Positions 1 to 64,000 of a DNA stretch of 64,000 bases are shown here, one piece after another; positions within the stretch are counted from its first letter, which is position 1, and each line of letters opens with the position of its first letter. The notes beneath the pieces are model-generated. The model was not told where the DNA came from, searched no databases, and worked only from the letters and a program-made list of their open reading frames with translations. Position numbers and translations under genes: made by a program. This DNA is from an uncultured delta proteobacterium (GTDB lineage: Bacteria > Desulfobacterota > Binatia > JACPRU01): positions 224,001 to 288,000 of the forward strand of contig CAVUWD010000006.1 in NCBI GenBank assembly GCA_963745025.1. Direction: 5' to 3'.

Positions 1-1407
1 GTCGGGAAACGTGCCCTCGGGCGCCGGATACGAGACCGCGATGCGCAGCGGCCCGATCGGAAGGTAGGGCCATTGGGGAATGAAGAGCATGCGGGCCCGC
101 GCGGGGACGTCGATGCGCCCCTTGCCGAACGGCCAGATCCCGGCGATGGCGCGCAGCAGGATGGTCTTGCCCGCTCCCGAAGGGCCCGTGATGGCCACAC
201 GTTCTCCCGCGCTCACCGTGGCGCTGGCCACGTCGATCAGCACACGGCCATCCGGAGCCTCGAGGCTCAGGTCCACGAGCCGGAGTATGGGTGCCTCCGC
301 CGAGACGACGCGGAGGTTCGAGCGCTCCAGATCCTGCTCCGTCTCGTTCATCGCCTCGGTGAAGGTCGAGAGCCGCTCGACGTTCGCACGCCAGCGCGCG
401 ATCTCCTGATAGGCGTAGACGAACCAGCTCAGGGCTCCCGACACCTGCCCGTAGGCGAATCGAATCTGCGCGATGGTGCCGAGCGTGATCAGGCCGGCGA
501 AGAACCCGGGCGCGGCTACCAGGAGAGGCACGACGCCGTTGGCCTGACCGACGAGGCCGGTGAAGACCGTCAATCTCCGCTGCGCGGCGACGAGCTGCCA
601 CCAGTTCCGCATCACGTTCTCGAAGCGCGCGAGCGCGCTTCGCCGCTCCAGGGCCTCTCCGCGCGAAAGCGTCACCACCTCGACGTTGTCGCGGAAGCGC
701 ATGAGCCCGTAGCGGAAGTCGGCTTCGTAACGCAGCCGATCGAAGTTGAGGGGTACGAGCGGGCGGCCCACGACGTGCGTGAGCCAGGTCGAGAGCGCAG
801 CGTAGAGGACGGCCACCCAGAGCAACAAGCCTGGGAGGTGAAGCTGCCGACCGGCGATCGGGAGCCCCCAGTCGCCGGAGAGCATCCAGAGGAGCCCTCC
901 GAACGAGGCGAGCGTCGCCATCGAGTTCAGGAATGAGAGCGAGAGGCCGAGCGCGCTCGCCGCGAAGTCACGGATGTCCTCGGCGATGCGCTGATCCGGG
1001 TTGTCGACACCGTCACGGTGGAGCTGCACTTGGCAGTACGCACGCTCATTCATCCAGCGATCCAAGTAGTGAGTGGTCACGCCGCGCCGCCAGCGGATCT
1101 CGAGGAGCTGCCGGAGATAGATCCGATAGGCGGAAACGAAGACGAAGGCGGCCGAAAGGGCCGCGAACAGCCCGAGCGCCGCGAGGAAGGCCATGGCCTG
1201 CCTGTCTTGCACGGCGTCCATGATGCGTCGTTCCGCGTCTGAGAGGCGTAGATTTCCGTAAACCGTGCCGAATTCGAGAAAGACGGCACCCGCCAACAGC
1301 AGAGCGCCTCGTCGAGCGTCCGGCAATGTCCAGTAGATGTGGATCAGCTCCCCGAGATGATGGATGAACCGTCGACCGAAGATGGCGTGTCTGCCTCGCT
1401 CGTGCAT
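1..1407 (-). CDS. ABC transporter fused permease/ATP-binding protein, YddA/BacA-like (3' end runs off the window)
   Basis: Manual translation (absent from the ORF track): MHERGRHAIFGRRF..., DNPDQRIAEDIR motif, Walker A VAITGPSGAGKT, then MLFIPQWPYLPIGPLR typical of this family; frame is open to position 1. Confidence 0.85.
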   Translation of the reverse strand, partial: MHERGRHAIFGRRFIHHLGELIHIYWTLPDARRGALLLAGAVFLEFGTVYGNLRLSDAERRIMDAVQDRQAMAFLAALGLFAALSAAFVFVSAYRIYLRQLLEIRWRRGVTTHYLDRWMNERAYCQVQLHRDGVDNPDQRIAEDIRDFAASALGLSLSFLNSMATLASFGGLLWMLSGDWGLPIAGRQLHLPGLLLWVAVLYAALSTWLTHVVGRPLVPLNFDRLRYEADFRYGLMRFRDNVEVVTLSRGEALERRSALARFENVMRNWWQLVAAQRRLTVFTGLVGQANGVVPLLVAAPGFFAGLITLGTIAQIRFAYGQVSGALSWFVYAYQEIARWRANVERLSTFTEAMNETEQDLERSNLRVVSAEAPILRLVDLSLEAPDGRVLIDVASATVSAGERVAITGPSGAGKTILLRAIAGIWPFGKGRIDVPARARMLFIPQWPYLPIGPLRIAVSYPAPEGTFPD

Positions 1408-1657
1408 GCAGGGCTCCTTCGCGCGCAATCATTGCGCCGACGGCGGCGCGGTCAAGCGATCCGCGGTCCGCGGTCTCGCGCGTTTTTCCTCGCGTCCAAC
1501 CTCGTCGCCCGCTCGCGCCGGAGCGCGGGAGCGCCGGTCCGAGTCGCGCGATTTCTCGCCTTCGGCAATCCGTCCGGTGGTTTTTTCTCACACGGGGGAA
1601 AATTGGCCGGCTTTTTCCGGCGTTCGTCCGTTGGCACGGCTTGCACGAATTGTGATC

Positions 1658-2896
1658 ATGAGTGAACAACTGGCCGCAAACTCGGCGCAAAGACCCGGAA
1701 CGGCAACGGCTCCGAAGAAGCTAGAGGACAAGGACGATTTCTCCCTGGTGCTGGGGGGACCGCTCTATCAGCTGCTGCGTCGGTCGCATCTATCCGACGA
1801 CGCGCTGGGGCTACTACGTGTGCGCGTCGTCGCCATCACGCTCATCACATGGCTGCCGCTGCTGATCCTGTCCGCGCTCGGTGGGCGCGCGTGGGGTGAC
1901 GCGGTCAGAGTGCCCTTCCTCCGGGACGTCGCGGTGCACACGCGGTTCTTGCTGGCGCTGCCGCTGCTCATCCTGGCGGAGCTGATGGTGCATCAATCGA
2001 TGCGCCCGCTCATCGGGCAGTTCCTGGAGCGCGGCCTGATCCCGGAAACGTCCCGGGCGAGGTTCGACGCGGCCCGGGCCTCGGCCCTGAGGCTGCGAAA
2101 CTCGGTGATAGCGGAGGTGCTGCTCATCGCGTTCACGTACCTCGTCGGCGTTCACTACATCTGGCCTCACGCCGGCGCCCTGAAGGTAGCCAGCTGGTAT
2201 GCCACGCCCGCGGAGGGCGGCAGCCGGCTGTCGGCGGCGGGCTGGTGGTTCGCCTACGCGAGCCTTCCCGTGTTCCAGTTCATCCTGCTTCGCTGGTATT
2301 TTCGCCTGTTCGTCTGGACACGCTTCCTCTGGCAGGTGACGCGGTGCGAGCTCAAGCTGGTGCCCACGCACCCGGATCGCGCGGGCGGCCTCGGCTTCCT
2401 TTCGCTCACCGTGGTCGGGTTCACGCCGGTGCTAGCCGCCCATGGGGCATTGCTCGCCGGGGGGATCGCCAATCGCATCTTCTTCCAGGGGGCGACGCTC
2501 CCGGACTTCAAGGTGGAGCTGGTGGTGATGGTCGCGTTCCTCTTGCTCGTCGTGCTCGGGCCCCTCCTGCTGTTCCTGCCGCACCTGGCCGAGGCGCGGC
2601 GCGTCGGCCTGCTCGAGTACGGTGCGCTCGGCCAGCGCTACGTGCGGGAGTTCGACGACAAGTGGCTTCGCGGCGGCGCGCGGGCAGGCGAAGCGCTAGT
2701 GGGGAGCGGCGACATCCAGTCCCTCGCGGACATGAGCAATAGCTTCGAAGTCGTCTGGGGCATGCGGGTCGTGCCCTTCACGAGATACACGGTGCTCCAG
2801 CTCGCCGTGATCACCCTCCTGCCGGTCGTCCCGCTGCTGCTCACGATGTTCTCGCCGCAGGAGCTCTTCGAGCGGCTGCTGCGCGTGGCGTTCTGA
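1658..2896 (+). CDS. Conserved multi-pass membrane protein of unknown function
   Basis: ATG 1658 is in frame with ORF 1364; several hydrophobic helices; motifs FSLVLGGPLYQL, PTHPDRAGGLGFL and DIQSLADMSNSFEVV. Confidence 0.8.
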   Translation: MSEQLAANSAQRPGTATAPKKLEDKDDFSLVLGGPLYQLLRRSHLSDDALGLLRVRVVAITLITWLPLLILSALGGRAWGDAVRVPFLRDVAVHTRFLLALPLLILAELMVHQSMRPLIGQFLERGLIPETSRARFDAARASALRLRNSVIAEVLLIAFTYLVGVHYIWPHAGALKVASWYATPAEGGSRLSAAGWWFAYASLPVFQFILLRWYFRLFVWTRFLWQVTRCELKLVPTHPDRAGGLGFLSLTVVGFTPVLAAHGALLAGGIANRIFFQGATLPDFKVELVVMVAFLLLVVLGPLLLFLPHLAEARRVGLLEYGALGQRYVREFDDKWLRGGARAGEALVGSGDIQSLADMSNSFEVVWGMRVVPFTRYTVLQLAVITLLPVVPLLLTMFSPQELFERLLRVAF

Positions 2897-2953
2897 GGGG
2901 CTTGCCGTGAAAACGCAAAAACGAGATTAGCTTCGGCGAAAGGAAAAGATGCC

Positions 2954-5715
2954 ATGTCACAAACGGCCGAGCACACTCGATTGCTGCAGGACGGCTCCAA
3001 CTGGAAACGCTGGGGCCCGTACTTGAGCGAGCGCCAGTGGGGAACGGTGCGCGAGGATTACAGCGAGAACGGCGATGCCTGGAACTTCTTCACCCACGAT
3101 CAGGCCCGTTCCCGGGCGTACCGCTGGGGCGAGGACGGCCTGGGAGGGATCTCCGACGACAAGCAGCGGCTCTGCTTCGCCCTCGCCCTGTGGAACGGCA
3201 AGGACCCGATCCTGAAGGAGCGGCTCTTCGGGCTCACGAACAGCGAGGGCAACCACGGCGAGGACGTCAAGGAGTACTACTTCTACCTCGACAGCACGCC
3301 GACCCACTCGTACATGAAGTACCTCTACAAGTACCCGCAGGCGGCCTATCCCTACGCCGACCTGGTGGAGACCAACCGGCGGCGCAGCCGCAACGAGATG
3401 GAGTACGAGCTGCTCGACACGGGCGTCTTCAACGAGGACCGCTACTTCGACGTGTTCGTGGAGTACGCCAAGGCGTCGCCCGAGGACATCCTGATCCAGA
3501 TCACGGCCTGCAACCGCGGCCCGGAGGAGGCCGAGCTGCACGTGCTGCCGACCCTGTGGTTCCGCAACGACTGGGCGTCGTGGATCGCCAGACGCCGCCG
3601 AGAAACCGCTGCTCAAGCAGATCGACGGACCGGCGGGCACGAGCACGATTGCGGCAACGCATGCCGTACTGGGGACGTACCACCTGTACTGCGAAGGCGA
3701 TGTGCCGCTGCTCTTCACCGAGAACTCGACCAACCACGCCCGGCTCCACCTCGACTACCCGGACGTGGGCCCGTACCTCAAGGACGGCATCAACGACTAC
3801 GTGGTCCAGGGTCAGCCGGGAGGCGGTGAACCCCGAGCGGCAGGGCACCAAGGCCGCGGCGCACTATCGGCTGACGATTCGGCTCCCGGCCAGTCGGCGA
3901 CGGTGCGGCTGCGCCTCACCGCCCAGGCTCCGGCCGGGTCGCGCACGTCGGCAAAAGGGAGCGCCGTCCCTTTCGGGCAAGACTTCGACGAGACCCTGGC
4001 CGCCCGGCTGCGGGAGGCGGATGAGTTCTACAAGTCGGTGACCCCGCCCTCGGTCTCCGCCGGATGCGGCCAACGTGATGCGCCAGGCCATCGCCGGCAT
4101 GCTCTGGTCCAAGCAGTACTACTACTGGGACGGCGATGCGTGGCTGGAGGAGCACCACGCCCACCCCCTCCATCACGGCAGCCGCGACTTCCGGAACCGC
4201 GAGTGGTTCCACATGATCAACGACGACATCATCTCCATGCCCGACAAGTGGGAGTACCCCTGGTACGCCGCCTGGGACCTCGCCTTCCACACGCTGCCGA
4301 TCGGGATCGTGGACCCCGACTTCGCCAAGGAGCAGCTGCAAGCTGATGCTCCGCGGGGTGTACCTCCACCCCAGCGGCCAGATTCCCGCCTACGAGTGGA
4401 ACTTCAGCGACGTGAACCCGCCGGTGCACGCCTGGGCGACCCTGTTCCTGCACCGCACCGAGCAGGCCCTGCGCGGCGAGGTCGATCTCGACTTCCTCAA
4501 GTCGGCGTTCAACAAGCTCATGCTGAACTTCACCTGGTGGGTGAACCGCAAGGACCGGTTCGGCAAGAACGTCTTCGAGGGCGGCTTCCTCGGCCTCGAC
4601 AACATCGGCGTCTTCGACCGCAGCGCCCCGCTGCCGACCGGGGGCTATCTGGAGCAGGCGGACGGCACCGCGTGGATGGCCCTCTTCACCCAGAACATGC
4701 TCGAGCTCGCCGTGGAGCTCGCCGCCCACGACCCCACCTACGAGGACATGGCCTTCAAGTTCGTCGAGCATTTTCTCTATATCGCCGCGGCCATGAACAA
4801 GCCCGGGCAGGACGGCATGTGGGACGAGGAGGACGGCTTCTACTACGACCTCTTGCGGCTCCCCGACGGCAGCGCCACGCGGCTCAAGGTGCGCTCGATG
4901 GTCGGGCTCCTGCCCCTGTGCGCCACGACGGTGGTCGAGAAGTGGCAGCGCGAGCGCGTTCCGCAGGCAACGGCCGCGGTTTTCGAGCACGCCTGCGCCA
5001 GATGCCGGAACTCCTGGAGTCGATCCATCCGACGGGTCCGGGTCACTTTGGCGTAGCTGAGCGGGGTATCTTCGCCCTGGTCAACCCGGAGCGGCTCCGT
5101 CGGATTCTCTCGAAGATGCTCGACGAGAACGAGTTCCTGAGCCCCTACGGCATCCGCTCGCTCTCCAAGTTCCACGAGCAGCACCCGTACGTCTTCCACG
5201 CGGGCGGTCAGGAGTACCGCGTGGACTACCTGCCGGCCGAATCGAACACCGGCATGTTCGGCGGCAACTCCAACTGGCGGGGGCCGGTCTGGATGCCGGT
5301 CAATGCCATGCTGATCCGGGCGCTCCTGAACTTCTACCTGTACTACGGCGACAACTTCAAGATCGAATGCCCGACCGGTTCAGGCAAGATGATGAACCTC
5401 TTCGAGGTGGCCAAGGAGATCTCCGACCGGCTCACGCGGATCTTCCTGCGCGATGAGCACGGCCGGCGGGCCGTGTACGGCGGGACCGAGAAGTTCCAGA
5501 CCGACCCCCACTGGCGCGACCACATCCTGTTCTACGAGTACTTCCACGGCGACAACGGGGCGGGGCTGGGCGCGAGCCACCAGACGGGATGGACAGGAGT
5601 GGTGGCGAAGCTGATCCAGCTCTTCGGATTGCTCGATGCGGAGAAGCTGCTCGAGGCCGGCAAGGCAGGCGGCCTTCGTCCGCGGAAAGTCAGGGAAGGT
5701 GAGGTGCAGAAATGA
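2954..5715 (+). CDS. MGH1-like glucosidase (glycoside hydrolase family 63 type), broken by at least six frameshifts
   Basis: Consecutive fragments [63 protein letters not shown] and [22 protein letters not shown] lie in different frames. Confidence 0.88.
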
Positions 5716-7202
5716 AGGCCTTACCCGCTTATCCCTCGCTCTATCAGATCAACACGCGCGTCTGGCTGACCGAGCTGTCGCAGGCCTCTGGGCCGGCCGG
5801 CCACGCTCGACGACATTCCGGACGCCGAGCTGGACCGCCTGGCCGCAAATGGGCTTCGACTGGATCTGGTTCCTGAGCGTCTGGCAGACCGGGCCGGCGG
5901 CGCAGCAGGTCTCGCGCAGCAACGCCGAATGGCGCACGGAGTTCAGGAGACGCTGCCGGATCTGCGCGAGGAGGACATCGCCGGCTCCGGGTTCGCCATC
6001 ACCGGCTACACGGTGCATCGCGATCTGGGCGGGGATGCGGCGCTGGCGCGGCTGCGCGAGCGGCTGCGAAAGCGCGGACTGCGGCTGATGCTCGACTTCG
6101 TCCCGAACCACATGGCGCCGGATCACCCCTGGGTCGACGAGCATCCGGAGTACTTCGTCCACGGCAGCGAGAGCGACCTGGCGCGCGCACCGCAGAACTA
6201 CTGCGCGCGTCAAACGAAAGGCGGGCCGCTGCTGCTCGCCTACGGCCGCGACCCGTACTTCGCCGGCTGGCCCGACACGCTGCAGCTCGACTACGGCAAC
6301 CCGGCCACGCAGGAGGCGATGATCGGCGAGCTGGAGAGGATCGCCGGGCAGTGCGACGGCGTGCGCTGCGACATGGCCATGCTGGTCCTGCCCGACGTCT
6401 TCGAGCGCACCTGGGGCATCCGGGCGCCGACCTCTTCTGGCCGAAGGCGACCGAGCGCGTGCGGCGAGCGAGTGCCGGGCTTCCGCTTCATGGCCGAGGT
6501 CTACTGGGATCTCGAATGGACGATGCAGCAGCAGGGGTTCGACTACGCCTACGACAAGCGGCTCTACGACCGGCTGCGCGAGGGGCACGCGCGGCCGGTG
6601 CGCGAGCACCTCTGCGCCGGGCTCGACTACCAGAGCAAGCTGGCCCGCTTCCTGGAGAACCACGACGAGCCCCGGGCCGCCGCGACCTTCGCGCCCGGCA
6701 TGCACGAGGCCGCGGCCGTCATCACGTTCCTGTCGCCGGGCCTGCGGTTCTTCCACCAGGGTCAGTTCGAGGGGCGGAGGAAGCGCATCTCGCCGCACCT
6801 GGTCCGCGCGCCGCTGGAGCCCGCCGACGAGACGCTCGAACAGTTCTACGAGCGCCTGCTGGCGGTGCTCCGGCAGCCGGCCGTGCGCGATGGCCAGTGG
6901 CGCCTGCTCGAGTGCGCGCCGGCCTGGGACGGCAACTGGACGTCGGACTGCTTCATCGCGTGGTCCTGGCAGGGCGGCGGACGGCCAGCGGCGGCTCATC
7001 GCCGTCAACTATGCCGGGAACCAGAGCCAGTGTTACGTCCGGCTCCCGTTTCCAGACCTGGGCGGCCGCGCGGTGCGGCTGAAGGACCTGATGGGTCCCG
7101 CCAGCTTCGATCGCGACGGAGATGACCTCGTGTCGCGGGGCCTCTATCTCGACATGCGCGCCGTGGAGCTACCACGTGTTCGAGATGTCCACGCTTCCCT
7201 AG
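5712..7202 (+). CDS. Alpha-amylase family glycoside hydrolase (GH13), frameshifted
   Basis: Starts [19 protein letters not shown]; conserved regions LMLDFVPNH, DGVRCDMA, FMAEVYW and FLENHDEPR; ends WSYHVFEMSTLP-TAG at 7200-7202. Confidence 0.85.
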
Positions 7203-7325
7203 ACGCACGACACGGGCCTGTCCAAGTCGGCAAGCAGTGGCTTCGCGGTCGCCCAGGAGTTGCGGTGCGCGACCGTCGAGCGTAAGCCTCGGCTGCAAAC
7301 CTTTCACTCAACTTCGGAGGCTACG

Positions 7326-7466
7326 ATGACCCTCTGTCCGGTTGCACTGGCCGTCGGTTGCAAGAAGTGCCCGATGTTCGCGATCTGCCCCGCGAAGGGC
7401 ATCATCGGCGATTACCGCGGGGAGGGAGAGCCGCAAGACAAGCGGGCACCGAAGAAATCCGACTGA
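7326..7466 (+). CDS. Small 46-aa cysteine-rich protein
   Basis: GGAGG RBS at 7316-7320; MTLCPVALAVGCKKCPMFAICPAKGIIGDYRGEGEPQDKRAPKKSD; GC3-rich codons. Confidence 0.75.
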   Translation: MTLCPVALAVGCKKCPMFAICPAKGIIGDYRGEGEPQDKRAPKKSD

Positions 7467-7700
7467 CGACCCGAGGAAATTCCCAGACGGCTGAGGAAGT
7501 GTAGCCAGCGTCGCCCAGTGCCCAGACCTAGGGCGTGGCTCGCAGGTGCGGGCGCTTCTCGGTGCGGGTGTCCGCTCGACGCTCGCGTTCATCGCCGTCG
7601 TGTTCTCGGACCGCCTGGGCGAAGCAGATTCCACGCGATTGACGGAGCTCCACGCGCGCAGCCGACGGAAAGGCAAGGAAACCCAAACATGGAGAGACAA

Positions 7701-9670
7701 ATGCGCTTCAAGCTCGCCGCACCGCTCCTCAGCCTGGCGCTGGCCGCGGTCATCGCTTCGCCGGCGCTCGCCGCTGACGCGACCACCACCGACGTCGGCA
7801 CGCTCGACAAGGAGGCGGCCGAGAAGGCGTTCCCCGCCAAGCCGCCGTACTCGCCCTACGCCGGTCGCAACTTCCCCACGCGCCCGTTCTTCGGCGACAC
7901 GCACCTGCACACGTCGTTCTCGATGGACGCCGGCGCGTTCGGCTGCCGGCTCGGCCCGAGGGACGCCTACCGCTTCGCCAAGGGCGAGGAGATCACGGCT
8001 TCGAGCGGCCAGCGCGCGAAGCTCTCGCGGCCGCTCGACTTCCTGGTCGTGGCCGACCACTCGGACAACATGGGCTTCTTCCCGCTGATCGTCGGCGGCA
8101 ACCCGAAGGTGCTCGCCGACCCGACAAGGCCGCAAGTGGTACGACATGATCCAGTCGGGCAAGGGCGCCGAGGCGGCGATCGAGATCATCATCAGCTTCG
8201 GCAAGGGAACGATCCCCAAGGCGATCCTGTCCCTGCCCGGCACGCCGGCCTACCGCTCGGCGTGGGAGGAGACGATCAAGGCGGCCGACGAGGCGAACGA
8301 TCCGGGCCGCTTCACCGCCTTCATCGGCTACGAGTGGACCTCGAACACCGGCGGCAACAACCTGCACCGCAACGTCATCTTCCGCGACGACGGCGACGAA
8401 GGCGAGCCAGGTCGAGCCCTTCACCACCATGCAGCCGCTCGGCAGCGACAATCCGCGCGACCTCTGGAAGTGGATGGCCGCCTACGAGCAGAAGACCGGC
8501 GGCGAGGTGCTCGCCATCGCGCACAACGGCAACCTCAGCAACGGCCGCATGTTCCCGATCATCGAGTCGTTCACCGGCAAGCAGGATCGACCGCGAGTAC
8601 GCCGAGACACCGCACGCAGTGGGAGCGCCTCTACGAAGCCACGCAGATCAAGGGCGACGGCGAGACGCATCCGTTCCTCTCGCCCAACGACGAGTTCGCC
8701 AACTTCGAGCGCTGGGACAAGGGCAACCTCGACCTCAGCGAGCCGAAGAAGCCGGAGATGCTGGAGTTCGAGTACGCGCGCTCGGCGCTGAAGAACGGCC
8801 TCAAGCTCGGAAGCCGAGCTCGGCGTCAACCCCTACAAGTTCGGCATGGTCGGCTCGACCGACGCGCACACCGGCTCTCGCCGCCGTCGAGGAGGACAAC
8901 TTCTTCGGCAAGACCTCGAGCGCCGAGCCGAGCGCGACCCGCGCTGCGCATCCGTTCGTCAAGAATCCGCAGACCGGGCTCACGATCATGGGCTGGGAGA
9001 CGACCGCGTCGGGCTACGCCGCCGTGTGGGCGACGGAGAACACGCGCGAGGCGATCTTCGACGCCATGCAGCGCCGCGAGACCTACGCCACGACCGGCCC
9101 GCGCATGATCGTGCGCTTCTTCGGCGGCTGGGATTTCGAACCGGAGCGACGCGCAGAACCGCATGCCCGGCGCAGCATCGGCTACACCAAGGGCGTGCCG
9201 ATGGGCGGCGATCTGCAGCGACGCTCCGCAGGGCAAGTCGCCGACGTTCCTCGTCGCCGCGCTCAAGGATCCGATCGGCGCGAACCTCGACCGCATCCAG
9301 ATCGTCAAGGGCTGGCTCGATGCAAGGATGGCAAGACCGCAGGAGCGAATCTACGACGTGGCCGTGTCCGGCGACCGCAAGATCGACGCCGAGGGCCGCT
9401 GCAAGACACCGGTCGGCAGCACCGTGGACGTGCCGAACGCGACCTGGACCAACACCATCGGCGCGCCGCGAGCTGATCACCGTGTGGAAAGACCCGGACT
9501 TCGACCCGACGCAGCGCGCGTTCTACTACGTCCGCGTGATCGAGATCCCGACGCCGCGCTGGACGGCGTACGACGCGAAGTATTTCGGCATGACGATGCC
9601 GAAGGAAGTGCCGATGACCACGACCGAGCGCGCCTACACCTCGCCCATCTGGTACACGCCGGCCAAGTGA
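7701..9670 (+). CDS. Secreted DUF3604 family protein (PHP-like metallohydrolase fold), frameshifted
   Basis: Signal peptide, then [55 protein letters not shown] and [10 protein letters not shown] spread over several frames. Confidence 0.85.
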
Positions 9671-9677
9671 GGAGCGT

Positions 9678-10565
9678 ATGGCGAGTCTCAAGACGCTTCT
9701 GCGCGAACCGCTGGTGCATTTCCTGCTGCTGGGGGCCGGACTCTTCGTTGCCTTTGGCTTCGTGAGCAAACGCACCAGCCCCGCGCCAGAAAAGATCGTC
9801 GTCACGCGAGGACAGATCGAATCGCTGGCGCTAAGTTTCACTCGCACCTGGCAGCGTCCGCCGACCGACGAGGAGCTGGAAGGATTGATCCGCGACCACG
9901 TCCGCGAGGAAGTCTACTACCGCGCCGCGATCGCCTTGGGATTGGATCGCGACGATACGATCGTCCGCCGGCGGCTCCGGCAGAAGATGGAGTTCCTCTC
10001 CGAAGACGTCGGCGCGGAGGTTGGGCCGACCGACGAGGACCTGCAGGCGTACCTGCGGGCGCATCCCGAGACGTTCCGCGTCGAGCGCCGGTTCACGTTC
10101 CGCCAGGTCTATCTCAACCCCGATCGGCACGGTGGAAATCTGCGGCGCGATGCTGCCCGGCTGCTCGCGCAGCTGAACCAAACCGGCGGCAAGGCGGATG
10201 TCATCGAGATGGGCGATCCTTCGCTGCTCGAGCACCAGTTCGATGCGGTTCCAGCCAGCGAAGTCGCAAAGCAGTTCGGTGAGAAGTTCGCGGCGGCGTT
10301 GACCGACGTTGCGCCCGGTCGATGGCAAGGGCCGATCGAATCCGGTTACGGCGCGCATCTGGTCTTCGTAGCCGAGCGCACCGACGAACGGCTGCCGGCG
10401 CTGGAAGAAGTGCGTGACGCCGTCCGGCGCGAGTGGATGAACTTCCACCGGCAGAAGGCCAACGATCAATTCTACGCCGGCCTCCTCGAGCGCTACACCG
10501 TCACCGTCGAGCAGCCACAGCGGGCGGACGGAGAGAAGAAGCTCGCCGCGGTGAAGTCGCGATGA
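9678..10565 (+). CDS. PpiC/parvulin-type peptidyl-prolyl isomerase family protein with N-terminal membrane anchor
   Basis: [12 protein letters not shown] start, [18 protein letters not shown] and [14 protein letters not shown]; RBS GAGGAG. Confidence 0.85.
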
Positions 10566-11548
10566 AGCGCACGAGCCTGCTCTTCGTCCTGCTCGTCGGC
10601 TTCGCGGGCAGCGTGCTCGCCCATGAAGTACGCCCGGCCTATCTGGAGCTCCGCCAGAGCGGCCCGGAGACCTACGACGTGCTGTGGAAGGTGCCGGCTC
10701 GCGGCGCGGACCTGCGCCTCGGCATCTACGTCGAGATGCCCCCGGATTGCCAGAGGGTTACCGAGCCGCGGGCCTCCTTCGCCGACAACGCGTTCACCGA
10801 CCGCTGGTCCGTGAAGTGTGCGGGAGGGCTCACCGGCGCTACGATTCGCATCGCCGGTCTCTCGGCGACGATCATCGACGTGCTGGTGCGCCTGGAGCGG
10901 AGCGATGGCACGACGCAAGTCACGCGGCTCACGCCGCCGTCTCCGTCGTTCACGGTCGAAGCCGCGCCGCGCGCGACGCAAGTGGCGGCGACGTACCTGC
11001 GGCTCGGGGTCGAGCACATTCTCGGCGGCATCGATCATCTGCTGTACATCCTGGCGATGCTCGTTCTCGTCAAAGGCTGGCGGCGCGTGGTGGCGACGAT
11101 GACCGCCTTCACCACAACCCACAGCCTGACGCTGACCGCGGCGGCGCTCGGCTTCGTTCACGTGCCGCAGCCGCCCGTCGAAGCGGCGATCGCTTTGAGC
11201 ATCGTGTTCGTCGCGCGCGAGATCGTGCGCGGCGCGCAGGGCCGGTCGGGCTTGACGGAACGCTGGCCGTGGGTGGTCTCGTTCACCTTCGGATTGCTGC
11301 ACGGCTTCGGCTTTGCCGGCGCGCTCAGCGAGGTGGGGCTGCCGCAGCGCGCGATTCCGGTGGCGCTCGCGTTCTTCAACGTCGGCGTCGAGATCGGGCA
11401 ACTCGTGTTCGTCGCGGCGGTGTTGGGGATATTCGCTCTCGTCCGCTGGCTGGGGATATCCGTCTCGCGCCGGGCGGAGCTCGTCCCCGCGTACGCGATC
11501 GGCGGCGTCGCGGCATTCTGGGTCGTCGAGCGCGTCGCCGCGTTTTGA
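10562..11548 (+). CDS. HupE/UreJ family membrane protein with periplasmic N-terminal domain
   Basis: Signal peptide ending AH; GVEHILGGIDHL, AFTTTHSLTL, FGLLHGFGFAG and FNVGVEIGQ; ATGA overlap with the upstream gene. Confidence 0.9.
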   Translation: MKRTSLLFVLLVGFAGSVLAHEVRPAYLELRQSGPETYDVLWKVPARGADLRLGIYVEMPPDCQRVTEPRASFADNAFTDRWSVKCAGGLTGATIRIAGLSATIIDVLVRLERSDGTTQVTRLTPPSPSFTVEAAPRATQVAATYLRLGVEHILGGIDHLLYILAMLVLVKGWRRVVATMTAFTTTHSLTLTAAALGFVHVPQPPVEAAIALSIVFVAREIVRGAQGRSGLTERWPWVVSFTFGLLHGFGFAGALSEVGLPQRAIPVALAFFNVGVEIGQLVFVAAVLGIFALVRWLGISVSRRAELVPAYAIGGVAAFWVVERVAAF

Positions 11549-11654
11549 GCGGACCGAGCTCTGCACGCGGGCAGCTTCGCATCGACCCGGCGCTCACGCC
11601 CCCCCGCAACCAAGCGAGCAACAGTCCGTTGACCTCGTTGGGACGGGATTCCCT

Positions 11655-11670
11655 CGGCATTGAAATTGCA
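11655..11670 (+). promoter_or_regulatory. Putative sigma-54 -24/-12 promoter upstream of the OmpA gene
   Basis: CGGCATTGAAATTGCA has exact GG-N10-GC spacing and TTGCA, in an AT-richer intergenic region. Confidence 0.55.
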
Positions 11671-11843
11671 TGGCACTTTGATTTGAGGACACCCGGATAC
11701 TCAGGGACGATGAACCTGACGTCAGACGAAAGGAGTCCATCGAGAGATGGTCTTTCCACCAACATCGGCTTGCATTCGATGCGTTTCGTAGATAAACGGC
11801 AATTGGTCTTATGGTAGATGGCACTTGGGTGAGGAGGAGTAAA

Positions 11844-12551
11844 ATGAGGCTAACGTCAAAATTCGGAAAACCGGTTGCAGGAATCGCGGCGGTCGCCCTG
11901 ATGGGCAGCGTGCTGGCTGGCTGCTCCCAGGAGGCCATGAAGACTCACCCTTGGGGGCGTTGTGCCGTGGTCGGCGGAGCGCTCGGGGGCGCTTTGGGTG
12001 GCGCCGCTGGCGCGGGTGGTATGTACGCGGCCAACCCAAGCGATGACAAGGATAACGCCATAGGTGTCGCGACCATGGGCAGCGCAGTGGTCGGCTCCAT
12101 ACTGGGAGCGGTCATCGGCCATTACACCTGCGATCCGGTCGTAACTCCGCCTCGTGCAACACCTCCAACCACCACCGCAGCACCCGCCCCCGTCGTCTCC
12201 ACCGCCACTGTGGAGAAGCTGGTTCTGCGCGGCGTGCATTTCGACTTCAACAAGTCGAAGATCCGCACGGGCGATGCGGCAGTTTTGGATGAGGCCGCGG
12301 CGACTCTCAAGACCCATCCGGGCGTGACGGTGAACGTGAACGGCTATTGCGACGCCGTTGGCAGCGTAAAGTACAACCAGAAGCTGTCGGAGCGTCGGGC
12401 GGCAGCCGTCGTGGCATATTTGGCGAAGGCCGGAATTCCGGAAAACCAGCTGGTTCCGCGCGGGTATGGCAAGACGGACTTCGTCGCCACCAACGATACG
12501 GCTGAGGGCCGCGCCCAAAACCGCCGCGTCGAGCTGTTGCCCGTACAGTAA
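11844..12551 (+). CDS. OmpA-family lipoprotein (glycine zipper, Pro/Thr linker, OmpA C-terminal peptidoglycan-binding domain)
   Basis: RBS GAGGAGGAG; lipobox LAGC; VHFDFNKS, NQKLSERRA and GRAQNRRVE. Confidence 0.92.
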   Translation: MRLTSKFGKPVAGIAAVALMGSVLAGCSQEAMKTHPWGRCAVVGGALGGALGGAAGAGGMYAANPSDDKDNAIGVATMGSAVVGSILGAVIGHYTCDPVVTPPRATPPTTTAAPAPVVSTATVEKLVLRGVHFDFNKSKIRTGDAAVLDEAAATLKTHPGVTVNVNGYCDAVGSVKYNQKLSERRAAAVVAYLAKAGIPENQLVPRGYGKTDFVATNDTAEGRAQNRRVELLPVQ

Positions 12552-12573
12552 GCCGGAAAAATCAGTTCGTAGA

Positions 12574-12612
12574 GAACGGCCACGGTCCCTTCGGGGGCCG
12601 CGGCCGTTTCTT
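12574..12612 (+). terminator. Probable Rho-independent terminator after ompA
   Basis: AACGGCCACGGTCCC-TTCG-GGGGCCGCGGCCGTT stem-loop followed by TCTT. Confidence 0.7.
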
Positions 12613-12721
12613 CATCAGGGCGAATAACATCGGCGTGAAACTTCAGGTGAATCGAAAGGTGCAAAAGGCTGACCTGAACCGGCAGATTTGCTATCAATCT
12701 ATGCAGGGAGGAATAGGAGGT

Positions 12722-13327
12722 ATGAAGCAAGGCGGGTTGATGATCGCCGCCGTCACGGTTGCGGCATGCTTTCAGGTTTCGAGATGCCTCGCCGGAGAGC
12801 AACTCGGCGAAGCGCCTGCCGTAAACGCCAAACCGACTGCGACGGCATCCCATGGAGTGTCCGGGGGCAATCAGCCGGAAGCGCCGGGTGCGCCAGCGCC
12901 GACGTCCCAATCTGACGCGCCGAACAAGACGCTGCGCCAAAACGTCCGTTCGCTGATAGGGAAGATTGCGCCCGAACGCCTGAAACGCGACCTGGAGTTC
13001 AAAAAGGCATCCGCGCAGTTCCAGGACTTCTGCCGGCATTGGGAGCAGAACCTTCGTGAGCGGGAGCGCGATAATCTTTCGAAGCTGATGTTCACGTTGA
13101 AGGACGGCTTCCAGACCGCGACCTATACCGGATACGGCGACGTCAAGACTTGCGAGGCCCATCAGTCCAAAGAAGGATTCTCGATCGGCAAAATTACTTA
13201 CCAGGAGTTCACCTATTACCTGGCCGGCAAGACTCCCGAAGAAGCCTTACACGGAGACAAGAAACCGATCAGCGACACTCACACCACCGAGATTTTTCGG
13301 TGGGAGAACAATAAATGGTTCTATTGA
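12722..13327 (+). CDS. Hypothetical secreted protein
   Basis: AGGAGG RBS; N-terminal signal-like segment, Pro/Ala linker and a globular domain with two Cys ending EIFRWENNKWFY. Confidence 0.75.
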   Translation: MKQGGLMIAAVTVAACFQVSRCLAGEQLGEAPAVNAKPTATASHGVSGGNQPEAPGAPAPTSQSDAPNKTLRQNVRSLIGKIAPERLKRDLEFKKASAQFQDFCRHWEQNLRERERDNLSKLMFTLKDGFQTATYTGYGDVKTCEAHQSKEGFSIGKITYQEFTYYLAGKTPEEALHGDKKPISDTHTTEIFRWENNKWFY

Positions 13328-13642
13328 TCTGACTGCTGCATCTTTGCCGGCTTCGCAGGAAAATCGGCAGTCTGAAACGATCGCGCTTTTCACGACCGAT
13401 CTCGGGATTTTGCGGCGAAGCTTGCCGGGCGCCGCTGCAAACCAACGCTCGCAAGCACGACTGATGTCAGCCGGGCCCTCGTACCCACGCTCGTAGCCAA
13501 CTCCAAAACCGTCAGTGATCCTTCGCGGAGGAACTCCCCGCGCGCCGTTGCCGTTCGTCATCGAGCTGACCTTCATTGTGACGCCGCATCGCGGTAGCTT
13601 CTTGGCTGACAGGTTGGATCAACCGTAAGAAAGGCGCTCGAA

Positions 13643-14713
13643 ATGCAACGTCACGCTCCTCGCACAAGCCCTGGCGAGTCGGCAGTGCGCAGCGCCCTGC
13701 GCATCCTGCTGGCGTCACTTTGGGGGATCCTCATCGCCGCCATCACGGTGTGGGATAGCCTGGCAATTGGCTATCGTGCTCCGTTCGGTGACGCGGCGCG
13801 ACAGATCCTCGGCATCGGCTTGGCCCTACTGGGCGTCGCAGCCATCGTCGGCCTCTTCGCTCGGCCCATGCGTCGCACGACCGTGGCGTTCCTGGTCGTA
13901 TTCGTACTGATGCTCGCCTGGTGGTCGCGTATCGAGCCCCGCAACGACCGCGAGTGGCAGCCGGAAGTCGCCGTGCTTGCCTATGCCGATGTGCACGGCG
14001 ACCAGGTGACGATGCACAACATTCGGAACTTCGACTACCGCAGCGAAACCGATTTCACGCCACGGTACTACGACAAGACCTTCGACTTGAACACACTCGA
14101 CACCCTGGACCTGATCGCCACGTACTGGATGGGTGACGCCATCGCGCACATGATGGTGAGCTTCGGCTTCGGCGGCCGGGACTATCTCACCGTTTCGATC
14201 GAAACGCGCAAGGAGCGCAGCGAGAGCTACTCGACGCTCGCCGGCTTCTTCAAGCAGTACGAACTGTATTACGTGGTCGCCGACGAGCGCGACCTGATCC
14301 GCGTACGCACCAACTACCGCAAAGACCCGCCCGAGGATGTATACCTCTACCGCACGGCTGCGCCTGCCGAAAACGTGCGCCGCTTGTTCTTGAGCTACAT
14401 CACGAAGATCAACTCACTCAAGGACCACCCGGAGTTCTACAACACGCTGACGACGAACTGCACGACGAACATCTGGATGCACACCAAGGTCAACAAGCAG
14501 AGCCTCCCGCTGAATTGGAAGATCCTGGCCAGTGGCTACCTGCCGCAGTTGGTCTACGAACACGGCCGGCTCGATACGCGTTTGCCGTTCGAAGAGTTGC
14601 GACGGCGTTCGCACATCAACGAGGCGGCGCGCGCCGCAAACGGTGCCCCGGACTTTTCGCAACGCATACGCGCCAACGTTCCGGTGCCGCCGCCATCCCG
14701 GCCCGAGCACTGA
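13643..14713 (+). CDS. DUF4105 (Lnb N-terminal-like) membrane-anchored protein
   Basis: Three N-terminal TM helices; NIRNFDYRSETDF, IAHMMVSFGF, SIETRKE and FYNTLTTNCTT. Confidence 0.85.
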   Translation: MQRHAPRTSPGESAVRSALRILLASLWGILIAAITVWDSLAIGYRAPFGDAARQILGIGLALLGVAAIVGLFARPMRRTTVAFLVVFVLMLAWWSRIEPRNDREWQPEVAVLAYADVHGDQVTMHNIRNFDYRSETDFTPRYYDKTFDLNTLDTLDLIATYWMGDAIAHMMVSFGFGGRDYLTVSIETRKERSESYSTLAGFFKQYELYYVVADERDLIRVRTNYRKDPPEDVYLYRTAAPAENVRRLFLSYITKINSLKDHPEFYNTLTTNCTTNIWMHTKVNKQSLPLNWKILASGYLPQLVYEHGRLDTRLPFEELRRRSHINEAARAANGAPDFSQRIRANVPVPPPSRPEH

Positions 14714-14714
14714 C

Positions 14715-15875
14715 ATGGTTTCGTCGGCTCCCGAATCGACGACCACCCCAGACCACCCACTGTCCTTCGATCGCGCAGCCGACGGCGCGCTCGTCGTGCG
14801 CCTGGCAGGGGCGTGGCAGCTCTCGAGCACCTTGCCGCCGGTGAGCACCGTGGAGCGCCAGCTCTCCGATTCCGCGCCACGCCGGATCGTATTCGATTCC
14901 ACGCGGCTCGGCGCCTGGGACAGCGGCCTCCTGACCTTCCTCATGGACCTCGATGCCGTCTGCGCTCGCCGAGGGACCCAGATGGACCGCAGCGGATTGC
15001 CCACGGGTGTCCAGCGGCTGCTCGCCCTGGCCGCCGCGGTGCCGGAACGAACCGGCGCGCGGCAGGCGACCGTCGCGCCGTCCTGGCTGGCGCGCATCGG
15101 CCTCGCCTTCACCGGCGCCCGCCAGCCGATCCTGGACATGCTCGGCTTCATCGGAGACGCCACCGCAGCGTTCGGAAGCCTGCTACGCGGCCGCGCGCGA
15201 TTTCGCCGGAGCGATCTCTTGCTGCTCATCCAGCAGGCCGGGGCCGATGCGCTCGGGATCGTCACGCTGATCAGCTTCCTGGTCGGCACGATCCTCGCCT
15301 TCGTCGGTGCGGTGCAGCTTCAGCAGTTCGGCGCAGCGATCTACGTCGCCGATCTGGTCGGCATCGCGATGGTGCGCGAGATGGGCGCGATGATGACCGC
15401 GATCGTCATCGCCGGACGCACCGGCGCCGCCTACGCGGCACAGCTCGGCACCATGAAGGTGACCCAGGAGATCGATGCGCTGACCACGATGGGCATCTCG
15501 CCGCTCGAATTCCTGGTGCTGCCGCGCATGCTGGCGCTCTGCTTGATGATGCCGCTGCTCTGCCTGTACGCCGACTTCGTCGGCATTCTCGGCGGCGCGT
15601 GCGGTCGGCGTCGGCGATGCTCGATCTCGCGCCGCTCGTCTACTACAACCAGACGGCCGCGGCCGTGCACCTGGGGATCTCGTCGGCGGCGTCTTCAAGG
15701 CTTCCGTGTACGGCGTGCTGATTGCGCTCTCCGGGTGCCTCGCGCGGCATGCAGTGCGGCAACAGCTCCTCGGCGGTCGGCAGACGCGGCGACCTCCGCC
15801 GTCGTCACCGGCATCGTGTTCATCATCAGCGCCTGCGGCGTGTTCGCCGTGATGTTCTATGTCCTCGGGATCTGA
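14715..15875 (+). CDS. mlaE: MlaE-family ABC permease with N-terminal STAS-like domain (compensating frameshifts near 15600-15780)
   Basis: VREMGAMMTAIVIAGRTGAAYAAQLGTMKVTQEIDAL and LVLPRMLAL. Confidence 0.88.
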   Translation: MVSSAPESTTTPDHPLSFDRAADGALVVRLAGAWQLSSTLPPVSTVERQLSDSAPRRIVFDSTRLGAWDSGLLTFLMDLDAVCARRGTQMDRSGLPTGVQRLLALAAAVPERTGARQATVAPSWLARIGLAFTGARQPILDMLGFIGDATAAFGSLLRGRARFRRSDLLLLIQQAGADALGIVTLISFLVGTILAFVGAVQLQQFGAAIYVADLVGIAMVREMGAMMTAIVIAGRTGAAYAAQLGTMKVTQEIDALTTMGISPLEFLVLPRMLALCLMMPLLCLYADFVGILGGACGRRRRCSISRRSSTTTRRPRPCTWGSRRRRLQGFRVRRADCALRVPRAACSAATAPRRSADAATSAVVTGIVFIISACGVFAVMFYVLGI

Positions 15876-16672
15876 CAGCGTCACCCGCCCATCGACCACG
15901 GGCGATGCCCACATCACCGTGCGGAATCTGACGATGGCCTACGGGAGCTTCGTGCTCATGCGCGACCTCAACTTCACCGTGAAGCGAGGCGACGTCTTCG
16001 TCATCATGGGCGGCAGCGGCTGCGGGAAGAGCACGCTTGCTGCGACACCTGATCGGCCTGAACGAGCCGGCCACCGGCGAGATCTGGTACGGGAGCGAAA
16101 ACTTCACGGCCGCCGACCCCCTCAAACGGCGAGCGATGCTGCAACGCTTCGGCGTCCTCTATCAGAGCGGCGCGCTCTGGAGCTCGATGACGTTGGCCGA
16201 GAACATCGGCCTACCCCTGGGCGAGTACACGGAGTTGACGCCCGACGAGATCCGCGAGGTGGCGAGCCTCAAGCTCGCGCTCGTCGGACTGAAGGGCTTC
16301 GAGGACTTCTATCCTTCGCAGATCAGCGGCGGCATGCAGAAGCGTGCCGGCCTGGCACGGGCGATGGCGCTCGATCCGGAGGTGCTGTTCTTCGACGAGC
16401 CATCGGCGGGGCTCGACCCGATCAGCTCCAAGCTGCTCGACGATCTCATCCTGGAGCTGCGCGAGAGCCTGGGAGCCACCATCGTCGTCGTCACCCACGA
16501 GCTGGCGAGCATCTTCGCGATCGCGACCAACAGCGTGTTCCTCGACGTGGAGACCCGGACGATGACCGATCTCGGGCCGCCGCGGGAACTGCTCGACTCG
16601 GGAAGCGCCGGCGTGCGCCGCTTCCTGAGCCGCGGGGAGGCGAACGGCGCCGCAGGGAGGACCCATGGGTAG
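15876..16672 (+). CDS. mlaF: MlaF-family ABC ATP-binding protein (start approximate, frameshift near 16037)
   Basis: Walker A MGGSGCGKST in one frame; ISGGMQKRAGLARA, FFDEPSAGLDP and VVTHE in the next frame. Confidence 0.88.
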
Positions 16673-17621
16673 AAAGGCCAACCCGGCAATGATCGGCGCC
16701 TTCGTGGTGGGGGCAGTCGCCTTGGCGGTGGCTAGCGTGTTGATCTTCGGTTCCGGCCAGCTGTTCAAGCACACCTCCGAGTACGTCTGCTTCTTCCGGG
16801 GAACGGTCGACGGCCTCAACGTCGGGGCCCCGGTCAGGATCAAGGGTGTGGAGGTCGGATCGGTGGTCGACATCCGGCTCCGCTTGCCCGAGCAAGAGAT
16901 GCCAATGGTCACTGCGCAGGGGATTCAGATCCCGGTCACCATCGAGATCGACGACGACAAGGTGGCTGCCTTGGGCGCTCGGCAGCAGCGCAACCTCAAG
17001 GAGTTGATCGCCTACGGCCTGCGCGCGCAGCTCAACGCGCAGAGCCTGGTGACCGGTCTGCTCTTCGTCCAACTCGACTTTCGTCCGGAGAACCCGGCTG
17101 AGTTCGTTCTCCCGCCAGACTCGAAAACACCCGAGATCCCGACGATGCCGACCACCATGGAACAGGTGCGGTCGGCGGCCGAGAACCTCTTTCGCAAGCT
17201 GCAAGCGGTGCACGTCGAGGACCTCGTCAAGTCGCTCACGGAGACGGTCGACGCCATCAAGAACGTCGTGGCAACGCCCGAACTGAAGGAGACCATCCAG
17301 GCCCTGCCGGCCACGGTCGCAAACCTCAATCAGGCGGTGACGAGCTTCCGCGAGTTGAGCGCGCACGTGGACGCCAAGGCAGGCCCGCTGTTCGACAGCC
17401 TCAAGGGAACATCCGAAAAAGGCGGGGTCGCCTTGGACCAGGCGCGCGGTACGATGCAGAGCGTCGACGAGTTCGTCAAGCCCGATTCGCCGCTGTCCAC
17501 CGAGCTTACCGGAACCCTGCAGGAGCTGTCGGCCGCGGCGCGCGCGCTGCGATTGCTTGCCAACTATCTGGAGCGCAACCCGAGCGCCCTCGTGCGCGGA
17601 AAGGCCGTGACATCCCAATGA
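16665..17621 (+). CDS. MlaD/MCE family protein
   Basis: ANPAMIGAFVVGA anchor; GLNVGAPVRIKGVEVGSV; helical tail ending LERNPSALVRGK. Confidence 0.9.
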   Translation: MGRKANPAMIGAFVVGAVALAVASVLIFGSGQLFKHTSEYVCFFRGTVDGLNVGAPVRIKGVEVGSVVDIRLRLPEQEMPMVTAQGIQIPVTIEIDDDKVAALGARQQRNLKELIAYGLRAQLNAQSLVTGLLFVQLDFRPENPAEFVLPPDSKTPEIPTMPTTMEQVRSAAENLFRKLQAVHVEDLVKSLTETVDAIKNVVATPELKETIQALPATVANLNQAVTSFRELSAHVDAKAGPLFDSLKGTSEKGGVALDQARGTMQSVDEFVKPDSPLSTELTGTLQELSAAARALRLLANYLERNPSALVRGKAVTSQ

Positions 17622-18265
17622 GTCAGAGATCGGGTCGCGACGCGGCAACGGTCCTCGTCGTCGGCGCCTGGCTGTGCGGATGCTCGTCGGTTCTCGCCCC
17701 GCAGCCGGATCCCTCCCGGTTCTACACGCTGAGTCCCGTCGTGGACGCGGGCGGAAGCCAGCAGCGCGAGCCGCGGACCGTCATTTACGGCCTCGGCCCG
17801 ATCGAGCTGCCGGAGTATCTTGATCGCAACGAGCTCGCGGAGCGCCTGAGCTCGGCCGAGGTGCGGTATTCGCCGACAGACCTCTGGGCCGAGCCCCTGA
17901 AGACAAACCTGACCCGGGTGCTGCTGCAGAATCTCTCGTCCCTGCTGGGCGCCGATCGGATCGTCTTGTACCCGCGGCCGGGCACGGTCGCCGTCGACTA
18001 CCAGGTTGCGGTCAGCATCCTGCGCTTCGAGCGGACGGCTGCGGGCGAGGCGCAACTGCGAGCGCGCTGGGTGATCCGAGACCCGCGCAGCGGGGAGTAT
18101 CTGGCCCTCGAGGAGTCCAACTTCGCACACCCGGCGTCGTCGCCCAAGGCCGCAGACGCGGTCGACGCATTGAGCGCCGACCTCGGCGATCTCTGTCGCG
18201 AGATCGCCGCCGCCCTCCAGAAATTGCCGCCCCCGCAGCAGCCGCCGCGACGGGGACGTTCTTGA
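17618..18265 (+). CDS. PqiC-family (ABC auxiliary) lipoprotein
   Basis: Lipobox LCGC; RFYTL, LPEYLDR and DLWAEPL. Confidence 0.85.
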   Translation: MSQRSGRDAATVLVVGAWLCGCSSVLAPQPDPSRFYTLSPVVDAGGSQQREPRTVIYGLGPIELPEYLDRNELAERLSSAEVRYSPTDLWAEPLKTNLTRVLLQNLSSLLGADRIVLYPRPGTVAVDYQVAVSILRFERTAAGEAQLRARWVIRDPRSGEYLALEESNFAHPASSPKAADAVDALSADLGDLCREIAAALQKLPPPQQPPRRGRS

Positions 18266-18357
18266 CCTTCGTAACCTTCGTCGCGTTCCTCGCGTCGGCG
18301 GAATGCTGTAAGGAGAGAGGCGCGACGAAGGTTACGAAGGTCAAGAACGTCCCCGTC
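18249..18357. repeat. Perfect 37-bp inverted repeat with a 35-bp spacer between convergent genes
   Basis: 18249-18285 GACGGGGACGTTCTTGACCTTCGTAACCTTCGTCGCG is the exact reverse complement of 18321-18357. Confidence 0.95.
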
Positions 18358-19429
18358 AGTGCCCGTGACGGTGGTGGACGTCGGGGCTGTGCGGATGATC
18401 GTGCTCGAGCGCTTCGTGGCAATGCCCGTGCGCGTGTGAGCCGCCGATTTCGCCCGCGGCATGCGCGTGGCGATGATGCTCGTCATGCACGTGAGCGTGA
18501 GAATGCTCGACCGCCTCGTGCAGGTGGCGATGCCCGTGCGATTCGCCGAGGAGGCGCCAGACGCCGACCGCCATCAACGCAGCGGCGAGGCCGAGGCGGG
18601 GCGAGACCGGCTCGGAGAGCACGCAAACGGCCGCAATCGCCCCGATGAACGGCGCGGTCGCGAAATAGGCGCCTGCGCGCGACGTGCCGAGGCCGCGCAG
18701 TGAAACGATGTAGAGCGTGAGGCTCGCGCCGTACGAAAGCGCGCCGACGACGCCCGCGGCGATGATCGTCCCGGACGACGGCCACGAGGCATCGAGCCGC
18801 AGCGCGATCGCGACGTTGACCGCACCGCCGACGAGCCCCTTCAGCGCGGCGATCGTCACGGCGTCGCCATGCGCCACTTCTCGCGTGAAATTGTTGTCGA
18901 GCGCCCAGCACGCGGAGGCCAGCGCCACGGCCGCGAGGCCGAGGGGGTCGACGGCCGCATCCTCGAGGGTGACCGTCGCAACCGCTCCGAGGGTGATGAG
19001 CACGAGCGCTTCGAGCGTGCGCGCGCCGAGGTGCTCACCGAAGAACAGGCGTGCGAAGAGAGCGGTGAGCGGCGCTTCGAGGACGAGCACGAGCGAGGCC
19101 GAAGACGCAGTCGTGCGCGAAAGGCCCTCGAGGAGCAGCAGCGGCGCCACGACTCCGCCGAGGACGACCGCGCCCGCCAGCCACGTCGCGTCACGCGGCG
19201 CCGGCGTCCAGGCCGTACCTCTCCGCAGCAGCCGGACACCGCCGAGAGCGATTCCCGACCCGAGGTACAGCAGACCGGCGAGCACTTGAGGATCGGCCGC
19301 GCCGAGCAACGTCTTCGCGACCGGCGCTCCGCTCCCGAACAAGAGCGCCGCGGCCAGGGCCGCAGCCGAAGCTCGTCTCGTCCTTCGCTCGTTTGACGCC
19401 GTTCCGTTTGCCCGTGTAGAACGCCACAT
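18356..19429 (-). CDS. DMT/EamA family transporter with His-rich C-terminal tail (start approximate)
   Basis: AGLLYLGSG, WALDNNFTR and AYFATAPFIG; tail HGHRHLHEAVEHSHAHVHDEHHRHAH...HPHSPDVHHRHGH. Confidence 0.88.
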   Translation of the reverse strand: MWRSTRANGTASNERRTRRASAAALAAALLFGSGAPVAKTLLGAADPQVLAGLLYLGSGIALGGVRLLRRGTAWTPAPRDATWLAGAVVLGGVVAPLLLLEGLSRTTASSASLVLVLEAPLTALFARLFFGEHLGARTLEALVLITLGAVATVTLEDAAVDPLGLAAVALASACWALDNNFTREVAHGDAVTIAALKGLVGGAVNVAIALRLDASWPSSGTIIAAGVVGALSYGASLTLYIVSLRGLGTSRAGAYFATAPFIGAIAAVCVLSEPVSPRLGLAAALMAVGVWRLLGESHGHRHLHEAVEHSHAHVHDEHHRHAHAAGEIGGSHAHGHCHEALEHDHPHSPDVHHRHGH

Positions 19430-19485
19430 CGATTTGGCTAGCGCCCCCGGATGACCCGAACCCCCGACATCGCGAGGCCCTGATC

Positions 19486-19914
19486 ATGCCTTGGTGGCTG
19501 TGGATGCTCTTCGGTTTGGTGTTGTTGATCCTCGAGGTGCAGCTCGCCGGCGGCTTCTACCTGGCGTTCTTCGGAATCGGCGCGCTGTGCGTCGGGTTTC
19601 TCGTGGCGATCGGTTTGGCCGAAGCGGGCTGGCTCCAGTGGCTGCTCTTCTCCGTGCTCTCCCTGGTCACTCTCGCGTTCCTGCGCCGTCCGATTATGAT
19701 GAGGCTCGCTCCCGCCGGCGGCGATCGTGTCGACAGCCTGGTCGGCGAAGCCGCGACTGCCACCGAGGATATCCCGGGGGGCGGGGTCGGCAAAGCAGAA
19801 CTCCGCGGCACGACGTGGACCGCTCGCAACAACGGGTCGGTCTTGCTCGCGAAGAACACGCGCTGTCGCGTCGAGCGGGTCGACGGACTGACGATCTGGA
19901 TTCGCCCGGAGTGA
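19486..19914 (+). CDS. NfeD family membrane protein
   Basis: WWLWMLFG..LILEV hydrophobic N-terminus and OB-like C-terminus (GTTWTAR, RVERVDGLTIWI); directly upstream of an SPFH gene. Confidence 0.9.
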   Translation: MPWWLWMLFGLVLLILEVQLAGGFYLAFFGIGALCVGFLVAIGLAEAGWLQWLLFSVLSLVTLAFLRRPIMMRLAPAGGDRVDSLVGEAATATEDIPGGGVGKAELRGTTWTARNNGSVLLAKNTRCRVERVDGLTIWIRPE

Positions 19915-19942
19915 TTCGCGGCACGCACAATCGGAGGATTTC

Positions 19943-20893
19943 ATGACCGGAAGCTTGATCGTCGTCCTCGGGCTCGCCGCGCTGGTCGTGTACGTGTTGG
20001 CACGCACCGCGGTCGTCGTCCCGCAGCAGAGCGCGTACGTCGTCGAGCGCTTGGGCAAGTTCACCGGCACGCTCGGCGCCGGCTTCCACATCCTGCTGCC
20101 GTTCGTCGACGTCATCCGCTACAAGCATTCGCTGAAAGAGCAGGCGATCGACATCCCGGCGCAGAGCTGCATCACGCGCGACAACGTCCAGGTTCACGTC
20201 GACGGCATCCTCTACTTGAAGGTCATGAACGCCGAGCGCGCCTCCTATGGGATCTCGGACTACGTCTTCGCGCTCGTGCAGCTCGCGCAGACCAATTTGC
20301 GGAGCGAGATCGGCAAGATCGACCTCGACCGCACGTTCGAGGAGCGCACGCACATCAATGCGCAGGTGGTGAGCGAAGTCGACAAGGCCTCCGAGGCATG
20401 GGGGGTGAAGGTCCTTCGTTACGAGATCAAGAACATCAAGCCGCCCGACGACGTGCTCGCGGCGATGGAGAAGCAGATGCGGGCCGAGCGCGAGAAGCGC
20501 GCCGTGATCCTCACCTCCGAGGGCGAGCGCGACGCCGCGGTCAACTCGGCCGAAGGCAAGAAGCAGCAAGTCATCAAAGCGTCCGAGGCCAACCGCCAGC
20601 AGCGCATCAACGAGGCCGAGGGCGAGGCCGCCGCGATCCTCGCGCGGGCGACCGCCACCGCCGAAGGGATCCGCAAAGTCGCCGAGGCAATCCAGTCCGC
20701 GGGTGGCTACGAAGCGGTCCAGCTGCGCGTTGCCGAGCAGTACATCACGAACTTCGGCGAGCTCGCCAAGACGGGCAACACGCTGATCCTGCCCGCGAAC
20801 CTCTCCGACGTCGGCTCGATGATCTCGCTCGCGATGAACGTCATCCGCCGCCAAGGGGCGCAACCGAAGGCGGGCGACGGCCAAGGTAGCTAG
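19943..20893 (+). CDS. SPFH/stomatin (QmcA/paraslipin-like) protein
   Basis: VVERLGKF, ITRDNV, WGVKVLRYEIKNI and MEKQMRAEREKRA. Confidence 0.95.
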   Translation: MTGSLIVVLGLAALVVYVLARTAVVVPQQSAYVVERLGKFTGTLGAGFHILLPFVDVIRYKHSLKEQAIDIPAQSCITRDNVQVHVDGILYLKVMNAERASYGISDYVFALVQLAQTNLRSEIGKIDLDRTFEERTHINAQVVSEVDKASEAWGVKVLRYEIKNIKPPDDVLAAMEKQMRAEREKRAVILTSEGERDAAVNSAEGKKQQVIKASEANRQQRINEAEGEAAAILARATATAEGIRKVAEAIQSAGGYEAVQLRVAEQYITNFGELAKTGNTLILPANLSDVGSMISLAMNVIRRQGAQPKAGDGQGS

Positions 20894-20901
20894 CGAGTGT
20901 C

Positions 20902-21477
20902 CTAGATGCCGAGGCGATCGAGCTCGCGGACGAGGGCCCGCGCCGCCTCGGAACGGGCGGAGAACCGGTTCTTCTCTTCGCGGGTCAGCTCGGCGAGCGT
21001 GCGGCCAAGCGCGGGAAGCAGAAACAGCGGGTCGTACCCGAAGCCTCCCGAGCCGCGGGGCGCTTCGACGATCTCTCCCTCGCAGCGGCCGTCGGCGGCC
21101 AGCTCTCGGCCATCGGCGAGGATCAGCACGATCGCGGTGCGAAAGCGCGCACGGCGCTCCGCGCCGACTCGTCCGCGGAGCTCGTCGAGGAGCCGCCGAT
21201 TGCGATCGGCGGCCGCGGTCCCGTAACGAGCGGAATGGACACCCGGCCGGCCGCCGAGCGCATCGACCTCGAGGCCCGAATCGTCCGCGAGGGCGGCGGC
21301 GCCGAGCGCGGCGAACAGCGCGCGCGCCTTGATGCGCGCGTTCTCTCGATAGCTCGCGCCGCTCTCCGGCGGCGCGCGATACGACTCGGGAGCCGGCACG
21401 AGCCGCAGACGAGAGCCGAGCAGCTCGTCGAGCTCGCGGAGCTTCGCCGGACTGGCGGTGGCCGCGGTGACGATCAC
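20902..21477 (-). CDS. rdgB: Non-canonical purine NTP pyrophosphatase (RdgB/HAM1)
   Basis: [37 protein letters not shown] and KNRFSAR; GTG start overlaps the rph stop. Confidence 0.93.
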
Positions 21478-22208
21478 GCGCGCCGGATCGCGGCTCGCTG
21501 CAGCTGGATCAGCTGGCGGATGCCGGACCAGGCGAGCGCGGCCATGCGGTCGGATTGAGTCTTCGAGAACGGCGCGGCTTCCGCCGTGCCTTGGATCTCG
21601 ACGAAGCGCCCTTGATCGGTCATCACGAAATTCATGTCGACCTCCGCCTTGCTGTCTTCTTCGTAGCAGAGATCGAGGCATTCGGCGCCGTCGACGACGC
21701 CCGCGCTCACCGCCGCAACCGCGCCACGGATCGGATTCCTTTCGAGCAGCCCCTTCCGTTCGAGATTTCGCACCGCGAACGCCAGCGCCACCCAGCCTCC
21801 GGTGATCGATGCGGTGCGCGTGCCCCCATCCGCCTGCAGAACGTCGCAATCGATCCAGATGCTCCGCTCGCCGAGCGCCTCGAGATCGGTCACGGCGCGC
21901 AAGCTCCGGCCGATCAGCCGCTGGATCTCGTGCGTCCGTCCTCCGATACGGCCGCGGGCGGCTTCCCGCTCCATGCGCGTGTGCGTCGAGCGCGGCAGCA
22001 TGCCGTACTCTGCGGTGACCCACCCTCGACCGGAATCTTTGAGGAAAGCGGGTACCCGATCCTCCACCGATGCCGTGCACAGGACCCGCGTGTCCCCCAC
22101 CTCTATCAGCGCCGAGCCTTCCGCGTGCTTGAGAACGCCCGTGGAGATTTTAACGGCCCGGAGCTGTCGAGGACGACGGCCATCGGCCCTACCCCCACTC
22201 TTTTTCAT
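21474..22208 (-). CDS. rph: Ribonuclease PH
   Basis: [29 protein letters not shown] and [18 protein letters not shown]. Confidence 0.97.
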
Positions 22209-22256
22209 GGCCTTTCCGGTTTCAGACACGGGTTACTTGTTCGGTTAGAGCGAGAT

Positions 22257-22274
22257 GTGTTAATTTTTCAACAC
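22257..22274. promoter_or_regulatory. Palindromic operator in the divergent rph / enhancer-binding-protein intergenic region
   Basis: GTGTT-AATTTTTC-AACAC (TGT-N10-ACA type) in an AT-rich patch. Confidence 0.45.
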
Positions 22275-22301
22275 TTGGACAACGGTCATAACCATAGACT
22301 G

Positions 22302-23267
22302 ATGATCGGGCAACACCCGCTCATCCAGCGCATCCAAGTGTTGATTCGAAAGGTTGCGGCGACCGGCGCGACCGTGCTCATCACCGGCGAGAGCGGCACG
22401 GGCAAGGAGCTCGTCGCTCGTAACGTCCACGCCTTGAGCGCGCGCTCCGAGGGGCCGTTCATCGCGCTCAACTGCGGCGCCATTCCGGCGGAGCTGCTCG
22501 AGTCCGAGCTGTTCGGGCACGAGCGAGGGGCCTTCACCGGCGCGATCGGCGCTCGCCATGGAATGTTCCAGGTGGCACGCGGCGGGACGATCTTCCTCGA
22601 TGAAGTCGCCGAGATGAGCCCGCCGCTGCAGGTCAAGCTGCTTCGCGTGCTGCAGGAGCGAGAGTTCCGCCCGGTCGGCTCCGATCGGACCCTCAAGGCC
22701 GACGTGCGCGTCATCGCGGCCTCCAACAAGGAGCTGTTTGACGAAGTCAGCAAGGGACGGTTTCGCGAGGACCTCTTCTATCGCTTGCAAGTGATCCCCA
22801 TCCGCCTCCCGCCGCTCCGCGATCGCCGATCGGACATCCCGCTCTTGATGGAGCATTTCCTGGAGAAGATGAATGCGCGGCGGCCGCAGGGGCCGGTGCG
22901 CCTCAGTGAGGCGGCACAGGTGCAACTCTGGGAGTACGACTGGCCGGGAAACGTCCGCGAGCTGGAGAACGTCATCGAGCAACTGGTGATCCTCGCCGAC
23001 AACGACACGATCGACGCCGAGAATTTGCCGCCGAGCGTTCGCCGCTTCGTCTCCGGCAAGCGGAATCCGACTCCCATGCTCAGCGACGGGACGTTCGACT
23101 TCAACCGCGCCGTCGAGGCGTACGAGAACCAGCTGATCCAAGAAGCCCTGCAGAAGTCGGGCGGAAACAAGCAGGCGGCCGCACGTCTGCTCGGGCTCAA
23201 ACGCACGACGTTGGTGGCAAAGCTGCGGCGGCGAAGCACGGTCCCCATACAGCATCTGGCCTCGTGA
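22302..23267 (+). CDS. Sigma-54 enhancer-binding protein (AAA+ and Fis HTH) with no N-terminal regulatory domain
   Basis: [39 protein letters not shown] and [24 protein letters not shown]. Confidence 0.93.
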
Positions 23268-23278
23268 GATCTGGCATC

Positions 23279-23806
23279 ATGAACAACCCAACCGACGATA
23301 AGCCCGGCCCGCACCCGCAAGGGCGGGCGGCAGATCTCGGCGAGAGGGTCCCTGGCAAGCTCGGGCATCCGCTACACCGCGCTTCGGATTTCGGCTCCGT
23401 TCTCGTCGTCGACGACGACCCGGACGCGGTCGAGATCCTCTGCCGTCTACTCGGCACGCAGAAGCTGCGCACGCTTCCCGCTCAAAGCGGCGCACAGTGC
23501 CTCGAGATCGCCCGAGCACAGTCCGTCGACGTGATCTTGCTCGACGTCAACATGCCGGGCATGGACGGCCTCACGGTCTGCACGGAGCTCGCCCGCGACG
23601 ATCGAACCCGTGCGATCCCGGTGATCCTGGTCACCGCCCGCGACGACCACGAGACGCGCGTGGCGGGGATGAAGCTCGGCGTCAGCGAATTTCTCACGAA
23701 ACCGGTCAACAAGGCGGAGCTCTTCAGCCGTGTTCGCGGTCAGCTCGAGGGCCGCGCGCTCGCCCGTCAGATGGACCAGGCGATTCAGGAACCGACGAAG
23801 GAATAG
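23279..23806 (+). CDS. Stand-alone response regulator receiver protein (start approximate)
   Basis: VLVVDDD, LLDVNMPGMDG, VILVTA and FLTKP. Confidence 0.9.
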   Translation: MNNPTDDKPGPHPQGRAADLGERVPGKLGHPLHRASDFGSVLVVDDDPDAVEILCRLLGTQKLRTLPAQSGAQCLEIARAQSVDVILLDVNMPGMDGLTVCTELARDDRTRAIPVILVTARDDHETRVAGMKLGVSEFLTKPVNKAELFSRVRGQLEGRALARQMDQAIQEPTKE

Positions 23807-23847
23807 GCTTCAGGCCAAAGAGCCGGTCGGTTCCGACTCCTTCCGCG

Positions 23848-24406
23848 TCAGTCCGCCGCCGTGGGCCGCACGCGCGCGACGTAGGCGACGAGATCCGCGT
23901 AGTCGCGAGCAAATTCCAGTTCCGCGACTTCCTGGCAGGTGACGAGATGAGCCGCAACGGCGATGTCGCCGAGATGGCGGGCGCCGGAATCGAGCGCGCG
24001 ACGGCCGATGGCCTCGCGGACCTGGCCGAGACGGACACGTAGCTCCGTCACGAGGTCGTCGCGCGGCGAGTCGCCCCGGAGAAGCCTGGTGGTGAGCGTG
24101 CGGATCGCTTGCTCCGCGAACTCGGCGAGCGTCACGGCCTGGTTCCGTTTCTGCGGGTCGGGCGGAAAAATCGACGGCGGCCCGTACGTGCGCTCGAGGT
24201 AGAACGCGATTGGCCGCGTGCCCGCGACGGCGTGCGCGTCATCTTCGAGCAGCGGCAGCGTCGTCCGTTTCGTGGCGGCGCCGGAGATCCGCGGCGATCG
24301 ACGGTTCGACCTCGATCGGCTGATAGTCGAGACGCTTGCGCTCGAGCACCCAGCGGACCGTGCGGCACTCGGGTGAAGCCTCGCGCTGATAGAGGCGGCG
24401 GCTCAC
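23848..24406 (-). CDS. Glutathione S-transferase-like protein, one frameshift near 24270-24300
   Basis: GTG 24406 gives MSRRLYQREASPECRTVRWVLERKRLDYQPIEV; after a frame change TLPLLEDDAHAVAGTRPIAFYLERTYGPPSIFPPDP continues into ORF 23848..24135 (HLGDIAVAAHL). Confidence 0.7.
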
Positions 24407-24452
24407 GGCCGGGTCCCTACAACAAGACGTCGCGATCGGCTACAACCGCCGC

Positions 24453-27400
24453 GTGGACCCCACCCCGTTTCATCCGCTCGTCGCGCGCTGGTTCGCAGAG
24501 ACATTCGCCGCTCCGACGGCATCGCAGCAGGCCGGCTGGCGAGAGATCTCCCGCGGGCTCGACACGCTGATCGCGGCGCCGACCGGCTCGGGCAAGACGT
24601 TGGCCGCGTTTCTCTGGGCGCTCAACCGCCTGGTCGAAGACGCGGCGGCCGGCGTGCTCACGGAGCGGGTCCGCGTCGTCTACGTGTCGCCGCTCAAGGC
24701 GCTCGGCAACGACGTCGAGAAGAACCTGCAACGGCCGCTGGCCGACATCCGCAAGCTTGCCGAAGGTGAAGGCATCGACCTCTCCGAGATCCGAGTCGCC
24801 GTGCGCTCCGGCGATACTCCGCCGCACGAGCGGCAGCTCCAGGTGCGCCGCCCGCCGCACATCCTCATCACGACGCCCGAGTCGCTCTACATTCTCCTCA
24901 CCGCCGAGAAGAGCCGTCAGGCGCTCGCCGAGGCGGAAACCGTGATCGTCGACGAGATCCATGCGGTCGCCGCCGACAAGCGAGGGGCCCACCTCGCTCT
25001 TTCACTCGAGCGCTTTGATGCGCTCGCCCGGCGACGGCTGCAGCGAATCGGGCTCTCCGCGACCCAGAAGCCGATCGAGGAGGTCGCGAAACTGCTGGTC
25101 GGCGCCGGACGGCTCGCGGAGGATGGACAACCGCGATGCGCGATCGTCGACGCTGGGCACCGGCGCGATCTCGACCTGTCGATCGAGACGACCGATCTCG
25201 AGCTCGGGCCCATCGCCACCCACGAACTCCGCGCGGCGATCTACGAGCGCATCGTCGCGCTCGCTGCCAGCCACCGGGCGACGATCGTGTTCGTCAACAC
25301 CCGACGGCTCGTCGAGCGCGTCGCCCACGAGCTGACGGAGCGGCTCGGCGAAGGCAAGGTCGCCGCGCATCACGGAAGCCTCTCGCGGAAAACCCGGTTG
25401 GCGGCGGAAGAAGGCCTCAAGTCGGGCGCGGTGTCCGTGGTCGTCGCCACGGCCTCGCTCGAGCTCGGCATCGACGTCGGTCACGTCGACCTCGTCTGCC
25501 ACCTCGGCGCTCCGCGGTCGATCGCGACGCTGCTCCAGCGCGTCGGACGTTCCGGGCATTTTCTCGGCGCCGTTCCGAAGGGGATCCTGTTTCCGCTCAC
25601 GCGCGACGAGCTCTTGCAATCCGCGGCCGCGGTGCGCGCCGTGCACCAAGGCCAGCTCGACCGGTTGAGCATTCCGGAAAACCCGCTCGACATCCTCGCG
25701 CAGCAGATCGTCGCCACCGCCGCATCCGCGGAGATCGACGTCGACGATCTCTTCGCGTGCGTCCGCCGTGCCTATCCGTTTCGCGATCTCGAGCGGAGCC
25801 GCTTCGACCAAGTTCTCGAGATGCTCAGTGAAGGCGTTTCCACGCGCCGCGGGCGGCGCTCGGCACACCTCCATCACGACCGCGTGCACGGGCGCCTGCG
25901 CGGACGGCGGGGCGCGCGCCTCGCCGCGATCACCGGCGGCGGGGCCATTCCCGATACCGCCGATTACGACGTCGTCGAGGATCCGACCGGCAACCTCGTC
26001 GGACGGATCAACGAGGACTACGCGGTCGAGAGCATGGCCGGCGACATCTTCCTGCTCGGCAACCATTCGTGGCGCATCCGGCGGGTCGAGGCCGGCCGCG
26101 TGCGCGTGACGGATGCCGAGAACGCGCCGCCGACGATCCCCTTCTGGCTCGGCGAGGCGCCGGCGCGCACTGCGGAGCTGTCCGCCGCCGTCGCGGATCT
26201 CCGCCGCGAGATCGCCGAGCGACTGCACGATCCCGCGGGCGCTGCCGGGTGGCTCTCCGCAGAGAGCGGCGTCGATCACTGCGGAGCTGGCGAGCTCGTC
26301 CGCTACGTCGCCGAGACCATGACGGTCCTCGGCGCGGTTCCAACCCTGGAGACGATCATCGCCGAGCGCTTCTTCGACGAAGCCGGCGGCCAGCAGCTCG
26401 TGCTGCACGCTCCCTTCGGCGGGCGCATCAACCGCGCGCTCGGTCTGGCGCTCCGCAAGCGCTTCTGCGTGAGCTTCGACTTCGAGCTCCAGGCGGCTGC
26501 GACCGACGACGGCGTGGTCATCTCACTCGGCGAGCAGCACAGCTTCCCGCTCCCGGCCGTGTTCTCGATGCTACACCCACGGACGTTCGAGGCCGATCTC
26601 GTTCAAGCCGCGCTTCGTGCGCCGATGTTCACCAACCGCTGGCGTTGGAACGCAACGCGCGCGCTGGCATTGGCGCGCACGCAAGGGGGCAAGCGCGTGC
26701 CAATCGCGATACAGCGGATGCGGGCCGAAGACCTGCTCGCGGCGGTGTTCCCGGCGCAGCTCGCCTGCGGAGACAACGGGCCCCGGCTCATCGACCCACC
26801 GGATCACCCGCTCGTCAACGAGACACTCGGCAACTGTCTGCACGAGGCGATGGACGCCGACGGCCTTCGCCGCGTGCTCGAGGCGATCGAGAGCGGAGCG
26901 ATCCGCGCGCTCGCCGTCGAGACGCCGGCACCCTCGCCGATGTCGCATGAGCTTCTCAACGCCAACCCCTATGCCTTCCTGGACGACGCACCGCTCGAAG
27001 AGCGTCGCGCCCGGGCGGTGTCGCTGCGACGGACCGATCCCGACCTCGCCAGCGGCCTCGGCAGCCTCGATCCGGCGGCCATCGCGGAGGTTCGCCGCCA
27101 GGCCTGGCCCGACGCGCGCGACGCCGACGAAGCGCACGACGCCTTGTTGACGCTTTGCCTGCTGCCCGAGGCCGACGCCGGCGGATGGCAGTCGCTTCTC
27201 GAGGCGCTCGTCGCCGCCGGCCGGGTGAGCGTGGCGCGGATCGGAGCGTCCCGCCTGTTCGTCGCCGCGGAGCGGGCGGCGTGGGTGCGAGCGGCGATCC
27301 CGGAAGCCGTTTTTTCGCCGGAGCCTCCGGCGCTCGTCGGCATACGCGAACCGGCGGATGGCGAAGAGGCGCTGCTGGAAATCGTTCGTGGCTGGATGAG

Positions 27401-28718
27401 CGTGGCCGGGCCGACGACCCTCGGCGCGCTCGCCGAGCGACTGAAGCTGCCGCCGGCGCGAGTCGAGGCTGCGCTCGCCCGGCTCGAGGCGGAGGGACAA
27501 GCGCTGCGGGGCTCCTTCCTTCCGGGATCGAGCGACGCAGAGTGGTGCGATCGCGCTCTTCTCGCGCGCATCCACCGCCTGACCCTCGGCCGTCTACGGA
27601 AGGAGATCGAACCGGTCTCGCCGGCCGAGTTCTTGCGATTCCTCCTCCACTGGCAGCATGCGCAGCCGGGGACGCAGCTCCACGGGCGGGACGGCGTGCT
27701 CGAGATCATCCGGCAGCTCGAAGGGCTCGAGCTGCCGGGACCCGCCTGGGAGCGTGACGTCCTGTCCGCGCGAATCGCCGACTACGATCCTTCGGACCTC
27801 GAAGACCTCTGCCTCGCCGGCGAAGTCGTCTGGGGACGGCTTCGTCTCGCCCCACCGACCGGCGACGAGCTCCCCGAGCCAGCGCGCGAGCGCCGGCGCG
27901 TCGCGCCCACACGCTCGGCCCCCCTGGCGTTCATGCTTCGCCAGGATCTCGACGCGCTGCTCGAGCCCGCGCCTGCGCGCTTCACGCCCGCGGATCTCTC
28001 CCCGGTCGCCGCCGGCGTTCTCGAGTTCCTCTCGGCGCGCGGGGCTTCGTTCCTCGGCGACATCGCCCGCGGTGTCCACCGCCTGCCGAGCGAGGTCGAG
28101 GAGGCTCTGTGGGAGCTCGTCGCTTCGGGCTTGGTGACCGGCGACGGGATCGCCGGTCTTCGCACGCTCCTGCTCCCCGAGAACAAGCGCCAACCTCGGC
28201 GCCGACATTTGCGCGCGCTTCCCGGCCGCGGGAGATCGGCCCGCCTGATGCCGGTCGGGCGGTGGGCGCTGTTGCGGGGTGATGTCGCCGCATGCGTGGA
28301 GGCCGGCGATGGCGTCGAACGGAGCGCGCGCTTCTTGCTCCGTCGCTACGGCCTCCTCGTCCGTGAGCTCTGCTTCCGCGAGCGCCACGCTCCGCCCTGG
28401 AGAGATCTCCTGGCGGTGCTGCGCCGGCTCGAGGCCCGCGGCGAGGTGCGCGGGGGACGTTTCGTCGAGGGGCTGGTCGGCGAGCAGTTCGCGTTGCCGG
28501 AGGCCGTCGAGGCGCTGCGCGCCACCCGCCGTCAGGCGTCACGCGGCGAAGTCGTGTTGATCAGCGCCGCCGATCCGTTGAATCTCGTCGGAATCATCCT
28601 CCCCGGAGCGCGCCTGTCTCCGTACTCGGGGCAGACGATCGCCTATCGGGACGGGCTGCCCGTAGAGGTCGGTGAGCTCGGAGCCGTGCGCAGCCGTTTG
28701 CAGATCGGTCAGGGGTGA
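24453..28718 (+). CDS. lhr: Lhr-family SF2 helicase, full length with C-terminal extension
   Basis: APTGSGKT, YVSPLKAL, DEIH, GLSAT, HHGSLS, SLELGIDVG and QRVGRSGH; C-terminal RGGRFVEGLVGEQFALP. Confidence 0.95.
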   Translation: MDPTPFHPLVARWFAETFAAPTASQQAGWREISRGLDTLIAAPTGSGKTLAAFLWALNRLVEDAAAGVLTERVRVVYVSPLKALGNDVEKNLQRPLADIRKLAEGEGIDLSEIRVAVRSGDTPPHERQLQVRRPPHILITTPESLYILLTAEKSRQALAEAETVIVDEIHAVAADKRGAHLALSLERFDALARRRLQRIGLSATQKPIEEVAKLLVGAGRLAEDGQPRCAIVDAGHRRDLDLSIETTDLELGPIATHELRAAIYERIVALAASHRATIVFVNTRRLVERVAHELTERLGEGKVAAHHGSLSRKTRLAAEEGLKSGAVSVVVATASLELGIDVGHVDLVCHLGAPRSIATLLQRVGRSGHFLGAVPKGILFPLTRDELLQSAAAVRAVHQGQLDRLSIPENPLDILAQQIVATAASAEIDVDDLFACVRRAYPFRDLERSRFDQVLEMLSEGVSTRRGRRSAHLHHDRVHGRLRGRRGARLAAITGGGAIPDTADYDVVEDPTGNLVGRINEDYAVESMAGDIFLLGNHSWRIRRVEAGRVRVTDAENAPPTIPFWLGEAPARTAELSAAVADLRREIAERLHDPAGAAGWLSAESGVDHCGAGELVRYVAETMTVLGAVPTLETIIAERFFDEAGGQQLVLHAPFGGRINRALGLALRKRFCVSFDFELQAAATDDGVVISLGEQHSFPLPAVFSMLHPRTFEADLVQAALRAPMFTNRWRWNATRALALARTQGGKRVPIAIQRMRAEDLLAAVFPAQLACGDNGPRLIDPPDHPLVNETLGNCLHEAMDADGLRRVLEAIESGAIRALAVETPAPSPMSHELLNANPYAFLDDAPLEERRARAVSLRRTDPDLASGLGSLDPAAIAEVRRQAWPDARDADEAHDALLTLCLLPEADAGGWQSLLEALVAAGRVSVARIGASRLFVAAERAAWVRAAIPEAVFSPEPPALVGIREPADGEEALLEIVRGWMSVAGPTTLGALAERLKLPPARVEAALARLEAEGQALRGSFLPGSSDAEWCDRALLARIHRLTLGRLRKEIEPVSPAEFLRFLLHWQHAQPGTQLHGRDGVLEIIRQLEGLELPGPAWERDVLSARIADYDPSDLEDLCLAGEVVWGRLRLAPPTGDELPEPARERRRVAPTRSAPLAFMLRQDLDALLEPAPARFTPADLSPVAAGVLEFLSARGASFLGDIARGVHRLPSEVEEALWELVASGLVTGDGIAGLRTLLLPENKRQPRRRHLRALPGRGRSARLMPVGRWALLRGDVAACVEAGDGVERSARFLLRRYGLLVRELCFRERHAPPWRDLLAVLRRLEARGEVRGGRFVEGLVGEQFALPEAVEALRATRRQASRGEVVLISAADPLNLVGIILPGARLSPYSGQTIAYRDGLPVEVGELGAVRSRLQIGQG

Positions 28719-28799
28719 ATCGGCGACATGCAGCTCGCAGGCGCCTAGTTTTGCCTTCTCGTCGTTGTCGGGGGAGACGTCGATTCGATTCCGCCGCTC

Positions 28800-29666
28800 T
28801 TAGAAAACGGTTCCCTTGAAGAGCTTCGGGAGGACCGGCGTCACCACCACCTGGACATTCCACTCCTGCCCGAACTCGGAGGGGTGCACGGGCATGTACT
28901 GCCCCGCGATCTGGAGCTTGACTGGAAGCCGCCCCAGCCTCACGACCCTGCCGATCGCCAAGCCGACGGGAACGGTCCACATGTCGCCGCTCGAGGCATG
29001 CCAGTTGGCGAGGATGTTGCCCGAATAGCCCACACTCCAACCTTCGCCGAAGAACCACGCGGCAAAGGGCTGCAAATTGAGCTGGCTCACAGCGGGCCGG
29101 TCCCCTTCCGACACAGACCACCACTGCTGGGGAAATACGCCGACGATGTAGTCCTTTGTGAGATAGCCGAGCACGCCGGCCGGCCCGATCTGGTATTGGC
29201 CCTGCCCGGTGAACTTCGACGATGCGCTCGGGAAAATGAAAGTGGGTCCGAGCGCGAGAAGCCAGGGGTCGGCATGCGCGGGCGAGAGCATCTCCACGTC
29301 CGCGATGTCGCCGAATGCGGTGGTCTGCCGCACGCGCCCGGGGCCGATGGGATGCGGCACGCTTTGATAGAGGGGGATCACCGGCCGGTTGATGAGGTTC
29401 CAGTCCTCAGTGAGACTGATCGGCAGCACGGGCTGGAACTGCAGGTTGTGGTTCCAGTGACCATTCTCGAGGATGTAGTTGTTGAACTGGAAAGCCAGGG
29501 ACCAGAGGCTGGTGACAGGGTTGCTCAGTTGCTTGTTGAGCTCCTTTGCCGATTGACTCTCCTCCGCGGTCTCTGCCGCCATGACCGGGCCCGGGCCGAC
29601 GATCGACAGAAGAATCGCAAGCGCCGAGAGGAGGATGTTTCTGCTGACGAGAGCTCGCATTTTCAT
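28800..29666 (-). CDS. Exported putative beta-barrel protein of the family often mis-annotated 'neuromedin U'
   Basis: Signal peptide; ELNKQLSNPV, LQFQPVLPI and WNLINR; alternating aromatic strands; terminal Phe. Confidence 0.7.
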   Translation of the reverse strand: MKMRALVSRNILLSALAILLSIVGPGPVMAAETAEESQSAKELNKQLSNPVTSLWSLAFQFNNYILENGHWNHNLQFQPVLPISLTEDWNLINRPVIPLYQSVPHPIGPGRVRQTTAFGDIADVEMLSPAHADPWLLALGPTFIFPSASSKFTGQGQYQIGPAGVLGYLTKDYIVGVFPQQWWSVSEGDRPAVSQLNLQPFAAWFFGEGWSVGYSGNILANWHASSGDMWTVPVGLAIGRVVRLGRLPVKLQIAGQYMPVHPSEFGQEWNVQVVVTPVLPKLFKGTVF

Positions 29667-29711
29667 CACGGTTCCTCGACAAGGAGTTGCCGCTGTGGGT
29701 TTGACTTAGCG

Positions 29712-29744
29712 AAAAAAAGCGGGCGGCCCTTGCGAGCCGCCCGC
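29712..29744 (-). terminator. Rho-independent terminator after the arylsulfatase
   Basis: Minus strand reads GCGGGCGGCTC-GCAA-GGGCCGCCCGC followed by T7. Confidence 0.85.
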
Positions 29745-29761
29745 CGTGAAGGTCATTCCGG

Positions 29762-31404
<1,643 letters not shown>

Positions 31405-31707
31405 ATGGTCTCCCTTCTTCACGCTGTTTCGCTGATGTGCGGCCGACCGTTGCTGGCCCATGCGGTCACCGCTTTCGCTTAGGCGCCGGCGCCGGCAGCC
31501 TGTGAGCATCCTGCGATCAACGCCGCCAGTGCAATCGCAGGCAGTGTGCCGCGCAGCGATTTTCTGATCTCGTCTTGATCTCTCATCTTATTGGGACTCT
31601 TCCATTCTGTGCTGCGGTCTGATTCGAAGAGCTCGCTCGTAGCCCAATTGGCGACCCAGTTCCAGGGATCGGGGGTTGGGGGGGACCGCACGCACCAGCG
31701 CCGTTAC

Positions 31708-32330
31708 TTACGCACCACGCCCCCCGATCGCCAGATACTCGTCGAGGTCGACGAGTGGCCGCGCGGGCTCGACAAGGATTCGCCGGCTGCGCTCGACGAT
31801 CGCACCACCACCATGCTCGAACCACTCCACCAGCTCACGAGCGCGGCAGTGTCGGGCGGGATCGACCACGCTGAGGCCGCGGTCGATCGACCGCATGCGC
31901 CTCCCGAGCGCCTCACCAACCACGCAAGCCAGCGACCGTCCCGTCTCGAGAGCGGCGAGAAAGCCCTCCCATCGCTCGTCGAGTTCGGCCCGCAGCGGCT
32001 CGACGAACATCTTCGACCGTCCGACCAGGACGACACGTGACGACTCGCGGACGCGGAACCTCGCCACACGTTCGATCGTTCCGTCGGTCTTCGCGTGGGT
32101 GGACAACACCTCGACGGTCGTACCTCCCGGCCCGTAGATCTCCTCGAGCGCCTCACTGACGCGCTCTGTGGTGAGCAGGCGGACTTGCCATTCGCTGAGA
32201 TCGCGCAGGCATCACGCTCCGCGGGCCCACCACGAAGTGAATGGCGGTCGAGAACTCGCCGGTGGCGATCGATCCGCTCGGCGAGCCAGTCTGCCGCCGG
32301 TGCCACCACGGGCCAAGGCCGGTGTCGCAT
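31708..32330 (-). CDS. Hypothetical protein with a probable frameshift near 32210; weak chorismate-lyase/UTRA-like resemblance
   Basis: ATG 32330 frame joins LRDLSEWQVRLLTTERVSEALEEIYGPGGTTVEVLS..., which continues as ORF 31708..32109. Confidence 0.45.
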
Positions 32331-32381
32331 CGGGCGGCTCCTCTATCGTAAATTCGCGAGCAAGACGATAGCTTCAAAACC

Positions 32382-33698
32382 ATGCATCGACGAATCGACT
32401 ACGGACGAACGGGACTCGAGATCGAGATCCCCCCCGGCGCGGACGTCGAGGTGGTCGAGAGCCCGCGTGCCACACCGCTCGCGGATCCAATCGAGGCGGT
32501 GCGCGCCGCGCTCGCGCACCCGATCGGCACGCCGCCGCTGGCCGACATCGCGCGAGGCAGGCGCGACGCCGTCGTCGTGATCTCGGACAAGACTCGGCCG
32601 GTGCCGAACGGCGTGATGTTGCCGTCGATCCTCGAGACGCTCGAGCGCGCCGGCATCGCGCGCGAGCGGATCGAGATTCTGGTCGGCACCGGTCTCCATC
32701 GGGCCAACACCACCGAGGAGCTCGCCGAGATGACGAGCCCGGAGATCGTCGCCGGTTATCGCATCCGCAATCACGCGGCGCGGGATCGGGCGAGCCACCG
32801 CCACCTCGGGCGGACGAGCCGCGGCACCGAGATCTGGCTCGACGGGGGCTACCTCGACGCCGACTTGAAGATCGTCACCGGTCTCATCGAGCCACACTTG
32901 ATGGCCGGCTTCTCCGGCGGCCGTAAGGGGGTCGCTCCCGGCCTCGCCGGCGTCGACATGATGCGCACCCTCCATGGACCCGCGATGCTCGAGGACCATC
33001 TCGGACCCGGCATCCTCGAGGGGAACCCGTTTCACGAAGAGCTCCTCGAGATCGCGCGTCGGGCAGGTGTCGATCTGCTCGTCAACGTCGCGGTCGATCG
33101 CCAACGCCGGCTGACCGGGGTGTTCGCGGGCGATCTCGTGGAAGCGCACCTCGCCGGGGTACGCCTCGTCGAAGAGCACGTGAGAGTCGACCTCGACGCC
33201 GGGGCCGACATCGTGGTCACGTCGGCGGGGGGATATCCGCTCGACGCGACGCTCTACCAATCGATCAAGGGGCTCATCGGAACGCTCAATGTGGTGAAGC
33301 GCGGTGGCAGCGTGATCCTCGCAGCCGAGATCTCGGAGGGGATCGGCAGCGCGGAGTTCCGGAAACTACTCGGCGAGCTCACCGGTAACGAGCCGTTCAT
33401 GGAGAAGATCACGCGGCCGGGCTTCTTCGTGATCGATCAGTGGATGGCGCAGCATCTCTGCCAAGTGCTGCGCAAGAGCGAGGTCACGATCGTCTCTCGC
33501 GGTCTCGACCTCGCGGCATTTCCACGCTTGCCGATCCAGCGGGCAGCATCGGTCGAGGAGGCACTCGCCGGCGCACTCGCCAAGCACGGCCGCGGCGCGC
33601 GTGTGCTGTTGATTCCGGAAGGTCCTTACGTGATCGGCACCGTGCGCGGCCGGAAGCTTGCCATCGGTCGTGCGTGGCAACAGGGCGAGGCCGCTTGA
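32382..33698 (+). CDS. larA: LarA-family nickel-pincer-dependent racemase/epimerase
   Basis: VISDKTRPVP, GTGLHR, NHAA, IEPHLMAGFSGGRKG and GGYPLDATLYQSIKG. Confidence 0.9.
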   Translation: MHRRIDYGRTGLEIEIPPGADVEVVESPRATPLADPIEAVRAALAHPIGTPPLADIARGRRDAVVVISDKTRPVPNGVMLPSILETLERAGIARERIEILVGTGLHRANTTEELAEMTSPEIVAGYRIRNHAARDRASHRHLGRTSRGTEIWLDGGYLDADLKIVTGLIEPHLMAGFSGGRKGVAPGLAGVDMMRTLHGPAMLEDHLGPGILEGNPFHEELLEIARRAGVDLLVNVAVDRQRRLTGVFAGDLVEAHLAGVRLVEEHVRVDLDAGADIVVTSAGGYPLDATLYQSIKGLIGTLNVVKRGGSVILAAEISEGIGSAEFRKLLGELTGNEPFMEKITRPGFFVIDQWMAQHLCQVLRKSEVTIVSRGLDLAAFPRLPIQRAASVEEALAGALAKHGRGARVLLIPEGPYVIGTVRGRKLAIGRAWQQGEAA

Positions 33699-33717
33699 TC
33701 GACGACAAGCGTAGCCG

Positions 33718-34620
33718 CTACTCGAACGCGCGCATCAGCTCCTCGATCGCCTTCATCTGTCCGCCCGAGGCCGAGGAAGGCACGAGGATGGGCGTCTTCA
33801 CTCCGGCGGCAAGCCAAGCCTCGAAGCCGTGGCGCACCGCGGCAGCCGACCCGAAGAGCGTGACGTCGCGAAGCCAGCGATCGGACATCGCCGCGGCGAC
33901 GCCGTCGCGATCGTTGGCGGCGATCGCCTGCTGGATTCTCCGCATCTCGTCCTCGTAGCCCGCCTCGATCCAGTAGTTCTGATAGTTCGGCAGCGCGGCG
34001 TAGCCTCGTAGCGTCTTGCGCATCACGGCCGCCGCGGCCGCGCCATCGTCGGAGATGCAGGTGGGGATCATGTTGCCGACGAAGAACTCCTCGGATTTGC
34101 GCTGCTCGGGCTTCAGAAGGGCGAGCGACGCCGGCATGTGGGACCGCGCCGCATTGGCCCAAACGGCACCGCTGGCGATCTCGGCGGCGAGCCGCACCAT
34201 CGGCTTCCGTAGCGTGGCGAGCACGATCGGCGGCAGATCGCCATCGGCTTCCGCCCCCTTGCGCAGCTCCTCGACGAATCGCCGTACGTCCTCCGTCGGC
34301 TTCCCGGTCTTCACCTCGTAGTGGGCATTCACCGGCGCGTGGCTGACACCGATGCCGAAGCGGAAGCGGCCGCCGGAGATCTCGTGCACGAGGCAAGCAG
34401 TCTTCGCGTAGTCGTGAGGGTGCCGCGTATAGATGTTGACGATCGAGGTACCGAACGGAATCGAGCGGGTAACGAGGGCGAGCGCCTCGCAAAGACCGAG
34501 CCCGTCACCGAAGCTCGGACAATAGAGCCCCATGAAGCCCCGGCGTTCGATTTCTTGGGCGAGATCCAGGGTGGCGCGGCGGCGGCCAGCGATCGCAGCG
34601 AACGAGATGGCGGGCTTCAT
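33718..34620 (-). CDS. LLM-class flavin-dependent oxidoreductase
   Basis: FGTSIVNIYTRHP, ISGGRFRFGIGVSH, PIVLATL and LPNYQNYW. Confidence 0.88.
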   Translation of the reverse strand: MKPAISFAAIAGRRRATLDLAQEIERRGFMGLYCPSFGDGLGLCEALALVTRSIPFGTSIVNIYTRHPHDYAKTACLVHEISGGRFRFGIGVSHAPVNAHYEVKTGKPTEDVRRFVEELRKGAEADGDLPPIVLATLRKPMVRLAAEIASGAVWANAARSHMPASLALLKPEQRKSEEFFVGNMIPTCISDDGAAAAAVMRKTLRGYAALPNYQNYWIEAGYEDEMRRIQQAIAANDRDGVAAAMSDRWLRDVTLFGSAAAVRHGFEAWLAAGVKTPILVPSSASGGQMKAIEELMRAFE

Positions 34621-34707
34621 GCCCCCTTCATCGACGATCGATACCCGCGAGTCAAACCCTCTGGCCGCTGCCCGTCAGCTCCATCCGTGCCTCCGTTCGA
34701 ACGGACC

Positions 34708-35844
34708 CTACCGCAGGATCTCTCCGGTGTAGACCACCTCGAACGCGCTTCCCGGGATCCGCTTGAGATCGCCGAGACGCGAGTCGTTCCAACGCGGGTC
34801 GTGCGCACCGCTCACGAACCAATCCGAACCGTTGTCGGCGACGAACATGCCGTACTTCTTGAGCGCTGCGCAGACGATCTGCGCTTCCGAGCTATAGCCC
34901 GCGCAGCTGTAGGACGATTTCATCCGCAGTCGAAGCCCCATCGGCGGCCGGGCCGGATCCGTGCTCGACGACGCATAGTGCGTCGCGGGATGGATGTAGC
35001 CCTGTTGCGTGGCACGCACCGTGAAGCGGAGCGCGTGGTTGATGACACCCTGCTCGACGACCTCGTCGTATCGCACGAGCCCCGGGAAGATCGGCAGCCC
35101 CGCAGCGTCGGCCGACGTCCAGCCGTCTGGCCGCAATGCGTTGCTGCGCAGGTCGAAGATCGCGCCGGATCCAGCGTACCAACGGTCCGTGTAGGGATCC
35201 CCGCTCGAACCGGGCGGCCAGGCCCAGTAGAGCTCGTGGAGCTGGCAGCGCTCGAGGCCGAGCATGAGGATGTGGCGGTCACCGGTACCGTCTGAGCCGC
35301 CTTCGATCGGCGGGTTGTCGGGAATCGGATACGGCCCGGGATCGCTCTCGTCGGCGTAGAGGAAGGCAACGGGGACGAGGGGCTGCGCCGCGGGCACCAC
35401 CGCATAGGGGAAGCCGATCGGCGCGCCGTTCCAGAACGTGCCGAAGTCGGGATGCAGGTACTTCGTGGGCCCGATGAAATTGATGTATGCGGCCGAATTC
35501 GGATGGACCGGGTAGCTGGAGATGTCGGTGTTCCACGGATTGTCCGGCGGAAAGATCGAGCAGCTCGCCGACGTCGGAGTCGGGGTAGGGGTAGGCGACG
35601 AGGGCGGAGGCGGTGTCCGCGTCGGAGTCGGGGCGAGGGTCGGTGTGGCGCTCGACACGGGTGTATTCGTCGTCGTCGGCCTCGCGGTGGCGCTAGGCGC
35701 CGGCGTGGGCGTTCGCGTCAGGGTGGGCGTCGGCGTGCGTCTCCAGCGCGGTCGCGCCTCGGTCTCCCGCGGCGAGCCGATCTGCAGGAGTTGGCCGACG
35801 GTGAGTGCCAGGACGAGCGCGCCAAGCCTCCGCGTTGATTTCAT
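34708..35844 (-). CDS. Secreted protein with a Pro/Thr linker and a conserved domain of unknown function
   Basis: Signal peptide, (PT)n linker, then CSIFPPDNPWNTDIS, YADESDPGPYPIP, GWTSADAAGLPI and ALKKYGMFVADNGS. Confidence 0.85.
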   Translation of the reverse strand: MKSTRRLGALVLALTVGQLLQIGSPRETEARPRWRRTPTPTLTRTPTPAPSATARPTTTNTPVSSATPTLAPTPTRTPPPPSSPTPTPTPTSASCSIFPPDNPWNTDISSYPVHPNSAAYINFIGPTKYLHPDFGTFWNGAPIGFPYAVVPAAQPLVPVAFLYADESDPGPYPIPDNPPIEGGSDGTGDRHILMLGLERCQLHELYWAWPPGSSGDPYTDRWYAGSGAIFDLRSNALRPDGWTSADAAGLPIFPGLVRYDEVVEQGVINHALRFTVRATQQGYIHPATHYASSSTDPARPPMGLRLRMKSSYSCAGYSSEAQIVCAALKKYGMFVADNGSDWFVSGAHDPRWNDSRLGDLKRIPGSAFEVVYTGEILR

Positions 35845-35857
35845 GTGTAGCGATCCA

Positions 35858-35873
35858 AGCAAGTTCGATACCG
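35858..35873 (-). promoter_or_regulatory. Putative sigma-54 promoter for the secreted protein gene
   Basis: Minus strand CGGTATCGAACTTGCT (GG-N10-GC); palindrome GTGAC-N7-GTCAC at 35955-35971 upstream. Confidence 0.45.
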
Positions 35874-36051
35874 GGGCACAGAGCGAACTTCGGCGGGAAA
35901 GCCGACCCGAAATCGGCGTCCCGCACGAGAATCCAGCGATTTGCGGGCTCGGGTGTGACGAAATCGGTCACGTGCCCGTTACGGGTTCGACGGTTGCACT
36001 CGATCCTCGGCTTTGACATCTCGAATCGTTTGGCTACCACGAAGTCCGCAA

Positions 36052-37650
36052 ATGCCTCGAGACCTCGATCTGACGCTCTCGCTCGACGACGCCGCCAGCG
36101 ACGAATCGCTGCGCGCGTCGGTCGCCCGACGGCTACGGATCGACGTCGAGCGGATTTCCGCGGTCGAGGTGCTGCGCAAAGCAATCGACGCGCGCGGGGC
36201 GGGGGCGAAGTTTCAGCTCCATGCGCGTATCTTTCTCGACCACGAGGATCGCCCACGACGACCCGCCGCCGTCTCGCCTCCGCGGCTCGGGCCGTTGTCC
36301 GAACGAGAACGTCCCGTGGTCATCGTCGGGGGCGGTCCGGCCGGTCTCTTCTGCGCGCTCGGGCTCGCCGAGCGCGGCATTCGCGCCGTCGTCCTCGATC
36401 GGGGTAAGCCCGTACAAGCGCGTCGGCGCGACATCGCTCTGCTCAACAAGCAGGGGATCGTCAATCCGGAGTCCAATTACTGCTTCGGCGAGGGCGGCGC
36501 CGGCACCTACAGCGATGGCAAGCTCTACACCCGCGCCGACAAACGGGGGCCGGTCGCCGAGGTGCTGCGGACGCTCGTCGCCCACGGGGCGCCGCCGGAT
36601 ATCTTGGTCGACGCACGGCCCCACATCGGCTCGAACCGGCTCCCCAGAGTCGTGACGCGACTTCGCGAGACCCTCGTGGCGGCGGGGACGACCGTGCGCT
36701 TCGAATCGCGCGTCGTCCACCTTCATCGCGAGCGGGACCGGATCCGGGGCGTGCGATTGGCGAGCGGCGAGGAAATCGAGGCCGCCGCGGTCGCGATCGC
36801 CACGGGTCACAGCGCGCGCGACATGTTCGAGCTGCTCGCCGTGGCTGGCGCGCGGCTCGAGCCGAAGCCCTTCGCCGTCGGCGTGCGAGTCGAGCATCCG
36901 CAACCGCTGATCGACGAAATCCAATACGGCAAGGACGCACGCCATCCGTTGCTCCCGGCCGCTTCCTACCGTCTCACCGCAACGGTGACCGGCCGAGGCG
37001 TCTACTCCTTCTGCATGTGTCCCGGCGGATGGATCGTGCCGTCGACGACGGAGCCCGAAGCGATCGTCGTCAACGGCATGTCGCTGTCACGCCGCGATTC
37101 ACCATTCGCAAACAGCGGCATCGTCGTCTCGATCGAGCCGTCAGACCTGAAGGCGTTGGGCTACGCCGGTATCTTCGCGGGCGTTCTGTTCCAGGACTCG
37201 ATCGAGCATCGCGCCTGGCAGCTCGGCGGCGGAGCGCAGAAGGCGCCCGCGCAGCGCCTCACGGATTTTCTCGCCGGGCGCGAATCGCAGACCCTGCCGC
37301 GCTCGAGCTATCGCCCCGGCGTGCGCGCTGCGCCGCTTCACGTCGAACTGCCGCACCTTCTCTCCGAGCGGCTCCGCGTTGCGCTGAACCGATTCGGGCG
37401 CGCGATGAAAGGCTTCGTTACCAGCGAGGCGATCGTCGTCGGCGTCGAGTCGCGATCGTCGAGCCCGATCCGTGTGGTGCGCGATCCCGATACGCTCGAA
37501 AGCCCGACTCTCGCGGGACTCTTTCCGTGCGGTGAAGGTGCTGGTTACGCCGGCGGCATCGTCAGCGCCGCGCTCGATGGGCTGCGCGTGGCGGAGCGCG
37601 TCGCGGCTCGCGCCAAGAGTCGAGCCCACAGCAGCTCGCGCGATCGGTAA
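36052..37650 (+). CDS. Uncharacterised FAD-dependent oxidoreductase (COG2509 type)
   Basis: GGGPAG, FGEGGAGTYSDGKL, PHIGS, FCMCPGG and GEGAGYAGGIVSAALDG. Confidence 0.92.
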   Translation: MPRDLDLTLSLDDAASDESLRASVARRLRIDVERISAVEVLRKAIDARGAGAKFQLHARIFLDHEDRPRRPAAVSPPRLGPLSERERPVVIVGGGPAGLFCALGLAERGIRAVVLDRGKPVQARRRDIALLNKQGIVNPESNYCFGEGGAGTYSDGKLYTRADKRGPVAEVLRTLVAHGAPPDILVDARPHIGSNRLPRVVTRLRETLVAAGTTVRFESRVVHLHRERDRIRGVRLASGEEIEAAAVAIATGHSARDMFELLAVAGARLEPKPFAVGVRVEHPQPLIDEIQYGKDARHPLLPAASYRLTATVTGRGVYSFCMCPGGWIVPSTTEPEAIVVNGMSLSRRDSPFANSGIVVSIEPSDLKALGYAGIFAGVLFQDSIEHRAWQLGGGAQKAPAQRLTDFLAGRESQTLPRSSYRPGVRAAPLHVELPHLLSERLRVALNRFGRAMKGFVTSEAIVVGVESRSSSPIRVVRDPDTLESPTLAGLFPCGEGAGYAGGIVSAALDGLRVAERVAARAKSRAHSSSRDR

Positions 37651-37746
37651 GTCCGCTTCCGACGATCGCCGACGCTCGCCTTTCCCAGGCTCGGTTGCTA
37701 TCGTCCTCGGCTCTTGCGCTCACCCATCACCCTGTGGGGCAGACCG

Positions 37747-38136
37747 ATGAAGACCGCGACGGAGCTCTCTCTGTTCCTCGAAAACAAGCCGGGAACGCTG
37801 TCGGCGATCCTCGCCGACTTCAAGAAGCAGCACATCAACCTGGAGGCGATCATGGTCGTCGACCATGCCGATCACGCGCTCGTGCGCATGATCGTCTCCG
37901 ACAAGAAGCGCACGCTCGAGGCGCTCGAAGGTGCTGGACTCCTGGTGATCGAGGCCACGCTGCTGCGGATCGAGGCCTCGAATCGGCCGGGGGCGCTAGG
38001 CGAAGTCTGTGCCCGGCTCGCCCGAGCCAAGATCAACATTCAATATCTGTACGGCAGCGTCGGCATCAGCACGCGCGCCTGCTTGTTCCTGCGCGTGTCC
38101 GACGTCGCCCGCGCCAAGAAAGCGCTCGAACGTTGA
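37747..38136 (+). CDS. Tandem ACT domain protein
   Basis: ELSLFLENKPGTL and NRPGALGEV..LARAKINIQYLYGS. Confidence 0.88.
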   Translation: MKTATELSLFLENKPGTLSAILADFKKQHINLEAIMVVDHADHALVRMIVSDKKRTLEALEGAGLLVIEATLLRIEASNRPGALGEVCARLARAKINIQYLYGSVGISTRACLFLRVSDVARAKKALER

Positions 38137-38453
38137 GCGAAGCGATCGAGGTCGATCTGCGCGGCATCCCCTGCCCGCTCAACTGGGCCCACGCCAAGGT
38201 GCGGCTCGACGCGGCGCGGCGCGGCGAACGTTTCGCCTTCGTCGTCGACGACCCGCGATCGCGGCGGGATCTGCCGCGGGCGGCCGAGGCCGAAGCCTAC
38301 GCGGTGCTAGAGGTGGCGGAATTGAAGGCGGGCAGCTGGCGGATCGTAGTAGAAGAAAGTAGGGCTGCCTGCCGGAGCCGGTTCCGACACGGGAGCATCT
38401 TGGCGCAGCTAGCCCGGCAGATGACCCTGATCGCCGTCGGGCGCGATCCGTAG
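38133..38453 (+). CDS. TusA/SirA-family sulfur carrier; the true stop is probably near 38362
   Basis: TTG start overlapping the ACT stop; VDLRGIPCPLNW and FVVDDP. Confidence 0.78.
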   Translation: MSEAIEVDLRGIPCPLNWAHAKVRLDAARRGERFAFVVDDPRSRRDLPRAAEAEAYAVLEVAELKAGSWRIVVEESRAACRSRFRHGSILAQLARQMTLIAVGRDP

Positions 38454-38460
38454 CACCCTC

Positions 38461-38512
38461 CTAGCCGCTGCCGGTTGAGACCTCGCGGATTCTCTTGCGG
38501 TAGCTGGCAACC
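38461..38512 (-). repeat. GGCTACC-type REP-like element, copy A
   Basis: Minus strand GGTTGCCAGCTACCGCAAGAGAATCCGCGAGGTCTCAACCGGCAGCGGCTAG shares GCTACCGCAAGAGA with copy B and AGAATCCGCG with copy C. Confidence 0.6.
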
Positions 38513-38516
38513 GTCT

Positions 38517-39038
38517 TCATCCGAGCTTCCACTCTCCCGTGTTCATCAACCGCTCGAGCGCCGCGACGATCCCGGGCTCGGCCCAGTCCCGGTAGCCGAT
38601 GTGATGGTGGACGATCCGCCCCGTGCGGTCGACGATGAACGTCTCCGGGTAGCCGGTGATGCCGAGATCCCCGCCGACCTGCCCCTGCGCATCGAGCAGC
38701 ACCGGGAACGTCAATCCCCGCGTCTCGATCCAGGGACCGACCTTCTCGGGATGCTCGTCTTCGCTGATCGCCAGCAGCACGAAGTCGCGTCCCGTCATCT
38801 TCTTCGACAGCGCTTCGAGCGTCGGCATCTCTTCGATGCAGGGCGGGCACCAGGTTGCCCAGAGGTTCAGCAGCACGACCTTGCCGTGTAGGTCATCCAT
38901 GCGCACCACTTTTCCCGAAAGGTCGGGCAGAACGAACTTCGGTGCTTCGCGCGAGCGCGCCGGCGCGCGCAAGGACATCCAAAGCGCCACGAGCCCCAGC
39001 CCGACGACGGTGAGGATGCGGAGCGAGCGGCCCGTCAT
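38517..39038 (-). CDS. TlpA/ResA-family thiol-disulfide reductase
   Basis: Membrane anchor; LNLWATWCPPC and GYPETFIVD. Confidence 0.93.
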   Translation of the reverse strand: MTGRSLRILTVVGLGLVALWMSLRAPARSREAPKFVLPDLSGKVVRMDDLHGKVVLLNLWATWCPPCIEEMPTLEALSKKMTGRDFVLLAISEDEHPEKVGPWIETRGLTFPVLLDAQGQVGGDLGITGYPETFIVDRTGRIVHHHIGYRDWAEPGIVAALERLMNTGEWKLG

Positions 39039-39823
39039 GCCGACGCCTCGATTCGCGGGCTACGCCAGAGAAGAAGCAAGACCCCGACCCCGAAGAGCGC
39101 GCTCGCAATCCACTGCGCTTGCGTCAGGCCGGCGGCGAGCACCGGCTCGACGCGAACGATCTCGATCGTGAAGCGGGCGACGCTCGAGGTCACCAAGTAA
39201 ATCCACATCAGCGAACCGTCGCGCAGTCCCCTTTTTCGGAGGCTCCAGAGCAGACAGAAGATCGCGCAGTAGGCGAGCGTCTCGTACACGGGCGCCGGAT
39301 GAACTCGCGTGTCCGGAGCGAGCCCGCTGTCGCGAAGCCAGGCCGCCCATCCGACGATCGCGCGCGGGTACTGCACCCCCCAGGGCATGCGAGTCGGCCC
39401 TCCCCAGTCGCCGTCGCCCGCCACCTGGCAACCGATCCGGCCGATCGCCTGGCCGATCGCCACCGCCGGCGCGACCATGTCGACCGCCGTGAGCCACGGA
39501 ATCGAGCGGCGCACGACGAATATGCTGAGCGATACGAAGCCGCCGATCAGGCCACCGTACCAGATGAATCCCGATCCGGAGAAGATCGACTCGATCGGAT
39601 GGAGCCGGAAGGTCTGCCAATCGGCGAGGATCGCCAGAAAGCGGGCGCCGACGATTCCGCCGACTGCCCCCCACAGCACGATCGACCACGCATCTTCGGG
39701 ATCGAAGCCCTTCCGTCCGAGCTCCACCGAGACGGCGTACCCCGCGATCAAGAAGCCGAGCGCCATCATCGCGCCGAAGCTGTAGATCGTCAGCGGTCCG
39801 ATTTTCAGGAGAACAGGAACCAT
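39035..39823 (-). CDS. lgt: Prolipoprotein diacylglyceryl transferase
   Basis: GGIVGAR, GFIWYGGLIGG, GQAIGRIGC, HPAPVYE and RFTIEIVR. Confidence 0.93.
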   Translation of the reverse strand: MVPVLLKIGPLTIYSFGAMMALGFLIAGYAVSVELGRKGFDPEDAWSIVLWGAVGGIVGARFLAILADWQTFRLHPIESIFSGSGFIWYGGLIGGFVSLSIFVVRRSIPWLTAVDMVAPAVAIGQAIGRIGCQVAGDGDWGGPTRMPWGVQYPRAIVGWAAWLRDSGLAPDTRVHPAPVYETLAYCAIFCLLWSLRKRGLRDGSLMWIYLVTSSVARFTIEIVRVEPVLAAGLTQAQWIASALFGVGVLLLLWRSPRIEASA

Positions 39824-39917
39824 GGGACGGGAAAATAGACGAACTGCGCTCCACCGGCTACGGGGGGCCCCTGCATGCGGTTGACGGCTCTGCGATCCCG
39901 TGGTCCCCTCAGGCAGA

Positions 39918-40379
39918 ATGCCCTCCGCCGGCTTCTATGCGATCGAGCGCCACACGATCCGCTTCGGGCGGGACGGCGAGTGGTACAGCGACGGCGAGCG
40001 CATCGCCAATCGGCGAATCGCCGACCTTTTCAGCCGTTGCGTGCGACGAAACCCGCAGGGCGGCTTCATGCTGCAGATGGGCGACGAGCGGGCACCGATC
40101 GAGATCGAAGACACGCCGTTCGTCGTGCGCCAGATCGAGGGCGATCGCGAGCGCGGTTTCACGCTCGTCCTGAACGACGGGACGCGCGAGCCGCTCGATC
40201 CGGCGACGCTTCGCTCGGGCCCCGACAACGCGCTCTACTGCCAGGTGAAGGCGGGCGAGTACGAGGCCCGCCTGCTGCGTCCTGTCTACTACGCCCTCAC
40301 GCAGTCGGTGAAGGTCGGCGCGGATGGCCGCTTTGTTCTCGTCGTCGGCGGACGTGACTATCCGATCGATGCCCGCTGA
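39918..40379 (+). CDS. Hypothetical protein, DUF1285-like
   Basis: IRFGRDGEWYSDGERI, IEIEDTPFVV and ARLLRPVYYAL. Confidence 0.7.
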   Translation: MPSAGFYAIERHTIRFGRDGEWYSDGERIANRRIADLFSRCVRRNPQGGFMLQMGDERAPIEIEDTPFVVRQIEGDRERGFTLVLNDGTREPLDPATLRSGPDNALYCQVKAGEYEARLLRPVYYALTQSVKVGADGRFVLVVGGRDYPIDAR

Positions 40380-40839
40380 TCCCGACTTCCAACTGGTTCT
40401 GGTTGCGCCCGAAATTCCTCCGAACACGGGCACTACCGCCCGCCTTTGTGCAGCGACGGGGACCCGCCTTCACCTGGTCGGCCCGCTCGGCTTCTCCCTC
40501 GAAGACCGGTACTTGCGCCGCGCGGGCCTCGATTACTGGCCCGCGGTCGATCTCGAGCGATACGACGATTGGCAAGGCTTCCGCGAAAAGCATCCGTCCG
40601 CACTGCTGCGGCTGTTCTCCGCTCGCGCCAGTCGCTCGTACACGTCAATCGAGTACCAGCGCGGGGATTTCCTCGTGTTTGGCGGTGAGACTCGCGGCCT
40701 GCCTGCCGAGTTGCTCCGGGAACACTCGGAGCGGACGTACACGATCCCCATGCGCACGGCGATCGTGCGCAGCCTCAACCTGGCCAACGCGGCAGCCATC
40801 GTTCTCTACGAGGCCCTGCGTCAGATCGGGCGCACATGA
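40369..40839 (+). CDS. trmL: tRNA (cytidine/uridine-34-2'-O)-methyltransferase
   Basis: PEIPPNTG, LRRAGLDYW, FGGETRGLP and RSLNLANA. Confidence 0.95.
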   Translation: MPADPDFQLVLVAPEIPPNTGTTARLCAATGTRLHLVGPLGFSLEDRYLRRAGLDYWPAVDLERYDDWQGFREKHPSALLRLFSARASRSYTSIEYQRGDFLVFGGETRGLPAELLREHSERTYTIPMRTAIVRSLNLANAAAIVLYEALRQIGRT

Positions 40840-40842
40840 GGA

Positions 40843-40911
40843 GGGCTACGGCCGCAGGATACCGGCTACCGCAAGAGACGCCATGAATTCGTTGCCGCTA
40901 GCCGGTAGCCC
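40843..40911 (+). repeat. GGCTACC-type REP-like element, copy B
   Basis: GGGCTACG..GGATACCGGCTACCGCAAGAGA...TTGCCGCTAGCCGGTAGCCC, just after the trmL stop. Confidence 0.6.
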
Positions 40912-40964
40912 GCCCCGTCGTCCGTTTTGATTCTCCGCAATTTCATCGTAAGAACCATCCCCGG

Positions 40965-41810
40965 ATGCCACCTACCCTACGTCTCCTGCCACTGATCCTC
41001 GCGCTCGGGATGAGCCTCGGCTGTTATTCGCCGACGGTCCAACGCACGCGTACCTACCATCCGTCGGACGCGGATCTCAGCGTGACGAGGATCGTTCACT
41101 CCTCGGCGGTGATCGACTTCCCCGAAACGAAGATCCTGCTCGACCCATGGTACAATCCGACCCCGCCGTTCGGCCCGTCGGAGCCGATGGGCCTGAGCCT
41201 CGAGAAATTGCCGCCGATGCGCGGCATCCTCATCACTCACAAGCACGACGACCACTTCGACGCCGACACGCTCCGAGACTATCCCGACAAGTCGCTCCGC
41301 GTGATCGTGCCGCCTGGCCTCGGCGCGCAAGTACGGGCGATGGGTTATCAGGATGTGGTCGAGCTCGAGCAGTGGGACCGCTCGCAGATCGGCAGCGTGA
41401 TCGTCACCGCCGTGCCTGCTCGACAGAGCGTTCTCGAGAACGGCTACGTGTTGCAGGGCAACTCGGTCACGCTCTACGTCGCCGGCGACACGCGATTCGA
41501 CGGGCAGATGTTCCGCGAGATCGGCGGGCTCTTCCCGACGATCGATGCGGCACTCCTCCCGGTCGGCGGGATCCGCATCTTCGGCGAGCGACTCGACATG
41601 AGCCCGGAGGAAGCCGCGGACGCGTTCGCGATCCTGAAGCCGCAGCACGTGATTCCGTATCACTACGGCCTCACCGGTCCGATGCCCCTTTTCCTGGGCA
41701 CGTCGGACGCCGAAAAGAAGTTTCAGGATGCCGTCGCCGAACGCGACGAGACCGCCCGCAAGGCGGTCATCATCCTCGAGCCCGGCGCGAGCTGGCATCA
41801 TTACCGGTGA
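40965..41810 (+). CDS. MBL-fold metallo-hydrolase lipoprotein
   Basis: Lipobox-like SLGC; ILLDPW, THKHDDH, YVAGDT and VIPYHYG. Confidence 0.88.
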   Translation: MPPTLRLLPLILALGMSLGCYSPTVQRTRTYHPSDADLSVTRIVHSSAVIDFPETKILLDPWYNPTPPFGPSEPMGLSLEKLPPMRGILITHKHDDHFDADTLRDYPDKSLRVIVPPGLGAQVRAMGYQDVVELEQWDRSQIGSVIVTAVPARQSVLENGYVLQGNSVTLYVAGDTRFDGQMFREIGGLFPTIDAALLPVGGIRIFGERLDMSPEEAADAFAILKPQHVIPYHYGLTGPMPLFLGTSDAEKKFQDAVAERDETARKAVIILEPGASWHHYR

Positions 41811-41908
41811 AGTAATTTAATGTGCCGATTCGACAATTCTTGCGTGGATCAGGCAGGACGCTAGTCCTCAGGAACTTGGAATTGCTCGTAAAATCGAGGC
41901 ATGAGCAC

Positions 41909-41924
41909 CGGCATGCCTCTTGCT
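41909..41924 (+). promoter_or_regulatory. Putative sigma-54 promoter of the response regulator gene
   Basis: CGGCATGCCTCTTGCT matches YGGCAY-N5-TTGCW with exact spacing; TGT-N9-ACA at 41821-41835 upstream. Confidence 0.6.
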
Positions 41925-41937
41925 GGCAAAAACCTGC

Positions 41938-42570
41938 ATGAGCGAAACTTTACTTGTCGCAGAGGATCATCAAAGCGCCCGCGATCTCATCTCCTACGCT
42001 CTCCAAGGCGAGGGGTACGACCTGGTCTTCGCCGAGACCGGGACCCAGGCCCTAGAGATGCTCGGCGAGCGTCTGCCCGATGCGGCGCTATTGGACGTCG
42101 CCCTGCCCGGTGTCACGGGGACCGAGATCTGCCGGAAAATCAAGCTCGCCCGGCGATCCACGCCGGTCATCCTGATGAGCGGCGCGCTCGAGCGCGGCGA
42201 GCTCGAGAAGGAGAGCGCGGCAGCTGGGGCCGACGCCTTTCTGCCGAAGCCGTTTTCGCTCGACGAGCTCCGCACCGTGCTGCGCGCCTTCGCTCGGGTG
42301 CGCAGCCAGACGGTCGAGATCGAACGACTGCGATCGCTGGTCGCGGAGCGCGATCGCCAGATCGACGCCGCGCGGCCCGGCACGGCGAGCTCCGAGCTCG
42401 ACTGGGGCCTCCCCTACCACCGCTTCATGAAGCTCGCTCGCAAGGCGTACTTCGAGCACGCGCTCACGGTCGCGAGCGGAAACAAGTCGAAGCTCGCTCG
42501 CGACTCCGGTCTCGATCGTTCGACGCTCTACGTGCATCTGCGAAATCTCGGGATGCTCGGGGAGAAATGA
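41938..42570 (+). CDS. Response regulator: receiver, coiled coil and Fis-type HTH, no AAA+ domain
   Basis: LLVAEDH, LLDVALPG and FLPKPF; C-terminal GNKSKLARDSGLDRSTLYVHL. Confidence 0.88.
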   Translation: MSETLLVAEDHQSARDLISYALQGEGYDLVFAETGTQALEMLGERLPDAALLDVALPGVTGTEICRKIKLARRSTPVILMSGALERGELEKESAAAGADAFLPKPFSLDELRTVLRAFARVRSQTVEIERLRSLVAERDRQIDAARPGTASSELDWGLPYHRFMKLARKAYFEHALTVASGNKSKLARDSGLDRSTLYVHLRNLGMLGEK

Positions 42571-42638
42571 CGGCTACCGGTTACCGGCTCCCGCAGAATC
42601 CGCGGAGTCTTTGCCGGTGGCCGGAAGCCGGTAGCCGT
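42570..42638. repeat. GGCTACC-type REP-like element, copy C, filling the gap between convergent genes
   Basis: Perfect 11-bp termini ACGGCTACCGG / CCGGTAGCCGT, with three heptamer units per arm. Confidence 0.7.
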
Positions 42639-43127
42639 TCAGAGCTCCTCGCGGCAGTACGCGACCTGCCCAGGCGCCTCCGCGACACCGACTTCGATCC
42701 AGCGTACGCCGCGACGCTCGAGGTCCGGCAGCTCGGCTCGAATCTGGCACAGCACATAGCGGGCGAGCTCCTCCGCCGAGGAATGCACGATCGGCAGCAA
42801 CGCAACGTCGCTCTCCGGGAATGAGAACGCGGCGCCGTCATCGTAGGTCGCGACCACCTGTCCCGCCGGTCGCGTAACGTGTAGACAATCGCTTCGTGCG
42901 GGAAGGATGACTCGCTCGTCGAGGCGTTCGCAGACCCGCTTGGCGGCTTGTTTGAGCAGACCGAAGTCGAGAACGTATCCGTCGGCGCCGAGCCCGCCTT
43001 CCACGCGCACCGAGACCTGGTAGTTGTGGCCATGGAGCGGCTCGCGAAAGCCCTTGTAGGCGATGAAGTGCGCCGCCGAGAACTTCAGGTAGTCTTTGAA
43101 GACGTAAACTTGGTACGGCGCGTCCAT
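42639..43127 (-). CDS. queD: 6-carboxy-tetrahydropterin synthase / PTPS family
   Basis: FSAAHF, LHGHNY, DFGLLK and SSAEELA. Confidence 0.85.
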   Translation of the reverse strand: MDAPYQVYVFKDYLKFSAAHFIAYKGFREPLHGHNYQVSVRVEGGLGADGYVLDFGLLKQAAKRVCERLDERVILPARSDCLHVTRPAGQVVATYDDGAAFSFPESDVALLPIVHSSAEELARYVLCQIRAELPDLERRGVRWIEVGVAEAPGQVAYCREEL

Positions 43128-43136
43128 CGGCTCGAC

Positions 43137-44219
43137 CTAGGCGACCCGCACCGCCGTTTCCTCGACCTGAGGGGCTTCCTCCGCTGGCAGGCTCGCCGCC
43201 GTCTCGGCGAAACGGCAAAGAAGGTCGAGAATCGCCTGCTTGCTCCGTGCCTCGTTGATCGCGGCGCGTAGCGACGCCCCGTTGCGCAGACCCTTCGTCA
43301 CACGACCGGCAAACTGGCGCAGGCGGGCAGCGACCGCGACCGGAGCATGATCCTCTTCGAGGTAGGCTGCGTAGGTTTGCATCGCGTCGAGCCGCTCCTC
43401 GAGGGAGGGCTGATGGGCGACCGCGCCGTGGCGAAGCTCCTCGATCTGACGGAAGATCCACGGATTGGCGAGCGCGCTGCGCCCGATCATCACGCCGTCG
43501 GGAGCGAATTCGCGCTCGCGGCGAAGCGCATCGGCCGCCGTCATCACGTCGCCGCTGCCGACGACCGGGATCGACACGCGGCTGCGGATCGCGGGGATGA
43601 CGCTCCAGTCGGCCGCGCCGTGGTAGAGCTGAACCCTCGTCCGACCGTGAACGGTCACCATCGCCAGGCCCGCCGCTTCCGCGGCCGCGGCAACGTCGGC
43701 CGCGTTTCGACTCGCCTCGTCCCATCCCGAGCGCATCTTGAGCGTCACGGGGATCGTCACCTCGCGCCGCACCGCCTCGAGTATGCGGGAAAGTCGCTCG
43801 GGCTGACGCATGAGCTCGCAGCCGCCGCCGCGCTTGACCACCTTCGGCACGGGGCAGCCACAGTTGATGTCGAGGATGTCGGCGCCACTCTGCTGCACGA
43901 GCAGGGCCGCGCGCGCCATGCGATCGGCGTCCGCACCGAAGATCTGGATGGCGATTGGCCGCTCCTCGGGACGGAACCGCATCATTCGCAAGCTCTTCTC
44001 GTTGTCTCGGGTGAGCGCCTCGACACTGATGAACTCGGTGACCATCAACCCGACGGACCGGCCGCTCGCGCGCCGCACGATGCGGCGAAAGGCGGAATCG
44101 GTCACTCCCGACATCGGCGCGAGCATCAGCCGAGGAGAAATGCTCAGCGAACCGATCTGGAGAGGTTCCGTGGCCCCGTAGCCTGCAGCCCGAGGCCGGA
44201 AGCCCGCAGCCGCCTTCAA
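43137..44219 (-). CDS. dusB: tRNA-dihydrouridine synthase
   Basis: LAPMSGVTD, DINCGCPVPKV, VHGRTR and GVMIGR; GAGGAGG RBS then a TTG overlapping the helicase stop. Confidence 0.92.
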   Translation of the reverse strand: MKAAAGFRPRAAGYGATEPLQIGSLSISPRLMLAPMSGVTDSAFRRIVRRASGRSVGLMVTEFISVEALTRDNEKSLRMMRFRPEERPIAIQIFGADADRMARAALLVQQSGADILDINCGCPVPKVVKRGGGCELMRQPERLSRILEAVRREVTIPVTLKMRSGWDEASRNAADVAAAAEAAGLAMVTVHGRTRVQLYHGAADWSVIPAIRSRVSIPVVGSGDVMTAADALRREREFAPDGVMIGRSALANPWIFRQIEELRHGAVAHQPSLEERLDAMQTYAAYLEEDHAPVAVAARLRQFAGRVTKGLRNGASLRAAINEARSKQAILDLLCRFAETAASLPAEEAPQVEETAVRVA

Positions 44220-46210
44220 AATACCTCCTCGACCAGCGCCATGGGCTTCAGCAGCGAGTCGGGAAGATCTTCGACGAAGCGCGAGGGCCGGCCGAACGCG
44301 GGCCCCGAGCCGCGCTCGAAGTACTGGATCGGATACGAGATGTAGAGCAGGCGCTTGGCACGCGTGATCGCCACGTAACAGAGCCGGCGCTCTTCCTCGA
44401 GCTCGGCCTCGTCGAGCATCGAATATTGCACCGGAAACTTGCCCTCCGCGGCCCAGATCAGAAACACGGTGTGCCACTCGAGCCCTTTGGCGCTGTGGAT
44501 CGTCGACAGCGTGAGCCTTCCCTCGTCCGCGGCCTCGGCGAGCGTACCGCCGATGGCATCAGAAGGCGGCTCGAGAGCGAAATCGCTCAGCATCGACTCG
44601 AGGCTCCGATAGCGCGAGGCGATCGTCACCAGATGCTCGAGGTCCTTCAGCCGCCGCGGATGGTCATCCGGGTGGACGCGCTTCAAGATCGGCTCGTAGT
44701 GCGCAATCGCCCGCTCGAGCGCGGCCGCGGGGGGCGGCGCCTCGGACGCGAGCGCGGCCACGAGCAGCCCGAGCCGCTCGAGCTCCTTCGATTGTCCCGC
44801 GCGGCGACTGGCCAGCGTGAGCGCCGACACGTCCCCCCCATGCTCGGCGATCGCCTCGACCATCTCGCCAGCGGTTTTCGGCCCGATGCCCTCGAGCAGC
44901 AGCAGGATCCGCAGCCAAGAGACCGTGTCGAAGGGATTCACGGCGACCCGCAAGTGCGCGACGACGTCCTTCACATGCGCCGTCTCGACGAACTTGAAGC
45001 CCCCCCGCTTGACGAACGGCAGATCGGCACGCGCGAGCTCGAGCTCGAGATCGAAGGAGTGGAAGCTCGATCGAAAGAGCACCGCGATCTCCTCGAGTGG
45101 CACTCCTTCTTCGCGAAGCTCGAGGATCCGCTGGCAGACGAAGCGCGACTGGAAGCTCTCGTTCTCCGCCTGGACCAATAGCGGCGTCACGCCCTCGGTG
45201 AGGCGCGTGCGCAAGATTTTGGTGTAGCGCTCGGTCGCGCGTTCGATGACTGCGTTTGCGAGATCGAGAATCGGCTGGGTCGAGCGATAGTTCTCCTCGA
45301 GCGCGATCACCCGCGCTCCGGGAAAGCGTCGCTCGAAGTCCATGATGTTGCGAAAGTCCGCACCGCGGAAGGAATAAATCGATTGGGCGTCGTCGCCGAC
45401 CGCCATGACGTTTCGGTGCGCGACCGCGAGCCGTTCGACGATCTCGGCCTGCAGCCGATTGGTGTCCTGATATTCGTCGACCATTACGAAGCGGAGTTCC
45501 GCAGATAGGCGCTCGGCGACCTCGCCGCGAGCCTCGAGGAGATCGCGAAGCTTGACCAGCAGATCGTCGTAGTCGAACAGGTTCTTCTCCGCCTTGTAGG
45601 TCTCGTAGCGGGCGCGCAGATGCTCGAGGTCTTCGGCATGCTCGGCGAGATGCAGGTATTCGGACTCGATGATCACGCCGAGCGGGGCGCTCTTGTTGAC
45701 CACCGCGCTGAAAATCTCGGCGACCGTCTGCTTCTTCGGAAAGCGCCGATCCTTGCGGTCGAGACCCATCCCGGTTCGAAGCCACTGGATCACGTCCTCG
45801 CCGTCTCCGCGGTCGAGGATCGTGAAGCTACGCTCGCGCCCCGCTTCGCGCGCAAAGCGGCGGAGCACGAGATTGGCGAAGGAGTGGAACGTGCCGCCGC
45901 GGACACGCCCGCAGTCGTTTCCGACCAGCGCCGCGGCACGATCGAGCATGACCTCCGCCGCACGCCGCGTGAAGGTCAGGAGAAGAATGGACTGCGGCGC
46001 GATCCCGAGCTCCACGAGGCGGGCGACGCGATACACGAGCGTGCGTGTCTTGCCGCTCCCCGCGCCCGCGATGACGAGCACCGGTCCTTCGACGTGCGAC
46101 ACGGCTGCGTACTGCGCGGCATTCAGCTCGGCCGGATAGTCGATTCGGAGCTCGGGCGCGGGCCGCGACTCACCGCCCCGCGAGCGCAGGATATAGCTTT
46201 CGACCGACAT
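44216..46210 (-). CDS. UvrD/PcrA/Rep-family SF1 helicase
   Basis: AGAGSGKT, VDEYQDTN, VGDDAQSIYSFRGA, STIHSAKGLEW and EERRLCYVAITRAK; ATG at 46210. Confidence 0.95.
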   Translation of the reverse strand: MSVESYILRSRGGESRPAPELRIDYPAELNAAQYAAVSHVEGPVLVIAGAGSGKTRTLVYRVARLVELGIAPQSILLLTFTRRAAEVMLDRAAALVGNDCGRVRGGTFHSFANLVLRRFAREAGRERSFTILDRGDGEDVIQWLRTGMGLDRKDRRFPKKQTVAEIFSAVVNKSAPLGVIIESEYLHLAEHAEDLEHLRARYETYKAEKNLFDYDDLLVKLRDLLEARGEVAERLSAELRFVMVDEYQDTNRLQAEIVERLAVAHRNVMAVGDDAQSIYSFRGADFRNIMDFERRFPGARVIALEENYRSTQPILDLANAVIERATERYTKILRTRLTEGVTPLLVQAENESFQSRFVCQRILELREEGVPLEEIAVLFRSSFHSFDLELELARADLPFVKRGGFKFVETAHVKDVVAHLRVAVNPFDTVSWLRILLLLEGIGPKTAGEMVEAIAEHGGDVSALTLASRRAGQSKELERLGLLVAALASEAPPPAAALERAIAHYEPILKRVHPDDHPRRLKDLEHLVTIASRYRSLESMLSDFALEPPSDAIGGTLAEAADEGRLTLSTIHSAKGLEWHTVFLIWAAEGKFPVQYSMLDEAELEEERRLCYVAITRAKRLLYISYPIQYFERGSGPAFGRPSRFVEDLPDSLLKPMALVEEVF

Positions 46211-46224
46211 CGAACGGGATCGGC

Positions 46225-46614
46225 TTACTGGCTGTCCTGCCGCTCGGGGCCGGACTCGGCGTCGTGCGCGTGGACGATGTCGCCGAACTCCGAAAGATCG
46301 GCGAGTAACCTTCGCAGGTCTCCCTCCTGCTGCCCGCGATCGAGCACCTCGATCGTTCGCAGAGTCCGGTTCGCCCAGTGGCGAAGGAGCCGAATGTCGG
46401 AGAGGCCGGTCTTCACACCGGGCGTGGGGCGCGCACGCAGCTGCTGGTGTAGGCCTCGTTCCTTCTCCTGCAGGCTTGCGAGCAGCGTGATCACCGTCGC
46501 CTTGACGTTGTCGAGAATGCCCGCGAGCTCCGTGGGCGGCGGCGCTTCGTCGGCAGCGGCCGCTGCACCTCGCCGGCGCTTGCCCTCTCGCGAAATCTTG
46601 ACGGGGCGCGTCAC
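46225..46614 (-). CDS. Hypothetical helical protein, about 129 aa
   Basis: GTG start; GC3-rich codons; amphipathic helices (ELAGILDNVKATVITLLASLQEKE); 14 nt upstream of the helicase. Confidence 0.6.
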   Translation of the reverse strand: MTRPVKISREGKRRRGAAAAADEAPPPTELAGILDNVKATVITLLASLQEKERGLHQQLRARPTPGVKTGLSDIRLLRHWANRTLRTIEVLDRGQQEGDLRRLLADLSEFGDIVHAHDAESGPERQDSQ

Positions 46615-46934
46615 GATGGCCGATTGTGGCTCGAAGCTCGGAAAATGACAATCGCTCGCCGCGAGGGCTCGCGACGCGGCGACCCGTGCACGGTTTAGGA
46701 ACGGGCATCCAACGCAGGGCCAATTCCTCCTCCGCGAGAAGAGGTAATGATCCAGCCCGCTGCTCGGCCGCGGGCGCCATCCGGCAGATCGCAGGGCGCC
46801 ACGTTCGAGTCGGCAGCTCCGGCGTCCAGACGATCTCCTGGCGGCAGTTCTGAGCGGCGGTCCCTTGACCTCGTCACCGCCATCAGAGACGGTACGCGGC
46901 GATCTCTGATGTGGAACGTTCCCGAAGACAAGCA

Positions 46935-47170
46935 ATAAAGGCCTCTGTCTTTGCCTTACCAACGCTCCGGCAAGACGGAACGTGCGGGCGGTTGTGGTCG
47001 ATCCGTACTCGGGTCGACCACAACCGCCCGCAACCACGCGGAGCGTGGAAGGAGCCGCATTCCGCGCTCCGCGCGGCGCCTGGATTTTCCGGTCGCCCCG
47101 AGTACGGGCCGATCGGAAAATCCAGCGCTCAGGAATCCCAAGCCTTGGAGGCAAAGACTGACGGCATTAC
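46935..47170 (+). mobile_element. MITE-like element, copy 1 (degenerate left end)
   Basis: Ends ATAAAGGCCTCTGTCTTTGCC and GGCAAAGACTGACGGCATTAC; flanking ACAAGC at 46928-46933 and 47171-47176; three internal hairpins; colinear with 60637-60880. Confidence 0.75.
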
Positions 47171-47227
47171 ACAAGCGGACGGGTTCCGGTTGATCTGACG
47201 GGCTATCGTCGGGAGGATGACGCCAAC

Positions 47228-48589
47228 ATGCCGACACTGAACCCGGAGATCATCCGCGAGTACGACATCCGCGGCGTCGCCGACCACGATTTCACCGACG
47301 AAAACTGCTACCTGCTCGGCCGTGCGATCGGCACCTTCGAGCAGCGCGCCGGCAAGAAGCGGATCACGATCGGCCGCGACGCGCGGCTGCATTCTCCGCG
47401 CATTCACGCCGGCGTACTGAAAGGTCTGCTCGAGTCGGGACTCGAGGTGACCGACGTCGGCATGTGCGCGACGCCGCTTCTCTACTTCTCGGTCAACCAC
47501 TGGGAAATGGACGGCGGGGTGATGATCACCGCCAGCCATAATCCCGCCCCGGACAACGGGATCAAAATCTGCGTCGGCAAGAGCACGATCTACGGCGCCG
47601 ACCTTCGCAAGATCGGCGAGATGGTCGAGCAGCGGGACTTCCTCTCGGAGATGCGCGGCCGCGTCGTCGAACGAGCCGTGCTGCCGGACTACGTCGACTA
47701 CGTGAGCTCGCAGATCCGCGCGCCGCGAAAGCTCCGCGTAGCGATCGACGCCGGCAACGGTCCGGGCGGGGTTCCGGCCGTACCGATCTTCGAGAGGCTC
47801 GGGCACGAGGTGATCGAGCTCTACACGGAGCCGGACGGCCGCTTCCCGAACCATCATCCCGACCCGACGGTAGTCGACAACCTGAAGGACCTGATCGCTA
47901 CCGTGCGAGAGAAGCACTGTGACGTCGGAATCGCCTATGACGGCGACGCGGATCGGCTCGGCGTCGTCGACGAGGAGGGCCGTCCGGTCTGGGGCGATCA
48001 GCTGATGATCCTCTTCTCGCGCGCGATTCTCGAGAAACAGAAAGGCGGGACGTTCATCGCCGAGGTCAAGTGCTCGCGGACGCTCTACGACGACGTACCG
48101 AAGCACGGCGGCCGGATCATCATGTGGAAGACCGGCCACTCGCTCATCAAGCAGAAGATGAAGGAGGAGCATGCCCTTCTCGCCGGTGAGATGAGCGGTC
48201 ACATGTTCTTCGCCGACCGCTATTACGGCTTCGACGACGCGATTTACTCGTCGGCGCGGCTGGCCGAGATCCTCTCCGAAACGGGCAAGCGCGTCGGTGA
48301 GCTCCTCGCCGACGTGCCGAAAATGTTCTCGACGCCGGAGATCCGCGTGGCGGCGCCCGAAGCGCGAAAATTTCAGATCGTCGAGCAGCTGAAGCGGCGC
48401 TTCGTCAAGAAATACGAGGTGATCGACATCGACGGCGCGCGCATCAACTTTCCCGGCGGCTGGGGTCTGGTGCGAGCGTCGAACACCCAGGCCGTGCTGG
48501 TGCTGCGCTTCGAAGCCAAGGACGCGCCGACGCTCGATGCGATTCGCGCCGAGGTCGAAGGCGAGCTGAAGGCGCTCGCGACCGCGTAG
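47228..48589 (+). CDS. Phosphomannomutase/phosphoglucomutase (AlgC type)
   Basis: REYDIRG, ITASHNP, DGDADR and GEMSGH. Confidence 0.96.
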   Translation: MPTLNPEIIREYDIRGVADHDFTDENCYLLGRAIGTFEQRAGKKRITIGRDARLHSPRIHAGVLKGLLESGLEVTDVGMCATPLLYFSVNHWEMDGGVMITASHNPAPDNGIKICVGKSTIYGADLRKIGEMVEQRDFLSEMRGRVVERAVLPDYVDYVSSQIRAPRKLRVAIDAGNGPGGVPAVPIFERLGHEVIELYTEPDGRFPNHHPDPTVVDNLKDLIATVREKHCDVGIAYDGDADRLGVVDEEGRPVWGDQLMILFSRAILEKQKGGTFIAEVKCSRTLYDDVPKHGGRIIMWKTGHSLIKQKMKEEHALLAGEMSGHMFFADRYYGFDDAIYSSARLAEILSETGKRVGELLADVPKMFSTPEIRVAAPEARKFQIVEQLKRRFVKKYEVIDIDGARINFPGGWGLVRASNTQAVLVLRFEAKDAPTLDAIRAEVEGELKALATA

Positions 48590-48631
48590 CAGGCAACTTC
48601 CAGGCTCGGTGCTTCGGGCGCGCGGCCCGCG

Positions 48632-50857
48632 TCAGACCGGCGCGACCGTTACCGGGATGCCGTTGAGCACGGCGTTTCCGGAGAGTGTATCGATCACCTC
48701 GGGATCGGCGAGGAAGTTCGACGGCACGCCCGGGCGAGCGGCGGCGACGCCGAGGCGCACGCCTTCGAGCCCGTGGCCCCAGCCGTGCGGTAGGCTGACG
48801 ACTCCGGCCATGATCTCGTCGCTCACGGTAACCGGAGCCTCCACCTCCCCGACCCGGCTGACGATGCGAGCGTGGCCGCCGTCGACGAGGCCGAGCCGCG
48901 CGGCGTCGGTGGGATGGACGAGTAGCGTGCAGCGCTCGGGTCCCTTTACCAGCGAGGGCGCGTTGTGCATCCACGAGTTGTTCGAGCGGAGCTGGCGGCG
49001 GCCGATCAGCACGAGACCATCCGCCGGCCGATCGAGCGAGCGGCGCAGGCGGTCGACGTCCGCGACGATCAGCTCCTGCGCGAGCTCGATCTTGCCGCTC
49101 GGTGTCGCGAGCACGCCGGGAAGCCTCGGCTCGAGCGGTCCGAGATCCATGCCGTGCTCGGTCTCGCGCAAGCGCTTCAGGGAAAGACCCTCGCGCCGCT
49201 CGTCGAATCCGTCGCCGTAGGTGCCACCGCGAAGCAACAGGTCGAGCACGCGGGCCGGCCCCGGCTTCGTCCCCAGACGCTCGAGCGCGGCCGCAGCGGT
49301 CACCTTCGCCGTCGGGGTCCCCGCCCGCCCGACCGCCTGCGAGACCATCTTCGCGAATAGCTGGTCGTCGAACGCCTTGATGTCTCCGTCCGGCATGCCC
49401 ATCAGTCGCGCGCCGAGCGAGAGCAGGATCTCCCAGTCGTGCTTCGCCCCGGGCTCAGGCTCGATCGCCGTCGGCGAATACTTGGCGACGTTGCGGATCG
49501 CCAGGTTGTAGAGCAGCAGGTCGTAATTCTCGTGCTCGAGCGGCGATGTAGTCGGCAGGATCAAGTTCGCGTGGCGCGTCGTCTCGTTGCGGTAGATGTC
49601 GATCGCGACCATGTACTCGAGGCTCTCGAGCGCCCGTGCCAAGCGAGCGCCATCGGGCGTCGACAGCACCGGATTCCCGGCGACGGTTACGAGCCCGCGA
49701 ATCCTTCCCTCGCCCGGCGTCTCGATCTCCTCGGCGAGCGCTACGGCCGGAAGCTCGCCGCCGAACTCCGGCAGCTCGCGCACACGGCTCTTCCAGCGGC
49801 CGTAGGGAAGGCTTCGGCTCTTGCGGGAGGTATCGCCGTACTTGAACGAGGCCGCGGGCGTCGTGAACATCGCTCCGCCCGCACGATCGAGGTTGCCGGT
49901 CAGCACGTTCACGACGTCGACGAGCCAGCTCGCCAGCGTACCGAATTCCTGGGTGCACGTGCCGATGCGACCGTAGCATGCAGCCGACGGCGCCGCTGCG
50001 ATCTCGCGCGCGATGCGGCGCAACGTCGGCGCGTCGATCCCGACCCGGAGGGCCACCGCCTCCGGAGAGAACGATCGGGCGAGCGACCGCACCTCCTCCA
50101 CGCCCTCCACCATCGGCTCCAGCCGACCGAGGCGAAGGAGTCCCTCCGCGAAAAACGTGTGGACGAGCGCGAACAGGAACAGCGCGTCGGTCCCCGGGCG
50201 AATCGACACGTGCTCGTCGGCGAGGCGCGCGGTCTCGGTCCGCCGCGGGTCGACGACGACGAGCTTGCCTCCACGAGCGCGCAGCGCGCGTAGCCGTTTC
50301 GGCATCGCCGGAGCGGTCATCAGACTGCCGTTCGAGACCACCGGATTGGCGCCGATCACCACGAGGTAGGCGGTGCGGTCCACGTCCGGCACGGGAACGA
50401 GAAGCTGCTCGCCGAAGAGCATGCACGACGAAATCATCTTCGGAAGCTGGTCGACGGAGGTGGCGGAAAAGCGCTGGTGAGAGCCGAGCGCGCGGATCAG
50501 CACCCGGCCGTAGAGCATCGTGCCGAGATTGTGCGCGCTCGGATTGCCGAGGTAGATCCCGAGCGACTCTCCGCCGTGTCGATTGCGGACGCGCAACAGG
50601 TTGTCGGCCGCCTCGGCGAGCGCTTCGTCCCAGGGGATCTCTTGCCAGCCTTCGCCGGTGCGGCGGACGGGTCGGCGAAGCCGGTCGGGATCGTTCTGCA
50701 GATCCTTCAGGGCATACGCCTTGGGGCAGATGTAGCCTCGGCTGAACGGGTCTTGATCGTCGCCCCGCACGGAGAGGACCTGTCGACCCTCGGTTTCGAC
50801 CACGATGCCACAGGTCGCCTCGCAGAGCGGACACGCACGGAACGATCGTTGCGCCAT
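48632..50857 (-). CDS. Molybdopterin (bis-PGD) oxidoreductase with N-terminal 4Fe-4S motif, no Tat signal
   Basis: CPLCEATCG...GYICPK, GANPVVSNGS, VVDPRRTETA, RSNNSWMHN and SLPHGWGH. Confidence 0.92.
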   Translation of the reverse strand: MAQRSFRACPLCEATCGIVVETEGRQVLSVRGDDQDPFSRGYICPKAYALKDLQNDPDRLRRPVRRTGEGWQEIPWDEALAEAADNLLRVRNRHGGESLGIYLGNPSAHNLGTMLYGRVLIRALGSHQRFSATSVDQLPKMISSCMLFGEQLLVPVPDVDRTAYLVVIGANPVVSNGSLMTAPAMPKRLRALRARGGKLVVVDPRRTETARLADEHVSIRPGTDALFLFALVHTFFAEGLLRLGRLEPMVEGVEEVRSLARSFSPEAVALRVGIDAPTLRRIAREIAAAPSAACYGRIGTCTQEFGTLASWLVDVVNVLTGNLDRAGGAMFTTPAASFKYGDTSRKSRSLPYGRWKSRVRELPEFGGELPAVALAEEIETPGEGRIRGLVTVAGNPVLSTPDGARLARALESLEYMVAIDIYRNETTRHANLILPTTSPLEHENYDLLLYNLAIRNVAKYSPTAIEPEPGAKHDWEILLSLGARLMGMPDGDIKAFDDQLFAKMVSQAVGRAGTPTAKVTAAAALERLGTKPGPARVLDLLLRGGTYGDGFDERREGLSLKRLRETEHGMDLGPLEPRLPGVLATPSGKIELAQELIVADVDRLRRSLDRPADGLVLIGRRQLRSNNSWMHNAPSLVKGPERCTLLVHPTDAARLGLVDGGHARIVSRVGEVEAPVTVSDEIMAGVVSLPHGWGHGLEGVRLGVAAARPGVPSNFLADPEVIDTLSGNAVLNGIPVTVAPV

Positions 50858-50952
50858 GGGGTCAGCTATCAAACAAAACTTTTGCTTGCGCAACCCCGGG
50901 CGGCCGTCGTTAACTGGCCTTCCGCTGCCCTCCCGCGCCCCTGGAGAGACTC

Positions 50953-52476
50953 ATGCTCGCCACGGTCTTGTCGAGCGCGCTCCAGGGAATCGACGCGACG
51001 ATCGTCGACGTCGAGGTCGACCTCGGCCGCGGGTTGCCTCAGCTCCAGATCGTCGGACTTCCCGAGGCCGCCGTGCGGGAAAGCCGCGAACGGGTGCGCT
51101 CGGCGATTCGCAATTCGGGTTACGAGTTCCCGGCCGGGCGCACCACCATCAATCTCGCGCCTGCCGACCTCAAGAAAGAAGGATCGGCCTACGATTTACC
51201 GATCGCGCTCGGTCTGCTCGCCGCGTCGGGGAAGGTGCCGCGCGAGCGCCTTGCCGAGCACGTGGTACTCGGCGAGCTCTCACTCGACGGCCGGGTCAAG
51301 CCCATTCGCGGAGCGCTGGCGGTCGCCGATGCCACCGCCGCCCGCGGCCTGCGCCGGCTCGTGCTTCCCGCGGCGAACGCGCGCGAGGCGGCGCTCGTTT
51401 CCGGCGTGGAGGTTTACGGAGTCGCTTCGCTCGGCGAGGCCGTAGAATTCGTCCGCGGGGCGGTCGCCCTCGAGCCGTGTCGGGTCGACGCGCGTCGCTC
51501 CTTTCTGCGAACGACCGGGCCGGCCCTCGATCTGGCGGAAATCCGCGGGCAGCAGCTCGCCAAGCGTGCGCTCGAGGTCGCCGCCTCAGGAGGCCACAAT
51601 TTGCTTCTGATCGGGCCGCCGGGCGCTGGAAAGACCATGCTGGCGATGCGGATCGCCACGATCCTTCCCGAGCCGACGCTCGCTGAGGCGATCGAGATCA
51701 CCAAGATCCACAGCGTGGCCGGCTTGCTCGACGGCGAGCCGGTGCTCAACGTTCGTCCCTTCCGCACGCCGCACCACACGATCTCCGCCGCCGGCCTCGT
51801 CGGCGGTGGCCCCGTCCCGCGCCCCGGCGAAGTGTCACTCGCCCACAACGGCGTACTGTTCCTCGACGAGCTTCCCGAATTTCCACGCCACGTTCTCGAG
51901 GTGCTGCGCCAGCCGATGGAAGAGCGGCGTGTCACGCTCTCTCGTGCGCTGGGAAGCCTCACCTTTCCCGCGGGCTTCGTGCTCATCGCCGCGATGAACC
52001 CTTGTCCCTGCGGATTCTTCGGCGATCCCCGCCGCGCCTGCCTCTGCTCCGCAGCCGAGGTGCGGCGCTACCGCGGCCGAATTTCCGGACCGCTACTCGA
52101 TCGGATTGATCTGCAGGTCGAGGTGCCGGCGTTGCTGCCGAACGAAATCCGCGGCGGAACGCCGGGCGAGTCATCGGCCGAGGTCCGCCGCCGTGTGGAC
52201 CGAGCTCACAGCCGACAACTTGAACGATTCGCCGGCAAGAGGATCGTCTGCAATTCGCAAATGGGCGCGTGCGATTTGCGAAGTCACTGCGGGCTCGATT
52301 CGGCGGGCGAGCGGCTTCTCGACGCCGCGATCGACCGACTTCACCTGTCGGCAAGAGCTTACGGGCGGATCCTGAAGATCGCACGTACGATCGCGGATCT
52401 GGATGGACGGGATCGGATTCTCGCGCCACACGTGGCCGAATCGATCCAATATCGCACCCTCGATCGGTCGCCGTGA
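50953..52476 (+). CDS. comM: YifB/ComM Mg-chelatase-like AAA+ ATPase
   Basis: INLAPADLKKEG, GPPGAGKT, PGEVSLAHNGVLFLDE, AMNPCPCG and SGPLLDRID. Confidence 0.96.
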   Translation: MLATVLSSALQGIDATIVDVEVDLGRGLPQLQIVGLPEAAVRESRERVRSAIRNSGYEFPAGRTTINLAPADLKKEGSAYDLPIALGLLAASGKVPRERLAEHVVLGELSLDGRVKPIRGALAVADATAARGLRRLVLPAANAREAALVSGVEVYGVASLGEAVEFVRGAVALEPCRVDARRSFLRTTGPALDLAEIRGQQLAKRALEVAASGGHNLLLIGPPGAGKTMLAMRIATILPEPTLAEAIEITKIHSVAGLLDGEPVLNVRPFRTPHHTISAAGLVGGGPVPRPGEVSLAHNGVLFLDELPEFPRHVLEVLRQPMEERRVTLSRALGSLTFPAGFVLIAAMNPCPCGFFGDPRRACLCSAAEVRRYRGRISGPLLDRIDLQVEVPALLPNEIRGGTPGESSAEVRRRVDRAHSRQLERFAGKRIVCNSQMGACDLRSHCGLDSAGERLLDAAIDRLHLSARAYGRILKIARTIADLDGRDRILAPHVAESIQYRTLDRSP

Positions 52477-52530
52477 ACGGGTCTCGAAACGAAACCTCCC
52501 GATTGGCGCGAGAGTCGATCTCCACCCGTT

Positions 52531-54969
52531 TCAGCGATAGATCTCCATCAGCTCGATCACGCCGAGCTTCTTCATCATCCCGAACAGGTAACCCTTGATC
52601 TCCTGAGCGCTCGGCATCTCGAGCACTTTGTGCGCTATTTCCCGAGCCGTCGCGTGTTCGATGCTGCGCACCAGCCGCTTGATCGAGGGGATGTAGAACG
52701 ATCCCATGCTCAGCTGATCGATACCAAACCCGATCAGCACCAGCGCGCAAAGCGGATTCGCCGCCATCTCGCCGCAGATCCCGAGTGGCTTTCCGGCCTT
52801 CTTCGCAGCACGAACGGTGGCGGCGACCGCCCGCAGCACGGCCGGATGCAGCGGCTCGTAGAGCGGAGATACTTTGCGGTTGTTGCGGTCGACCGCCAGC
52901 AGGTACTGGGTCAAATCGTTGGTGCCGAGGCTCAGGAAGTCGACCTCGCGCGCCAGCTCTTCGGCCTGCATCACGGCCGAGGGGACCTCGACCATGATAC
53001 CGACCGGCATGCCCTCGTCGAAGGGGATCCCGGCTTGCCGCAACTCCCGCCGCGCCTCTTCGAGGAGCTCCTTGGTGCGCCACACCTCTTCGAGACTCGA
53101 GATCATCGGCACCAACAGCCGCACACGGGCGTGCACGCTGGCGCGAAGGATCGCCCGGAGTTGCACTTTGAAGAGGTCCGGCAGCTCGAGCGAGATGCGG
53201 ATCGAGCGCCAGCCGAGGAAGGGGTTCTCCTCCTTGGCGAGCCGCAGGTAGCTCGGATACTTGTCGGCACCGAGATCGAGCGTGCGCAGCGTGAGGCGCT
53301 TCGGGCCAAGCGCGGCGATCACGCGGCGGTAGAGGCGAAGCTGCTCCTCCTCGTCGGGAAACTCGCGATACGTGAGAAAGGGAAACTCGGTTCGGTAGAG
53401 CCCGACCCCCTCGGCCCCGTGGCGATTGGCGAAGGCCAAATCCCCCAGCAGCCCGATGTTGGCTTCGAGAGTGACACGGTGGCCGTCCAGAGTCTCGGCG
53501 GGCAAATCGTGCAGCGACTCGAGATCTCGGTTGAAGGCACGATATTCCCGGTCGAGCCGCTCGTACTCCGCGAGCACGTCCTTCGAAGGCCGAACGTAGA
53601 CGATGCCCGAGTTGCCGTCCACGATCAGAAGGTCGCTCTCCTGCACGGATTCGAGCAGTGAATCGACGCCCACGACGGTCGGGATCTCGAAGGATTTGGC
53701 GAGAATCGTCGCGTGCGATGTGGCGCCACCGGTGGCGAGCGCGATGCCGGTCAGGTGCTCCGGCTCGATGGCGGCTAGATCCGAAAGTGTCAGCTCCTCG
53801 GCGATGAGGATCCCCTCTTCCGGCAGCTCGCGTGCATCCTCGACACCGAGCAGGTTCCGGAGCAGCCGGTGTCCGATGTCACGCACGTCGGTCGCCCGTT
53901 CGCGGAGGTAGCGATCGGTCATGCGCGCGAACGCTCCGACGTACTCGTCGATCGTGAACTGCAGCGCCGTTTCCGCAGCGAAGCCGTCGTCGATGAACCC
54001 GCGAATCTTGTCGAGGAAGCTCTTGTCCTCGAGCATCATCCGGTGTGTGTCGAAGAGGCTCGAGTCTACTTCCGGCACGCGATCGCTCATCCGCGACTTG
54101 AGGCCCTCGACTTCGCCGAGAGCTTGCCGAAGCGCCTTCTGGAAGCGCTCCCACTCCAAAGAAGGATTGTCGCTGCGTAGCTCGCCCACCTGGTCGAAGC
54201 TCACCAGCGGACGCAGCACGTGCGCGCGACCGATACCAAAGCCGGGCGCAGCGGGGACACCCACCAGGCGCGACGCGCGGGGGCCGTCTTCGACCGATGG
54301 CTGGTCGGCGTCCTGCCGCTTCTCGTACGCGCGCAGCTGCTGGATCGCGGAGACCATGCGCTGGCGGTATTCGTTCCGTTCCTTCTCCTTGCTCTCCAGC
54401 GACTCCGAGAGCCGAAGCTGAACGATGATGCTCGCAACCTGAGCCGCGATGGCCTTCATGAGACGGAGTTCGTCACCACCGAAGCGCCGCCGCCGCAGCG
54501 TCTGCACGACGAGCACGCCGAGAGGCTTCTTCCGCTCCACCACCGGAACGCCCAGAAACGAGTGGTAACGCTCCTCACCCGTCTCGGGGAAATACTTGTA
54601 GCGGGGATGGGCGAGCGCATCGACGACCATCACCGGCTCGAGGCGTTCGAGCACGAGGCCCGTGAGCCCTTCTTTGAGTCCCATGTGCACCTTGCCGATG
54701 GTCGCCTTGTTCAGGCCCTCGGTGGCCCAGAGCGTCAACCGGTGTGCACGCGGTTCGTAGATGTAGAGCGAGCAGACCTCCGTGCTCGTCCTCTCGGCGA
54801 CCACCCGCACGATGCTTTCGAGCGACTCCTGGAGGTCGTGCGAGCTCGAGAGAATCGCGCCGATGTCCTCGAGGACCGAGAGGCCGTGGGAAGCCGGGCG
54901 TGCGCGTGCCGGGTTCGCGTGGCTTCGGCGCGCCCTCTTGACTGCGGGCGTTTCTTTGGCGCGATTCAT
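52531..54969 (-). CDS. ptsP: GAF-containing PEP-protein phosphotransferase (enzyme I-Ntr)
   Basis: N-terminal GAF (HPRYKYFPETGEERYHSFLGVP); GGATSHATI, GLYRTEF and SLGTNDLTQY. Confidence 0.95.
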   Translation of the reverse strand: MNRAKETPAVKRARRSHANPARARPASHGLSVLEDIGAILSSSHDLQESLESIVRVVAERTSTEVCSLYIYEPRAHRLTLWATEGLNKATIGKVHMGLKEGLTGLVLERLEPVMVVDALAHPRYKYFPETGEERYHSFLGVPVVERKKPLGVLVVQTLRRRRFGGDELRLMKAIAAQVASIIVQLRLSESLESKEKERNEYRQRMVSAIQQLRAYEKRQDADQPSVEDGPRASRLVGVPAAPGFGIGRAHVLRPLVSFDQVGELRSDNPSLEWERFQKALRQALGEVEGLKSRMSDRVPEVDSSLFDTHRMMLEDKSFLDKIRGFIDDGFAAETALQFTIDEYVGAFARMTDRYLRERATDVRDIGHRLLRNLLGVEDARELPEEGILIAEELTLSDLAAIEPEHLTGIALATGGATSHATILAKSFEIPTVVGVDSLLESVQESDLLIVDGNSGIVYVRPSKDVLAEYERLDREYRAFNRDLESLHDLPAETLDGHRVTLEANIGLLGDLAFANRHGAEGVGLYRTEFPFLTYREFPDEEEQLRLYRRVIAALGPKRLTLRTLDLGADKYPSYLRLAKEENPFLGWRSIRISLELPDLFKVQLRAILRASVHARVRLLVPMISSLEEVWRTKELLEEARRELRQAGIPFDEGMPVGIMVEVPSAVMQAEELAREVDFLSLGTNDLTQYLLAVDRNNRKVSPLYEPLHPAVLRAVAATVRAAKKAGKPLGICGEMAANPLCALVLIGFGIDQLSMGSFYIPSIKRLVRSIEHATAREIAHKVLEMPSAQEIKGYLFGMMKKLGVIELMEIYR

Positions 54970-54989
54970 GGAACGCGGTGGATGATACC

Positions 54990-55811
54990 TCAGGCCCCGT
55001 GCAACCGAGAAGAGGCGTTGCCTTGACGGAAATCGAGGATGGCTCGGCCCCCACCGAGGCGAGCCGCGCGGCGCAGCCGTGCCTCGACGAAGCGCTTGGC
55101 ACGGCTCACGGCTTCATCGATGCCTCGTCCGGCGGCGAGGTGCGCCGCCAAGGCCGCCGAGAACACGCAGCCGGTGCCGTGTGCATCCTTGCCGATGCGG
55201 CGCCCGGAGACCCGGCGGATTCCCCGCCGGTCCGCTACGACGTCGATCGGATCACCGGCGAAATGTCCGCCCGTAACCACGACGGCTCGCGGACCGAGTT
55301 CGAGGATGCGTCGGCAGGCTTCCGCGGCGCTATCGAGGTCGACGACCTCGATCGCCGCGAGCATCGAAGCTTCTGCCAGATTCGGCGTCACCACCCGCGC
55401 GAGCGGCAGCAGCGACTCGCGAAGCGCGCATACACCTCCGCGGTCGAGAAGCTCCGCTCCGCTGGTCGAGCGAATGACGGGATCGACGACGAGGTTCCGT
55501 GGCCGCGCGCGCGCCAGCGCCGCCGCCACCGCCTCGACCACCGATCGGTTGCAGAGCATTCCCGTCTTGACGACGTCCGCGCCAAGGTCGTCGAGCACCG
55601 CCTCGATCTGACGGGCAACGAGTGCCGCCGACACCGGGCGGACTTCCAAGACCCCGCGCGTGTCCTGAACGGTCAGCGCGGTTACCGCGCTCGAGCCGAA
55701 TACTCCGAGCGCCGCGAACGTCGCGAGATCGGCCTGGAGCCCGGCGCCGCCACTCGTGTCCGAGCCCGCGACGGTGAGCGCACGCAGGGGTTTGCCGCGC
55801 GCTCGCTTCAT
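54990..55811 (-). CDS. thiD: Hydroxymethylpyrimidine/phosphomethylpyrimidine kinase
   Basis: AGSDTSGGAGLQADL, VKTGML, TPNLAEA and HGTGCVFSAA. Confidence 0.93.
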   Translation of the reverse strand: MKRARGKPLRALTVAGSDTSGGAGLQADLATFAALGVFGSSAVTALTVQDTRGVLEVRPVSAALVARQIEAVLDDLGADVVKTGMLCNRSVVEAVAAALARARPRNLVVDPVIRSTSGAELLDRGGVCALRESLLPLARVVTPNLAEASMLAAIEVVDLDSAAEACRRILELGPRAVVVTGGHFAGDPIDVVADRRGIRRVSGRRIGKDAHGTGCVFSAALAAHLAAGRGIDEAVSRAKRFVEARLRRAARLGGGRAILDFRQGNASSRLHGA

Positions 55812-56959
55812 TGGCTGCGGCAAAATGCAGCCACCGTCTCGACCACGTGATCGAGCTGTTCGTCCGTGAGTTCGGGATAGATGGGGAGCGCGAGGCACTC
55901 CCGGCTCGCACGCTCCGCCTCCGGAAACTGCCCCGCGCGGAATCCGAGTGGGGCGAAGCAAGGCTGCCGGTGAAGGGGGATCGGGTAGTAAACCTGCGTC
56001 TCGACGCCCGCCTCGCCGAGCGCGGCCCGCAGCTCGTCGCGCCGGTCGGCGCGGAGCACGTATTGATGGAAGACGTGCTCCTCTCCGGCGTCCTGCGGAA
56101 GCCGGATCCAGCGTGGCTCGAGGCCGGCCTCGCGAAAGCGCCGCGAGTACGCGGTGGCTCGCTCGCGCCGCGCCGCGTTCCAGCGCTCGAGGTGCGGCAG
56201 CTTCACCGAGAGCAGCGCCGCCTGGAGCGCATCGAGCCGCGAATTCACCCCGACCCGCTCGTGAACGTAGCGCTGCACGCCGCCATGCGTGCGCAGCATC
56301 CGCACGCGCTCGGCCATTCGATCGTCCGCACAAAGCACCATGCCGGCATCGCCGGCGGCGCCGAGATTCTTCGAGGGGAAGAAGGAGAGCGCGCCGAACA
56401 AGCCGAACGTGCCGGCCATGCGCACCGTCGTCCCCTCCCCCGTGCGGCCGCGCGCGCCGACCGCTTGCGCCGCGTCTTCGACGATCGTCGCACCGTGCTC
56501 GGCGGTGGTCCTCGATAGCGCCGCCATCGGCGCGACTCGCCCGTAGAGATGGACGGGCATCAGCACGGTGCGCCGCGCCGAGCGCGCCGTCTCCGCGAGC
56601 GCGGCGGCGACCGCGGCAGGCGCGAGATTGAACGTCTCGGGATCGATGTCGGCGAAGACCAGGCGGGCACCGGTTCGCGCGATCGAGCCGGCGGTGGCGA
56701 AGAACGTGAACGGCGTCGTCACCACCGCGTCCTCCGGCCCGATCTCGAGAGCCATCAACGCGAGCAGCAGCGCGTCGCTGCCCGAGGCGACTCCGATCGC
56801 GTGCCGCGTCCCCGTATAGGCCCTCATCTCGGCTTCGAAGCGCTCGACGGTCGGGCCGAGGACGAACTGCTGGTCGGCGAATACCTGCGCCACCGCGCGC
56901 TCGGCGTCGTGGCGGATCGTCTCGTACTGCGCCCGCAGATCCAGCAGCGGAACTCTCAC
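55808..56959 (-). CDS. DegT/DnrJ/EryC1/StrS PLP-dependent sugar aminotransferase
   Basis: VPLLDL, PVHLYG, EDAAQA, SFFPSKNLG and NSRLDALQA; GTG start overlaps the upstream stop. Confidence 0.93.
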   Translation of the reverse strand: MRVPLLDLRAQYETIRHDAERAVAQVFADQQFVLGPTVERFEAEMRAYTGTRHAIGVASGSDALLLALMALEIGPEDAVVTTPFTFFATAGSIARTGARLVFADIDPETFNLAPAAVAAALAETARSARRTVLMPVHLYGRVAPMAALSRTTAEHGATIVEDAAQAVGARGRTGEGTTVRMAGTFGLFGALSFFPSKNLGAAGDAGMVLCADDRMAERVRMLRTHGGVQRYVHERVGVNSRLDALQAALLSVKLPHLERWNAARRERATAYSRRFREAGLEPRWIRLPQDAGEEHVFHQYVLRADRRDELRAALGEAGVETQVYYPIPLHRQPCFAPLGFRAGQFPEAERASRECLALPIYPELTDEQLDHVVETVAAFCRSQ

Positions 56960-57831
56960 CCCGCCGCTCCCGCTCGAGGGCGAAAGACGAGCGAGGCGTA
57001 GCTCACCGAGTGCTCGTAGTCTCCGGTCACGTCGAGCGAGGTCGAGTACGCGGCGACTTCCCCGACGAGGCGCCGTGCGCACAGGTGCAGAAAGGCCGTG
57101 ATCGGCCCTCGGCCACAGACCGTGATGCCCGTCGCGTGCACGTAGCGCTCGAACCCGTCGACGTCGCCATGGCAGATCCGATCGATCGCACCAAAGTCGA
57201 GACGGCGAAGCTCCTCGGAAACGAACTCGGGTCCGTCCGGAGGAAACGGCAAGTAGCCGAACTGCGCCCCGTAATGCGTGAAGTCGGAGCTGACGACGAA
57301 GAGCGTGTCCCCGTCGTCGAGCACGCCGAGCGCCGGTGCGAGCGCGGCAAGCTGCGTGGAATCGTCGGGCGCGCCCACCAGCACGGGCACCAGCTCGATG
57401 GACGGATCAACGACTTGCAGAAACGGCAGCTCGATTTCCAGAGAATGCTCGCGCGCATACGGCCGAGCCGTCGCGGTGAACAGATCGCACGCGGCGAGCT
57501 CCCGCGCCGCTTCGCGGTCGACGCGAACGACGCCGAGCGGTGTCGCAAAACCCGCTCCCGGAAACACCGCCGCTCCGGCGAAGGCGTGGTAGTGACTGGG
57601 GGCGACGACGACCGCCCGGTGCCAGCGCCCGCGGCCAACCTTCGCGAACGCCGCGCCGGCGGCTTTTCCGGAATAGCGGTAACCGGCGTGCGGTACGAGG
57701 ATCGCGCGAAGCGCGGGATCCGCGCTCCGCCTCTCGCCGAGGAATCGCTCCACGTTGGCGCGCAACTCTTCGGGATCCTCTGGATACCAGCTTCCGGCGA
57801 GGTTCGCGGAATGGATTTCGACGGTGCTCAT
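56956..57831 (-). CDS. amrB: AmmeMemoRadiSam system protein B (MEMO1 family)
   Basis: AGSWYP, PHAGYRYSG, EHSLEIELPFLQ, SSDFTHYG, TVCG and VSYAS. Confidence 0.93.
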   Translation of the reverse strand: MSTVEIHSANLAGSWYPEDPEELRANVERFLGERRSADPALRAILVPHAGYRYSGKAAGAAFAKVGRGRWHRAVVVAPSHYHAFAGAAVFPGAGFATPLGVVRVDREAARELAACDLFTATARPYAREHSLEIELPFLQVVDPSIELVPVLVGAPDDSTQLAALAPALGVLDDGDTLFVVSSDFTHYGAQFGYLPFPPDGPEFVSEELRRLDFGAIDRICHGDVDGFERYVHATGITVCGRGPITAFLHLCARRLVGEVAAYSTSLDVTGDYEHSVSYASLVFRPRAGAAG

Positions 57832-57837
57832 CCCAGC

Positions 57838-58635
57838 TCACGGCCCAATCGCTGCAACGAGCGCCGTCATCGTTTCGCCTGCCTTGCCCCGCAGCAGCAC
57901 GGTTGCGAGTCGGTCGCACGGCGTGGGCTCGAAATTGACGATGATGAGCTTCGCTCCCGACTCGACGGCGCGGACGGGCAAGTATGCGGCCGGATGCACC
58001 ACCAGCGACGAGCCGATGACGAGAAACACCTCGGCGCGCTCGGCGTGCTCGAAGGCGAGCGCCGTCTCCCTCTCTGGCATCGCTTGGCCGAACGACACCG
58101 TGGCCGGCTTGAGAATACCCCCGCACGAGCGGCACTCGGGTGCCCCCTCCCCCGCTTGCACCCGCGCTTGGACGTCCTCACGCGGCAGGCGATCGCCGCA
58201 CGAGAGGCAAACCACCGAAAGCGCCGTGCCGTGGATCTCGATCACCCGCTCGGGCGAGCTCCCGGCCCGCTGGTGCAGGCCGTCGATGTTCTGAGTGATC
58301 ACCGCGCGCACGCGCCCTCGTCGCTCGAGCTCGGCCACCGCATGATGTGCCGCATTCGGCTCCGCCGCTGCGAGCACCGGATGAATGTCCAGGCTCATCT
58401 TCCAATAGCGTTCCCGATGCGCGCGATTGGCGACGAAATTCTGATAGGTGAATTCCTCCGGATCGTATTTCGTCCAGATCCCACCCGGGCTGCGAAAATC
58501 CGGGATGCCGGACTCGGTGCTGATACCCGCGCCGGTGAGGACCACGACATTCCGCGACTGTGACAACAGCTCCGCGGCGTGTTGGAGAGGCGAGGACAAC
58601 ACCGCGATTTTTTCACTCGTCGGGGAGTCGGTCAA
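57838..58635 (-). CDS. cobB: Sir2-family NAD-dependent protein deacylase
   Basis: TGAGISTESGIPDFRS, ITQNIDGLHQ, HG, two CxxC motifs and GSSL. Confidence 0.95.
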   Translation of the reverse strand: MTDSPTSEKIAVLSSPLQHAAELLSQSRNVVVLTGAGISTESGIPDFRSPGGIWTKYDPEEFTYQNFVANRAHRERYWKMSLDIHPVLAAAEPNAAHHAVAELERRGRVRAVITQNIDGLHQRAGSSPERVIEIHGTALSVVCLSCGDRLPREDVQARVQAGEGAPECRSCGGILKPATVSFGQAMPERETALAFEHAERAEVFLVIGSSLVVHPAAYLPVRAVESGAKLIIVNFEPTPCDRLATVLLRGKAGETMTALVAAIGP

Positions 58636-58692
58636 TCACGCGACCGCGCCGGCGGCATGAGCCGGCAAAGGGCTACCACCCGAACCTCTACC

Positions 58693-59691
58693 TCACGACA
58701 AGAACTGCCACTTCGTCATCGTCCACATGTCGCTCCAGCTGCCGCCGAGCTTGCGGACGACGGAGGGCTCGAAGCCCGAGTGCATGAAACAGTTCTGGCA
58801 GCGCTCGTCCTCGCGGCGCTCCCAATAGTCCCAGTCGACCTGGCTCCAGAACTCGTCCCAGGTCGGATAGTACTTCTCGCCGATCAGATAGCAGGGCCCC
58901 TTCCAGCCAAGCGGCGTGCGCGTGACGTTGCCCCACGGCGTGCAGGGGTATTCGCGTCGGCCGGCGGCGAACTCGAGGAACAGCGGCGTGTTGTAGACTG
59001 GATATCTGGCCGCGAGCGCGAGAACATGGGTGAACTTCTCGTGGATCTCCTTGCGGAACATGAAATGGTCAGTGGACAGCTTCTCGTAACTGTATCCGGG
59101 CGAGATGAACATGCCCTTGACGCCGAGTCCGGCCAGCAGCCGCATCATCTCTTCGATCTCTTCGATCGAGGTTTCCCTGAAGACCGTCGTGTTGGTGCAG
59201 ACGTTGTAACCGAGAGAGAGGCCCTTCTCGATCATCGCAATCGCCTTGTCGAACACCCCGTCGCGGTCGCAAACGAAGTCGTGCGTCTCCCTCATGCCGT
59301 CGAGGTGGACGTTGATCGACAAGCGGGAGTCCGGCTTGGCCTTCTCGAAGAAGCGGTCCAACAGGATGCCGTTCGTGCAGAGATAGATGTGGCGTTTGCG
59401 CTCGATGGCGGCCTCGACGAGCGGAACGAGCTCCGGATAAATCGTCGGCTCACCTCCGCAGATCGAGATAACTGGAGCACCGGACTCATCCAGCGCCTGG
59501 ACGCACTGGTCGAGGGAAAGGCGTTTACGGATGTCGCCCGTATGCCGTTCCGGGGTGCAGCCGAGGCACGCGAGATTGCACGTATAGAGCGGCTCGAGCA
59601 TCAAAACGAGCGGAAACCGCTTGTTTCCCTTGAGTTTGTTCTTAACCTGCCACCGCATCATATCGGTGGTGATGTGCATCGGAAAGCGCAT
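58693..59691 (-). CDS. hpnH: Adenosyl-hopene transferase (radical SAM)
   Basis: RFPLVLMLEPLYTCNLACLGC, CTPWGNVT..GWKGPCYL and CQNCFMHSGFEPS. Confidence 0.93.
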   Translation of the reverse strand: MRFPMHITTDMMRWQVKNKLKGNKRFPLVLMLEPLYTCNLACLGCTPERHTGDIRKRLSLDQCVQALDESGAPVISICGGEPTIYPELVPLVEAAIERKRHIYLCTNGILLDRFFEKAKPDSRLSINVHLDGMRETHDFVCDRDGVFDKAIAMIEKGLSLGYNVCTNTTVFRETSIEEIEEMMRLLAGLGVKGMFISPGYSYEKLSTDHFMFRKEIHEKFTHVLALAARYPVYNTPLFLEFAAGRREYPCTPWGNVTRTPLGWKGPCYLIGEKYYPTWDEFWSQVDWDYWERREDERCQNCFMHSGFEPSVVRKLGGSWSDMWTMTKWQFLS

Positions 59692-59735
59692 GCCGTTTCT
59701 TCCTCCGCTCGGCTTACGGGTGCTTGACCATCTGG

Positions 59736-60527
59736 TCAGGAACTTCCTTTAGCGGACGTCACTGATTTTGGCAACACACCATCGTGCGACAAGCCCCGAA
59801 TCAATTCGCGATGGACGGCCGCCAGGGCGCGGCGGCACTTTAGAGTGGCGGCCGCCAGCCGAGCGAGCTCGAGGATCAGCGCCGGCCTCCGTCCGATCGC
59901 GCGAAGCAGCAACCGAGCCGATGGGCTACCCGCATCGGTCGTGATCCCCGGGATCTCCGGCGGGAGTGACGTCTCTACCGGATCGAGAATCACCCGCGCG
60001 GCGGCGAACTCGATGCCGGCCGCTTGGGCCCATTCGGCAAGCGCCGCACCCTCCATTTCTACCGCCCGAGCGTTCGCTTCCTCGCCGAGGCGCCGCTTTT
60101 CTTCCGAACCCAAGAGCACCCTTGAGGTCGTCAACATGCGGCTCTCCCAGACGGGCACCCGGGCGTCTACCGCCGCCCTGCGGTAGCGCTCGCGCCAGGC
60201 GGCGTTGGTGGCGATCGCGCCCCCGCGAGCGTCGACGATCTCTTCGGCAACAACTACGTCGCCGCTACGGGGTCCCGCGACGAGTGAGCCGGCACAGCCG
60301 GTCGAAAGCACGACGGTCGGTCGCATGACCTCCGCCGCCCACCGAATCGCCGCCCTGGCACGTTCGGATCCCATTCCAGTTTGCAGGATCCACAGGCCTC
60401 GGTGCTGCTCGTTGCCCCGCAACATCCTAGCGCCGTCCTTGCGACCAAACGGAAGCGCATCGATTTCGCGAGCGATCGCAGCCCTCTCCCAACCCAGCGC
60501 AACGACGAACAAAATTCCGCATTCCAT
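59736..60527 (-). CDS. Nucleoside phosphorylase family protein, HpnG-like by context
   Basis: TGMG, STGCAGSL, AVEMEGAA and RVILD; directly upstream of hpnH. Confidence 0.78.
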   Translation of the reverse strand: MECGILFVVALGWERAAIAREIDALPFGRKDGARMLRGNEQHRGLWILQTGMGSERARAAIRWAAEVMRPTVVLSTGCAGSLVAGPRSGDVVVAEEIVDARGGAIATNAAWRERYRRAAVDARVPVWESRMLTTSRVLLGSEEKRRLGEEANARAVEMEGAALAEWAQAAGIEFAAARVILDPVETSLPPEIPGITTDAGSPSARLLLRAIGRRPALILELARLAAATLKCRRALAAVHRELIRGLSHDGVLPKSVTSAKGSS

Positions 60528-60636
60528 GAATTTGTTCTCTTTGCTTGTACCGCGGCGAAATCCGGGGTTCGGCTCACTCCCTATCGCGAAGCTGCAGAAT
60601 CGTCACGCGGAAGCGAGCTGGAGACTAACTCCCGCC

Positions 60637-60880
60637 GTAACGCCTCAGTCTTCGCCTCGAATGCTTCGGAACGACGAAGAGCGCGGTCGGTTGTGATCGG
60701 CCCGTACTCGGGTCGATCACAACCGACCGGAGCGCGGAAGCCAATAACCCACGAGATGGTCTATTGCTTTCCGCGCTTGCGCGCGGTGGCTGGATCTTCC
60801 GGTCGACCCGAGCACGGGCCGACCGGAAGATCCAGCGCTTCAAAAATTTCCAGCGCGTGTGGCCAAGACTGAGGCATTAC
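60637..60880 (+). mobile_element. MITE with IS66-type ends, copy 2
   Basis: TIRs GTAACGCCTCAGTCTTCGCC and GGCCAAGACTGAGGCATTAC (18/20); exact 8-bp direct repeat CTCCCGCC at 60629-60636 and 60881-60888; no credible CDS inside. Confidence 0.85.
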
Positions 60881-60960
60881 CTCCCGCCCGTCTCGCCCGG
60901 CTTCGAGCCGTCACACGGTGTTGACCGCGTTTTCGACGGCGCGTAGTCTTTCGCACCGAG

Positions 60961-63289
60961 ATGCAGCAACGCGCCCGGACCCCCCGCACTCGGCGCTCGA
61001 TCCGGGCTTTCCTCATGCGTGCTGTCCTCTTCGTCACCGCCCTGACGGCGATCACCGCCGCAGTGATCGGTTTCTTGGCTCTACGCGAGATTCGCAAAGA
61101 TCTTCCGCCCGTGCAGCAGCTCGCCGCGTACCGGCCCGCGGTCGCCTCTCAGGTCTACGCCGCAAACGGAGAGCTCGTCGGCGAGTTCTTCCTCGAAAAG
61201 CGCTACCTCGTCTCCCTCGACAAGATTCCGCTCGTCGTTCGCCAGGCGTTCGTCGCCGCCGAGGACTCGAACTTCTATCATCATCACGGCATCGACTTGA
61301 CCAGCATCGTTCGCGCGTTTCTGAACAACGTGATTGCGGGCGAGGTGGTGCAAGGGGGAAGCACGATCACGCAGCAGGTCGTGAAGTCGCTGCTGCTTTC
61401 GCCCGAGAAGAGCTACGAGCGAAAGCTGAAGGAAGTCCTGCTTTCACTGCGGCTGGAGCGACAGTTCACCAAAGACGAGATTCTCTACATCTACCTGAAC
61501 CAGATCTATCTGGGCTCCGGCGCATACGGCGTTGCCGCCGCCGCACAGGTCTACTTCGGCAAGGACGTGCAGGAGCTGACGCTGCCCGAGGCGGCGCTGC
61601 TGGCCGGTCTACCGCAAGCGCCGAGCCGCACCTCGCCGATCCACCATTCCGAGCGTGCTCGCGTCGCGGGAGCTCTACGTGCTCGAGCGCATGGAAGCCG
61701 CCGGCTACATCCCGCGCGAGCAGCACGAGGTCGCGGCCCGCATCCCGGTCCATGTCGTTGTCGGGCAGCGCCGCCAAACGTATCCTCACGCACCCGATTA
61801 CGTGGAGTACATCCGGCGCCTGCTCGAAGATCGGTACGGAAATCGTGCACCCTACGAGCTCGGACTACGCATCGACACGGCGCTCGACCTCGGCATGCAG
61901 CAGATCGCCGAGAAATCCGTACGCGATGGCCTGAAGGCACTCGACCGCCGCCGGGGATACCGCGGACCCACGCGACGCCTCTCGGAGGCCGAAGCGCAGC
62001 CCTTCCTCGACCAACAAGAGGCGACGGAGCCGAAGGACGGCTATCCCGCCGGGGCGACGGTCGAAGCGCTGGTGATCCGCGCGGCGGCAGACCACGTGAG
62101 GCTCCGAATCGGCGGGCTCGAAGCCGTGCTTCCGGCCTCCGGCATGGCATGGGCTCGCGGCTGGACACCGACACGATTCCGCCCCGGTGACCTGCTGTTG
62201 GTCAAGATCGAGAAGCGAACGACGAGCGCGTTGGAGGTCTCGCTCGATCAGGATCCCGACACCGAGGGAGCGTTCCTCGCCCTCGACGCGCGGAGCGGCT
62301 TGGTGCGAGCGATGGTCGGGGGCTACGACTACTCGCGGAGCCAGTTCAATCGGGCCGTCCAGGCCTATCGGCAACCGGGCTCGGCCTTCAAGCCGCTCGT
62401 TTACGCCGCCGCGTTCGATCGCGGCCTCACACCGGCCTCGATCGTCGTCGATTCCCCCATCGTCTTCGACGACGGCAGCAACCGGATTTGGAAGCCGGAG
62501 AACTACGAGCAGGAGTTTCACGGGCCCACGCGGCTGCGCGAGGCCTTGGTGCACTCGATGAACGTGGTAACGGTGAAGGTCGCACAGCAGATCGGGCTAG
62601 CCTATCTGACCTCGTATCTGCCGCGCTTCGGCTTCGATCGACCCTTCCCGCGCAACCTCTCGATCGCGCTCGGCAGCTCCGAAGTGACGCTACTCGAGTT
62701 GGTGCGTGCCTACGACGCGTTCGCGACCGGCGGCAAGCTCTACGAGCCGATCTTCATCACCCGCATCACCGACGCCGCCGGTAATGTGATCGAGGAGCGC
62801 CGGCCTTCCTCCCAAGACGTGCTCTCGCCCGAAACCGCTTACCTCGTCACCAGCATCCTGAAGAGCGTGATCGAGCGAGGGACCGGGCACCGGGCGCGAG
62901 CGCTCGCGCGCCCCGCGGCGGGTAAGACCGGGACTACGAACGATCAGATGGACGCCTGGTTCATCGGCTACACGCCAGAGCTGCTCGCCGGGGCGTGGGT
63001 CGGATTCGACGAGAAGAAGAGCCTCGGCAAGGAAGAGACCGGCGGCCGCGCCGCGGTCCCGATCTGGCTCGAGTTCATGCAGCAGGCCACCGAGACGATG
63101 CCGATCACGGACTTCACGATTCCGTCGGATATCGTCTTCGTGAACATCGACGGCAAAACCGGGCAGCGCGCCGTGCCGGGAGACGGGAACGTCATGCTCG
63201 AATGTTTCCGACGAGGTAGCGAGCCGGAGCAGATGGTGCAACGGGTTCAAGGCCCGCCGCCGGACGATTTCTTCCGCGGCGACTTCTAG
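60961..63289 (+). CDS. mrcA: Class A penicillin-binding protein 1A, one frameshift near 61660
   Basis: Transglycosylase motifs AEDSNFY, QGGSTITQQ and RKLKE; transpeptidase motifs PGSAFKP, SMN and GKTGT. Confidence 0.93.
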
Positions 63290-63344
63290 CGAGTCCTGAA
63301 TCAGCTGACGATCGTCGGGCCGATGGAAACGCGCGTTCGTTTGC

Positions 63345-63367
63345 GGTCGACCCGAGTACGGATCGAC
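63345..63367. repeat. Solo copy of the MITE hairpin core
   Basis: GGTCGACCCGAGTACGGATCGAC is the exact reverse complement of 46997-47019; lies between the convergent mrcA and HDAC genes. Confidence 0.8.
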
Positions 63368-63404
63368 GGAAAGAGGAACCGCTGTCCTCCACTGGATTTC
63401 CGTC

Positions 63405-64000
63405 TCAGATCCGCCAGTAATGCCGAGCGATCTCGAGCGGCTGCCGCAGGTCCGGTGGGTCGCCGACGGGCGGCGAAACGGTTTCGCCGAGCTGCTCGCC
63501 CCGCATCTCGGAGAGGACGGCGGCGATCGAGCGTGTGAGCCCCTCGAGGTCGTAGCCGCCCTCGAGCACTGCCACGAATCGGTCCTGGCAAACCTCCCGC
63601 GCGGTTCGCAGCAGCACTCGGGCGATAGCCGCGAAGCCGTTCTCCGTCACCTCCATTCCGGCGAGCGGATCTCGGCGATGCGCGTCGAAACCCGCTGAGA
63701 CGAGGATGAACTCGGGCGCGAACTGCCGTGCGATCGGCTCGACGACGTCGAGAAACGCCTGCACGTACTGCCGATCGCCGTAGCCGGCGGGGAACGGCAG
63801 ATTCAGGGTAAAGCCCTCGCCTTCTCCCGCGCCCACTTCGCGCGCGGCGCCGGTCCCAGGGTAGAAGGGATATTGATGCGCAGAAACGAACATCACGCTC
63901 GGGTCGCGATAAAAGGAACGCTGGGTGCCGTTTCCGTGATGAACGTCCCAATCGACGACCAGCACGCGACGTAGGCCGTGTGCGGCGCGCAAGTGCGCCG
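63405..64000 (-). CDS. Histone deacetylase family protein (5' end outside the window)
   Basis: VDWDVHHGNGTQ, YPGTG, SAGFDAH..DPL and LEGGY. Confidence 0.95.
   Translation of the reverse strand, partial: AHLRAAHGLRRVLVVDWDVHHGNGTQRSFYRDPSVMFVSAHQYPFYPGTGAAREVGAGEGEGFTLNLPFPAGYGDRQYVQAFLDVVEPIARQFAPEFILVSAGFDAHRRDPLAGMEVTENGFAAIARVLLRTAREVCQDRFVAVLEGGYDLEGLTRSIAAVLSEMRGEQLGETVSPPVGDPPDLRQPLEIARHYWRI

Follow-up and report, generated by a model that had tools for sequence, protein, structure and literature searches.

A hairpin-rich 244-bp element bounded by IS66-type ends, its 8-bp target duplications and its family of about 90 copies in the genome of an uncultured bacterium

The window analysed here is a 64,000-nucleotide stretch of an uncultured Binatia bacterium (genome G000, contig C6, positions 224001-288000), and positions given without a contig name are those of the window. 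At 60637-60880 lies an element of 244 bp. It starts with GTAA in a left terminal inverted repeat (60637-60656, + strand) and ends with TTAC in a right one (60861-60880, - strand), and the two 20-nt repeats pair at 18 of 20 positions (90% complementary). The octamer CTCCCGCC directly abuts both ends as an exact 8-bp target-site duplication (60629-60636 and 60881-60888). All of these properties had been described in a first-pass annotation of the same DNA and were confirmed in the sequence. Being only 244 bp long, the element is too short to hold a transposase of its own. The annotation had also stated that the window lacks a transposase, which was borne out for the IS66 type alone: the IS66 transposase model PF03050 has four matches in the genome and none within the window.

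Three hairpins occupy the interior. H1 (60684-60729) has 21-bp arms that are 95% complementary, a 4-nt loop and a conserved tip. The central hairpin, H2 (60731-60777), is imperfect (21 nt, 81%), and H3 (60789-60836) has 22-bp arms, again 95% complementary, with a tip that is the inverted counterpart of the H1 tip. The H1 and H3 regions as a whole are 76% complementary to each other. Folded as single-stranded DNA, the element reaches -93.9 kcal/mol (z = -13.7 relative to 200 shuffles), with the two ends paired and the three hairpins, H2 included, branching off.

A second, older copy of the family is found at 46934-47170 on the + strand. It aligns colinearly with the focal copy at 73% identity over 248 columns, with most of H2 deleted and the left end decayed. 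The sequence ACAAGC flanks it at 46928-46933 and 47171-47176, and these six shared bases are compatible with a decayed 8-bp duplication. This copy and its flanks had been recognised at first pass as 46935-47170; the flanks stand as given, and the start moves one base earlier. Both window copies lie between divergent genes (a PNP_UDP_1 phosphorylase and a transglycosylase; a UvrD-type helicase and a phosphoglucomutase). Downstream of the focal element, a class-A penicillin-binding protein (60961-63289, + strand) is split over two frames, with its transglycosylase domain in ORF 60961-62190 and its OB and transpeptidase domains in ORF 61655-63289. This arrangement implies a frameshift between about 61660 and 61960, which is either real or a sequencing error.

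Genome-wide searches confirmed the high copy number that had been suspected from these two copies. The family comprises 88 loci by blastn and 94 non-overlapping loci by nhmmer, using a profile built from 15 full copies, in a 5.65-Mb genome of 20 contigs. This amounts to roughly one copy per 60 kb. Several sub-families are present, and most copies are 72-93% alike. The nearest relative of the focal copy in the genome is 92% identical to it, and an identity of 98% is reached within one sub-family having a different left end. While the terminal inverted ends are conserved across 40 aligned copies, the interior is modular, with hairpins individually lost in some copies or flipped.

Target duplications were scored automatically at the 33 loci whose match spans the profile from end to end. 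Six of these had an exact 8/8 duplication, and one a 7/8 match, at their predicted termini. Allowing a tolerance of ±2 nt gave nine exact duplications and four 7/8 matches, as compared with 0.1 and 0.56 per 33 in displaced-flank controls. The 8-bp duplication therefore recurs across the family, in 13 of 33 copies at 7/8 or better. The remaining 20 end-to-end copies had at most 6 of 8 matching flank bases in the automatic test. About nine of them belong to sub-family B, which has a different left end, and part of the weak scores arises because the model misplaces that end. When the seven complete copies of this sub-family were inspected by eye, most had 8-nt repeats and two had repeats of 9-10 nt, with a freedom of 1-2 nt.

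A search for an unoccupied version of the focal locus gave a positive result. Logan contigs from four public metagenome runs were mapped on 60200-61300 with a minimum likeness of 85%. A contig from run X4, a public soil metagenome, matches 60557-60628 and 60881-61154 with five differences (348 nt, depth 3.7), and its strain is about 98.6% identical in the flanks. The contig joins 60628 to 60881, skipping 252 bp that correspond to the element plus one duplication, and the eight letters shared at this joint fit either side of it. It is the precise single-target (empty) state in a near-identical strain, and as one low-depth contig it is good but not overwhelming evidence. A second contig, from run X2 (306 nt), has the same flanks and skips 51 nt holding H1, from which it follows that this hairpin module was lost in place.

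The first-pass annotation had assigned the ends to the IS66 type, and a search of the genome for an IS66 element with similar ends led to a cognate IS. Three of the four PF03050 matches belong to a single 1882-bp IS (C19:80230-82111, C6:484414-486295 and C6:486304-488185, in contig coordinates), the copies of which are 99.9-100% identical. Its 468-aa transposase exceeds the cut-off of 180 bits for NF033517 (IS66 family transposase), reaching 218.5, and additionally matches PF03050 and zf-IS66. The ends of the IS are perfect 19-nt inverted repeats beginning GTAAGGCCTCAGTCT, and it too is flanked by 8-bp duplications (AACGATCG for the C19 copy and CTTCTGGA for the second C6 copy). Of the first 15 bases in the left end of the 244-bp element, 14 agree with the IS end, and comparison over 20 bases gives 16 matches. 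We take the resident single-ORF IS to be of the ISBst12-like type, with the group name and the ranges of size and duplication following ISfinder usage. The published description of IS66 elements is in keeping with this, giving them terminal repeats of 20 to 30 bp that start with GTAAGCG, as well as direct repeats of 8 bp (PMC11946415).

The likeness between the element and the IS is confined to the terminal 17-20 nt, and their interiors are unrelated. We considered the element as a simple internal-deletion derivative of the 1882-bp IS and rejected this origin because the ends match at only 16 of 20 positions and similarity stops after about 20 nt. Upstream of the IS transposase is a 105-aa ORF (684-1001 of locus L003) that scores 27.0 bits against DUF6788, where the cut-off is 27.2, and may encode a small protein with an accessory or regulatory function in this IS group. 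Two of the IS copies stand head to tail (C6:484414-488185) and are 8 bp apart, with the same 8 bp (CTTCTGGA) following the second copy. Likewise, at C11:414169-414523 one copy of the short element abuts the start of another via its own 8-bp duplication, CTGATTCC. Such abutting pairs could reflect insertion directed to a site beside a resident end, a tandem-dimer intermediate or an assembly artefact.

Relatives of the IS transposase, at most 61% identical to it, occur in metagenome-assembled genomes of many phyla. In at least 20 of the 80 related loci that were kept, all from other phyla, the transposase is bracketed by inverted ends of the GTAA..CCTCAGT type. The end motif ..GCCTCAGTCT is common to the element, the resident IS and relatives in many phyla. 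Judging from these loci, GTAA..CCTCAGT ends are typical of the clade to which the resident IS belongs.

The family is thus short, has inverted ends and a recurrent 8-bp duplication, occurs in dispersed copies alongside an empty site, and lacks its own transposase. Its ends start with GTAA and duplicate 8 bp, and a resident transposase serves an IS with cognate ends. We consider it very likely that this is a non-autonomous MITE family moved via its IS66-type ends by an IS66-family transposase acting in trans. Mechanistically, the element would be a gene-less MITE carrying inverted repeats recognised by a single-ORF IS66-family DDE transposase, which would cut and paste, or copy, the element into new sites and leave an 8-bp duplication behind. 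Presumably the resident 1882-bp IS, or a closely related forerunner, is the actual driver. As for the hairpins inside the element, all three are probably structural baggage, their stems having been kept paired by compensatory change or by intrastrand template-switch repair. Much of the expansion may predate the resident IS because the IS copies are near-identical, and so recent, whereas the nearest relative of the focal copy is only 92% identical.

The distribution of the family among related genomes bears on the identity of the driver. The order is sampled by eight species genomes, all from one family, in which element matches number 87 in G000, 23 in its congener G001 and four weak ones in G005, a member of another genus. 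Among 41 relatives searched, 33 of which are from the same class, these three genomes alone gave matches to the element itself. A distant-mode blastn search of 72,556 plasmids with the element gave no match. The matching 1882-bp IS was found only in G000, and since the other assemblies are 65-84% complete, it may have been missed there. In the sister species G001, with an assembly that is 82% complete, we found a 2.4-kb IS66 element with other ends and no matching IS. The element is absent from G001 at both window loci, and the spacers there are 110 and 122 bp long versus 386 and 570 bp in G000. Coding flanks at these loci are 75-87% identical, and the G001 spacers are too diverged to provide a clean single-target copy.

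The presence of 23 matches in G001 together with only a differently ended IS66 element counts against the resident IS as the driver. It is possible, though we consider it somewhat doubtful, that a different IS66-type IS with exactly matching ends spread the family and is now absent or unassembled, with the resident IS being a later arrival. Such a history would account for ends that are identical at 16 of 20 positions rather than exactly, and for IS copies that are 99.9-100% identical when most MITE copies are 72-93% alike. It also fits the occurrence of even closer ends in other phyla: the first 15 bases of the MITE right end are identical to the end of the L019 IS, which comes from another phylum. 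Furthermore, the G000 assembly is 92.65% complete in 20 contigs. Against this history, the genome search turned up no further IS66 transposase associated with ends of this kind, and the 98% sub-family and the strain-level empty site point to activity late enough to have coincided with the resident IS. If the resident IS did arrive later, it may or may not cross-mobilise the family.

Ends of the same kind also bound short elements in other organisms. An exact search for the 20-nt end in JGI metagenome contigs returned seven stretches, one of which belongs to the same sub-family. Three others, at L150 7292-7427 (136 bp), L153 3932-4133 (202 bp) and L154 94-217 (124 bp), are short elements from other organisms with hairpin-rich interiors unrelated to the focal family, and the L150 element has an exact 8-bp duplication. 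Because same-ended short elements have unrelated interiors, MITE formation seems to be recurrent for this IS clade. A stronger version, which we regard as unlikely, holds that the clade repeatedly spawns hairpin-laden MITEs in unrelated bacteria and that the hairpins, through their conserved tips and invariably paired stems, aid mobilisation in a structure-specific manner, for instance with the transposase or a host factor binding them as cruciforms or single-stranded hairpins.

We next considered the hairpins across the family. Forty of the 52 near-full-length copies were aligned and folded with RNAalifold, with shuffled and slid controls. The consensus has 54 pairs, and 97.9% of its 2141 pair cells hold standard pairs. 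Both sides changed in 27 of the 54 pairs, as compared with a shuffle mean of 7.8 (none of 500 shuffles reached 27) and at most 11 in slid controls. H1 corresponds to helix 1 of this alignment (A1), with 22 pairs, 98.4% of cells paired and changes on both sides in nine pairs, and H3 to helix 4, with 17 pairs and both-side changes in 14. H2 was not predicted from the 40 copies, for which RNAalifold gave two short local helices at that place instead. The tips, CCCG-N4-CGGG, are conserved while the stems are variable.

Such strong conservation of pairing and of hairpin tips might suggest that the copies are primarily structured RNA or DNA regulatory modules under host selection, acting as terminators, mRNA stabilisers, sRNAs or protein-binding cruciforms, with mobility being secondary. 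Several results make this improbable. The commonest G-T wobble of H1 lies on the + strand, whereas its equivalent in H3 reads A-C on that strand and would be G-T on the - strand, which is what two mutually inverted tips would predict; the pattern hence favours neither strand as the transcript. Three of the 40 copies (H1 of L104 and L135, and H3 of L128) carry a flipped tip on an unchanged stem. These flips fit template switching at palindromes, a process that could also make compensatory changes without selection. Whole hairpin modules are dispensable as well, having been lost in some copies and, in one strain, in situ. Rfam covariance models gave only four sub-threshold matches to the element (17-24 bits versus gathering scores of 50-168), none above chance, and a consensus scan of its interior revealed neither a sigma-70-like promoter nor an intrinsic terminator pattern.

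Genomic location likewise argues against a primarily regulatory role. Genes were called with a home-made codon-usage caller (4722 genes, 78% coding) that has known miscalls, and the intergenic statistics are therefore approximate. Of the 94 loci, 91 lie outside predicted genes, whereas by the same calls a random 250-bp segment has a 53% chance of lying within one. These 91 loci are divided among 52 tandem, 21 convergent and 18 divergent intergenic regions, where the corresponding shares of intergenic length are 58%, 19% and 23%, and no class is enriched. Among the tandem cases, 26 copies run in the direction of the genes and 26 against it. The first-pass annotation had placed both window copies in divergent promoter regions and had suggested a regulatory role on that basis. 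The placement is correct for these two copies, but it does not extend to a genome-wide preference (18 of 91 loci as compared to 23% of length), and the proposed role is left unsupported by the lack of bias toward the divergent class.

The genome also contains a second, unrelated repeat of about 85 nt, with about 29 copies outside the window (C4, C17, C6:513-523k, C16:825-853k and C11:244-247k; loci L148 and L149). It has sharp boundaries on both sides, a single orientation per cluster, a spacing of 1.5-10 kb and an internal GTAA..CCTCA, and a search with Rfam yielded no match. It may mark a cassette boundary, act as a recombination site or form one end of a different mobile element.

The interior of the focal element had further been read at first pass as a captured REP/REPIN doublet, that is, as HUH-type cargo between DDE-transposon ends. 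Under this hypothesis, IS66 ends captured a doublet that a RAYT (HUH/Y1) transposase would normally mobilise, and two mobilisation systems act on the element. Certain features agree with it: the family is extragenic and abundant, as REP hairpins are; H1 and H3 are long hairpins in inverted orientation whose tips are inverted copies of each other; and there are two Y1_Tnp genes in the genome. However, a genome-wide scan for hairpins carrying the conserved tip plus 12 or more additional stem positions found 99, of which 98 were in family loci; the one exception sat between inverted ends of the same kind, in a pair spanning 159 bp, meaning that none is free-standing. The nearest family copies are 5 kb and 27 kb from the two Y1_Tnp genes, and no such hairpin occurs within 1.5 kb of either gene. 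One of the two Y1_Tnp proteins is fused to a DnaA-C-like HTH, which a plain RAYT is not known to have. The H1 and H3 stems differ and would not pair as one REPIN hairpin. Unlike REP/REPIN-RAYT systems, the family has inverted ends and 8-bp duplications, its hairpins never occur outside of inverted-end elements, and it has no Y1 transposase flanked by hairpins. Capture of a REPIN is therefore largely refuted already, and we give it hardly any credence.

Returning to a MITE family mobilised in trans by an IS66-family transposase, the element can be placed among known systems. With single-ORF IS66 elements of the ISBst12 group it shares GTAA inverted ends, the 8-bp duplication and the end motif; it differs from them in being 244 bp long without a transposase and in having an interior that is unrelated beyond about 20 terminal nucleotides. 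RIME and BIME elements resemble it as intergenic mosaics of large palindromes with gain and loss of modules. Neither is known to be delimited by ends of the IS66 type with 8-bp duplications, and both are set apart from the element here by description rather than by sequence. Further parallels are bacterial MITEs that a resident IS mobilises in trans, such as MITEPye1 of Paracoccus yeei, with IS1182-type ends (PMC11578231), and a Cardinium MITE of about 240 bp with IS982-type ends (PMC9769881). Both are likewise small and intergenic, with IS-type inverted ends, target duplications and strong predicted stem-loops. The present element differs from both in its IS66 parent family, its approximately 90 copies, and a modular three-hairpin interior that is lost or flipped piecewise. 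Our literature search found no IS66-derived MITE described in the texts examined; ISfinder and paper supplements were outside of its scope and may hold one. The element is real and an ordinary kind of mobile DNA, and its parent family, IS66, is one for which we found no MITEs described. On present evidence, it reveals no new mechanism or regulatory system.

Transposition of the IS66 family has, to our knowledge, been little studied, and its mechanism is poorly known. A 244-bp element and a single-gene transposase in one genome offer a compact natural IS66 substrate. In this uncultured soil or wetland bacterium, some 90 copies give rise to assembly breaks, to recombination and to polymorphism between strains. 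The hairpin modules also make a clean data set for studying how bacterial DNA retains, flips and deletes long palindromes. Should the hairpins prove to aid mobilisation, the family, with its flipped tips, compensatory stems and clean module loss, would also naturally record how template switching maintains hairpins, and would hint that IS66 transposition includes a step that depends on structure.
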